Source: Mobula hypostoma (taxonomy: Eukaryota). Taken from it: 64,000 nucleotides of DNA. The position numbers and the translations under genes are program-made. Under the pieces are notes generated by a model. That model saw nothing but the letters and a program-made list of their open reading frames with translations. It was not told where the DNA came from and ran no database searches. The stretch is taken from NCBI RefSeq assembly GCF_963921235.1, contig NC_086097.1:90646001-90710000 (forward strand), in the 5' to 3' direction. Positions 1 through 64,000 of this stretch are shown one piece after another (within the stretch, counting starts at the first letter, position 1; each line of letters begins with the position of its first letter).

Positions 1-410
1 GCTTTTACAGTCCGTTTTTATGTTCTCTGCCAGTTTTCTCTCATAATCTTTTTTCCCCTTCCTAATTAAGCCCTTTGTCCTCCTCTGCTGAACTCTGAAT
101 TCCTCCCAGTCCTCAGGTGAGCCACTTTCTCTGGCTAATTTGTATGCTTCTTCTTTGGAATTGATACTATCCCTAATTTCTCTTGTCAGCCACGGGTGCA
201 CTACCTTCCTTGATTTATTCTTTTGCCAAACTGGGATGAACAATTGTTGTAGTTCATCCATGCAACCTATAAATGCTTGCCATTGCATATCCACCGTCAA
301 TCCTTTAAGTGTCATTTGCCAGTCTATCTTAGCTAATTCACGTCTCATACCTTCAAAGTTCCCCTTCTTTAAGTTCAGAACCTTTGTTTCTGAATTAACT
401 ATGTCACTCT
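1..410 (-). mobile_element. CR1 LINE ORF2 fragment (5'-truncated, continues beyond window start)
   Basis: About 12 differences in 410 nt (by eye) versus 47695-48104 of the CR1 at 46088-50262. Similarity stops abruptly at ~410. Confidence 0.9.
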
Positions 411-1084
411 ATTCATTGGGTAAAGAAGATTTTTGTCATTTAGTCAGTCTATATTTTTGTCTCCACCTTTAAGTCCATTTCTGCCCCTCCGCCCACTGTT
501 CTCTGGCTCATTTGCAATGGGAATAGCTTCCCTTCGTATAATTTAGTTGTGATCTTATAGAACCTTACCAGCTCTTCTCTCAGTCTCCTTTGCTCCAAAG
601 CAAACATTTCCAGCTGTATCTCCAGTCTAACCTTACAGGTGAATTCCCTTTTCCCCGAAACCATCCTGGTAAGCCTCTTCCTTCAGTTTCCGGCTCAGTG
701 TAAGAAGGTTATGAAGAGACTTGGAGTTTCCATTAACTATCAAAACCCAAACTGAGGGCTATACCTTGTATTGCCTTCAGCTTCAAGTTTTCTATTCAAG
801 AATTTACCTTGCAACAGCAGTAAGAGAGGGAGCAGAGGTAGTGAAAAGAATGGATAGTGAGAAACTTTTCCCTGTAATAGAGATGCTTAAAACGGGAGGA
901 TTTAAGTTTTGGGTGAGGTTAGAGGGGATTTAAAGAAAAGGTTTTTCATCCAAAGGTGGCTGCAGTCTGCAGTGCATCTCCTGAGAAGATGGTGGCGGCA
1001 AGTACTCTCATAATTTAGATGTAGAGATGAGTGACATAGAAGGCTACATACCAAGTGCTGGTAAATGGTACTTTGTAAATGGCT

Positions 1085-1400
1085 GGTAATTCTTACCCCT
1101 TCTCCTCACTTGCCAATCACCTTCCCCTGGTGCTCCCCCTTCTTTCCTTTCTTCCATCGTCCCCTCTCTTTTCCTATCAGATTCCTTCTTCTGCAGCCCT
1201 TTACCTTTCCCACTCACCTGCTACACCTATCACCATCTAGGTAGTCCTCCTTCCCCTCCTCCCGTCTTGTTATTCTGGCATCTCCCCTCTACCTTCCCAG
1301 TACTGAAGAAGGGTCTCGGCCTGAAATGTCGACTGCTTATTCATTTCCATAGATGCTGCCTGACCTGCTGCGTTCCTCCTGCAATTTATGTGTGCTGCTC
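1085..1400 (+). mobile_element. Penelope-like element 3' end / pseudo-LTR relic
   Basis: Pyrimidine-rich tract, then a hammerhead-like core, then the tail GATGCTGCCTGACCTGCTG that recurs at ~13.5, 13.9, 31.4 and 59.3 kb. Confidence 0.65.
1298..1335 (+). ncRNA. Minimal type I hammerhead ribozyme motif (Penelope-type, slightly degenerate)
   Basis: CAGTA-CTGAAGA-A-GGGTCTCGGCCT-GAAA-TG-TC-GACTG: stem I (CAGT/ACTG), CUGANGA box, stem II, GAAA, vestigial stem III and UC cleavage site. Confidence 0.6.
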
Positions 1401-1769
1401 TGGGGTTAGTATAGATGGTCGGCATCGATATGTTGGGCCGGAGGGTCATTTTCTGTGCTGCATGGCTCTGTTTCTATACCAAGTGGAGCCTGTTGGAAAC
1501 ATACTCACATTTCCCTTTGAGAACACAATGCAAGAAATGGTCCTTCAGCAGATTGCCAGCAGTGCAAAATGTAGAGCTGCCTAGCAGTGGTGCCAGCTGT
1601 CAATTAGTTTCTACAGTCCCAAAGCAATCTGTGGTCAGGCATTCTGATTATGATGTGCATTGCTACATTTCATTCAAGTTAATCATTTATACGGTGATCG
1701 GCTTTCACTGCGTTACCCCTTGTGATTTAAGGTCCAAATCAACAGAATAATTAACAAAATTCTTTTGGT

Positions 1770-2280
1770 TGGTTCTAGAATGTTTTGAGCAGCAGGAAAG
1801 ATGTAAATAAAGTTGAAAGGCTACAGAGAAAATTTACAAAGATGTTGCTGGGACTGATAAGTTATAAGGAAAGATGGAATAGGTTAGGACTTTATTCTTT
1901 GGAGCATTGAAGATTGAGGGGAAATTTGATGGAAGTATACACAATTATGAGAGGTATTGATAAGGTAAATGCAAGCAGGCTTTTTCCACTGAGGTTGAGT
2001 GGGACTATAACTAGAGGTCAAGGGTGAAAGGTGAAAAGTTTGTGAGGAGAAACCTCTTCATACAGAGGGTCGTGAGAGGGTGGAACGAGCTACCAGTGCA
2101 AGTGTTGCATGTGAGCTTGATTTTAACGTATAAGATAAATTTGCTTCGGTACATGGATGGTAGGGGTATGGGGGGCTATGGTCCCAGCGCAGATCGATGA
2201 GCAAAGGCAGTTTAAATGGTTCAGCACAGACTAGATGGGCTGAAGGCCTGCTCCTGTGTTGTTTTTTCTATGACTATGAA
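1770..2280 (+). mobile_element. CR1 LINE 3' fragment, degenerate
   Basis: Similar to the CR1 ORF2 C-terminus and 3' UTR at 35330-35860 (AATAGGTTAGGACTTTATTC). Ends in a CTATGA repeat tail. Confidence 0.8.
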
Positions 2281-4845
2281 TTTAGGTTGTGGGAGTGTCA
2301 ACCATTGCTGAACAAATGGCACCCTTCACCTCTCTCGCCATGCCTTCAGAACTGTTCTCTTTCAGACCTCTCAAATAGAAATAAAAGATCACAAGGCATC
2401 ACTCAAATATTCAGGAAGTCTCTCCAGTGTTCTAAGACTAATTATCTTAAATAAGGTACTTAATCAGCCATCCCTGATGTCTTTGTGGCATTCCAATGTC
2501 AGGGCTGTGGAATATTGAATAATTTCACAGGTTGTACCAATTGATGCCAATGTTACAAGTCACCAAGTACAGGAAAGTGGAAAGTAAGCAACACACTAGA
2601 AGTCCGAAACACAATGTACAACCTGGGCCGAATTATATGACCACTGCAAGCAGATCTGTTGGCATTCCACAATTGTGCTTGTTAGGTAACAAAGAGGCTG
2701 ATGATTATGCCGTGATCATTACATGGAAGAGGGTATTGTTCATGAGGACCGTTCTTCATCGTCAAACCTGTGTCACCACGAAGGACAGTGGCAGCAGACA
2801 CACAGAAAATGGGAGTACCTCTCTACTTTCATTGTCACTGCTCTGAGATGCCAGGATACCTACCTAAGAGCATTGTAAAAGCATTGCCTTTCCATGCACT
2901 GTGCCCTTCAATACCATCTTCTCAAGTGGAATGCAGGATAGGTAATCAGTATTGACGTTACCTCCAACACTCACCTCCTGTAATCTACCAGCACCTCTTT
3001 CAATTAACATAAAAAGAATATTAGATTAGGCAGGATACCATGGAGTCTTTCCACTTTAGCAGTAAACAGAAAATTTGATATAGAAGAAACGCTGAGCTTG
3101 AGTGAATAGTTTGTCTGATGCATTTATACAAATAGGGAGAGATTTGTATGCATTTTCATGTCATATTAGCCAAGCTGTGCTATCAAACAAGGACCCAAAG
3201 AGCAGGGTTCAGAATCAGAAACAAATTCAGGTTTAATATCACTGGCATATGTCATGATATTTGTTGTTTTGCACAGCAGTACATTGCAATACTTAATAAT
3301 AAAAACTATAAATTACAATAAAATATAGATATACACTTATTGAAAAATATATACTGTAAATATAAATGATTTCAATAAGCAGTTCAGAAGAGAGGGATAA
3401 ACAATACCATGGTACTGAAGTAAGTCTTCATGGGTTCATCGTCCATTCGGAAATCTGATGGCAGAGTGGAAGAAGCTGTTCCTGAAACATTGAGTGTGTG
3501 TCTCCAGGCTGCTGTAGCTCCTTGCTGATGATTGTCATGAGAAGAGGATATGTTTTGAGTGACGGGGGTCCTTAATGATGACTACCACCTTCCTGAGGTA
3601 TTGCTTTTTGAAGGTATTCTGAATTCTGGGGAGGCTAGTGCACACGATGGAACTAGCTGAGTTTGCAACTTTCTTCAGCTTGTGCTGTGGCTCCTTTATA
3701 ATCAAATTCCTGATGAAATATAGCTGATGTCATGCCTTTTTTGTAATTGACTCAATGTGCTGGTCCCAGGATAGGTCCTCAGAGGTGTTGATACCCAGGA
3801 ACCTGAAGCTGCTCACCCTTTCCCCTTCTGATCCCTCGATGAGGACTGGTGTGTGTTCCCTCATCTTATCCTTCCTGAAATGTACAATTAATTCCTTGGT
3901 CTCACTGATGCTGTGTGCAAGGATGTTGCTGCAATACCACTCAATCAGCTAATCTATGTCATTTCTGTACGCCTCCTCATCACCATCTGAAATCCTGCCA
4001 ACAATAGTTGTGTTGTCAGCAAATTTATAGATAGCATTTGAGCCTTGCCTAGCCATGCAATCGTGCGTGTAGAGAGAGTAGAGCAGTGGGCTAAGCACTC
4101 AACCTTGAGATGCTCCAGTTTTGATTGTCAGCAAGGAGGAGATGCTATTTCCGATATGAACAGACCGCAGTCTCCAAATGAGAAAGTCAAGGATCGAGTT
4201 GCAGAAGGAGGTACAGAGGCTCAGGTTTTGGAGCCTGTTGATTAGAACTGAGGGTATGATTTTGTTGAACACTGAGCTATAGTCAATAAACAGAAGGCTG
4301 ATGTAGGTGTTACTATTGTCCAGGTGAATTAAGGCCGAGTGGAGGACGAGTGAGTTTGCATCCACTGTAGAGCTATTGTGACGATGGGCAAATTGCAGCA
4401 GGTCTAGGCCCTTGCTTGGGCAGGAGTTGATTCTAGCCCTGAACAACTACTCAAAGTGCTTCACAGTAGATGTGAGTGCCATTGGGTGACAGTGGTTGAG
4501 GCAGCTCACCCTGTTCTTCTTGGGCACTGGCATGATTGTCACCCTTTTGAAGCAGTGCGAGATTGAAAATGTGCAGTGCAAGATTGATAGATGTTCCAAC
4601 CAGTTAATTGGCACAGGTTTTCAGAGCCATACCAGGCACACCATCAGGGCTTGATGCTTTACAAAGGGTCACCCTCTTGAAAGATGTTCTGATGTTGGCC
4701 TCCAAGGCAGAGGTCACAAGTCACTGGATTCGCTCAGGTTTAGTTTTATTTTCCCTTTCAAATCATGCATAAAATGGATTGAGCACATCTGGGATTGAGC
4801 ATCATAACTACTCATGATGTTAGCGACTGATGGCTGGCAATATTG

Positions 4846-5886
4846 AGGAGGAGCTAAGCAGACAATGGCAACTAACTCCTTTGCATGCATCTTCGGAAAC
4901 AGCTCTATTTTTTTTACCGCGCCCATGGTCTGCCCTTATCAAATTATGGTATTGCTTTGCACTGTTGTAACTATATGTTATAATTATGTGGTTTTTGTCA
5001 GTTTTAGTCTAGGTCTGTCTTGTGTTTCTGTGATATCATACCAGAGGAACATTGTATCATTTTTTAATGCATGCATTTCTAAATGGCAATAAACGAGGAC
5101 TGAGTGTCCTCATAATCTAATCTAATTTCTACCTTTAATATCTCTATTTTCCCTTTTCAGGGCTCTTTTGAAGACCTTGACCTGGAGTTACACGCTGACT
5201 TTGGTTCTTTGTGGGAATGGGACCTGCTCTCGGGGTCTCACGACTGGCCATTATTCGATATATCAAGGACGCGGCCTAGAAGACTAGCTCACCTTCAGAG
5301 TTCCGGAATTTCGTGGCTCTGGAGGTGGGCAGACTCGAGGTTGGTGCCTCTGCAGGGATTCAGTGTGTGATGGGAGTACACGGAAGATCGAAAGCAGCAA
5401 GCTGGCTGCTGGTTGCATGCATAGAAACCCGAGTTCTTTGGGCACAGAGCTCGGAAAAAGCGACACAACAGACTTTTAACATCGTAATCAATGAGCTGTT
5501 TGTTATGTCTCCAATCTCGCTGTGAAATGGGGACTCTTCTTTTTCCCTTATTAGGGAAAGAGAGAGCCTGTGGTATGTCGAATTACTGGGTGAATGAGTA
5601 GTCTTTGGGGTACCGCAAGTCTGTGTCTTTATTGATGGTTTGCTGCATGCTTGAGTGCTCAGTGGAGGGCGCTGATGGTTTTTTTGCTGGTGGGGGAGGG
5701 CGGATTGTTGCTTCACTGCTTATGCATGGGAGGGGAGCAGGGGGGCTTTGGAGTTCTAACATTTAACTGTCATTCTTTCTTTGGGGCACTCCTCTGTTTT
5801 AGTGGATGTTTGTGAAGAAAAAGCATTTCAGGATGTATATTGTATACATTTCTCTAACATTAAATGTACCTTTGAAACCTTTGAAA
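4846..5886 (+). mobile_element. Non-coding ~0.8-kb retroposon-like insertion inside the Rex1 element
   Basis: Interrupts Rex1 colinearity, has no credible ORF, and ends with ATTAAA followed by a (CCTTTGAAA)2 tail. Confidence 0.5.
4905..5125 (+). mobile_element. 5'-truncated copy of the ~630-bp non-coding retroposon
   Basis: Matches 24695-24907 and ends GAGGACTGAGTGTCCTCATAATCTAATCTAA. Confidence 0.85.
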
Positions 5887-6840
5887 CACTGTCAGAGCTG
5901 ATGTGCTTCTGATTCTGACTCTAATGTTAATCAGAATTGTTTCTTTGACCTTAGAATAGCTTTCCATAGGTCACACCTGAACTTCATGTAAAGTTCTGGA
6001 TCGCTGGTCTTGAATGCCACAGGTCCAGCCCTCAGCAGATTATAAATTTTCTGGTTCATCCATGGCTTTTGGTTTGGGTATGTCTGGGATGTTCTTGAAG
6101 ACACACTCATCCACACAGGTCTTAATGAAGTTGGTGACAACTGTGGTGTATTCATTCAGATTTGAAGATGAATACCTGAATATTGTCCAGTCCACCGACT
6201 CAAAGCAGACCTGTAAATGCTCCTATGTCTATTCTGACCATAGCTTCTTGGCCCTCACCACTGGTACTGCAGTCTTTAGTCTCTGCCTATACTCTGGGAG
6301 TAGAAGTACAGCTAGGTGAGTATGGGATGGCAAGATAAGTGTTCTTGAAGGAGGTATAACAGAGATCAAGTGATGGCTGCTCTGGTTCCATGGCTGATAT
6401 GTTGATGGTAGTTGGTCAGAGGCTTCTTCAAGCTGGCCTGGGTGAAATCTCCAGCACTGAAAGGGAAGGCATCAGGGTGCACAGATTCGTGTCTGCTGAT
6501 TACACTGCTCAGCTCCCCCAGTGCCTGCCTGACAATGGCCAGAGGTGGAATATACACTGCTACCAGAAAACTCCCACTGTTGATAAAATGGACGACATTT
6601 GACCGTTGGATGTTCCAGAGTGGGTGAGCAGGACAGGTACGGTCTGTGCACTGCAATGAGTTAATTATAAATTATACTTCACCTTCTCTGCCATTAAAAG
6701 ACTGAGCTGCCCTGTCTCTGCAGAGAATGGCAAAGCCATTGGGCTGCAGCTCTGCATCCAAACTTGCCAGTGTGTGCCATGTTTCAGTAAAGCAGAGTAC
6801 ACAGAAGTCCTTGATATCCCTCTGGTACTTCAGTCTTACA

Positions 6841-7242
6841 GAACATAGAACATAGAACTTAGACTAGTACAGGCCCTTCGGCTCAGAATGTTGTGCCAAC
6901 CCTCAAACCCTGTCTCCCATATAAGCCCCCACCTTAAATTCCTCCATATACCTGTCTAGTGGTCTCTTAAACTTCACTAGTGTATCTGCCTCCACCACTG
7001 ACTCAGGCAGTGCACTCCACGCACCAACCACTCTCAGAGTCAAAAACCTTCCTCTTAAATCCCCCTTGAACTTCCCACCCCTTACCTTAAAGCCATGTCC
7101 TCTTGTATTGAGCAGTGGTGCCCTGGGGAAGAGGCGCTGGCTATCCACTCTATCTATTCCTCTTATTATCTTGTACACCTCTATCATGTCTCCTCTCATC
7201 CTCCTTCTCTCCAAAGAGTAAAGCCCTAGCTCCCTTAATCTT
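6841..7242 (-). mobile_element. CR1 LINE 3' end fragment
   Basis: ORF 6903-7214 reads ERRRMRGDMIEVYKI..TRGHGFKV, with a (TTCTATG)n tail at ~6841. Same subfamily as the split copy at 33055-36042. Confidence 0.9.
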
Positions 7243-7902
7243 TCTCTTCACCCACAGTCTTGCTCTGAAGTCTTTGATTTTATTTTCCAGAGTCCGTACA
7301 TTTTCCAGCAGGACGGTTGGGAGTGGAAGTCTCAGGCCTCTGCATTTCAATTGTACCTGTATACTGGCGTGGCGTTCTGCTTTCTTAAAGGGGAAATGCA
7401 CTCCCAACCCAAGTCTGCCATCCTCAGTTCGTCGATTTTGGCTACCTATATATATTTTTTTAAAATGTTGCTTACTGAAGTAGCCGTGTCTGTAGTTGTG
7501 GATTTCAGCTGTCGTAGCCCTAAACAGGAATATTTGATGATTCCCATTGGAGCTGCTCATCAAGTGCAGCCACCTAATGGCCCCATCTTACCAGTTAATC
7601 GAATGTGAAAACCTCAAAAGGCCCCTGCTGTCAGTTTATTTATGAAGAGATTTAACCTTAAACTTGCTAATTATTCTCTCTAATAAATCCCCAGCCGAAA
7701 ATGATTTCCCCTCAGTTATATTACTTCTGACAAGCGATCAATGTTTTGTGAATACTTTAATGACACCACTCAGTATGTGTTTCTAATCTTAGCATCACAA
7801 TTCCAGGAGAACCTGTGGATTGTTTCCTTGATAATGATATGAATGATAAATCATTCATTCTTTTAACAGCTGCAATCAATGCATGCAGTGTACATAGAAG
7901 CA

Positions 7903-8458
7903 CACTCAGGGCTCGCTTGATTAGGTGTACCTAATAAAGAGGCCACTGAGTGTGCATTTGAGTTCTTCTGCTGTGGTAGCTCATTCACTTAAGGGTTTGA
8001 CATGTTCTGTGTTCAAAGATGCACTTCTGCACACCACTGATGTAATGCATGGTTATTTGGGTTACTGTTGCTTTCCTGTTTGCTTGAACCACTGGCCAAT
8101 CTCTTCTGACCTTTATCATTAACAAGGAGTTTTCGCCCACGGAACTGCTGCTCACTGGATGTTTTTTTTTGCACCATTCTCTGCCAACTCTAGAGATGGT
8201 TGTACATGAAAATCCCAGCAGATCAGCAGTTTCTGAGATACTCAAACCACCCTGTCTGGCGCCCACAATCACTTCATAGTCAAAGTAACTGAGATCACGT
8301 TTCTCCCCCATTCTGATCTTTGGTCAGAACAACAACTGAACTTCTTGACCATGTCTGCACACTTCTGTGCATTGAGTTGCTGCTAAATGATTGGCTGATT
8401 AGATATTTACATTAATGAGCAGGTGCACAGGTGTAACTAATAAAATGGCCACTCAGTG
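7903..8458 (-). mobile_element. Tc1/mariner non-autonomous deletion derivative
   Basis: TIR-like ends (CACTCAG.. / ..TAATAAAATGGCCACTCAGTG followed by TA). Internal ORF 7985-8311 MGEKRDLS..IVGARQGGLSISETADLLGFS.TTISRV resembles a Tc1 transposase N-terminal HTH. Confidence 0.8.
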
Positions 8459-8459
8459 T

Positions 8460-10130
8460 AAACATACATATGTGCACACATGCATACCTTTGTTTAAACA
8501 TGTATACCTTAAATGCAGGTATATGCATGTGTTTATCTACATGGGTACATTCATGACTATACATGCACCCATTTGTGTTTCTATGATTAGATTAGATTAG
8601 ATTCAACTTTATTGTCATTGTGCCGAGTACAGATACAAAGCCAATGAAATGCAGTTAGCATCTGACCAGAAATGCAAAGAATAGTGTTTTTTACAAAATA
8701 ACTGTGAATAAAAAGTAAGTGCTACAGCACACAAATATAAAAGTACTGAGACAGTACAATATGGGTGCAATACTGCTTAGCATTGTGATGTGAGATTCAG
8801 CAGGGTCACAGCCTCAGGGAAGAAGCTTTTCCTGTGCCTGCTGGTGCGGGAGCGGAGGCTCCTGTAGCGCCTACCGGATGGGAGGAGAGTAAAAAGTCCA
8901 TGGTTAGGGTGAGATGCATCCTTGATAATGCTTTTCGTCCTGTCCAGGCAGCGTTTATGGTAGATGTTCTCAATGGTGGGCAATTGGGTGCCAATAATCC
9001 GCTGGGCAGTTTTCACCACACACTGGAGTGCTTTGCAGTCCAATACAGGACAATTGCCATACCACACTGAGATGTAGTTGGTGAGTATGCTCTCAATGGT
9101 ACAACGGTAAAAGTTCGTCAGTATCCTGGGACAGAGGTGAGCTTTCTTGATGCTCTGCAGGAAATAAAGGCGATGTTGGGCTTTTTTGACCAGGATGGAG
9201 GAGTTCAGGGACCAGGTGACATCCTCGGAAATGTGGACACCAAGGAATTTGAAGCTTGCTGCACGCTCCACTACAGCTCCATTGATGTAGATGGGGACGT
9301 GAGTGTGGCTCCTAGCATGCCTGAAGTCCACAATGATCTCCTTGGTCTTCTGGGTGTTAAGGGCCAGGTTGTTGTCGGCACACCATGCGGCCAGGTGCTG
9401 ACCTCGTCCCTGTAGGCCGTCTCGTCATCCCCTCTGATCAGACCAACCACCGTGGTGTCGTCTGCGAACGTGGTTATGGAATTAGAACCACGTACAGGAA
9501 CGCAGTCATAGGTGAAAAGGGAGTACAGAAGAGGGCTCAGCACACAGCCTTGAGGCACGCCGGTGTTCAGGGTGAGAGTGGAGGAGGAGAGGTTGTCCAA
9601 CTTAACTAACTGGGGTCTGTTAGTCAGAAAGTCCAAGGTCCAATTGCAGAGGGATACGCTGATACCAAGCTGGCGAAGTTTGGCAATCAGCTTGGAGGGG
9701 ATCACAGTATTGAATGCCGAACTAAAGTCAATGAGCAGCATTCTGACGTAAGAGTTGGGGCTGTCCAGGTGGGTCAGGGCAGAGTGAAGTGCCGTGGAGA
9801 TGGCGTCCTCTGTTGACCTGTTGGTGCGATAGGCAAATTGATGGGGATCCAAGATAGTAGGCAGACAGGATTTCTATGCTGTAATATATCTGTGTGTGCA
9901 TACATATGCACACATATGTGCACACATTTCTAGGTGGCGGGGTGTATCTTTGTACACATGTATGTGTAGGACTTTGTGTTTGTGCATTGCAAGCATGTGT
10001 ATATTGTGTGAATACGACTACCTGTGTAAGTGCACATGCCCACTCCTTTCTGTAAATATGCGTGTACGATGGCGAGTGCACATATGTGCGCAGGAATTTA
10101 AGTAACTGTGTGCATTTGTATGCAGGTGTT
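8460..10130. repeat. Degenerate (CA/TG/TA) purine-pyrimidine low-complexity tract split by the Rex1 insertion (8460-8585 and 9879-10130)
   Basis: Alternating RY sequence (acatacatatgtgcacacatgc..; tgtgtgtgcatacatatgcacac..) on both sides of the TSD. Confidence 0.7.
8586..9870 (-). mobile_element. Rex1/Babar LINE, 5'-truncated, relatively young
   Basis: RT ORF 9271-9852 ([30 protein letters not shown]) frameshifts into 8777-9331. (TCTAA)n tail and 8-bp TSD TTTCTATG at 8578-8585 and 9871-9878. Confidence 0.92.
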
Positions 10131-11413
10131 GACTAGTGCTTTCCAACCTACATTTCCATCTACTTTATCGCAGGAACCACATGCCAGCGTGACAGTCCCA
10201 TTTCAAATACCGGCCATCTTTGTGGCACACCTGACTAATACGAACAATTTACTTGTGCCTTAAATAATCTTGCGAAAATGCAGATGCTGGAAGTTCAAAA
10301 TAGAACTAGAAATGCTGGAAAGATTCGTTAGGGTCAGGGTGGTTGGCCATACTTTTTTTTTGAGTATTTGCAGCAGATTCTGTTTTGATTCTGTTACTCT
10401 TTCAACTGGAACCTAGATTCAGAGTTATCCAACTGATTGTTAAAAGTACCAGAGATAACAACTCTCTGATTTCATCAAGTGAATATGTCTGCTTTGCTCT
10501 GAATTATTTTGAGAGCTGGAGGAGGAAGTAGAGTGCAGAAAACTCATACAGTAAGTAGCAAACAAGAGCATGAAAAAAATCCACATCTGATGGATAGATA
10601 CCTCAGCACTATAAGAATTTTGTTGCATGGAATTAGGTCCTTTAGCCCAATGAAGCTATCATCATCAACATTTATGTGCCATATCAGGTGGCATGGACAA
10701 TTATGGTTTTCCATCCATCTTTAATCTGAAGACCCCCCCTCACACTGTTGTTCTATTTTTCACCTCTGTACATGACCATTATTGTTCTTGGCAAATTTTT
10801 CTACAGAGGTGGTTTACCATTGACCTTACAAGACAAGTGAGCCCAGCCATTATCAATACCCTTCAGAGATTGTCTGCCCGGCGTCAGTGGTCACATAACC
10901 AGGACATGTGATATGCACCAGCTGCTCATACCTGCCAAACAAGAAAGACCCATTTTCACTATTCACCCTACTTTATTCTTTCCACATTTCCATCACCTCC
11001 CTCCAGATCCTACCACTCACTTACACATTAGGGGAAATTTTCCACGCCAAATAAACTACCAATCTTCACGCCTTTTGAAGATGCGAGGCACATGGAGGAA
11101 ATCAGTCACAGAGAGAATACAATAGCTTCTATCGTACCATTGTAAAACTATTGAATGGTTCTCGAATATTATAAACTGGACTGTTGACCTCACCATCTGC
11201 ATCGTGACATTGCACCTTTTTGTCTGTCTGCACTGCTCTTTCCCTGTAACTAACACCTCATTGTGCAGCTTGTTATTGTGTTACCTTGTACAACCTCAAT
11301 GCACGGATAAATTGATCTGTATGAACAATATGCAAGACAGCTTTTCACAGTACCTTGGTACGTGAGAAAATAATAATAAACCAACCCAACCAATTTATGA
11401 TAATACCAGAGTT

Positions 11414-12045
11414 AGATTATTAGATTAGATTATGAGGACACACAGTCCTCTTTTATTGTCATTTAGCAACGTATGCATTAAAAAATGATACAATATTCCT
11501 CCAGTGTGATATCACAAAAACACAGGACAGACCAAGACTGAAAAACTAACAAAACCCACATAATTATAACATATAGTTACAACAGTGCAACAATACCATA
11601 ACTTGATGAAGAACAGGCCATGGGCACAGTAAAAAAATTCAAAGTCTCTTGAAAGCCCCACATCTCACGCAGACGGGAGAAGGAAGAAAACTCTCCCTGC
11701 CATGCCCGACCACAGTTCAACTCTGAGTCGTCCAAAAACTTCGAGCTCCGATCAGCCCTCCGACACTGAGTACCGAGCAGCATCTCTGCCGAAAGCTTCG
11801 ACCTCAGCTTCGGTCGCCAGCAGCTGGCAAAGCCGAGGATTTTGGGGCCTCCCCTCCGGAGATTCTCGATCGTACAGTAGCAGCGGCAGTGAACCGCGCA
11901 TTTCAGAAATTTCTCCAGATGTTCCTCTGCTTATCACGTCTGTCTCCATCAAATCAGAATTGTGCATGGCATCCTACTTACAAATACGATATCATTTCAC
12001 TGGAGAGCTGCGCGCGCTGTGTCACGCTGCCATCTTCTCCTCCCG
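11414..12045 (-). mobile_element. ~630-bp non-coding retroposon (SINE-like), full length
   Basis: 5' GGAGGAGAAGATGGC, 3' (TCTAA)n tail, and 7-bp TSD CAGAGTT at 11407-11413 and 12046-12052. Homologous to copies at 24.2, 41.4 and 53.0 kb. Confidence 0.88.
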
Positions 12046-13387
12046 CAGAGTTTAGGATTGAACATGGGTTGCTGGAGCTCTTGAGGCAGTGACTTCATTA
12101 ACTTGTCTTTTCCAAATGGTCAGCCTCATTTCTATTACACAGGAGCTCTGCTCTGCACCTCGCTGCTGTCTTCCGACCTCTCCCTGCTATCAGAGGAAAA
12201 CTGGATTAGCCACGATGAAATGGCAGAGCAGACGCGATGGCTTAATTCTGCTCCTATATCTAATGATCTTATTGCCTCATCTCCTCCTGTCAGGATCTGG
12301 CTCTCTCTTTCACCAAAACCTCCTGACTGTGGACACAGCCCCAACAATTGGCAGCTCTATCTCGTGTACAGTAGCTGGATTCTAGCCAATTTGACTAAAT
12401 CCTGTCGTTAAATTCAACAGGAGCTTCACATCCCAGACCTGCTGGCTCAGCCATGCAATAATGCTGTTGCATAAACTCTATAATGCCTCATGAAATTTAA
12501 AATCACAGGAGGTCATCCAGCCCATCGTCCTTGTGCCAACACCCTGATAAAGCTGTTCAATTAGACCCATTCCGCCTCTCTCCTCCATCCCTTGTACTCT
12601 GTAAATTTCATCGCATCAACTTCCGATCCTTTCCCCTCTGAGATTTACAATTGAATTTAACTTACTTGGTTAAAAACATCTCTTCATTGCTCCTTTCCCA
12701 TTTACCAGGGGATTCGTCTGAAAAGAAAGCAACCCTGAGACTTGAGGTGAAACTTCAATCATTGATAGCAAGGACAGTATCTCAGAGAAACCAGGGAAGT
12801 AAACTTGTTGGACTGTTCTGAACGGATGATAGGTATTTTTTTTTGACTTATCTATTTCAGCACTTTGATAAAAACTATTGAGGGTGGTATTCCAATGTCA
12901 ACACCCTGTCTATTGAACACCTGCTCCAGTATAATGCAGATTAGGCTGCAATATGCTGTTCCCAGTGCATCTGATATTCTGTTTGATTAACAACTCCCTT
13001 TTACCTCTCTCAAGTCCATCTAGCCAATGAAGGGGGAATACAAGTGCATTAAAATTCAGATAGCATTTGAGCAGAAGTAGGCCTAGAAAACGAGCAAACT
13101 GGAGAAGTGAAAGGTGGGCAGGGGGAGATACAACATAATTACTCCTGGGAATGGCCCAGGAGTAATGGAAAGATACCCTGTTTCCAAGTAGGAATTCGAA
13201 GCTTCATCAGACTAAAACCGCACCATCTTTTAGACAGCTACAGGAGGAATGTTTAATCCCCTGAAAAAAAATATTGGTACCTTCAAAGACCATCAGAGAA
13301 AAGTAGCAAGAGCTTACAGTCAACATCTCCTGGTTATGCCGTTAACCACAGTTGATCTGACACCAAAATGGAGTGACATGCCTTTCA

Positions 13388-13540
13388 CAAACAAGAGAAA
13401 ATCTGCAGATGCTGAAAATCTGAGCAACACACAGAAAATACTGGAGGAACTCAGCAGGCCAGGCAGTGTTTGGCCTGAAACGTAGACGGTACTCTTTTCC
13501 TAGATGCTGCCTGGCCTGCTGAGTTCTCCCAGCATTTGGT
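13388..13540. mobile_element. Inverted pair of Penelope-type terminal repeats
   Basis: GAACTCAGCAGGCCAGGCAG ... CTGCCTGGCCTGCTGAGTTC inverted repeat around a truncated hammerhead half (GGCCTGAAACGTAGAC). Confidence 0.7.
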
Positions 13541-13843
13541 GCTGTGACATGTCTCTCCCTTTGTTGCTTCTGCTTCTATGTCACACAACCCTTTAATGTT
13601 AAAACAATGGCAGGGAGACTGTCCTTGTGTGCCAATGATAGAGCACAGAACAGTACAAGACAGAAACAGACCTCCTGGCCCATGGTGTCCGAGCTGGTCA
13701 TGACGCCAAATTAAATTTATCCCAGGTGCTTGCACCTGATCCATATCTGTCCATCCCCGCCTGTTCTAATGCTTACCTAAATGCCTCTTATACATTGCTA
13801 TCATAACTGTCCATACCACCAGAAATGGACACAATACTCTAGG

Positions 13844-14013
13844 ATGCGGACACGAGGAAATCTGCAGGTGCTGGAAATTCAACCAACGCAGATAAAAAAT
13901 GCTGGTGAATGCAGCAGGCCAGGCAGCATCTCTAGGAAGAGGTACTGTCGACGTTTCAGGCCGAGACACTTCTTCAGGCCTGCTGCGTTCACCGGCACTT
14001 TTTATGTGTATTT
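13844..14013 (-). mobile_element. Short Penelope-derived insertion with hammerhead core and inverted tail
   Basis: Minus strand CTGAAGA-AGTGTCTCGGCCT-GAAA-CG-TC-GAC at ~13948-13978. 13-bp TSD ACAATACTCTAGG at 13831-13843 and 14014-14026. Confidence 0.75.
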
Positions 14014-14685
14014 ACAATACTCTAGGGATGGCTGTACCTTTCCCTACTCCGATTCCCACTTTGTTGGAGTAAGATATTCACCCCCTCATATCTGGGCTGT
14101 GTAGGAGTGAAGGGTCAGATTAATCATGGAATATGCCTACACAAGCTGGTACAATACTGTGCATCATTCGATGTTGTATGTTCAGCCCAATACAGGTACC
14201 TACCACTCTCTGTAAAACCCTTGCGCTGTAAATCTCCTTTAAACTTTCCCTCTCATCTTAAAGCTATACTCACTCATATTTGACATCTCCACCCTGGGGG
14301 AGGAAAAAAAAAGTTTATCCACCCTATTTATGCCCATCAAAATTTAGGAAACTTCAATCTGGTTCTCCTCAGCCCCTGATATTCTAAAGATAGGTTTAAA
14401 CTTCCCTCACGTCTTGGCGACATCAGAAAATGCTGACGTGAGTTGCAGCCACATTAAAAGGTTATAGTTCCCATTATTTTAACATGAGAATGTATTATCT
14501 AAAGGACGCAAGGCAAGGTCTAACAAAGATCAATGTGGTAATAATCAAATAATCTGTATCAATGATGTTGATGTCATGCTAGATGGTGCCTAGAATTGTC
14601 ATGAGCCTGCAGACCTCTGCGGCTTGCCGTACAGCATTGGGTTTCTAGGTTCTTCGAGCACTTGTATTTAATAATTGTTGTCTTA

Positions 14686-15593
14686 GGCTATGTCCACACT
14701 AGACCGGATAATTTTGAAAACGCCAGTTTCGAGTAAAAACAACAGGCGTCCACACTAGGCGTTTTTCAAAATATCTCTGTCCACACTAAAACGGATATTT
14801 GGGCGAATCTACTCCTACTGGGCATGCACAGACACATCTACAGAAAACAAGCGAAGAGGAAACGGTATAATATTTATGTTTCTGTGGCAGCGTTGTGCTA
14901 TTTCCATTGGCCAAAAACTAGAGTACCAACAACAACAACGAAAGAAAGTTTTCAACAACGTCTTCAAGGAATACAAAGAAAACCTCCGCTGGAAAAAGCA
15001 GACCGGACTTCTTCATTTAGACAGACAATGAAGTCGAGCTGTTTCTGCGAGTTACAAACAACTACAAAGTCAGCAAAGCAGTGGAGATGTTTAACTCCAA
15101 ACAAGCTATTAACGTAGACAATAAAGTAAACAGCACACGCATGAAGCCGTCCTCTACCCAAGATCAACAAGAGAGTGGAATCTTCTGCCGCCAGACCTGC
15201 GCAGTATTTCTGACATTAATATTTTTAAAGATAAACTCAATCAAATCAATTTAGGGGAGCTAGTCAAAAAAGCTCACTTTACAATTTAACTCTCACGCCG
15301 TTCACACCGACTGCGCGTTATAACAGCCGTCCGGCAGTGCTTGCGCAGTACCAAGCAGAAGCAGAAAAAACATTGTTGTTGTGGTATTGTCATGACAGCG
15401 TTTTAAAATATCTCCATTTACCCCGTCTTCACTACAACGCGCAACAATCGTTTTCAAATTTACACACTCTGGGGAGTGTTTTAGAAAAGCTCTGTTTTCG
15501 GGGGATGAAAACATGTTTCAATGTGGACAGAGGGTCAAAACGAAGAGAAAAAGCTTCGTTTTCAAAATTATCTGGCGTAGTGTGGACATAGCC
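14686..15593 (+). mobile_element. PIF/Harbinger non-autonomous DNA transposon
   Basis: ~37-bp TIRs (GGCTATGTCCACACTA..GATAATTTTGAAAACG) flanked by TTA/TAA, with subterminal GTCCACACTA repeats. Remnant FFI*TDNEVELFLRVTNNYKVSKAVE at ~15009-15088 resembles a Harbinger Myb/SANT-like protein. Confidence 0.85.
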
Positions 15594-16384
15594 TAACAAG
15601 AGTCGTTAAGCTCTTTGCTTTCTGAACATTCTGGTCAGTTATTTGTGACTGGCACGGGTTTCCTGAATTCTATTACTACTTCAAGGGGACTCCTGTTCAG
15701 TGGCTTAGCGGAGTCATTGCATTGGAAAGAATGATTTGTTTTCACAGTGTCACTCAGTCACTCCTCTGAGGCTCTGTTGGTATTCTTAATGTTAACCTCT
15801 TGTTTCTGTCTCTTCATGGGGAATCTGCTGCTTTTCATTCCTGGGGTAGAGTTGTTGTCAGCGCTCCCCGTGACTGAGGCTACTTTCCGCTGTACCCAGG
15901 TTGTGTTGGTGCCAGCAACTGCTGTGACAGAGAGAACCTGCCCGTCCTCAGCATTTGGATCCAGTCCTGTGAGCGTACACCATGAAGGGAAAATCAAATT
16001 CTTTACATCATTCTCATGGCCTGGTTTTACTGTGTGTTTCATCCATAAAGCAGCATGTCTAACAGCGTGGTACTCCCTTCAAATAAATCTAGTCATTTAA
16101 TATATTCATGTAGATTTTTGGATACTAAAAAGATAAGGAATGTGGAATGTGTGGAGGGAGGTGGCAACGAGGTGAAAGATTAATCATGATCTTTTTGATC
16201 GTTAGAGCAGATGTTGAACACAGACCATTGAATGGCACAGCACAGAATGGGCCTTTCGGTACATGGTGTTGTGCTGACTTGTGTAAACGTACTCAAATCA
16301 ATCCGATCCTTTTCTCCTACACAGCCCAGGCTAGAGGGGCTAAATGGGTTTATTCCCACAACATGGGAATTAAAGCAGCAAAGA

Positions 16385-16890
16385 GTAAGGCCACACCCAG
16401 AGTATTGTGTACATTTCTGGTCACCCTGTTGTAGGAAAGATGCCATTAAATTGAAAAGAGTGCAGAGATTTACAAGAATATTGCCAGATCTCAAGGGCTT
16501 GAGTTACAGCTAGAGGTTGGCAGGCTCAGACTTTATTCCTTGGAGGTTAGGAGACTGAGTGGTGACTTTAATAAGTATAAATTCTGGACGGTCATACATA
16601 TGTAGACTTTATGTGAACCAAAATGGGGACCAAAAACTAAACGGGGGTGAGAGGGAAATATTTATAAAGGACTGGAGGGTATTGGGTGTATGGAGCAAGT
16701 TGCCAGAGAAAGTAGCTGAAGCAGGTACAACAACAATATTTAAAATAATTTTGGACGGGTACATGGATAGGAAAGTTTTAGAGAGAGAGATAGGCCAAAT
16801 GCAGGCAAATGGGACAAATTTAGATGAGCATTTTGTTGGCATGGACTAATTAGAATGCAATGCCCGTTTCCAATGCTGTATGACTCCGTG
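16385..16890 (+). mobile_element. CR1 LINE 3' fragment, degenerate
   Basis: VRPHPEYCVHFWSP..KDAIKLKRVQRFTR followed by a CR1-type 3' UTR. Confidence 0.8.
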
Positions 16891-18699
16891 AACTCCAATG
16901 ACCCTAAGCCCTTTCTGCTATTTAACAACATTGCTCATGTTTTACATCAAATACACTTTCCCAGGCAAGCATTACTGTATATCCCAACAGAGATTCAAAA
17001 ATCTAAGATGGGGGAATTCCAAAGGTTGTGCGAGTGAAAGTAAATTTACTTAAATTCAATCCCCAGTTGCCAATTTAAATGTAAGGTTCAAAGTTCTCCT
17101 GTCAAGTAATGCAATCTCACCAGAAGCCATCAAGCCCTTTAAAAACCTTCTTTCTCCTGCTCACTTTCTCTGGAGTGGCACTGAACACAACTTACTGATT
17201 TCTGTATCTCTGTGCAAACTTTTAAGGACTCCCGGGACTTTTGAAAGTCTAGGTTATTTTCACACACATCTGCTGGTGTGAGGTAACCTCTTGAAGTGGT
17301 TAGCACTGTTGGACTTAATGTATCTGGGGGATCTGTTGAGCTGACATCTGAGTTGCAATCACACTTGCTGTGGATTATGTGAAGAGTGTTGTTGAACTGA
17401 TTCGTAGTATTACAGGTTCAGCATTCAGTAAGCAGCCAAAACTGCTGGAATCAGGAGTATGAAGTCGTACCTCCAAGTCTGTATTAGGCAGTGCTCTGGT
17501 GTCTGAGCCTTGTTTCTGCAGTGCCAATTTGGGCAACATAACTTGCAGGGAAAGAGAAAATATAGTTCATGTTTCAAGATGAAGACCCGTCGGCAGAACA
17601 GAGAAAGATGTTTCTCAATTCTAAAGAAGGATCAGCTACATGAAACACTGAATGTTTCTCTGATACTGCCTGACCCACTGGGTTTTATTTTTCCAATTTT
17701 TTTTTTTGCTTTTCAGGCTTCTGGAGTCCACGGTTTTATGTTTATTTTTCAGTCACTTGTGAAGAAGTGGTTGGTATGGATACATGAGATACAACTTCCT
17801 GCAGGTCAAATATCACGCTGAGAATGAGAACAACTTGTTTCATTTAGAGCAGTAGTCAAAGAGATAAGCTGAGTCTGTGGAGAGGAGAAAAACTATAGCT
17901 GAGGTTGTAGTCTTCTAAAACCTTGCTGCAGTAAATGCTCACTGTGAATGTCCGAAGGTGTGACCATTTAGAGAGTGGAGGAGTCAAAAAGGGTGGTTGC
18001 ATGACCAAGCCGGGTATTGACAATGTACACATGGAAAATGCTGTTGTGGATGAACGTGCGAAAGGAACAGAATGTGGTTGAAGAAGGGTCTGACCCATGG
18101 ATTAACCCTTCGAAACACCAGAGGCAGACTTTCAGGGGTGGGAAACTACTGATCATAATTCTCTGATGGGAATGGATAAAAACTTCAAAATGCAGATACA
18201 CTCAGCCATATCGTGGGGAGGGATGAGGAGATGACTGCATCAAAACTCAATCCTGATAATCAAAACGTGAAGACCATAATGCTGAAATGTTCAGCGACGT
18301 GGCCAGTATCAGAGAAGCCATGTAAACTGGTGCCAGCTCTTTCAAAGTGAGGCTTGGCCATTATTCTCATTGCTATTAGTAGGATCCTAGCTGCAAGATT
18401 TTGTTCTAATCCCCTGTTCCATTCTCATTGGCCTTTCATTTTTTGAAAGGAAAAAGAACAATTTCCATTTGAAAGTGAATCTGCTTCAGACAGTGGATTA
18501 ATACATGATCTCAGCTCCTGTGATGGAGTTGGGTTTGCTGACCACAAACTTCTGAACCCAAACAAAGATTTTGACTCTATTCGATATAGATAGCTATGAG
18601 TACTTTCATTAAGGAGAAATTATACTTTAATTATCCAATCTTCAAAAGCTAGTTTACTTCCCTGATTATTCTCTACGGTGCCATTACCCACTACTTGAG

Positions 18700-19727
18700 T
18701 GGTGGGGCCCCCCTCCTTACCAAGGACAAGATGCTTCCAACTAACAAAGTAGGTTAAAACACAATTTATTTACAGTGGTACATGTTTAAATCCAGACAAT
18801 ACTCTTAAAACATCTTTAAAACTTAGAGGTTTTCTATCATAATCATTTCCAAATTCTCACAGATTTCTATCTTAGCTTGAATCATTGAATCAAGGTCTTG
18901 AATCTTGGAACATTATAAACATTTCCAAACTACAAACCATTTCTAAAACATAAAGCACAAAACACAAAGCATAAATCATTTCTCAAACACGAAAACACAT
19001 ACAATTCCTATAAACTAAAAAGATGTACCGTAATGCAGACAAACAAATCATCTGTTGTAGAAAACAACACTGGAGGAATGGATTTTTATTTTCCCCTTGT
19101 TTCTTTCATACTTTAATAGGCCTGAACTGCTCCCTACATTTATACCCTTGTTCACCCACATGGGTGATTTCATAAGCATATGAAATCCTTTCCCTCAGAT
19201 GTCCTTTTAACACAAATAGTCTAAAAGCATTTTGGAGGCATATACCTCAGCTTAGTGTTCACAATTCACATTTAATGCTGTAAATCTAACTTCCTTGAGC
19301 TAAGCAAATTAAGAGTCAGCTTGTCTGTTTGAAACAACCAAGATTAAACAACCCATTGTCTTATACTGGATCTCTAGAAGCTATAGGTGCAGTTACTAAC
19401 ATCTGCTTCTACACAGATAGAATGTCTGTAAAACACACGGCTTGTTTGCAAAACTATGCTTTTAACTTCAAGCTGCCTACTACTTTTCACTTATATTTTA
19501 AGAACTGAAAATCGATTTCATTTTACAACCAGAAACTAAAGAAACTGTTAATTGGAAGTTTACTTTCAACTGTTTGTGATCTTCCAAATGGCAGCTGTGT
19601 AGCAAAGTAAAGTTAGCAAAAAACATAGAGTGAATATCTATCATTCCCTGTGCTCCCCAAAATTATGTTAAATCTGTATCTTCTATCTTCCTGCTGTGGA
19701 AATTCTTACTACCTCAGGACACCACCA
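18700..19727 (-). mobile_element. Putative solo LTR-like element
   Basis: Inverted termini TGGTGG...CCACCA, minus-strand TATAAA (~19140) and AATAAA (~18770). No clean TSD. Confidence 0.4.
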
Positions 19728-20744
19728 ACAAATTTAACTGAGGAAGAATAATCAGGTTCTATGGTCTTATTTTCACTGTACATATATTGCTGGTGTGAAA
19801 TTGCACAGCAATCCCTACAAAATAGTATCAAGGATATATTTTTGCAGGATTGCATTCAGTGATGTGTGCAGAAGGTGTGAGATAAACACACGAAGAATTA
19901 GAGGAACCCTGCAGGTCAGACCACATCTACAGGGCAAAATGGACAGCAGATATTTCGGATTGAAACCCTCTATCTGGACTCTTATTTGGGGAAGGAGAAT
20001 GCACAAACTTGACAAAGAGGTAAGGAAGGATTTCTACCTGCCTTTTGGATATACCTTTGTAAATTGTTCCTCAACGAACCGTGTTTAGTGTAAAAGGGTG
20101 CTTGATGGTCAGAGAGTCAAAGGGGCTATTTCCCTGCTGCATGACTCTAAATGTACATTTGAGTTGATGATTTTTGGGGAGAAGGGTTGCACACTTCCCA
20201 CTGGTACATGTTTATGCTGCAGATTTCACAGTCTGGATTTGCTGAGAGACTGTTTACCAAGAATGCTATCTTAGAGATTCAAGTACACCCAAGTGATACA
20301 TCATTAATATTGATCAGTGAACTATAACTTGCCAGCACTCTGATTGCAGTCCATAACTGATTAGCCATATTGGTAATTCATTCAGCGATGAATTACCCTG
20401 GGAGTGTTAAGCTGGAATGATCGACGTTGAATCAGAAGTCCTCGCAGGCACCCTTTGTGCCATTAGTCTTTGTTGATGCCAATAAATCATTGGCCCAGTT
20501 GTAACATTCTAATGCGCATGCTCTTGTCCAGAATTTGAGTTTATCACCTAGTTCATATTTAATGTCAACTGCTGGAGATGCAGCCTTTCCAATGAGTCCA
20601 TTCACCCAGCTTCTATCACCTGGATGAGATGGATGTAGGACAAAGAACTGAAAGATTTCCTCTTGTGTTGCCAGCTTCTGTGCTCAGATATTACTGTCAA
20701 AGCTATTTATTTAGCCATTCTTCTCATTGCTGTTGGCTCTCTAA

Positions 20745-21015
20745 GCTAGTAGCCAGTATCACTGCTACCTCACAGTTCTGGAGACCTCAGTTCAGCCCAG
20801 TGCTGTCTGTGTGGAATTTGCATGTTCTCCTAGTGAACATGTGGGTTCTTCTAATTGCTTCTGGTTTTCTCCACGTCTCAAAAAAGTGCAGGCTGGTAGA
20901 TTAATTGACTCCTGTAAGTGGTCTCCAGTATGTTGGCAAGTGGTAGAATTTAATCTGGAGGGAGTTGATGGGAATGTTCGGAGAATTAAATGGTTTAGTG
21001 TAGGATTAGAGTAAA
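20745..21015 (+). mobile_element. HE1/V-SINE-like tRNA-derived SINE, degenerate
   Basis: Contains a V-domain-like core GCTGTCTGTGTGGAATTTGCATGTTCTCC..GTGGGTT and is followed by a CR1-like tail. Confidence 0.65.
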
Positions 21016-21167
21016 TGGGTGCTTGAGAGTCAGCAACAACTCAGAAGCTAAAGAGTCCGTTCTGAGCTGTTTGCCTCTAACTATCTCACTGGTAGTGCAG
21101 TTCTCTGCAGTTGAATAAGTTGATGTATGCATGCAGGTTATTTCCATTGTTTTGGGCTAATAGACAG

Positions 21168-22004
21168 TGTTACGTACCCCGTAACTGGGTTGCCAAACCA
21201 GCAGAAATGGATCACTCAGTTGGAGTCTGGAGTACTAGAACTAAGAAAGTTTTATTAAAGAAACAAGCAACACAGTAATCGAAAGGATAATAAATGCAAC
21301 AATTCAACAATGATAACCACACATGTGCACAGAATTAAGATAACAGCATCAATCAAGCTCTATCGTTGTCTAGGGGTAAATGACCAATTTCAAAATGACT
21401 CAAAGTTCAGTTCGCAGTAATCGTTGCCATGGCGATGGACAAGGTGGGGGAAGAGAGACAGAGAGAACAACTCATCATTCAGCACAGCTTCACTCACAGA
21501 CCAGCGAGATTGCTCACGAGCAACTTTTGGGCGGGTCCTTGGTGATGTCACCTGAGGTCACCGACTGTGACCCCTCCTCCAGATGCGGTCGATCCTCTGC
21601 AGTGAACCCGGCACCCAGGCAAGGGCGGACACACACCGGGTTCCCGCTGATCGTACCTTTCCACCCTGTGCGTTGTCCGATACTTCTCACCACTCGTGAG
21701 AGGCGCACCGCTTCCAGGGTCTCGTTACCTCGGGTGGCGTGTGTGTCTGTCTTAGCGAACCTGTCCCTTTTTATCCCCCTGCTGGGGTATCGCCTGTCCA
21801 TCACTTCAAACAGTTCAAGGTTCAAAGGGGGGAGCCGCTCCAGACAGCTCTCTCTCCCACATCCCTTCATTACACATCTCCAGACGCTGCTCCATTGTTC
21901 CTTATCTCTCCTTCCCCTGAGGGCAGGTGGCAGACCAACTGCTGATGCCACTGATGCTAGCCCAGGCCAGCAAACATCTTAATTTTATGTGTATTCTCGT
22001 AACA
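21168..22004 (-). mobile_element. Solo LTR (Gypsy-type)
   Basis: Termini TGTTACG...CGTAACA, 4-bp TSD ACAG at 21164-21167 and 22005-22008, minus-strand AATAAA near 21255. Confidence 0.88.
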
Positions 22005-22554
22005 ACAGAAAGAGATGCATGAACAGGATGCCCACTTTGCTCATTAATTCTTTTTGACAACTTGTTATCAAAAATCTGGGAACATCGGGAAAGCAAACAA
22101 ACCAAACCGCAGCTGGACACATTTAAAGTCAGGCCAGATTATGGTATTCATTGAGAGGGATTATCATCAGTACAGTTTCCAGTGTTGATTGGGAAGATAA
22201 AGAGGGATGGCCCAAGACTATTTTGGCATGAATCAGGATTGAACGGTACAATCAGTGTACAATTGCATTGCACAATTACATTACTCCCATCGCTTCCAGT
22301 GTAAACAGCACTCAAATTTCAGTGTCCCACAACAGAGACTGACCTGGGAAACGAGTAATGGCATTGCACGGGCAAGCATAGGATCCTGGATACTCTGAAG
22401 CTGCAGTGGTCCCTGGTGCAGGAGGTGGAAAGGAGGAAAGGCACATTTCTTGAAAGATCAACACCCAAGCACATTACACATTCCATGAGGTTCACAGACA
22501 AACTTACCAATTTCTTGCAAGATAATTAGAGGCAGTGCCGCACACAGTTACAGT

Positions 22555-23050
22555 GTCACGGTGTGCACTAGCAAAGGCTCAACCCAAATGCAGAGGAAAG
22601 ACTGACTTCCATGTGGAGACGGTGACCGAGGTTTATTCATAAGAGTTCCAACAAGATGTCAGCCGCCCGGTAGAGTGACACTGCGAGACGTAACTTTCTC
22701 AAAGCTAGGACCCCGCAATGTGCTAATCAGGAATCTGCTTAAACAATCACAGTGTGTGCAAAATCACAGACCGTGCTAATGAAAATAAATGTAACAAAAT
22801 TAAACAGAAAGCACCAAGGAGTAATGACTCTCATTAAGACAACAATTAACAAGTTTTGGTGCTCTAGAAACCTCGGAGACCAACGTCCTCTGGCTGCCCG
22901 CACAGGCCCGGTGAGCTCCTTATAGTAACCTAACCATGCCCAACTCCTGATGGCCCAGGGAGGCCTGTGGAACCTGGAACAGGCCTGGGGAACTCAAAGC
23001 ATTGATAAAAAAAAACCTGGGAAACAGTGAATAGTCCTTGACCAGGTCTG
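22555..23050 (-). mobile_element. Degenerate LTR relic related to 28704-29010
   Basis: Starts TGTCACG. Shares blocks TAATGACTC, GGTGCTC and CTCCTGATGG(C/T)CCAGGGAG with 28704-28990. Confidence 0.45.
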
Positions 23051-23069
23051 AAGAGCTTATTACACACAG

Positions 23070-23760
23070 AGTCATATGGCACGAATGCAGGTTCCTCCGT
23101 CTATACTGACCATTTTATTTACAGTATATGCTAGCCCATTTACCTGTACTTTCTCTGTAGGCTTCTATGCCTGGATGATTCAAGTGCTCTTCTCCTTGCT
23201 TCTTAAATGCTCTTTGAGTAACTGCCTCCACCACCTCTTCAATAGGATGTTCCACTCTGCGTAAAAAAAACAAGCTCCTCAGATCCACTCTGAATCTTTT
23301 GCCCTGCACCTTAAACGAATGTTCTCTTGCTTTAGACACCTCCACCAGGGGAGAAAGATTCTTATTACCTATTCTGTTTATTGCCTTCACAATTTTGTAT
23401 TTCTCTGTCAAGTCGCCCCTTGGTGCTCTGGGGGAAACAAACCCAGCCTATCCGAACTCCCCTTATATGTGCAATGCACCAACTCAGGCAACATCTTGGT
23501 GAATCCCCTCTGGACCCTCTCTAGTGCAATCACATACTTCCTATATAGTGTGGTAACCAGAACTGCACATGATACTCTAGGTATGGTCTGATCACTGTTT
23601 TGTGAAGTTTTAACATTGCATTCCTGCTTTATTTTCTATGTCATGACAATTAAAGACTAGCCTTCTTTACCACCCTACCTACCTACACTGCCACTTTCAG
23701 TGGTCTGTGGCCTTCTATCCCAAGGTCCTGTCCATCAGCACTCCCTTGTACCCTAGTTTG
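23070..23760 (-). mobile_element. CR1 LINE 3' fragment, old
   Basis: ORF 23115-23411 (KYKIVKAINRI..REHSFKVQGKRF) resembles the CR1 ORF2 C-terminus. Confidence 0.7.
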
Positions 23761-24230
23761 GTACTCCAGGAGGGTCAAGAATGCCTGCCCATTTCTTTTA
23801 CTCTTGCCTACTTTCAGGAAGAAGATATAGGAGCTTGATTACCTGACTCAAGAACAGCTTTTCCCCCACCACTATCAGCTTTACAAACCAATTTTTCACC
23901 TTCCCTTCCCAATGGTGCTACCACATTCTTGGACTCATAATTCTATCTCTCTCTGTTATTCCATCATTGTCACTTTAACATTTTTTTTTTGCTCCACTAA
24001 AAATTGCACTAGAATCTTTGTCCTACTTCACTGATTTGTGCCCATTGTAGTATTTCTTGTTCTATATATCATTACTACATACTCATCCACCATTTACACT
24101 GAGAGCTTCACATGAACAAGGAGTTTCATTGCACCCTGATGTATACCGTATTTGAATCAGAATCTTTAATTGACCTTCCGAGATGCATCACTTTGTACCA
24201 GCTATGCTTGAATTCCATCCGCCTTTGGAA

Positions 24231-24907
24231 GGAGGGGAGGAGAAGATGGCGGCATGACGCAGCGCGGGCGGCCGCTCCGAAATGATATCTGTATTTGTTA
24301 AGTAGGTACCATGGACAATCCTGATTTGATGGAGACAGACGTGAGAAGCATGGAGGAACATATGGAGAAACTTCTGAAATGCCCACTTTGCTGCCGCTGC
24401 TACTGTGCGATCGAGAATCTCTGGAGGGGAAGGCCCCAAATCCTCGGCTTTGCCTATTGCCTGTTGCCGGGGCTGGTGTCGAAGCGCTTGGCAGAGATGG
24501 TACTCGGTGCTCAGTGTCGGAGGGCTGGTCGGAGGCTCGAAGCTTTCTGACGGACTCGGGAGTCGGCTGTGGTCGGGTGCTTCCAGGGTGCTGCATTGGC
24601 AAGTTTGCAACGCTGGAAGCTCATGGCAGGGAGAGTTTTCTTCCTTCTACCGTCTGCATGAGATGATGGGACTTACGAGAGACTTTGAGACTTTTTTTTA
24701 CCGTGCCCATGGTCTGTTCTTTATCAAACTATGGTATTGCTTTGCACTGTTGTAACTATATGTTATAACTATGTGGTTTTTGTTAGTTTTTTAGTCCTGG
24801 TTTGTCTTGTGTTTCTGTGATATCATCCTGGAGGAACATTCTATCATTTCTTAATGCATGCATTACTAAATGACAATAAAAGAGGACTACGTGTCCTCAT
24901 AATCTAA
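24231..24907 (+). mobile_element. ~630-bp non-coding retroposon (SINE-like), full length
   Basis: GGAGGAGAAGATGGCGGC ... AATAAAAGAGGACTACGTGTCCTCATAATCTAA, homologous to 11414-12045. Confidence 0.88.
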
Positions 24908-25207
24908 AAAAACTTTACAGTTGATCTACATCACCTTACAGCCCAAGACACTCCTCCCTGTTATCAACTATACCAGAAAATTTCTGAAGGGAATATGACT
25001 CAGTGGAGGATCTATTACTGAGGTGATAACCAGCAGAGGGCTGAAAGCGAGAAACAATGGCAGCACCACCATACACAATTCTCTTGCCTCTCACCACAAA
25101 CCTTTCTGATTTACTAACTGGGTTAGCACTGACATAAAACCAGCCGGTGCCTCTGAAAGATGAGGAGCATTATGGCCACAGTAGACATTGCTGGACACTC
25201 TGTGATA

Positions 25208-25274
25208 CAGTATGGTGCAAAAGTTCTAGGCACATATATATCACTAGGCTGCCTAACAACTTTGCATAATACTG
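25208..25274. mobile_element. Tiny Tc1-like MITE
   Basis: TA|CAGTATGGTGCAAAAGTTCTAGGCA ... TGCCTAACAACTTTGCATAATACTG|TA imperfect TIRs. A related single TIR lies at ~25683-25707. Confidence 0.65.
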
Positions 25275-25724
25275 TAGTAAGTTTATGTATTGCCCTGTAC
25301 TGCTGCTGCAGCAAAAAAAGAAATCGCAACACATTTGAATGATGATAAACCTGAACCTGATGTGGGTCTCTATTGTGGACTGAAAGTGGGATGTTGGGGG
25401 GTGGGGCAGCGGCAGGGAGAGGGGAATCATAGTTGGGAAAAGGGGAGGGGAGAAAGGAGGGAGTGCGAAGCTGCGAAGCACTGGAGAGATATTCTGTAAT
25501 GATCAATAAACCAATTGTTTGGAATCAAGTGACCTTGCCTGGTGTCTCAGGGCTGGGTGTGTCTGCACCTGCACCTCCTCCTCTGTCCCATGCTCCCCGC
25601 CCCCCGGTGCTCCACCCCTGCCATTCCATCATCCTTTGCTCCCACCAGATTTACAAACATCTCCACTCTACATTGACAAATACAGCACTGTGCAAAGTCT
25701 TAGACACACTGGCTAGGGTTATAA

Positions 25725-28703
25725 AATACACATGGACTAAGATGTTAACTGTCCTGTGCTATCACCAGTGGGATCATCAGTTGATCTGCCACCTGTCTTC
25801 AGGAGTTTCGGCCCGCTTATGATCAAGACTCCTTCGAGGTGGTGGGCCAGCAGTGCTAAAGCACCACCTCCCACTGGTGAGCTTAAAAACTTGGCATCTG
25901 CCTCTATCAGAGTCGTTGGTCACTTCCATCCAACAGATAGTCTGCTCTTCAGGTGTCTATGCAACTACTGAAGGGTTTGCAAGATATGTATACACTGTCT
26001 GACTATCTGCCCCTCTGGACATACTTGGTCCACACCCATGCTGATCCTTTCTCTGCTGCCTCAGCTACAGCCCTGCTGGTTGACTTGATCTCTCTTCTAG
26101 TGAAGCCAAGGTCACGCAGCTACTTCTGGAGAGTGAATGCAATAAACCCACGGCAGCCTACTTCGAATGGATAGCATGAGACCTTCCACCCTCTGTCTCT
26201 GCACTCTGATCTTAATTCTGCATACTTGGTTAGCTTGCGCTCATGGGCTTCATTGATGTTGCCTTCCCAGGGGACTGTGAGTTCACCAATAACCACTTCT
26301 CTACTGGTGTCAGACCATACAATTATATCTGGACGCAATGTTGTGAAAGCTATTTGCTCCGGGAAACTGCCTTTCCTGTCCAGGACAGCCTTGACACACC
26401 AATCATTGGCTGAAGAAAGTATGCTTGATCGTGAGCCTGTGCTGTACACCCTTGACTTGGAGCCTTCTTTCACAAATGATATGCGATGTTCTGTGCAGCA
26501 TGGGGCATGAGATAAGTTGAGCTGCAGTACTCTCTGCTCAACTGCTTCTGTCACAACTTTGAGAACGTTATTATGTCTCCAAGTGTACATGCCGCTGGAA
26601 AGATTGACTCTGCATGCACTCAAGATATGTTGAAGTGTTCCCTTCTCACCACAAGCAGCACACCTGTCTGTCTTATCTTCATACCAGGTGCTGAGGTTGG
26701 CAGGTGTTGGGAGCAGATCGTACATTGCTCTGCATAGAAAAGAAATGTGGAGCGGTTCCATCTGCCACAGAACATTCCAAGATAGATGTCGTTGTTCAAC
26801 ACTTTCCCACTGGGTCCAAGCCCCTTGTTTGGCCAGGCCAGCTGTTTTAGTTAACCTCTTCTCCTCTTCTACTTCTCATATTTCCTGTGTTAAAAGCTCA
26901 CGGTGCACCTTACCTGTAGAAGATGACCTCCACTTGTGGGTTGTCCATCCAAGTCCCTGGCAGCCTAGCTGGATAGCCCCAACCATCTTCTTGTGCTTCA
27001 ATCTAGACTCTGCCTCATCAACTGCTACACGGGCTGATCACTTCCTGCCTGATCTCACATCCGGCTGGATGTTCTTGATGACAGGGTCTTTTGAGTCTCG
27101 AAGCATCAAGAATGATCTTACCTTGGCTACCTTGACCTCCTCAACAAAGGATTGCACTGGGATGGTAAGCTTTGTCTGGCTACTGTGGATTGCAACGTTG
27201 GTGAGGCTGCTCGGTACTCCAAGCCACTTCTTCACATACTTGTTGATCTTCCGTTCCGTTGCTCAACATGGGACATTGCCACTTCATAGACAGTTAGTGG
27301 CCACATTATCCGTGGCATCAGTCTGTACTGCAAGCACCACAACTTCAACTTGCCAGGCAAGCCACACTTGTCAACAGACATCAAACCTCTGCTGATCTGT
27401 TCTCCTGTCTCTTGAACCCTCTTGGTGTTTCTCAGCTCCTCTGTGTACCATCGCCCGAGGTTCTTAACTGGTTGGCCCTGAATGGATGGAATCTCCTCTC
27501 CACAGAGGGGGAAATGAAAGTCAACCAGCTTTCCTCTCCTAAGAACAAGGCTCCTTGACTTCTTGGTGTTGAACTTCATTCTTCCCCAATCCATTAGCTC
27601 CTCGAGTCTAGATAGTACACTTTCCACTGCCTCCGTGCTGGGACCCAAAAGGGTAGGATCATCCATGAACGCTCGTATTGGTGGTAACTCCTCTCCGCCA
27701 TCAAGTGATATACCTGGTCCTACTGATTCTGCAGCCCTCACAATGACCTCCATGGCTAACACAAAAAGGATGGGTGAAATTGCACATCCCATTGGGATTC
27801 CAACATCCAAGCTCTGCCACCTAGTTGTAAACTGCTGAGTGGAAAACCTCATCCGGAAATCATTGTAGTACTGCATACAAAGTTCCTCACCTTAGCAGGA
27901 ATCCATAGGAATTCCATCGCAAACTCAATCAGGACATGGAGAACAGAACCGTACGCATTTGTCAGATCAAGCCAAACTACAGCCAGATTTCTTCTCAACC
28001 TTTTTGACTCCTGGATGGTATGCCATATCATACTAGAATGTTCAAGGCATCCTGTGAAGCCTGGTACTCCTGCCTTCTGCACAGATGTATTTACTAATCC
28101 ATTCTCTATCACAAATGAAGATATTCTTTCTGCCAGAATGCCAAACATAATCTTCCCCTCTGCATTCAGGAGTGAAATTGGTTGGAACTGATTCATTGTA
28201 GAAGAATTCTCTTCCTTCGGGATGTATACTCCTTCAGCCTCACTCCATGACAAAGGAACAACACCTTGTCTCCACACCACCTTTAACAATCTGCACAAGT
28301 ATTTCCTCAGCTGTTCACACTTCTTGAACACCATTAGGTCCTGGCACTGAGCCTGACCTTGCCTTTCTGATGAACCATTCGACTTCTGCCAGTTTGGGTT
28401 CTGACAGATCGAACTTCACTCCTGGCTTGGTAGGCTTCACAAGCCCTGAAATGTCAAGCAAAGGAGCCTCCTGCTGTTCGTTAGAGTAAGTGCTTGCTAG
28501 GTGATCCTCAAGTTCTTGTTGAGAGATGTTAAGCTGCCCACTCTTACTTTGTTCAAACAGTTTCTTTGTGAACTCGTGAGGGTTCTCAAAGAAGAACTTT
28601 CTCGCCTTCTCTCTCTTCTTTCTCTTTTTATGTTGTGACTCTGCATGATGGAGTGATGCTAACTTTATTCGAAAATGCTCTCAGAGATCAGCAAGCCCTG
28701 GCT
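25725..28703 (-). mobile_element. Hero-like non-LTR retrotransposon with RT and C-terminal restriction-like endonuclease (5'-truncated, frameshifted)
   Basis: RT motifs WLDLTNAYGS, GIPMGCAISP and AFMDD (27232-28334). CCHC knuckle CAACGEKGTLQHILSAC. RLE motifs RHNNVL, LRPDIIVW, IGELTVPWE, RKLTKY and FEVGCRG (26120-26761). Reading continues past a premature stop to EAAEKGSAWVW..RGR* at ~26003. Confidence 0.9.
25762..25880 (-). ncRNA. Structured RNA in the Hero 3' UTR containing hammerhead core motifs in rearranged order
   Basis: Minus strand TCACCAGTGGGA-GGTGGTG-17nt-CACCACC-TCGAAGGAG-TC-TTGATC-ATAAGCGGGCC-GAAA-CTCCT-GAAGACAGGTGGCA-GATCAA-CTGATGA-TCCCACTGGTGA, with four perfect helices (12, 9, 6 and 5 bp). 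Confidence 0.6.
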
Positions 28704-29010
28704 TGTCACGCACTGATTGGGAGACCTCTTTAAATAATCAGAGAATGCCGGAAACATGTGCCATCCACAATTATTTTGATAAGATTAAACTGAAAATGCA
28801 AGGGCTTAATGACTCTAGTTAAGATATTGATTAGTAAATACAGGTGCTCAAAAACCCTAGAAGCTCAATGCTCTACGGGAAGCCACAGGGCTCATGACAG
28901 TACCTTCCATCCCCTAAGGCCAGCTCCTGATGGTCCAGGGAGCTCTCAAGCCAACTCCTGATGGTCCAGGGAGCTCTCAAGCCAGGTCTGAAAAACACAA
29001 GGCAGACCTG
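28704..29010 (-). mobile_element. Gypsy LTR relic with adjoining polypurine tract and a 31-bp tandem duplication
   Basis: ..CATGACA|GTACCTTCCATCCCC is the reverse complement of PPT plus LTR start. Unit GCCARCTCCTGATGGTCCAGGGAGCTCTCAA occurs twice at 28919-28980. Confidence 0.5.
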
Positions 29011-29015
29011 GAGCT

Positions 29016-29805
29016 CACCTGACGTAATTTTCCCGCCAATGTGAGGTCACGTGATGACATGTTCACCATGGGTATAAAAGGGAAGACCTCAGGTGACGCG
29101 GTTAGTTTTTAGTTTTCCAGCTAGAACATTAGTATGTGTCTCCATTTCTGTTGAGTTTTTATTTTATGACGCAGTTTCGTTTTTAAAACGGAATGTTACA
29201 TTCTGTTGCAAGGTACAATAGTGCTGGACTGGAAAATTCTGCTAGATTTGTTGATGTACCTTTGTCCAGTAGTATTGGAGAGTGAAAACTTTATTGAAGT
29301 ACAGAATATGAAGGATTAAGAAAAGTCAGGAATGTTCGGCAGTTTAATAAAGGATCGACCTTATTGAGTCTTTGTTGACGAAGTAGCGACCTGCCAAAAG
29401 AGAAAGAAAGTTCATGCAAGGTGCTCTCTAGAAATTAAGGTCAGTTGTTTTAAGCTGTTTATTTCCTTCATCGTGAATCCTTTGGACAGAACCAACAGGA
29501 AAGTCGCGTCTATGAAGAAATCCTTTTCCAGAGAAGTCTCTCCCAATTGAACGTATAAATCTGTTAGACTTTCGAATTTACCATTTTAAGAACTGTGTTT
29601 GGACTTTACCGCTTTAAGAATTGTTTTCACATTTATCACTGTAAGAACCAGTATCGAGCAATGATTTGTTAAAAGGCCACATAGCGGTTGACTTCCGGTT
29701 AAGGATTTTGTTTGTTTTTTACTGTTTATCTGTGTTTAATAAATGTTTGGTTGTTTTTATATAACCTGACTCGATTGATATTCATTGTTGCCGGTTATGT
29801 AACGT
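29016..29805 (+). mobile_element. LTR-like element (5' end missing)
   Basis: E-box GTCACGTGA, TATAAAAG at ~29074, AATAAA at ~29738, ends ..GTTATGTAAC. Non-coding. Confidence 0.5.
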
Positions 29806-31317
29806 ACACCTGATGTCACTTTACTGACACACCACAATGCATTGTGTATTCGTGGAGAGCAGCAGATAACAGAGACAGAGCCTGCCATGCTTCCTTATCT
29901 AAAGGGCCGACTCTTCACCAGAAAGCTACAAGCCATTACTGTGAGATTCATAAATTTGCTTCGGAATGCGTATGTTGTGACAGCTGCCAGGATAATGGAT
30001 ACTGAAATTCGTGATTCACTGTGTAAGGTCGTGAGCCAGATGGGCAGTGATAGACTTGGAATCCTGTTCAGCTTTGCTACATCTCTGAACTATCATGGGT
30101 CACCAAGCATCACCATGTCACTAAGTCTTCAATCCTTGTGAGATCATGAGTCTGTCTACCTTGCTGCCAAGAGAATGAGATATTGCCAGCTGTGTTAAGA
30201 TAGTGAGCACTAACAATAGTAGTGGACAAACAGGGACCTTACCATAGTTCAGTATCCAGGCTGGATTGCACCTGGCCACAACTGCAGAGGCTGGAAATCT
30301 GAAACAGAAGCAGATCTTGTTGAAGTGTTCAAGAGATCAAGTGGCATCTGCAGAGAAGAACGGGGCTAAAGTTTCAGGTTGTTAACTTTTTTAGGGTTCT
30401 ACCTGATCTGCTGAGTACTTCTGATACATGAATAAGGTAACCGGCAGGTATTGGCTCTGTGGTCCTTGTACTGCTCCGAGATAGCTGGTCTGTTTAACCA
30501 GCCTGATATTTCACACACAGCAACTGGGTGATGTTCATGGAGGGATGTTGCTCTGTGAATGCTCTGGACAGATATACCTTGATTTAATAGCTCCCTTCCC
30601 CTCCTCCTTGTCCTGTTCCAGTTTCTCGCTCCTTGTTCTCCCAGGCATTCTTTAATCTGTGTATCATAGCAACTAGCTTGTGTAGATTCCTCATCTAAAT
30701 TCCAAATTTTCTGGTACTCCCTTCACAGGCCGATGTTTAAAACTCTGGACACCCTAAAAGCATTGAGCAGTTGTAATATTATGAAGTCAAAATCAGCTCT
30801 CAGCTAAGCAGTACTCAAATGATAGTCCTCTCAAATATTGCCCAAGGAGTGACGTACTTCATTAAATATGTAGTGGGTTCTGCAAAATTGAGGAGGAAGT
30901 ACTAAATTGTAAAATAGCTATATTGTTATCCAATATGTCTTCCATGCACAATTCCATTGAGCATTATCTCTCTGTCTCTACTGTGTTCAATTATACAGTG
31001 CTTGGTTCAACTAATGACCCAGAAGTACATGTATATGGGCATCATATCAAACTTGTAGAATAAGAAATAACACAGCAGAATTGGATCCTAAACACTGAAG
31101 ATTGTAAAATTACAATTATACGCAGACCTACATTTGAAGGAATTAGCAGTGTTTAGTCTTGTGATTTAGTTAGAAAGGTTTGAAGATTAGCTGCACACCA
31201 GATATATTGGAAAAGGTAAATATGCACTTTTGTGTCCAGGGCTGCACCATGGACAAGGTGATTGGATAAGAAGGCAATTGATGGGTTGCATCAATGGGTC
31301 AGGTGAGGTTGTAGCTT

Positions 31318-31457
31318 CGCAAACACAAGGAAATCTGCAGATGCTGGAATTTCAAGCAACACACATAAAAATTGCTGGTGAACGCAGCAGGCTAGGCAGC
31401 ATCCGTAGGAAGAGATACGGTCGACATTTCGGGCCGAGACCCTTCATGAGGACTAAC
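31318..31457 (-). mobile_element. ~140-bp Penelope-derived unit (hammerhead plus tail) with TSD
   Basis: Minus strand GTC-CTCATGA-A-GGGTCTCGGCCC-GAAA-TG-TC-GAC. TSD TGTAGCTT at 31310-31317 and 31458-31465. Confidence 0.75.
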
Positions 31458-33054
31458 TGTAGCTTTGTGGCATTGGATTGAATTGGGAAAATGGAGGGAA
31501 AATAACAAGCAATGGAAGTGACACAAGAAAGTAACACAGGATCATGATTGTTAATTGATCTATTCCTGATCTAATGTATTATCAATTGACCTGTTTCAAG
31601 GTGAAAGATGAATCACTCTGAAGTATGACTTTGAAATTAATGTTTCTCATTTATTTTAATTAAATGGAACGGACACCCATAGTAACCTCTTTATCAATCT
31701 TTCCCTTGGATTATCGTGCTGTCTTTCCCTAACACTGCCCGTGATTCTGGATTAGCCTTTCATTTTGCCAAAGATTTGCATTGATTGCAGGTTACTGAGA
31801 CTTTACTTATTGTGAATTAATCAACATTTCTCATTAGCATGCTTGGCACTAACTGAGTGGAGCGTTGTCTTGTGAGGAATGACATAGATGGATGCAGGTA
31901 TCCTGGGAATGTGAAGTTGAAGGCAGAAATTAATTTGTAAGTTCCATTTGTCAGGAAAGTGGGGAAGTTACTGTACAATTTGAGGTGAATTATAATTTCA
32001 CCAATCACTTTGCAAGTGTATTTTAGCTCAGCTGAAAGGGGAAGTGGAAGGCCTCATTGCAAATAGTTATGTCAATGGTCATTTGGAGATACACAAGTAC
32101 AGGTTAATGAAACAATAAATGGGAACGATTGAAAGCATGGCACAGTTTTTATAGGTTTCAGGAGTTTCAATCTTGTAATTCATATCATTTGAATGTTAAA
32201 GCAGGATCTGATGGCTCCTCTCAACCATATTAGTGCCTTATACGTCACTGTTTTAAAGCATCAGTCAGTTCCTGTCCTTCAGTGTATCTGACCCACCCTG
32301 ATTTACCACCTTAATTTCATGACTGTTTTCTAATAATAGTTTTATTTTAATATTTATCATTCCTGCTGAAAGCATCTGAAAATTTAACCACTCCAGTTCA
32401 GTGCAATATTGAAGGAGTTCAGAAGCATTTGATGCTTTGAGCGAGCTCCTTGTTTAAGTCTCCAGTGGTTGCTAGGCTCTTCATGGCATCTATTTTTCAG
32501 TGGTGTTCTCCCAGTCTTGGGCACCATCTCTCTGTTGAGCATGCAAGACAGATTATCTGATCATTTATCCGGCTGTTAAATGTGAGCGCAAAACCAATTC
32601 CCCAGTTTGCTTTGATCATAGCAATCATGGCACTTCCTAATGATTCATTAGTACTCTGCGGGGTACTCAGAACAGGATCCAAGGCACAAAGCTGGCTGCT
32701 GCCTGTGAAATTGAAGTAAACAGGGCTTTCAGTATCTGCATTGGCTGTAGGTGCTGGTGGGAGCAAAAGAATGTGAATAAAAAGCTTCCACACTCACTGA
32801 AACGCAGTGGACTTATTTCCACTCATGATTCAAGGATGTATCAAGGTTTCTGCCTTTATTTATCATATAGCTCCAGGAGTCCTTGGGGGAAATATGTCAT
32901 CGGCATCTTGCCATTGATGTGGTGATCTCATTGGTCTTGAGGTTCAGTTTTTGACACGTAATTATGCATGAAATCCTGCTCATGGTAGGCCAATCTTGGG
33001 GATCTCCAGTAAATACGAGTAGTAGATCTACCAACGAAGGTATGGATACCTTTG

Positions 33055-36042
33055 TTGGTCGCCTCACTATAGGAAGGATGTGGAAGCATTGGAAAGGGTA
33101 CAGGGGAGATATACCAGGATGCTGCCTGGTTTAGAGAGTATGCATTATGATCGGAGATTAAGGGAGCTAGGGCTTTACTCTTTGGAGAGAAGGAGGATGA
33201 GAGGAGACATGATAGAGGTGTACAAGATAATAAGAGGAATAGATAGAGTGGATAGCCAACGCCTCATCTCCAGGGCACCACCGCTCAATACAAGAGGACA
33301 TGGCTTTAAGGTAAGGGGTGGGAAGTTCAAGGGGGATATTAGAGGAAGGTTTTTTTACTCAGAGAGTGGTTGGTTTTACTCAGTCGAAGCAAGCAGCTGA
33401 GAAGGGAGTGAAGAACTCGGGTAGAAAAAAGTCGTTTTTTTTTAAACACTGCTCGGGGAGAAGGGTCTGCACTGCGCAGGCGCATGATGTAGCGTGCCAA
33501 GGTTTAAAAAGCAGACCGCCATATACAGCGGCCATCGTCGGAGTGGACTGAGTCAGAGTGGGACGGCTTTGGCTCAAACAGGCTTTGGCGAGAACAGGCA
33601 AAGTCCAGGGTAGGTTCTGGTAAGTTTTTTGTTCAGATTGTTTTAGAGTAGAGAGAATGCCAGGCAGGAAGTTAGAATGCTCCTCTTGCAGGATGTTGGA
33701 AGTCAGGGAGCCCTCCGGTGTCCCTGACAACGACTCCTGCAAGAAGTGCATCCAGCTGCAGCTCCTGACAAACCGCGTTAGGGAACTGGAGCAGGAGCTG
33801 GATGACCTGCGGATCATTCGGGAGAATGAGGAGATTATAGATAGTAGCTACAGGGAGGTAGTTACTCCAAAGGAGCTGAGGACAGGAAATTGGGTCACTG
33901 TCAGGCGAGGGAAGAGGAAAGGGCAGGCAGAGAAGGGTTCCCCTGTGGCCATTCCCCTCAACAACAAGTATACCGCATTGGATACTGTTGGGGGGGATGA
34001 CTTACCTGGGACAAGCTGCAGTAGCCGGATCTCTGGCACTGGGTCTGGCTCTGCAGTGCAGAAGGGAGGGGGGAAAGAGGAGAGCGGTAGTGATAGGGGA
34101 CTCGATAGTTAGAGATACAGATAGGAGGTTCTGTGGTCGTGACAGAGAATCCAGGACGGTTTGTTGCCTCCCGGGTGCCAGGGTCAAGGATGTCTCTGAT
34201 CGATTGCATGACATTCTGAAGTGGGAGGGTTACCAGCCAGATGTCGTGGTGCACATCGGTACCAATGACATAGCAAGGAAGAGTGAGGAGGTCCTGGAGA
34301 GTGAGTATAGAGAGCTTGGAAGGAAGTTGAAAAGCAGGACCTCGAGGGTGGTAATCTCAGGATTGCCACCTGTGCTAGGTGCCAGTGAGGTTAGGAATAG
34401 GATGCTCTGAAGGATGAACAAGTGGCTGAGGAACTGGTGTAGGGGTCAAGGTTTCAGATTTCAGGATAATTGGGACCTCTTCTGGGGCAGGTGGGACCTG
34501 TACAAGAGAGACGGGTTACACTTGAACTACAGGGGGACCAATATCCTTTCAGGGAGGTTTGTTACTGCTGTTGGGGGGGGCTTTAAACTAGATTTGCAGA
34601 GGGATGGGAACCACAGTACCAGAGCTGACAGTGTGGCTGGGGTGAAAATAAATGATGTTAAAAGTTCAAGCAAATCCGCTGATAGAAAGGTTGTGAGTGG
34701 TGGTAAAAATCTTCTGAGGTGTATATATTTCAATGCTAGGAGTATTGCGGGGAAGGCGGATGAGTTGAAGGCGTGGATTGACACGTGGAATTATGACGTT
34801 ATAGCAATTAGTGAAACTTGGCTACAGGAGGGGCAGGACTGGCAGCTAGTGGTGTGCCACAGGGATCAGTGCTGGGTCCATTGTTATTTGTCATCTATAT
34901 CAATGATCTGGATGATAATGTGGTAAATTGGATCAGCAAATTTGCTGATGATACAAAGATTGGAGGTGTGGTAGACAGTGAGGAAGGTTTTCAGAGCCTG
35001 CAGAGGGACTTGGTCCAGCTGGAAAAATGGGCTGAAAAATGGCAGATAGAGTTTAATACAGACAAGTGTGAGGTATTGCACATTGGAAGGACAAACCAAG
35101 GTAGAGCATACAGGGTTAATGGTAGGGCACTGAGGAGTGCAGTGGAACAGAGGGATCTGGGAATACAGATACAAAATTCCCTAAAAGTGGCAACACAGGT
35201 AGATAGGGTCGTAAAAAGAGCTTTTGGTACATTGGCCTTTATTAATCAAAGTATTGAGTATAGGAGCTGGAATGTTATGATGAGGTTGTATAAGGCATTG
35301 GTGAGGCCAAATCTGGAGTATTGTGTTCAGTTTTGGTCACCAAATTACAGGAAGGATATAAATAAGGTTGAAAGAGTGCAGAGAAGGTTTACAAGGATGT
35401 TGCCGGGACTTGAGAAACTGAGTTACAGAGAAAGGTTGAATAGGTTAGGACTTTATTCCCTGGAGCGTAGAAGAATGAGGGGAGATTTGATAGAGGTATA
35501 TATAATTATGATGGGTATAGACAGAGTGAATGCAAGCAGGCTTTTTCCACTGAGGCAAGGGGAGAAAAAAACCAGAGGACATGGGTTAAGGGTGAGGGGG
35601 GAAAAGTTTAAAGGGAACATTAGTGGGGGGCTTCTTCACACAGAGAGTGGTGGGAGTATGGAATGAGCTGCCAGACGAGGTGGTAAATGCAGGTTCTTTT
35701 TTAACATTTAAGAATAAATTGGACAGATAAATGGATGGGAGGTGTATGGAAGGATATGGTCCGTGTGTAGGTCAGTGGGACTAGGCAGAAAATGGTTCGG
35801 CACAGCCAAGAAGGGCCAAAAGGCCTGTTTCTGTGCTGTAATTTCTATGGTTCTATGGTTCTATGGTGCCTGAGTCAGTGGTGGAGACAGATACACTAGT
35901 GAAGTTTAAGAGACTACTAGACAGGTATATGGAGGAATTTGAGGTGGGGTCTTATATGAGAGGCAGGGTTTGAGGGTCGGAACAACTTTGTGGGCCGAAG
36001 GGCCTGTACTTTGCTGTACTCTTCTATGTTCTATGTTCTATG
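33055..36042 (+). mobile_element. CR1 3' fragment split in two (33055-33374 and 35866-36042) by another CR1
   Basis: The two halves join into a sequence colinear with the sister copy at 6841-7242, lacking ~14 nt at the junction. (TTCTATG)n tail. Confidence 0.85.
33379..35865 (+). mobile_element. CR1 LINE with 5' UTR, disrupted ORF1 (Zn-finger/leucine zipper plus SGNH esterase) and internally deleted ORF2
   Basis: ORF1 has CSSC..CKKC, VIGDS, HIGTND and DGLH. ORF2 has FNARSI..ISETWL fused directly to RT GVPQGSVLGP/FADD at ~34845. (TTCTATGG)n tail. Confidence 0.92.
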
Positions 36043-36369
36043 ATATGAAGATAAATACTGAAAATTAGTTCAAATATACCATCAATTACAAAGGTTGCTA
36101 ATAGTTTGAATGCAGTGATTATTGGGTAACATGTATGATGAGAAAACTTCAAATTGGTTCATTGAATGTGGGGGCAAGGAGCTTTGTCCATGGCAATGGA
36201 ATGGAACAGCAGGACACACTAACCCTGCAGATTCACAGTCTCGCTGAATGTCAATGTTTCTCCCCATCGTAGTCTGAAGGGCTGACCTCTTAACCTGAGA
36301 TTGAGGTCCTTAGTTCTACACCGCACCCTTGCTTTAACCATGCTCCTTAGAAATATTTCTAAGGGTTAA

Positions 36370-37066
36370 TATATGCCATGTGTGTTCTTGGTTATATTGG
36401 ACAGATAAAAATGAACGACCACCGTGGGTTGATTTGGAATTGAAAGCTGTGAAACAATTTTACTTAAGTTGGCTACTAGGAGCTTCTTTACCAGTACAAC
36501 TAGCCAAAATTTCTATTTTAAATATATATCCTATGATTAAACAGTCATTACGAATTTGGTATCAGTTCCGTAACTTTTTTAATCTTAAAAAATTTAACCT
36601 TCATAGTTTAATTTATCGAAACTATTCATTTAAACCTTCACTTGGTGATCCTACCTTTTCTCTTTGGAGGAATAAAGGAATTTATTCCTTTATGAATCTG
36701 TTTCAAGAAGGCCGATTGATGTCCTTTGAGAAATTAGCAACTAAATACTCTCTTTCTCACTCACACTTTTTGCAATATCTTCAGGTCAGACACTTTTTAC
36801 AAGAATATTTAAGTAATTTTCCATATATACAAGATTCTGACCCGTTAGATTTGTTTTTGTTTTAGTTATTAGGGGTTCTTTTTTCCAAAAAAAGTAGTTT
36901 TAAGATTTTGTTTTTCTTATTATTATTATTGATATACTGTTTAGCTTGGTTAATAGTTTGACTTTTATTCTACATATTGATATACTGACTTGATTATTTT
37001 AATGTACTTTTTTGTTGTGGATTTTCAATAATAACTAATAAAAGGATTTAAAAATGAAAATGAAAT
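36370..37066 (+). mobile_element. L1/Tx1-type LINE 3' fragment
   Basis: ORF 36380-36865 (W..KGI....LF...LMSFEKL..KYSL....FLQYLQVRHF) is typical of a fish L1 ORF2 C-terminus. T-rich UTR, AATAAA and A-rich tail. Confidence 0.75.
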
Positions 37067-37261
37067 ATTTCAAGGGGGGTTTCTTCTTATTCTTCTAAAC
37101 GCTTGAAAATATAACTCCACCTTGCTGTGCTTCATTCGATATTCACACTGCCTTATGGCAAACACCACCACTGGAGTCCATGTCAGTTTACAGAGCAATC
37201 CCATTCCGCACTGTCTCTCAAATGGCAGACTGCAATTCCACCTATCAAGAGAGAAAGGATG

Positions 37262-38757
37262 AAATGTGAAGGTAAGCTAACCGATAATATAAAATAGGAT
37301 ACAAGAAGTTGTTTTTTTCAGATATATGAGGAATAAAAGAGAGATAAGAGTGGATATCAGACTGCTGGAAAATGATGCTGTAGAGGTAGAAATAGGGGAC
37401 TAAAAATGGCGGAGGAACTTAAGTATTTTGTGTCAGTCTTCACTGTGGGAGGCCCTAGCAGAATACCAGAAAGGCAGGAGTGTCAAGGGGTAGAAAGTGC
37501 TTGAGAAGTTGAAAACTCTGAAGGTAAATAAGTCTCCTGGACCAGATGGATGACACCCCAGGGTTAAAGAGATTGTGGAGGAATTAGTAATGATCTTTCA
37601 AAACTCACTATATTCTGGAATGGTTCCTGAGTACTGGAGTATTGCAAATGTTATTCCACTGTTTAAGATGGGAGTGAGGCAGAAAAAAACACAAAATTAT
37701 AGGCCAGTTAGCCTGACTTCAGTTGTTGGAAAGATATTGGAGTCTTTAATTAAGGAAGAGGCCCATGATAAAGTAGGCCAAAGTCAGCATGGTTTTCTAA
37801 AGAGGAAATCTTGCCTGACAAATCTGTTGGAATTCTTTGAGGAAGTAACAGGGAGGATAGACAAAGGAGAGTCAGTGGAAGTTGTTTATTTGGATTTTCG
37901 GAGGCCTTTAACATGGTGATGCACACGAGGCTGCTTAACAAAATAGGAGCCCATGGTATTATGGGAAAGACATTAGATTGGCTGACTGGCAGGAGGCAAA
38001 GAGTGGGAATAAAGGGGACCTTCTCTGGTTGGCTGCTGGTAACTACTGGTGTACCGTGGGGGTCGGTTTTGGGACCACTTCTTTTATATGTTGGTGATCA
38101 GAATTGATAGCTTTGTGGCCAAGTTTGCCATGATACCAAGATAGGTGGAGGGGCAAGTAATGCTGAAGATGCAGGGAGTCTGCAGAAGGACTTGGACATA
38201 TTGAGGGAATGGGCAAAGAAGTGGCAGTTGGCATATAATGTAGGGAGGTGCATGGTCATGCACTTTGGTAGAAGGAATAAAGGCATGGACTGTTTTGTAA
38301 ATGAGGAGAAAATTCCAAAATCAGAGATACAGAGGGAATTGGGAGTCCTTGTGCAGGATTCCCAAAAGGTTAACCTAAATGAAACCTATCGAAAATTGAA
38401 AGGTCTGGATAGAGTGGTTATGGAGAGGATGTTTCGTATAGTGGGAGATTCTAGGACCAGAGGGCAGAACCTCAGAATTGAGGGATGTTCATTTAGAACC
38501 AGAAATTAAGAAAAATTTCTTTCACTGGAGTGAGGTGAATCCATGGAACTCTTTGCCACAAACAGCTGTGCAGGCCAAGTTATTGGGTATATTTAAGGCA
38601 GAAGTTGATAGGTTCTTGATTAGTTAAGGCATCGAAGGTTACAGGGAGAAGGCAGGAGAATGGGGCTGACAGGGATAATAAGTCAGCCATGATGGAATGG
38701 CGGAGGAACCTTGCTGGGACAGATGGCCGAATTCTGCTCATTGGTCTTATGGTCTTC
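37262..38757 (+). mobile_element. CR1 LINE ORF2 (RT) and 3' UTR, degenerate
   Basis: KSPGPDG, NYRPVSLTS, QHGF..SCLTNL, YLDF and GVPWGSVLGP, with many frameshifts. Confidence 0.88.
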
Positions 38758-41386
38758 TGATCAGGAAGAGACAAATTTACTTCCTCAAGAAACATCAGTA
38801 CTCCATACAGGCTTTTCTGACAACTCAGCAGTTTCATCTCAGTGTCCTCACAACTGATGCCTCCTTTTTATTCCAGATTTGCTTTATTACCTTAAATTTT
38901 CTCGGCGACCTGGGATTCAAACTCAGGTTTTAGGGTTAGTGGTCCACATCCTTGAATATCAGTTCAGTCGTTTAACCACATACCAAGACAAGAAGAAAGA
39001 CTGAAGCGTTTAAACTTAAATGTGAAACACAAAATTAAGAGCATTGAACTCTTTAAGGTTATATATGCCACATCCATGGTCTTAGTTTCTATCACACTGA
39101 CCATAGACATAAAAATAAAATGTCATTATGCAAATTGTGGCATTTAGCCAAAGTCTGATGCATTATACTCAGATAAGTCATTGAGTCGCGTATTCCTGAT
39201 TACAAATACATAAATCACGGAAGGTCGCAGCCTCGAGGCTGATTGTAGATTTCAACATTAAAATGTCAATCTGTCTCTGCCAGCCTTATCTGCAGACAAG
39301 CGCTGCAATATAAGTGAAACATTTTAACAAGAGAACATAAGTTATATTGATATAAATCATTTAAATTAATAAAATGCCCCCTTCTATATCATTGAAGTAT
39401 TATCAGACAACACAGGCATGATGCCCAACAAAGTCCCTTCCAAAACTCAATCTCTATTTTCTGTTGTCCCTTGGAGTGTCTGTTGTTTCAGGAGATTTTG
39501 CTCCTAAAGGTGTAAGTCATTGACCATGGCTGAGTGGTAACTTTTTAGTATTCAGTCGCTAATGGAGGGATCAAGTCTCTTCAACACATAATTGTATTGT
39601 CCTGGGTTTTTGAACTGGGGACCTCAAGTTGTACCTGAATTTTGGCTTGTAATACTGATAGCTGGAAATATCCAAGGATCTTCCTAATGTCTGAGGCCAG
39701 GACCCATAATTAAAATGGTTGCAAATAATCAGGGGCCACAAGAAGTAGCAAATCAATATAGTCATGACATTACCCTTAAAATTTAACGTTTCAGCTCGTT
39801 GAACCAGTCCTTGTGTCTGCTAGGCACAGAATGATTAACTACCTGCAACTTGGAAAGCTTTTTAATTTTTAATTTTGTTTATGTTTTCCCATAAAAATTA
39901 ATTGAAAGTCACAAAGTGGCACGCTAACATTTGAGAAGAGGAGGGGATGAAAGAGCATTCATTTTGCATGCAAGGTTTGATGCAGCTGCATAAAGGATGG
40001 AATTACACATAATGCAATCATATCCAAATCTCTGTAACTTTTGCAGCCTTCTAATTGACTTATTCCCCCCCGCCCCCAACCAAGTATGATATGTCTCTGG
40101 AGCAGATGTGCAGAGAAAGCTACAGGGAACCACCCAAACTGGAGAATATTGTGGATATGGTGGCAAAATTATCAGCAGTCATATGCAGACTGTGCACCCA
40201 TCTAGGGACATGATGTTCTTCAAGTGAAACAGCAGCAACAGAGTAGAAAATAGAGATCCTTTGTGAAATCATCACCCATTTTCCAACTGATTTCCCCAGT
40301 GTTGAGATCACATTGTGAGCACCGTATACAGAACACAAGTGAACCCTTCCTTTACCTTCTTCAGTCAACCCTGAGGTTCCAATTGCCTGTTCCTTGCCAA
40401 GGCACTTTTCACTTTTAGGATTTACCATTGAATGCAACAGTTTCAGAAAACCAACTACTCTAGTCTTATATCTTATATTCCATCATTTATCGTTTATCTT
40501 TCTCTTCCTCCTCTCCCGGTAGTTTCAGCTATTTGTCTCCTATTTATACTATTCCAGAAAGATTCCTTTGTTCTTCACTAGCCTTAGCTTTTCTCAGCCA
40601 GCAACACTGCAATCACTAAATCTCTCCTGGTCCCCCAGGCACGATCACTGACTTTCCATCTGGTTCGAGCTGACCTTTTCTCTTCCTTTGCAACTTCATG
40701 CTTGTTACAACTGTGCCCACTTCTGAAGAAAGGACATTGTCCTGAAGTATTAACCTTGTTTCTCTGTCTGCTAAAAATGGCATATTATGTTTGTATTTTA
40801 ATTTTCAGGCTTCCAGATTCTGCAAGTTTGCTTTTAGATTCCACATCCACATAATTGAAGTGTTTAGCTTTCCAAATAAACCACCATTTTTTTAATGTCT
40901 ATCATTGAGTCACTAATCAAGACATTGCAAAGGACTATTATATAGTTCTAATTTTTCCTTCTACTATTGGCGAAGGCTATTCAGCCCATTGAGTTAATGC
41001 TGGCTCTTACAGAAATGTCCTCAGTCCTATTCCTGTACTTATTACCATTGCTTATTCTCTTTCACATGCCCAATTCCCATTTAATCCTCCCACTACAAAC
41101 TTCGACACGGGTTAACTTACAGGGAATAATTAACCGACATGCCTTTGGAACATTAAAGCCAAAGTCAAATACTACTTTATTGTCATGTGCACAAGTATAT
41201 ATATGCACAGGTGCAGTGAAAAACCTACTTGCAGCAGCATATAAACAGAATTCACAAGAAAAACATGAACTATACTGAAATGCTACGCAATTGTTACAGG
41301 AGAGAACACAATTAGAGTAAAAGCAAGTGAATTGTAGTGTAAGCTGTTCAAAATGGCCGTAATGTTGCTGTACTGAGATAATAATT

Positions 41387-42034
41387 CAGGGAGGGAGGAG
41401 AAGATGGCGGTGCGACACAGCATGCGCGGCCGTTCCGAATGAATATCGTATTGTATATCTAGGGGCCGTGCACAATCCTGATTTGATGGAGACAGCCGTG
41501 AGAAGCGCAGAGGAACATCTGGAGTAACTTCTGAAATGCCTGCTTCACTGCCGCTGCTACTGTGCGATCGAGAATCTCCGGAGACGAAGGCCCCAAATCC
41601 TCGGCTTTGCGTATTGCCTGTTGCCGGGGCTGGGGTCGAAGCGCTCGGCAGAGATGGTGCTTGGTGCTCGGTGTCGAAGAGGTGGGTCGGAGGCTCGGAG
41701 TTTTCGGACGGACTCGGAGTCGGACTGTGGTCGGATGCTTCCAGGATGCTGCACCGGCAAGTTGGCGGCGCTGGAGGTTCACCGTCTGTGTGAGATGATG
41801 GGACTTTCGAGAGACTTTGAGACTTTTACTGTGCCGTGGTCTGTTCTTATTAAATTACGGTATTGCTTTCCACTGTTGTAACTATATGTTATAATCATGT
41901 GGTTTTTGTTAGTTTTTAAGTCGGTTTGTCATGTGTTTTCGTGATGTCATTCTGGAAAAACATTTTATCACTTCTTAATGCATGCATTACTAAATGACAA
42001 TAAAAGAGGACTGCGTGTCCTCATAATCATAGTC
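41387..42034 (+). mobile_element. ~630-bp non-coding retroposon (SINE-like), full length
   Basis: GGAGGAGAAGATGGCGG start and a (TCATAA)-type tail. ATAATT is duplicated at 41381-41386 and 42035-42040. Confidence 0.88.
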
Positions 42035-42689
42035 ATAATTAGGGTTGTGTCATTTAGTGCAAAAAGTGAATGGTCGGAGTGAACTATTTGTTTGTGAACC
42101 TGGCTGTGTGGCACTTCAGGCTTCTGTACCTGCTGCCTGATAGTAGCTGTGAGAAGATGGAATCGCCAGGATATTGCGGATCTTTGATGATAGATGGTGT
42201 TTTCTTGAGGCAGTGCATGTAGATACTACCAAAGGGGAGGGGAGAGGGGAGGTGCCTGTGTGCTAATTCTGTAATGTAATTTCTTGCATTCCTGCATATT
42301 GAAAATGTTGTACCAGACCATGATGTAAGCATGAAGGAAACCAGACAATTGGAGAAAACCATGTGCTTACACAGACAATGTTGAAATGCCGCACAGAGAG
42401 CAACAGAAGTCGCGATCACACCCAGGTCTCAGGAGTAATGAGACAGCAACACTACCCGTTACACCACAATAGCACTTGTACATGTCTCCTGACAACTTTG
42501 ACTCATACCCATTCAAATAGCACAATGTTTGAAGGGATATTTATATTCTACAATGAGGTTCATTTATTGAGGATGTGTGCATGACTTGGAACTGCTGGAT
42601 TTGACATGTATTAACGTAGCTACGAAATTGTGCTGGAGCTCCCGAGCTTTCAACTTCACTCAGTCATCAGCTTCATCAAGGCGTGACCT

Positions 42690-42835
42690 CAATATGACAG
42701 GTCTCAGGCAGAGTGATCAGTAGTTAATTTAATTTGTGTCATGATGTGAATAATTTTGACATTGATGTTGATTGACAGCTTTGCACCTGAAAGGTCGCCC
42801 TGAAAGCACAATTTATCTTTGATTGACAGTTTCTA
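42690..42835 (+). promoter_or_regulatory. Candidate enhancer with two PBX-MEIS/PREP decamers
   Basis: Perfect TGATTGACAG at 42769-42778 and 42820-42829, an extra TGACAG at 42695, and TAAT motifs, in sequence not recognisably repetitive. Confidence 0.35.
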
Positions 42836-42894
42836 TTAATCCTGAATGCTTGTTCTTTGATCTTCCCTTGTAGGGGTTGAACAAATATACAATC

Positions 42895-43490
42895 AAAGTT
42901 CAAAGTTGAAAGTAATATATTATTAAAGTATATGCTGTATTTGTCACCATTTCATTTTCTTGCAGGAATTCATAGAACACAGAAATACAATAGAGTCAAT
43001 GAAAAACTACATACAAAGATTGATGGGCAACCAATGTGCAAAAGAAGGCAAACTGTGCAAATAATAACAGCAAATAAGCAAATAAGTAACGGTGAAAAGT
43101 CTTTGAAAATGAGTCCATAGGTTTAGAATCAGTTCAGAGCTGAGGTGAGTGAAGTTATCCCATTTGGTTCAGGAGCCTGATGGTTGTAGGGTAACAATTG
43201 TTCCTGAACTTAGTGGTGTGGGACCAGAGGCTCCTGTACCTTCTTCCCAATAGCGGCAGTCAGAAGAGACCATGACCTGGACGGTGGCAGGTCTTTGATG
43301 ATGGATGCTGCCTTCTTGTGTCAGCGCCACTTGTAAATGTGCTTAATGACGGGGAGGGCTTTGCCTGTGATGGACCAGGCTGTCTCCACTAATTTTGTAC
43401 ACTTTTGAATTCATCAGCATTGGTGTTTCCATACCAGGCCATAATACAAGCAGTTGGGATACTATCCACTGTGCACCTATAGATGATCTG
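42895..43490 (-). mobile_element. Rex1/Babar-like 3' fragment, degenerate
   Basis: Minus-strand WYGN..IIKD...P.H..F..L..GRRYRS motifs as in 8777-9331, with a short tandem tail near 42895. Confidence 0.65.
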
Positions 43491-46181
43491 AGCCGGACCA
43501 CAGGAAAATGGGAGTGGAAGGGGAGATAGGTACAAAATTTATTTGGCGTGAGGATAAATAATGGGTAATAGGAGGCTGACTGTTTCCTGTCCTCTTATCC
43601 TTTCCTCTGTGCTGCCCTCAGTTGTATTAATACAAGATGGGTGGTCATCTTATGACGATGTCGGAGGTTTTTACTGAGGTTTTGCATTTATGAATTTGGA
43701 CTATGGACTTTTCCAGTGTAGCGAGCTGTAAGGTTTCACTGCCAATGTAATGGCCTCTCTGTAATGTTTCTCTGCTAAGGTAATGGGTTCTCTGTAGCAG
43801 CAATGTTTGGGTTATGACTAGAGATAACGGGGGCTTTGGCATGTATGCTAGCCAATGAGAGGAATGTTGTCTTTTCTTGTGGGTCAGGGAGCTGGAATTT
43901 CGTGGTCTTTTGTCGGTGAGAGATGAAGAGATGAGACGCGAATGGAAAGAGTTGGTAGACCACCAGATGGAGTGGACTTGGAGCGAGGGTCCGATGGTCA
44001 ACGACACTCGGAGGAGGTCAAGGGGGGTCGATTGGACGATTCTGTGAGCTCCAACGTGCACTTTAGACTGTTTATTAAAATGAGCCCTTTTTCTTTTTAT
44101 TTTCTTTACTAACCCCATAGTCAGATCAAGATTTATAAAGTTCAATCATTTAATTGCATACAGTGTACTGTCTGATATTTTGAGGTTCGGATTTGTAACC
44201 ATCATGCAGCATCCACACAAATGAGATTTCTCAGTTTGGCTGGGCCAGAGGCTGTCTTACCCTTGACAAATGCATGCTGGCCGAACCTCAGGGTTACAAT
44301 TGTGGGGATACTGTTCCAGGAATGATTCTGTTGGATGCTGTGTGATTGCCCTGAGCACTCAACCAGTGGGTTGTGTGTTTAAGTCTGTGCTGGTATTGAT
44401 GATGGTGGGGTGGAGCTCTGGTTTGCCTCCATGGGGTTACCAGTAACTAATGCGTGTGTGTTGAGTGGGGTGGATATTCGTAACCCGGATGAATTGTTAA
44501 TTGGATTTTTGACTACGGTTAAAGCTGTTGGCAAAGTTGCGGTTGTAGCACAGAGATTTGATAAAATGGTGGGCTCAGACCTTGTTTTAGTTCAGACTGG
44601 CGCTGATGTAACAGGGGTGGAACTGCCCGCTTCTATCGGTGTCTCAGGTGAGGCAGGGCCATGGACTGCCCATACCGTCAGGGAGGAGGGAGTGTAGCGG
44701 AGCAGGCCAAGTCACAAGTCCAGCTTCCCGTAGCTGGAGACTTCACAGGCAGGGTTCTATCGTTTCTGAGGAATGAGGGGAAGGATTGGTCGGATTTGGA
44801 ATGTCTAATTAGTCCCCGTCCCCCAGTGAAAAGTGAGAATTTTGAGGTAGTATCTGTTCTTACCTCTCTGGCGAATAAATGGAAAAATGCCCAGGTTCAA
44901 AGTCCCTGCTATGGTAGGTTCCGCCTGTTCTCTGGAATACACCCACTCCTAAAGGGGAAGAGAAGTATGAGACTTGGGTGGAGAAGACCTCTCAGTTGTT
45001 AGATGAGTGGCAGTGCCCTGGTGACGTAAGGCGACAGAGATTGGTTGAAAGTTTGAGTGGGCAGGCTGCTGATATGGTGAGAGCTGTGAAAACACGCCAG
45101 CCCTTAGCTAGCATTGCTGATTATCTGGGCGCATTGGAGAGTGCCTTTGGCCCGACAGGGCGCCCACTGGAGCTCATGGCGGGGTTTCAGAACATGCGTC
45201 AGGAGAAAGGGGAGAAGCTTTCTGTTTACATTTTTTGGCTAGAGACGCAGCTAAATTGCTTGCAGCGCAGAGGGGCCATTCAGGCAACTGAGGTGGATCA
45301 GTTAAGAATGGACCAGATAGCCAGGGGCGCCCAGTCCCAGGACCTGATTGCTTGCGGTCTCCAATAGTCTCGTAAGACACCCCCCATCTTTTGTTGAGCT
45401 AATCAGAGAGGTATGGGAGGAGGAGGACGCATCGGAGGCGTGCAAGGCCTCCATCAGCAGGGTACAGTCCTCGGTAGTGGTCCCCTGTGGTGAAGTGACA
45501 CGGATAGCCTGCCCTGGGGAGCAATAGAGGAGATTGTGACAAAGTTGAGAACTGAAATGTCTTGGCTGTTATGAGCAGGTGCGACCCACCCCCATATGAT
45601 GGAGCTGATGGGTGGAGACGTATCCCCCAAGGGGACAAACAATGCGGAGGGCTGCTGGCAGCAGGTGTCACGCAAGAAGGAGAGTGAGCCCCTGGGTACC
45701 TAAGCAGGGAGAGTCGTTGGGAAAACATAGAGGAGACCCAGTGAGGGAACGGCTTGGTGTGTCTGGGGGAACACATTGCCAGCAATGTACCAAGGAACCC
45801 CCGAAAGTGAAAGATCCTATTCCTGAAGGCTTAGTGGGACCACGCTCCAGTATGTCGCTGTGGATAGAAGGTGTTTACACTAAAGCCATACTCGACAACG
45901 GGTCGCAGGTCACGTTGTTGTACCATTCATTTTACAACTGGTATCTGAAGCATTTATCATTGAGCCCATTCAGGGCACTGGAGATCTGGGGTCTCAGTGC
46001 CAGTGATAATCTGTACGATGATTATTTGTCAGTGAAGCTGGAGTTTTCGGAGGCCGATGTGGGATTGTCTGAGATCCTTGATACATTAAACATAGAAACA
46101 TAGAAAATAGGTGCAGGAGTAGGCCATTTGGTCCTTCGAGCCTGCACCGCCATTTATTATGATCATGGCTGATCATCCAAC

Positions 46182-48986
46182 TCAGAACCCTGCACCAGCC
46201 TTCCCTCCATACCCCCTGATCCCTGTAGCCACAAGGGCCATATCTAACTCCCTCTTAAATATAGCCAATGAACCGGCCTCAACTGTTTCCTGTGGCAGAG
46301 AATTCCACAGATTCACCACTCTCTGTGTGAAGAAGTTTTTCCTAATCTCAGTCCTAAAAGGCTTCCCCTTTATCCTCAAACTGTGACCCCTTGTTCTGGA
46401 CTTCTCCAATATCAGGAACAATCTTCCTGCATCTAGCCTGTCCAATCCCTTTAGGATTTTATACGTTCCAATCAGATCCCCCCTCAATCTTCTAAATTCC
46501 AACGAGTACAAGCCCAGTTCATCCAGTCTTTCTTCATATGAAAGTCCTGCCATCCCAGGAATCAATCTGGTGAACCTTCTTTGTACTCCCTCTATGGCAA
46601 GGATGTCTTTCCTCAGATTAGGGGACCAAAACTGCACACAATACTACAGGTGTGGTCTCACCAAGGCCTTGTACAACTGCAGTAGTACCTCCCTGCTCCT
46701 GTACTCGAATCCTCTCGCTATAAATGCCAGCATACCATTCGCCTTTTTCACCGCCTGCTGTACCTGCATGCCCACTTTCAATGACTGGTGTATAATGACA
46801 CCCAGGTCTCGTTGCACCTCCCCTTTTCCTAATCAGCCACCATTCAGATAATAATCTGTTTTCCTATTTTTGCCACCAAAGTGGATAACTTCACATTTAT
46901 CCACATTAAATTGCATCTGCCATGAATTTGCCCACTCACCCAACCTATCCAAGTCACCCTGCATCCTCTTAGCATCCTCCTCACAGGTAACACTGCCGCC
47001 CAGCTTCGTGTCATCCGCAAACTTGGAGATGCTGCATTTAATTCCCTCATCCAAGTCATTAATATATATTGTAAACAACTGGGGTCCCAGCACTGAGCCT
47101 TGCGGTACCCCACTAGTCACTGCCTGCCATTCTGAAAAGGTCCCGTTTATTCCCACTCTTTGCTTCCTGTCTGCTAACCAATTCTCTATCCACATCTTTG
47201 ATAACTGACTCCAGCAGTTTCCCCACCACCAACGTTAGGCTAACCGGTCTATAATTCCCCAGTTTCTCTCTCCCTCCTTTTTTAAAAAGTGGGGTTACAT
47301 TAGCCACCCTCCAATCCTCAGGAACTAGTCCAGAATCTAACGAGTTTTGAAAAATTATCACTAATGCATCCACTATTTCTTGGGCTACTTCCTTAAGCAC
47401 TCTGGGATGCAGACCATCTGGCCCTGGGGATTTATCTGCCTTTAATCCCTTCAATTTACCTAACACCACTTCCCTACTAACGTGTATTTCGCTCAGTTCC
47501 TCCATCTCACTGGACCCTCTGTCCCCTACTATTTCTGGAAGATTATTTATGTCCTCCTTAGTGAAGACAGAACCAAAGTAATTATTCAATTGGTCTGCCA
47601 TGTCCTTGCTCCCCATAATCAATTCACCTGTTTCTGTCTGTAGGGGACCTACATTTGTCTTTACCAGTCTTTTCCTTTTTACATATCTATAAAAGCTTTT
47701 ACAGTCAGTTTTTATGTTCCCTGCCAGTTTTCTCTCATAATCTTTTTCCCCTTCCTAATTAAGCCCTTTGTCCTCCTCTGCTGAACTCTGAATTTCTCCC
47801 AGTCCTCAGGTGAGCCACTTTTTCTGGCTAATTTGTATGCTTCTTCTTTGGAATTGATACTATCTCTAATTTCTCTTGTCAGCCACGGGTGCACTACCTT
47901 CCTTGATTTATTCTTTTGCCAAACTGGGATGAACAATTGTTGTAGTTCATCCATGCAATCTTTAAATGCTTGCCATTGCATATCCACCGTCAATCCTTTA
48001 AGTGTCATTTGCCAGTCTATCTTAGCTAATTCACGACTCATACCTTCAAAGTTACCCCTCTTTAAGTTCAGAACCTTTGTTTCTGAATTATCTATGTCAC
48101 TCTCCATCTTAATGAAGAATTCCACCATATTATGGTCACTCATACCCAAGGGGCCTCTCACGACAAAATTGCTAATTAACCCTTCCTCATTGCTCAAAAC
48201 CCAGTCTAGAATAGCCTGCTCTCTACTTGGTTCCTCGACATGTTGGTTCAAAAAACCATCCCGCATACATTCCAAGAAATCCTCTTCCTCAGCACCTTTA
48301 CCAATTTGGTTCACCCAATCTACATGTAGATTGAAGTCACCCATTATAACTGCTGTTCCTTTATTGCACACATTTCTAATTTCCTGTTTAATACCATCTC
48401 CGACCTCACTACTACTGTTAGGTGGCCTGTACACAACTCCCACCAGCGTCTTCTGCCCCTTAGTGTTACGCAGCTCTACCCATATCGATTCCACATCTTC
48501 CCGGCTTATGTCCTTCCTTTCTATTGCGTTAGTCTCATCTTTAACCAGCAACGCCACCCCACCTCCTTTTCTTTCATGTCTATCCCTCCTGAATATTGAA
48601 TATCCCTGAACGTTGAGCTCCCATCCTTGGTCACCCTGGAGCCATGTCTCTGTGATCCCAACTATATCATAATCATTGATAACAATCTGCACTTTCAACT
48701 CATCCACCTTGTTACGAATACTCCTTGCATTGACACACAAAGCCTTCAGGCACTCTTTTACAACTCTCTTAGCCCTTATACAATTATGTTGAAAAGTGGC
48801 CCTTTTTGATCCTTGCCCTGGATTTGTCGGCCTGCCACTTTTACTTTTCTCCTTACTACTTTTTGCTGCTACCCTCACTTTACACCCCTCTGTCTCTCTG
48901 CACTAGTTCCCATCCCCCTGTTGTGAACTAACCACCTCTCGCCTAGCCTCTTTAATTTGATTCCCACCCCCCAACCATTCTAGTTT
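46182..48986 (-). pseudogene. CR1 ORF2 (APE endonuclease plus RT), disrupted
   Basis: VNARSI, ITETWL, GGGVA, VYRPP, MGDFN, SDH, KSPGPDG, NYRPVSL, GVPQGS and FADD. Frameshifts, one stop, and an internal deletion at ~47195. Confidence 0.9.
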
Positions 48987-49915
48987 AAAGTCACCTCAGT
49001 AGCCCTCGCTAATCTCCCTGCCAGGATATTGGTCCCCCTAGGATTCAAGTGTAACCCGTCCTTTTTGTACAGGTCACGCCTGCGCCAAAAGAGGTCCCAA
49101 TGATCCAAAAACTTGAATCCCTGCCTCCTGCTCCAATCCCTCAGCCACGCATTTACCCTCCACCTCATTGCATTCCTACTCTCACTGTCGCGTGACACAG
49201 GCAGTAATCCTGAGATTACTACCTTTGCAGTCCTTTTTCTCAACTCCCTTCCTAGCTCCCTATATTCTCCTTTCAGGACCTCTTCCCTTTTCCTACCTAT
49301 GTCATTGGTACCCATATGTACCACGACCTCTGGCTCCTCACCCTCCCACTTCAGGATATCTTGAACATGATCAGAAATATCCTGGACCCTCTCACCAGGG
49401 AGGCAAACTACCATCCGGGTCTCTGGACTGCGTCCACAGAATCGCCTGTCTGACCCCCTTACTATCGAGCCCCCTATCACAACTGCCTTCCTCTTCCTTC
49501 CCCTACCCTTCTGAGCTATAGGGCCGGACTCTGTGCCAGAGGCACGACCACTGTTGCTTCCCCCAGGTAAGCTGTCCCCTCCAACAGTACTCAAACAGGA
49601 GTACCTATTGTTAAGGGGCACAGCCACCAGGGTACTCTCTATTACCTGACTCTTCCCCTTCCCCCTCCTAACCGTGAGCCACTTGTCTGCGTCCCGTGGC
49701 CCCGGTGTGACCACCTGCCTGTAACTCCTCTCTATCAACTCCTCACTCTCCCTGACCAGACGAAGGTCATCGAGCTGCAGCTCCAGTTCCGTAACGCGGT
49801 TCCTTAGGAGCTGCATCTCGATGCACTTGGCGCAGATGTAGACGTCCGGGAGGCTTGGAGACTCCAGGGCCTCCCACATCCGACACCGAGAACAGCAAAC
49901 TGCCCTCACACTCAT
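48980..49915 (-). CDS. CR1 ORF1p (Zn-finger/leucine zipper plus SGNH esterase-like), open reading frame intact, 311 aa
   Basis: ATG at 49915. CSRC..CAKC, LELQLDDL zipper, VIGGS (GDS variant), PG, HMGTND and DGLH. Ends TLN*. Confidence 0.8.
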   Translation of the reverse strand: MSVRAVCCSRCRMWEALESPSLPDVYICAKCIEMQLLRNRVTELELQLDDLRLVRESEELIERSYRQVVTPGPRDADKWLTVRRGKGKSQVIESTLVAVPLNNRYSCLSTVGGDSLPGGSNSGRASGTESGPIAQKGRGRKRKAVVIGGSIVRGSDRRFCGRSPETRMVVCLPGERVQDISDHVQDILKWEGEEPEVVVHMGTNDIGRKREEVLKGEYRELGRELRKRTAKVVISGLLPVSRDSESRNAMRWRVNAWLRDWSRRQGFKFLDHWDLFWRRRDLYKKDGLHLNPRGTNILAGRLARATEVTLN

Positions 49916-52119
49916 ACTGCCCCTCTCCTCAAATAACAACAGAAAATGAATACCAAACCTTCCTCGCCCCTCTCGTTTCCGCCTAAGCCCGTTGAGCCGA
50001 AGCCCTTAAGCCTTCACTCTGCTCCCGGCTCACTCCGCAGCCAGCAAACTACGCTGCCCGCTGTATGAGGCTCTGTTCCTTTTAAATCTGCCGCGCTGCA
50101 CTGCCCGACGTCATACGCCTGCGCAGTCCCGCCTCTCTGAACACCGTTGGAGAAAAGAAAAACGAAAATTTCAAAAATTTCTTCCTCCGCACTTCCGCTC
50201 CGACTCTCAGACTTCCTTCTTCGAATCAAACCCGAAGCAGGATTTCTGCCCTTTTTCTTCCCACATTGGTGCTGGTTTGTCTGGACCCCGTTGAGAAGGG
50301 CGGCGTTTCAGTTCTGGTGGGGACCAACACCCCTCTTGTGAGGAGGCTCATGGGGGCCTGCAAGGAGAAGGCTGGCGAGATCTTCCTGGGAACATTGTCC
50401 ATGCACCCAATGTTTCAAGCTGCTTTTGAGGAAGTGCGTGGCTGCATCAGGCCGGATACTGAATTTAGGCAAAGGACTGTGTGGTTCACCCAGTCGAAGC
50501 CAATGGTGGGACGGCCTGGGGAAGTAGCAAGAGTGATGGGGACCTCCAAATTTCCCGGAATGCCTGAGAGCAAGGCCTTCTTAGTGGATGCTCCAGAAAA
50601 CCACGAGGGGGAGTCAGATTTCCTGTGGGGGTACTGGTGAGAACCGAACTGCAGAAGCCCTCAGTTGTTCGGGCAAGCAGAATGGCAGTGATCGTTAGGA
50701 ACACTACAAAGAGGGAGGTCACCTTCAAGTGGGGGATGCCCCTGGTGCATCTGTTCCCAGTGACAGTAATGTCTAGTGCCCCGGTGAGACAAACCGGGGA
50801 GAAACTATTGGAAAAGAGGGGAAAGTTGACTGGTGAATCATTCAAATTTGGGGACTCCCCGGTTCTTGCGGGTTGGAAGAGGAGGTTGGTAGAGAAAATG
50901 TTGAAGCTGGAAGGAGTCCTTTCCACTGATGAGTTTGATGTGGGTTGATCCAGGAGCACTCGCCACACTATCTGGGTGACCGAGGACACCCCGCTTAGAG
51001 AGAAGTTGCAGCGAATGGCCCCTGCAAAGGTGGAGGATGTTCGGCTGCATTTGTGTAAATTGAAGGAAGCTGGGATCATCACTGAGTCCAGAAGCCCCTA
51101 TGCATCCACAATAGTAGCGGCCTGAAAGAAGAAAGGGAAGATATGGATGTGCATGGACTATAGGACTCTGGACAGGTGCACCATCCCTGACCAGTATACT
51201 GTCCCGAGGACTGAAGGTGTGCTGGTCTGTCTAAGTGGTGCGAAATGGTTCAGTGTGCTGGACCTGAGGAGTAAGTATTACCAGATCCCCATGGGTGAGG
51301 CCGACAAAGAGAAGACGACATTTATATGTCCCCTGGGATTCTTCCAGTTCAAAAAGATGCCCCAGGGCATCTCAGGAGCTCCTGTGAACTTTCAACAGGT
51401 CATGGAGAAGACGGTAGGGGATATGAACTTGCTTGAGGTATTGGTGTATCTGGATGACCTCATAGTGTTTGGATCCACCTTGGAGGAACATGAGTGAGGC
51501 TACTGAAGGTGCTCGGTCGCCTGAAAACTGAAGGGTTAAAACTTTCCTTGGACAAGTACCAGTTCTGCAAAACGTCTGTTAGCTATGTTGGGCACATAGT
51601 CACATGGCATGGAGTAGCTACAGATCTGGCTAAGATAGAGGTGGTGACCACTTGGACAAGATCCAGACTGTGAGCGCTCTACGCTTGTTCCTCGGGTTCT
51701 GTGGTTATTATCGGAGGTTCATGAAGGGCTATGCAAAGGTGAGTCACCCATTGAATCACCTTCTGTGCAGTTACCCTCCCTTGGGGAAGAAAGGGAGGGG
51801 TAAATAGAGGACAGGAGGGTGGAGAGCATCTTTGCCCGTCAGAGCCCTTCGGACTGAGGTAGGATGTAAACTGTGAAGAGGCCTCTCAGCCGCTGAAGGA
51901 ACTGTTGACTCAGGTGCTGGTGCTGGCTTTTGTGGATCTCCGATTGCCATACGTACTGCACACGGATGCCAGCCGAGAGGGTTTAGGGGGCGTCCTGTAT
52001 CAGGATCAAGGCACCAGGCTGAGACTCATTGCGTTTGTCAGTCGGAGTCTGTCACCCTCCAAGAAAAACTATCCCATGCACAACTTGGAATTTCTGGCAT
52101 TGAAATAGGCGGTGGTGAG

Positions 52120-55100
52120 AGATTTCCTGGTGGTGGCTGATGGAGTAACAGCAATCTGCTGTTGCTCCAACTCTAATTATCTTACTATTTCCAACATATC
52201 TTGAAACTTCTTTTTTAAGTGTGATATTCTTTCACTATGGCTGGAAGTACTAAACAAAAAGAGTGATTTTACTGCCTCTTCGGCTTCTATTATGGATTTG
52301 CTGCAAAGTCATACATGAGAAGCCTCTGAGAAGTTTCAACAATTCAGCACTGAATTTAAACAAATAGATGGTAAATTGAATTCTATTCAACAAATTCGTA
52401 ATGAACACAATAAATGTATTAAAATAATGAGGAAAATTTGTCGGCTCTGGAAACGGAAGTGGATGAATTGCAGAAGCTTTGTGAAAAGCAATCGAAGTCC
52501 AACGAAAAGTTAAGGCAGAAGATTATCAACCTAGAAGATAGAAGTAGAAGGAACAACCTAGGGGTTCTGGGTCTTTTTGCAAGAATTATTTCCGGAGATT
52601 TTGACATCAGTGCCTATGATCGATCAAGTTCACAAACAGTTCTTTCGAATGGTTCCGCTCCACTGTTGAAGCACAAAAGTTTTTAAAATCCGAAGGCTAG
52701 CTGTTTAGTTTCTCCATACATGAAGACACAAGATTTAATGACAAACTTTTAATTCGCAAATCCCGTTGAAGGGGCATGATTGGTTATAGGGTGGAATATT
52801 AAGATTCTTGAAGTCTATTCGCTTGAGGTTATGCAGGAATGTGCTAAATTTAAACAAGCTCGGTTGGAATTTTTTTAATAAGGGTTTTAACCCATCCCTT
52901 GGCTACCCATTTTGACTGAGAATCTCATTAAAGACGGATCCTTCAAATGGTTTTGTTTGAATGCTGAAGCACAAAGATTTTTTAAATTTTTAGATTTTTT
53001 AGATTAGATTATGAGGACACGCAGTCCTCTGTTATTGTCATTTAGGAATGCATGCATTAAGAAATGATACAATATTCCTCTGGTGTGATATCACAGAAAC
53101 ACAGGACAGACCAAGACTGAAAAACTAACAAAAACCACATAATTATAACATATAGTTACAACAGTGCAACAATACCATAACTTGATGAAGAACAGGCCAT
53201 GGCATAGTAAAAAAGTTCAAAGTCTTTTGAAAGTCCCACATCTCATGCAGACGGGAGAAAGAAGAAAACTCACCCTGCCATGCCTGACCACAGTCCGACT
53301 CTGAGTCGTCCGAAAACTTCGAGCTCTGATCAGCCCTCTGACACCGAGTACCGAGCGCCATCTCTGCCGAATGCTTTGACCTCAGCCTCGGTCGCCAGCA
53401 GCAGGCAAAGCCGGGGATATTGGGGCCTTCCCTCTGGAGATTCTCAATTGCACAGTCGCAGTGGCAGCGAACCGGGCATTTCAGAAATTTCTCCAGATTT
53501 TTCTCTGTGTCTTCTCATGTCTGTCTCCATCAAATCAGAATTGTCCACGGCCCCTATTTAACAAATACGATATCATTTCACCGGAGAGCTGCGCCATGTT
53601 CTCGTTCCGCCAAATTTGAAGGCTAACTGCTTAGTCTGTTTTTCCATGAAGTTATAAGATTAATGGTTAATGTCTATCTGTATGAATAATTGTGTCTTTT
53701 ACTTCTGGTAAACCTTTGTAACTAATTTTCTTTCATATTTTTAATACTGTATTTTTGATATATGAGAATTGAATCTCTTGTTTGGATATTGTTTAGTCTA
53801 GGTTGGAATATAAATAACCTTGAAACTAATTGGATCGATCACCAGCATTTCTGGGGGGTTGTCGGTAGTTATAGATGCCGACTTTCTATTGGTTGGTCGT
53901 CTTTCTTTGGGAGGTGGGCGGGGGTATGGTTTTTTTTTTTTACCCCAGAAGCTGTTTCTGAACTTTTAGCTTGGTTACCATTTTTCAAAGTTTATGGCTT
54001 GGTTTTTAACTTACATTTTAACCCCTCCTTTAAAGAATATTAAAAATGGACAAACTATTAATTTACTCAGTTTTAACGTGAAAGGGTTAAATCACCCTGT
54101 TAAACGTAATAAGATTTTTACTTATATTAAGAAATTTAAGGTCCCTATTATTTTTTTACAAGAAACTCAAATACACAAATCTATGTGTTTTTAGCCGTTG
54201 GAATGGACTTTGTTTTCACTCTTCTTTTCAGGCCAGATCTAGAGGAGTTTCAATTCTTATAGATAATATACTTTCCTTTGTCCAACATAAAGTAGTGTCT
54301 GATACTAATGGACGTTTTGTTATAGTTTCCAGAAAACTAGTAATAATAGTATTTGCCAATGTGTATACCCCAAATGTGGATGATCCAGGATTCTTTGAGC
54401 GTTTTTTTCATTTTCCCCACATCTGAATCTTTATTCTTTGGTGATGGGAGGAGATTTTAACTGTTGGCTAGACCCAATTTGAGACAGATCATCTACTAAA
54501 CCAGCGTCTCTTAATAAATCAGCTTTGTTTATTCAATCCTTTTTATTGAAGTGTGGTATAGTTGATGGTTGGTGTTTTTTACATCCTTTACATAGGGAGT
54601 ATTCATTTTTTTCCCATGTTCATCATACATTGATTATTTTTTTATCGATAGTCAAATGATTTCATCAGTTCATTCCTGTGAATATAAAGAGATTGCTGTT
54701 TCAGATCATGCTCCTATTTTACTATTTTTAAAACTTCCTGGTCTTCCTCAAACCAACAGATTTTGGCGTTTTAATACAACTTTGTTATCTGATAAGGAAT
54801 TTTAAAAATTTCTAGAGAAGCATATTATTTTGTTTTTTGAAGAAAATAAAACAGAAGAGACTTCAAATCTTATTGTATGGGATACTTTCAAGGCCTATAT
54901 TAGAGGACAAATTATTTCTTATACTGCGAGAGTTAAGAATAAAGCTAATAAAGAAAGAATTGAATTAGCCAATCAATTGAAACAATTAGATCAAAAATAT
55001 GCTATAGCTCCAGATCCTGTTTTATATAAAAGATGTGTTGAAGTTAAAACTAAATATGATCTTATGTTAACATATCCAATTGTTAACTTCTTAAAGATAA

Positions 55101-56360
55101 AACTGAGTTTTACATTCACGGAGATAAATCAGGCAAAGTATTGGCCAACCAACTAAAAACTTCTGTAGTTAAATGACAAGGTAAAGAAATTTGCAAAACT
55201 AGTGGTGATAGGACAACTGATTATTCTGAAATAAATTATACCTTTAGAGAATTCTATTCTAAACTTCATAGTTCTGATTCCCCTAAAGATAATACTGTAA
55301 TGAATATTTTTCTAGATCAATTAAATATCCCTGCACTTTCTGCAGATAATTGCAAACAGATGGATCAACCCATTTCTTATGAGGAAATCTCCATGGCTAT
55401 ACGTTCTTTGCACTCGGGGAAGGCTTCGGGTCCTGATGGATTTTCTGGAGAATTTTATAAGGCTTTTTCTCCATTAATTATACCGCAGTTACACTTAGTC
55501 TTTTTGGATTCTTTCAAATTGGATAGTTTGCCTCAATCTTTTTATGAAGCTTCTATTTCGCTTATCCTAAAAAAGAACAAGATCCAACTGAATGCTCTTC
55601 ATATAGGCCAATTTCGTTACTCAATGTTGATTCTAAAATTCTTTCTAAAGTTCTGCCTCGTAGGATTGAAAATATTTTACCATCTATTATTTCTGATGAT
55701 CAGACTGGATTTATTAAAAAACAACATTCCCATTTTAATATACGCTGTGTATTAAATGTTACTTACTCTCCTTCTCAGGAGATATCGGAATGTGTGATAT
55801 CCTTAGATGCTGAGAAGGCCTTCGATTGGGTTGAATGGAATTATTTATTTAAAACCTAAGAAAAATTTAATTTTGGACCTGATTTTATTCAATGGATTAA
55901 ATTACTTTATTAATCTCCTTCTGCTTGGGTTCTTACTAATTTTCAAAATTCCAAACCATTTAAGCTTCACTGTGGAACTAGACAAGGCTGTCCATTGAGC
56001 CCTTTGCTTTTTGATCTCGTTTTAGAAACCCTTGCGACTGCTTTTCAAGAATCTAATGATATCTGTGGTATTTTAAGGAGAGGTATCACCCACAAAATCT
56101 CACTTTACGCTGATGACATATTGCTTTTTATCTCTAACGCTGAGACCTCGTTACCTTGAGTACTTTCTTTACTCTCCCATTTCAGCCAGTTTTCAGGATA
56201 TAAATTGAACCTACATAAGAGTGAATTATTTCCTTTAAATAATTTGGTATCAATTAATACTAATCTCCCTTTTAAAATTGTAAGGAATCAATTTACTTAT
56301 TTCGTTGTAACAATCACTAAGAATTACAAACACCTGTTTACAGAAAACTTTCTTACTTTA
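52120..56360 (+). mobile_element. L1/Tx1-type LINE, degenerate, 3'-truncated
   Basis: ORF1 coiled coil ..KIINLEDRSRRNNL. ORF2 SFNVKGL, FLQET, GDFN, SDH, WDTFKAYIRG, GKASGPDGF, DAEKAFD, GTRQGCPLSP and LYADD. Confidence 0.9.
52990..53611 (-). mobile_element. ~630-bp non-coding retroposon copy inserted in L1
   Basis: Homologous to 11414-12045. TSD AAATTT at 52984-52989 and 53612-53617. Confidence 0.88.
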
Positions 56361-56361
56361 T

Positions 56362-56720
56362 TACGTTACATCTCCATCTAAATGTGCAATGTGCAATTTA
56401 TAGTAATTTATAATAAATAGTATGTACACCAGGATAGTCAATATAACATAGAAATACAATTGTGTTGGCATGAATTAATCAGTCTGATGGCCTGGTGGAG
56501 AAAGCTGTCACGGAGACTGTTGGTCCTGGCTTTTATGCTGCAGTACCGTTTCCCGGATGATAACAGCTGGAACAGTTTGTGGTTGGGGTGACTAGGGTCC
56601 CCAATGATTCCTCGGGCCCTTTTTACACACTTGTCTTTGTAAATATCCTGAATGGTGGGAAGTTCACATCTATAGATGTGCTGGGCTGTCTGCATCACTC
56701 TCTGCAGAGTCCTGCAAATG
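56362..56720 (-). mobile_element. Rex1/Babar 3' fragment
   Basis: ORF 56438-56698: TAQHI..ELPTIQDIY..IIGDPSHPNHKLFQLLSSGKRY..SFLHQAIRLIN. Confidence 0.85.
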
Positions 56721-58123
56721 AGGAATTATAAGGAATGCAAGAAGGAAATCAGAAGGGTTTAAAAAAGTTATTAGGTTGGTCTAGCAGATAAGGTGAAGGA
56801 AAATCCCAAGGGCTTCTGCAGAATTATTAAGAACAAAAGGATAGCAAGGAAGAAAATGTGTCCTCTGAAAGATCAGACTTCTCATCCATGCATGGTGCCA
56901 AAGTAGATGGGGATGAAAGATACATGGGTGAGAGAGTATGGAAGGCTATGGTCTGAATGCAGGTCAATGGGATTAGGCAAATTACTATTCTGGCATGGAC
57001 TAGATGGGCCAAAGGGCCTATTTCTGTATGGTAGTTTTCGTTGACTTTATTCAATGATTCTAGAAGTTAGATCACTACATGAAGAGCAATGCACTATGCA
57101 GGCACTAATGGTGTGAAAGTGCTGAGTCAATGCCTTTGGGTATGGAGAGAAGTGGAGCAAAATAAGGGAAGAAATGAGTGAGCGTTACAATAAAACCAAA
57201 AAGCTAATTTTCTTTAGCTTTGGTTAAGAGGCGTTTGGATTAATTTTCACACTCCTCCACAATGATAAAGAAAATCTTAACCACCCTCCCCACCCCAAAC
57301 TCTATTCACCACCAAACCAACTACTTGCATTGTGAAGTCCAGGAATGTCTCTTTTTAAAGAGATTCTGTTGAGCATCATAGTCCGGTGTGCAATTTGAAC
57401 GTGCAGGAATGTAAGAAGCTGCAGAGTGTAGTGGACTCAGCCCAATACACCATTGGCACAGGTCTTAATATCAGTAGCAACTACATGGGGTAGCATCCAT
57501 CATTGAAGATCCTGACCATCCAGGCCATTCAATCTTCCCAGAGCTACCATCAGGTAGGAGGTCCAGAAATCTGAAGGCTCACACAACTAGTTTCAGGAAA
57601 GGCTACTTCCCTTCAGTCATTCAGTTCTTGAACCAACCCAGTACAACTCTATTCACTAACTTGGTATTACAACACCATGTGTACGTTGATCATTTTGTAC
57701 TACAATGGCTTTTGTGTTTTTTTAAATTTTGTTCTAAACATGTTCTTTCTTGTAAAAATTGTGTATATATTTGACATGGGTTTTTTCTTGTAAGTGCTGC
57801 TTATATGATGCTATGTACTGTACCTACAATGCTATTGCAAGTAGGTTTTTCATTGACAATAAACTCTGCTTTCGAATTTTGACTTATTCTTCTAATTTAA
57901 TACAGGCAAGGAGCAGTGGTTGTAAGGGCTGAATGTCTCCCAATTGTTCCTGATTGCTAAGGAGCAAGAATACTTTCCCTTGACAAAGTAAATTAAACTG
58001 CTTTGATCTCCTGCACCCCTGCATGTTTGCCTACCATCCCACCCTTTACACCAACCAACCCTTTGACAATAGGACCATCTTGATAATCTCACTGAAAGGC
58101 ATGATCTGAGCCCACACCTAGAG

Positions 58124-58630
58124 TGTATTTAATATTTCAGTAATGTTTGAGTACTATTGCAAATATATTGTTTGATTAAACATTCTTTGCTTACATGATC
58201 ATTAAGGGTTATATGCAAGAAGTATGTAAATGGCTAATGTCATTACACCATCAGGTCATATGTAAGCACCTCAATAAAAGAAAAAATGAAGTAGACAAAA
58301 TATACCCTGGCTCCTGTGTTTTTCTTTTTGATTGGTTTCTGGAATAACTAAGGTGTTTAAGGAGCCAACTATCTACCTGCCGAAGCGCAGCATGTTTTTT
58401 GCTTTGAAAGCGACATTAGAGTTAAAAAAAATGCCGCACGTGTTTCTTCAGAAGGAGACAGAGACAGTTGAGTTAAAACTGGTAGAAAACAAAAGAAATT
58501 CACAGGTTCATAAACAGTGAGTATTGCGTAACTATAATAATAATAATAAATTTTTAAAAAGCCAAAGTGGCTGGCTACATCGGAAAGATAGAGGTGTTCA
58601 ATTGCAGAGCAGGTAACTGGATGATGTGTC
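58124..58630 (+). mobile_element. Gypsy-type LTR plus start of gag, relic
   Basis: TG-starting AT-rich LTR-like block with AATAAA, followed by AGYIGKIEVF....NW at ~58571-58620. Confidence 0.45.
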
Positions 58631-58799
58631 CATTCTGGGGCAGATCACTGACCTTTGGGCTCCACCAGACACTCAGCTCTCAGGATATATAGGATAGACC
58701 TGGCCATCTAAAGCAAAAGAAAACCCAGCCAGTGTTACAGGTAGACTGGCAGGTTCTGACACTGGCAGAAAAAGCAAGTCATCTAATGTTGTGAAATGT

Positions 58800-59435
58800 A
58801 ATATGCTGTGTGGAACACTGTAAAATGCTGCGTCAGACGATGTGCTGCTCCTCAAGTGTATTTTGGGTCTATTTATAACATTGGAGACAAATAGGGCTGA
58901 ATGGGAATAGGGGGAAAACTTAAAGTGAAAGGCAACAGAAGGCTCATGGTAATCTGAAAACCTATATTTGCTTTCTCCAGTGGAGAGGAAAGCACCTCAC
59001 GAGAACCAAACGAAGCCCACTACTTGGAAGAAATCCAAGTGAACGCCTACTTCTTCTCTTTGGACTTATGCATGGTGGGATGGAGCTGTTGCAACTGCTG
59101 TGGTGCGTGGGAACATGTGTAAGGTAGAGAGGGGGTGGCTGATAGATGGACAAGTGGACCAGGGAATGGCTAAGTAAATATTCAAAATGGAGAAAGGGAA
59201 AGGGGGAAGGGCTGGCGTGGTATAGTGTGGTCTACTTCCATTAACCACTGGCTGGGTGATCTTGTTTATCTCTATGACAACACTGTCCTCACCCTGTTAG
59301 AGATGATTGCTTTGAACCACCCCAAAACGTCGACTGTTCATTCCTCTCCATAGATGCTGCCTGACCTGCTGAGTCCTTCAAGCATTTTGTGTGTGTTGCT
59401 CTGGATTTCCAGCATCTGCAGAATCTCCTGTGTTC
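58800..59435 (-). mobile_element. Penelope-like element relic (GIY-YIG C-terminus) with inverted terminal repeat
   Basis: Minus strand TLEEQHIV at ~58836-58859, resembling the PLE LEEQHLIF motif. Adjacent plus-strand repeat AAACGTCGACTG..GATGCTGCCTGACCTGCTG at ~59325-59435. Confidence 0.55.
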
Positions 59436-60419
59436 ATGCTTACAGACAGTGGAGGAATTGAACCGGGGTCACTGGCACTGTACTGGTGTTACACAAAACA
59501 CTAAGCTACCAATGCATCCAACTAACTGACTTTTTTGATAGGGATAGGCAGCTTAAATGTTTTGGCCCAGACTAGATGGGCCAAATGGCCTGTTTCTATG
59601 CTGTAGTTTTCTATGACTTTGAATATAGATTCCACTGGTAGTTTGATGACACTTTATCACGGAAATAAATTGTTCAATAACTAAAAAGATTGCCTGCTTT
59701 TGACGAAACAAGAACAGTATATAATAATGTCAATGAATTTGGAGAACCAGAGTAATAAATATTCTTTAGAATCAAATGTTCTATTTATCAAAAAAGGGCC
59801 ATTGAGTTTACAGTATACCCAATTTTAATAAAATGTATCTTTGATCACATTTAGTTAGCCTATGTTTTGATGTATTACTGAAGATGTCCCTATCTGAATC
59901 ACTGAGAAGATGCTGACTACAGTGCCTGCTGGATAGTGGTGTGGATCTGTTACTTAGTGAGTGGTTATCCATGAATTTAGTCCTTTGCCATTACACCATG
60001 CACGCGTAAAACGTGCCATTAGTCCATGCTCACTTGGCAGAGATGATGTCAAGCATGACAGCAAGGCAAAAATTAATTCTTATGATTAACTTCTAATTTT
60101 TCCAATTATGTAAGCATTTGAGAGAGGCTAGATATGCTGCTTAATTTTCCACTGAAGTTAAAAGCCAGCAGAATTTGACTAAACAGTGTTCAACTTCAAG
60201 CACTCTTTGAAAGGCAATCTCCTATGGATTAGCTGTTCGAGGGGGATATCTACTTCAGGCAAATGATAACTTGCCTGCAAGAACATCGTGGGTCTTCTCA
60301 CGTTCTCCAGATGAATACCTTGACGAGCAGTTCAGTCAGACCAAAGGTTAGCCGAGTTCAATATTGTTCACCTGAACTCCAGCCAACTGGATAATAGAGC
60401 TTTGACCAGCAGCCAATCC

Positions 60420-61842
60420 GGATGTCGGAAGTTTGGAGAGGAGGGGACTTTAATCCGGAGCACTGCCCGAGGATAAGAGGCAGCAGTGGGTCACAGTAAG
60501 AGCAAATTAAAGGAATTCAGGGGCAAGCGCTGCAGCCATCATCACAGTGATCAATGCCTGAGTGGACATAGAGTGGTGACCTTGAGGCTTTAGCTCTTTG
60601 AGGCTTCACTCAGAGAAAGCCAAGCAGAGAAAAGTTCAAGTTTTCTGTTCTCTTCATATCTGCTCAGCTAGGGACAGTAGGGATGACAGGTAGGGTAGTG
60701 AAATGCTCTTCTTGCAGGATGTGGAAAGGCAGGGAAATCTCCAGTGTCCCAATTGACTACAACTGTAAGAAGTACATTGAGCTGCTGCTTCCAACACACT
60801 GTGTTAAGGAGTTAGAGCTGTAATTGGATGAACTCTGGAGTATTTGAGAAGCTCAAGGCATGGTAGATAGAGAGGTAGTTACACCCAAGTTGCAGGACAC
60901 AGGAAATTGGGTGACAGTCAGGAAGGGGAAAGGGGTTAGTGCAGAGTGCCCCTGCGGCCATCTCCCTCAACAACAGGTATACCACATTGATAGCGTCAGT
61001 GGAGATGACCTAATAGAGATGAGTCACAGTGGTCAGGAAGGGGGAGAAGAGGCACACTGCTGTGATAGGGGATTCATTAGTTAGCGGAAAGGACAAAATG
61101 TTCTGTGGGCAAGAACAAGATTCCCGGATGGAATGTTGCCTCCCGGGTGCCGGGGTCCATGATATCTCAGACTGAGTCCTCAGCATTCTTAAGTTGGCAA
61201 TGAACAGCCAGAAGTTGTGGTCCATGTAGGTACTAATGACAGGGAGTTCAGAGAATTAGGTGCTAAGTTAAAGGACAGGACCTTCAGGGTTGTGATCTCA
61301 GGATTGCTACCTGTGCCATGTGCTAGTGAGGTTAGAACTAGGGAGATTATACAGTTTAGTACATGGCTAAGGAGTTGGTGTAGGAGGGAGGGCATAAGAT
61401 ATTTGGATCATTAGACTCTCTTCCAGGGAAGGTGGGACCTGTACAAAAGGAACCATTTGCACCTGAACTGGAGGGGGACTAATATCTTATCGAATGATAA
61501 AAGGCCTTGATAGAATTGATGTTGAAAGGATGTTTCCTATGGTGGGAGAGTCTGAGAATAGAGGACACAGCCTCAGAATGGAGGGGCATCCTTTTAGAAT
61601 GGAGATGAGGAGGAATTTCTTTAACCAGAGAGTGGTAAATCTGCAGAATTCTTTGCCACAGCCAGCTGTGGAGGCCAAGTCTTGATGTCTATTTAAGGCA
61701 GAGGTTGATAGATTTGTGATTGGTCAGGACATGAGGGGACATGGGGAGAAGGGGCTGAGAAGAAAATTGGATCCGCCATGATGAAATGGTGGAGTGTACC
61801 TGATGGGCCAAATGGCCTAATTCTGCTCCTATATCTTATGGA
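60420..61842 (+). mobile_element. CR1 LINE, degenerate ORF1 joined to 3' end (most of ORF2 deleted)
   Basis: CSSCRMW, EVVTPK..GNWVTVR, HVGTND and VVISGLLPV, with a junction at ~61490 to IKGLDRIDVERMFP..RGHSLR and the 3' UTR. Confidence 0.85.
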
Positions 61843-62772
61843 TAAAATAATGCTGTATTAATTGCCATTCGAAGTGGAGAATTTTGGAAGCATTCAGCTG
61901 GTTAGACAGGATCCATAGAGAGAGCAACAGTTAGCACTGTGCCCCCACTGCCTTCTCTGCAATTTAAGACAAACTTGTTTTCTTCACGTTCCCAGTTCTG
62001 ACAGTGGGTCTTCAGCCTGAGATGATAACATTGAGTCTCTTTCCATGGGTGCTTCCTGACTAGCTGAGTCTTCCCAGTACTTCCTGCATTTTGTTTCTGA
62101 ATTCTAGCATCTGCAACTTTTCTTCTTGATTTCCATACACTGAGGTAATTCTACTCCAGTTGGAGTGAGAGTAAGATGGACAAATGGTATGCTGGAGTAG
62201 ATGCTTTAGAAGTTGACAGTAATTGATCAGATGATCAGGTTCCCTGGGTCCTGATTCATTCACTTTGGCCTGTAATAAATTTGAAATCTTTCGAAAATAT
62301 TTCAAATTGATTCCATATTAGTAAAAATCATGATATTTTTATGCATAAGTAAGAAGTCATTCTTTATAATATTTTAACATCAGTTCACAAGGATCAATTG
62401 AATGTATGTTGATCAATGGAATCTCATAATGCCTACTCACAAACCCTTGATTGTGTTTCTAGAGCTGCCTTCGTTTCACTTTGTTTGAGAATGCCATATT
62501 GCCCCAGGATATCTGTCAGAGCTGAATGAAAATCATTCCAATTGTAGACATGCCATTTTCTGCCGCCAGGCACTTACCCTTCCTTGCTTTAGACATAATC
62601 TCAAGTTATTTCCATTTTAACAATTAATGAAAGATGCCAGGATCGCTGAAGCCAACAGGTATTCCAAATGTAAATAAAACATGAGTTCAGCAACCTTTTT
62701 CTTTAGTATAGGGAAAACATAACAAAAACAGTGAGGGAAAGATATAACATTCAGATTCAGATTAGTTTATTG

Positions 62773-63555
62773 TGAAATCCCTTTCTTCTTGGGCATCTCT
62801 GGAAACCCAGCTCATTAGCCCCTTGCTAGCAGCCAGTGGATTCTGGGGTGATAAACCCACCTTTCTCAGTCTTCATACGTCTAGGATGTATACGACTTTG
62901 GTCCCGCCAAATCCATGAGGGTGGTATGCCTTGCCCACCCAAACCCCGGTTTGTGTGAATACTGTGTGATTTACTGCACTCAGCAAGAATTAACAGGTCG
63001 TACACTGCATACAATTTGTAAAGTATACTTAATAATGTTAATTTAAGCAAACAGTTATTAAATGAAAGAAAGAAAAAAAAACAAAAATGGCCCATTACTC
63101 TTAAGCGGTCAAATGTGCACTTAAGTTGGAGCTCATCTTGAACTTGTCTGTCACTTGCTGGACACTTGGTCTGTGTGAAAGCACACACCATGTTCCAAAC
63201 ATCGCTCGAAATCCATCTTGAACAAACAGGTCTCCCACAGGAGTATTGGTTCTTCCATTTTGAAGCCATTCATCTGCACAAAGCACCCTATGCAGCAGGA
63301 AAGACATCCTCAGCCGTCTTTTCCCGCTGTCTCCTTTCAGCTCCCGCCAACAAAGATCTTCTGCCAAGCGCTCTCCAGAACCTTCTCCCAATTCCACCAT
63401 CCTGATTGGCTGACAGCACATTCCCAAATTGAATAACAAACCTCTTTTCTTAGCTCAAACCCAAACAAGCTGAAAGCAGGACAGATTGCCCTTAAAGAGC
63501 TGTTAAAATGAAATACCTACAGCATAGCAGTTAAAATCTTAAGCAGGGCGTTACA
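62773..63555 (-). mobile_element. Solo LTR (Gypsy-type, related to the LTR at 43717-44298)
   Basis: TG...CA termini and 4-bp TSD ATTG (62769-62772, 63556-63559). The minus strand shares TGTTTGGGTT and AGCCAAT blocks with 43717-43860. Confidence 0.8.
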
Positions 63556-64000
63556 ATTGTTATAAACATCAGGGTGCAATGAAACTGATTGCTCCTTGTA
63601 CCCTCACAGAGTAAACAGTGTACATGGTAATACAGTGACAAGCATAAACCACGTTAAAGTGGAAAGATTATAGTGAAGTCTGAAGTAGTCTGAAGAGGAA
63701 TGTCTGAAGTGACAATAATAGAATGAGTGAAAGAGGTAGAATTAAGAGCTCTGTAACATAGCAGCGCCACTGGGAAGCAGGGTGAAAAGTGTGAAGGAGG
63801 TATATAACAAAGCCAACAAAACTATTCCTATGGATTTTGTCTTTGTGCTATACAGTGTAGGCCTTTTCGCCCACCAAGTCCATACTTACTGTCAACCAAC
63901 CATTTACCAGTCCTCCCTTATTCCCAGATTATTCTCCCTACATTCCCATCCATGCCAAACAGATTCTACCACTCTCTTTCACACTAGGAGCAAATTACAG

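Follow-up and report, generated by a model that had tools for sequence, protein, structure and literature searches.

Non-LTR retrotransposons of the HERO clade are not known to have a fixed target site. HEROTn is presumably the same element as Zebulon, whose partial tandem arrays were reportedly described by Bouneau and colleagues in 2003. HEROTn from Tetraodon is listed in the context of the HERO clade (PMC7650587). A literature search, most subscription journals and Repbase lying outside its coverage, found no ribozyme linked to HERO and no hammerhead in other elements with a restriction-like endonuclease (RLE).

A permuted hammerhead has been described by Eckert et al. (2023) as type SGC, or HRIMA-1, with the block order S-G-C (PMC10085705). 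According to the available sections of that paper, the permutation scheme takes CUGAnGA and the neighboring stem strands as contiguous, and the SGC RNAs come from metatranscriptomes only, none being found in genomes of known organisms (PMC10085705). For unusual forms of the hammerhead, the accessible text of a 2026 paper cites only Eckert et al. and one other work (bioRxiv 10.64898/2026.07.22.740005).

An internal start of reverse transcription and circular intermediates have been proposed or shown for Penelope-like elements and retrozymes, as stated in the available parts of these sources (PMC11167929, PMC7229834, PMC6765202, bioRxiv 10.64898/2026.07.22.740005). In the sections at hand, a Penelope-like reverse transcriptase (RT) starts internally (PMC11167929) and RtcB circularizes retrozyme monomers in vitro (PMC7229834).

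Host Retrotransposon and the Motif in Its 3' UTR

The window, i.e., the whole 64,000-nt stretch of DNA analyzed, contains at 25718..28709 of the minus strand a 5'-truncated and frameshifted copy of a non-LTR retrotransposon with RT, CCHC, and restriction-like endonuclease domains, which covers unit positions 858–3865 of the 3866-nt unit with 95% identity. The element family has a single ORF with a frame of about 1185 aa; the host element ORF has RVT_1 and zf-RVT matches and visible CxxC-H-C and PD..E motifs, and no GIY-YIG endonuclease was seen on inspection of its protein domains and motifs. In the PDB, a close homologue matches R2 chains best (E 1.6e-24). Insertions are dispersed, with unrelated flanks, i.e., there is no fixed target site, and no excess of target duplications was seen among 29 copies. 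We call the element HERO-like, in keeping with its domain layout and dispersed insertions. The 3.5-Gb genome contains 698 occurrences of the 25-mer that begins with the predicted cut, and a second family in the same genome also has the motif. An LTR-like repeat in the window ends in approximately 86 terminal nt from a related tail and lacks the hammerhead core.

According to the earlier note, this RLE retrotransposon has in its 3' UTR a hammerhead core whose strands are permuted non-circularly. The sequence and strong covariation among homologues (see below) bear this out, the order being S-G-C. The motif lies 122 nt downstream of the ORF stop on the minus strand (Table 1), its three strands being AGGAG-UC-UUGAUC (25833–25821), GCGGGCC-GAAA-CUCCU (25816–25801), and GAUCAA-CUGAUGA-UCCC (25786–25770); the enclosing 12-bp helix is present as well, and stems I and III form perfect 6-bp helices each. 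The fold z-score is −3.3. A relaxed descriptor matches the window exactly once (cut base 25827), and gives one match in 100 Markov-resampled windows (12.8 Mb, both strands). An Rfam scan returned no family above the threshold in the window and no ribozyme family in 14 loci.

Table 1. Features of the motif and its surroundings in the window.
Feature	Position	Strand	Basis or remark
ORF stop codon TAG	26003..26005	-	3' UTR begins after it
Helix a, 5' strand (12 bp, partner 25762–25773)	25869..25880	-	covariation
Hairpin h (8 bp and 4-nt loop), no linker to helices a and b	25849..25868	-	covariation
Helix b, i.e., stem II 5' strand; G25848 is the G10.1 equivalent from upstream	25844..25848	-	covariation
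Helix c, 5' strand (partner 25789–25794); links far sides of stems II and I, cf. helix "I" of type SGC	25837..25842	-	covariation
Stem III strand, ends in G16.2-U16.1	25828..25833	-	covariation
C17; cleavage predicted immediately 3' of it (unit position −111/−110)	25827	-	analogy to hammerhead core and N17 pattern
Stem I, 5' strand	25821..25826	-	covariation
Stem II, 3' strand (b'), ends in C11.1	25810..25814	-	covariation
G12-A13-A14-A15.1	25806..25809	-	invariant, 36/36
Remainder of stem III partner strand	25801..25805	-	pairing, covariation
Helix c, 3' strand	25789..25794	-	covariation
Stem I, 3' strand	25781..25786	-	covariation
CUGAUGA box (C3–A9); N7 is U/C/A/G across homologues	25774..25780	-	homologue alignment
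Helix a, 3' strand, begins straight after A9	25762..25773	-	covariation
Tail, running as far as the fixed 3' end that insertions have (presumed reverse transcription start); 5' UTR directly after it in long copies	25717..25761	-	copy ends

Conservation and Covariation Across Homologues

The protein search yielded 155 relatives, which come from lancelets, fishes, and bivalves as well as from metagenomes; two scans of viral contigs found no relatives. An alignment of 35 proteins was used for retrieval: out of 278 confirmed metagenome loci the best 80 were taken, together with four MAG loci, none of the latter being usable. Among the 84 related loci, the full core is present in 46, fewer than 130 nt follow the stop in 18, 12 are partial or decayed (a label given by a loose regular expression; four of them, L103, L119, L120, and L173, show no real motif), and eight have none (including L117, a contig end, and L135, a mis-anchored locus). 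Hence, the full core is found in 46 of the 66 loci with enough 3' sequence. One subclade, with L103, L110, L119, L120, and L147, lacks the motif. The polyprotein Q7T1J8 of Tetraodon nigroviridis, 44% identical, nests among the motif-bearing loci (support 97 with L148) in a quick, descriptive tree of the nuclease region only, with neither Repbase sequences nor outgroups.

Parsing gave 48 sequences, and after the truncated L122 was dropped, collapse at 80% identity left 36 distinct versions, on which covariation was measured in a plain, unfitted MAFFT alignment at 31 pairs. Paired cells account for 90.2% vs. 62.9% in the shuffled and 35–41% in the slid control, and 285 double changes were observed vs. 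78 in the shuffled one; sequence kinship inflates such tests and is retained by the slid control. Six helices covary across the 36 versions; in the unfitted alignment, the paired cells reach 98% in stem III, 96% in stem I, 95% in helix b, and 81% in helix c, the figures for stems I and III being partly circular, as both stems were used to choose the cut site, while a, b, c, h, and N17 are free of this circularity. Partner-swap tests gave 0 out of 5000 for each of a, b, c, I, and III, again with partial circularity for I and III. The conserved order of elements is a, h, b, c, III-UH-I, b'-GAAA-III', c', I'-CUGANGA-a'. Stems I and III and the enclosing helix a, all proposed in the earlier note, covary among the homologues, and both CUGANGA and GAAA are kept.

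The core nucleotides C3-U4-G5-A6-N7-G8-A9, G12-A13-A14-A15.1, and U16.1 are invariant in all 36 versions, CUGANGA and GAAA having been imposed by the parser, whereas their spacing and the helices were not. Position N17, likewise not imposed, is U in 18, A in 16, C in 14, and G in none of the 48 sequences; from the local G content, such absence of G is expected with a probability of about 1e-6 if the 36 versions are independent. The 16.2–15.2 pair is G–C in 33 and A–U in three of the 36 versions, and N7 is free across homologues. The lack of G at N17, the 16.2–15.2 pairing, and the free N7 are hammerhead rules. These observations confirm that the motif is real: an RNA structure that is conserved, covaries, and has its hammerhead core arranged as S-G-C. 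By analogy with known hammerheads, self-cleavage 3' of N17 (C25827 in the window) is predicted, and we regard it as very probable.

The 9-bp hairpin with a GGCC loop, also suggested previously, does exist in the window and appears in the MFE fold, and the pairing of its GGCC is real (GGCCC/GGGCC being the true stem II). As a conserved element, the hairpin had to be rejected: the longest Watson–Crick run at this place is 9 in the window and 2–4 in the other 35 of the 36 distinct homologues, and helix c, its competitor, comprises 5–8 bp in 28 of 36. Thus, the 9-bp hairpin is a fold peculiar to the window's family, competing with h and c.

Split Stem II and the Four-Way Junction

Stem II, called non-canonical in the earlier note, is indeed split, with the 5' strand supplied from upstream. 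The base after A9 pairs with nucleotide 11.1 (the base before G12) in only four out of 36 versions, and opens helix a in 32; nucleotide 11.1 pairs with the first G of helix b in 34 (G–C in 29, G–U in five). Since it is the upstream G that pairs with the base before G12, and helix a that takes up the base after A9, stem II is helix b. A short CCC/GGG stem II, formed by the strand after A9 with the strand before G12, was considered and is ruled out by these pairing counts.

Helices a, h, and b abut without linkers in most versions, and the pairing pattern indicates a four-way junction of a, h, and b in place of the A9–G10.1 backbone link. Given that the base after A9 and nucleotide 11.1 do not pair with each other in 32 of the 36 versions, the junction must stack correctly for catalysis, and we infer that it does. 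To all appearances in the aligned versions, the motif is one that works like a hammerhead, yet stands outside every described type; it was not filed under any of them because no 10.1–11.1 closure directly follows A9.

Ends of Copies and the Partial-Tandem Layout

Contrary to the earlier surmise, the 3' end of the retrotransposon is not set by the cut. In 60 copies picked by the cut-site 25-mer, the matches end at 25713–25725 in 59 cases, and one is interrupted; the 3' ends of the copies lie about 110 nt past the predicted cut, none of the 60 is truncated at it, and five are truncated 5–17 nt upstream (a post hoc observation). Genome-wide patterns, which catch only flanks differing at both neighboring bases, found zero copies ending and zero copies starting exactly at the cut, so the template was continuous there. 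With zero matches for copies starting at the cut, the idea that RT falls off at a nick in this place was dropped.

Long copies have no fixed 5' end. The first 30 nt of the 5' UTR occur at 49 places in the genome, and we inspected every one of them (nine short tails were judged by eye, and L230 and L234 share a flank and probably are one insertion). In 48 of the 49 copies, the element's own 3' tail precedes the start of the 5' UTR, the junction being the same apart from point changes and containing no added letters; a free end is found there in one copy only. The upstream tail is just 7 nt long in one copy, ends within 93 nt in 28, and runs past the cut in 21, extending from 161 to >1500 nt. 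The tail-to-5' UTR join is also seen in three out of six copies of the second family in the same genome and in 15 out of 62 metagenome loci; for 12 of these the cut could be parsed, and the join follows it by 85–135 nt. Loci L147/L149 are tandem although they lack the motif.

Both tails were usable for comparison of variants in 30 of the 49 insertions. Non-majority variants common to the upstream and the downstream tail number 95 vs. 28.5 expected from other copies, a value reached in none of 2000 permutations, and 24 shared variants in 11 insertions are absent from all other downstream tails (40 compared). Given this excess, one template probably was copied twice. The shared variants require recurrent duplication from one molecule, in the insertion itself or in a recent parent: they can be inherited from a parent with two already identical tails, and later gene conversion between the two tails may also yield them, while random landing of one copy in front of another is excluded by the private shared variants.

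When the tail is traversed for the second time, the density of 5' ends is 0.78%/nt ahead of the cut and drops 3.6-fold, to 0.21%/nt, past it, the change point lying at 92–107 nt. Stops between −37 and −110 occur in 16 out of 37 cases in the second pass vs. three out of 67 in the first (p 2e-6), 27 of the 67 first-pass copies being already known to pass, as they come from the set picked by the 25-mer. The density step agrees with linear RNA having a 5' end close to the cut at least as well as with a pure circle, and perhaps better; it could reflect either the admixture of linear RNA that starts at the cut or RT stalling at its own anchored cDNA. As the step adjoins the predicted cut, it lends weak, indirect support to some in vivo event there.

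Two further candidate signals were set aside. A 20–30-fold step in depth near the cut, seen in four public runs, has loose ends that match a high-copy LTR-like repeat with an approximately 86-nt related tail end. The substitution U16.1>C, which should harm cleavage, occurs in nine out of 173 copies vs. a mean T>C rate of 1.4%; as a ligation scar it is not established, and other T sites also reach 5%.

Discussion

On balance, and by a narrow margin over even, we favor the view that the conserved S-G-C fold with a split stem II, with predicted self-cleavage after C25827, likely frees a unit-length RNA from partial-tandem copies, which is likely circularized and reverse-transcribed from an internal start. 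In such a cycle, a master copy with an upstream tail would be transcribed through, and both predicted ribozymes would cut, giving a cut-to-cut unit RNA. The two RNA ends would then refold in one active site, being joined by the ribozyme or an RtcB-type ligase; the ends could come together there because the cut lies between the two strands of each of helices a, b, c, and III. Target-primed reverse transcription would begin about 110 nt downstream of the joint, cross it, and copy the ORF and the 5' UTR, and run-on into a second round would rebuild the upstream tail together with the ribozyme needed by the master of the next generation. The full scheme of cutting, joining, internal start, and run-on second round has, in our estimate, about an even chance of being correct. 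A broader formulation, that a fourth architecture among rearranged hammerheads, its stem II supplanted by a perfect four-way junction and its backbone interrupted between A9 and G10.1, is ancestral to an entire animal clade of autonomous R2-related LINEs and serves as a clamp that cuts and re-ligates a 3.9-kb mRNA into a protein-coding circle for rolling, internally primed reverse transcription, is offered tentatively, as somewhat less probable than its negation.

The 5' ends of the second pass bear on a different, R2-like use, in which the ribozyme of the upstream tail would release a linear RNA at its 5' end from the host transcript (which may aid translation), the downstream copy would escape or be repaired, and long tails would result from read-through or template jumps. 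It is suggested by the second-pass 5' ends (28 of 49 within 93 nt), by the change point at 92–107, just short of the cut, and by three ends at −92/−93; R2 and L1Tc employ a 5' ribozyme so, according to the available text of PMC6765202. However, there is no pile-up at −110 itself, both copies of the ribozyme are identical in sequence and nothing explains why a single one would cut, and this use only shortens tails, yet 21 of the 49 cross the cut seamlessly with private shared variants; we hold it to be unlikely. Rather improbable is the template being an uncut multimeric tandem transcript, with internal initiation of the Penelope-like kind, a slow ribozyme serving turnover or control, and tandems arising via a 5'-to-3' jump of RT on the same RNA. 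The RT of R2 is reported to copy across non-continuous templates, the sequence is seamless at the cut, and the motif-less L147/L149 are tandem, all of which would suit such a template. So would the behavior of the anole Penelope-like element, for which unprocessed RNA is the main substrate in vitro, as given in the available sections of PMC11167929. With free ends at the junction in one of 49 copies and no added letters, though, the RT jump would need to be nearly obligatory and exact.

More improbable still is a hammerhead-derived, non-catalytic fold bound by the element protein to start reverse transcription. The non-contiguous stem II, the lack of a genomic scar at the cut, and the LTR-like repeat in the window, which has the approximately 86-nt related tail end without the core, would agree with it, but a scaffold does not predict catalytic letters that stay invariant while N7 and the stems vary, nor an N17 that avoids only G. 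Chance resemblance, for which only the shortness of the core motifs speaks, is refuted by the covariation across 36 versions and by the descriptor match rate of one per 12.8 Mb of resampled sequence, and its probability is negligible. Among these readings, we retain the circularized unit RNA with an internal start as the preferred one.

The motif breaks an explicit assumption of the current permutation scheme of hammerheads, and pattern searches would miss it because contiguity is assumed. It places non-circular permutations in animal genomes, in hundreds of copies, beyond RNAs from metatranscriptomes, and dozens of natural variants allow a direct test, both biochemical and structural, of whether the A9–G10.1 link is needed. 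The defined cut site makes it testable how partial-tandem retrotransposons renew the duplicated tail. Should the template prove to be circular, the fact that an R2-related RT starts inside an RNA circle would also bear on RNA-templated gene insertion.

Comparison With Known Systems

The element resembles the HERO clade in its single ORF with RT, CCHC finger, and restriction-like endonuclease, and in having homologues in lancelet, fish, and bivalve. Similarly to R2, which carries a 5' HDV-like ribozyme, it has a single ORF with RT and a restriction-like nuclease, and the tandem places the cut upstream of the ORF; unlike R2, as presented in the available text of PMC6765202, its predicted ribozyme is of another class and located in the 3' UTR, and its insertions are dispersed, with no fixed 5' end.

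The closest analogy for the life cycle is provided by the literature on Penelope-like elements and non-LTR retrozymes in its accessible parts, which share with this element a terminal-repeat hammerhead and the partial-tandem (pseudo-LTR) layout (PMC11167929, PMC7229834, PMC6765202, bioRxiv 10.64898/2026.07.22.740005). According to the available sections, the hammerheads of those elements are minimal or of type I, and the elements have a GIY-YIG nuclease or encode no protein (PMC11167929, PMC7229834, PMC6765202), whereas the element studied here is autonomous, 3.9 kb long, and combines CCHC and a PD-(D/E)xK nuclease with a full monomeric permuted core.

At the level of the ribozyme, CUGANGA, GAAA, NUH, stems I and III, and a pair like G10.1–C11.1 are common to the motif and the type I–III hammerheads (Rfam), while the non-cyclic S-G-C order (vs. 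C-G-S), several pseudoknots, and the lack of an Rfam match set it apart. Nearer to it is type SGC, with the same S-G-C order and core letters, the stem I strand linked shortly to the 3' strand of stem II, and an extra helix that connects stems I and II at their far sides, which we equate with helix c by the description in the available text of the paper (PMC10085705). In contrast to type SGC as given there, block C is interrupted in our motif, A9 entering helix a and G10.1 coming from an upstream strand via the four-way junction of a, h, and b, and the motif resides in genomic retrotransposons of animals. The earlier note regarded such permutations as described only rarely; the S-G-C order has in fact been published, but, within the sections available, with neither genomes of known organisms nor a split stem II (PMC10085705). 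Thus, against the accessible part of the literature, the S-G-C order was known already, and what is new here is the split stem II and its seat in a retrotransposon clade of animals.

Variation in and around the hammerhead

In the 3' UTRs of one subclade, comprising loci L103, L110, L119, L120, L147, L149, and L169 (support 88 in a quick tree), the hammerhead is absent, and an Rfam scan of these UTRs gave no match. Short words resembling UAAUC, CUGAG, and GGAUUAA are common to several of them according to comparison by eye, and L147 and L149 retain the tandem layout despite the missing hammerhead; these 3' UTRs may carry a different ribozyme. The second family of the M. hypostoma genome (L205 and L207) has frames of more than 1100 aa without stops, a GUA version of the hammerhead motif, and partial tandems.

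Among copies of the window family, U16.1 (window 25828) is changed from T to C in nine out of 173, on mixed backgrounds; this is the top rate within the ribozyme, yet it is matched elsewhere in the UTR. Five out of 60 copies are 5'-truncated at 25832-25844, where the family-specific 9-bp hairpin has its base; this hairpin could fold after the strand competing with it has been copied.

Other content of the window

No host genes were recognised in the 12 frames scanned from the window. The LINE remnants include an APE-endonuclease ORF, an esterase (GDSL) ORF upstream of it, and RT fragments. The solo-LTR-like repeat, with 889 candidates, the best 40 of which are 99-100% identical over the query, is young and high-copy. 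About 86 nt at one end of it, lacking the ribozyme core, show 80% identity to the last 86 nt of the retrotransposon.

Repeats in the window and second-family loci in the M. hypostoma genome (G000)
Feature	Location	Length	Remarks
Solo-LTR-like repeat	window 21168-22005	840 nt	inverted TG..CA ends
LINE remnant	window 47112-50005		
LINE remnant	window 8777-9873		
LINE remnant	window 34815-35666		
L205	G000:C12:93546807-93549983		second family, same clade as window retrotransposon
L207	G000:C5:63449070-63452252		second family, same clade as window retrotransposon
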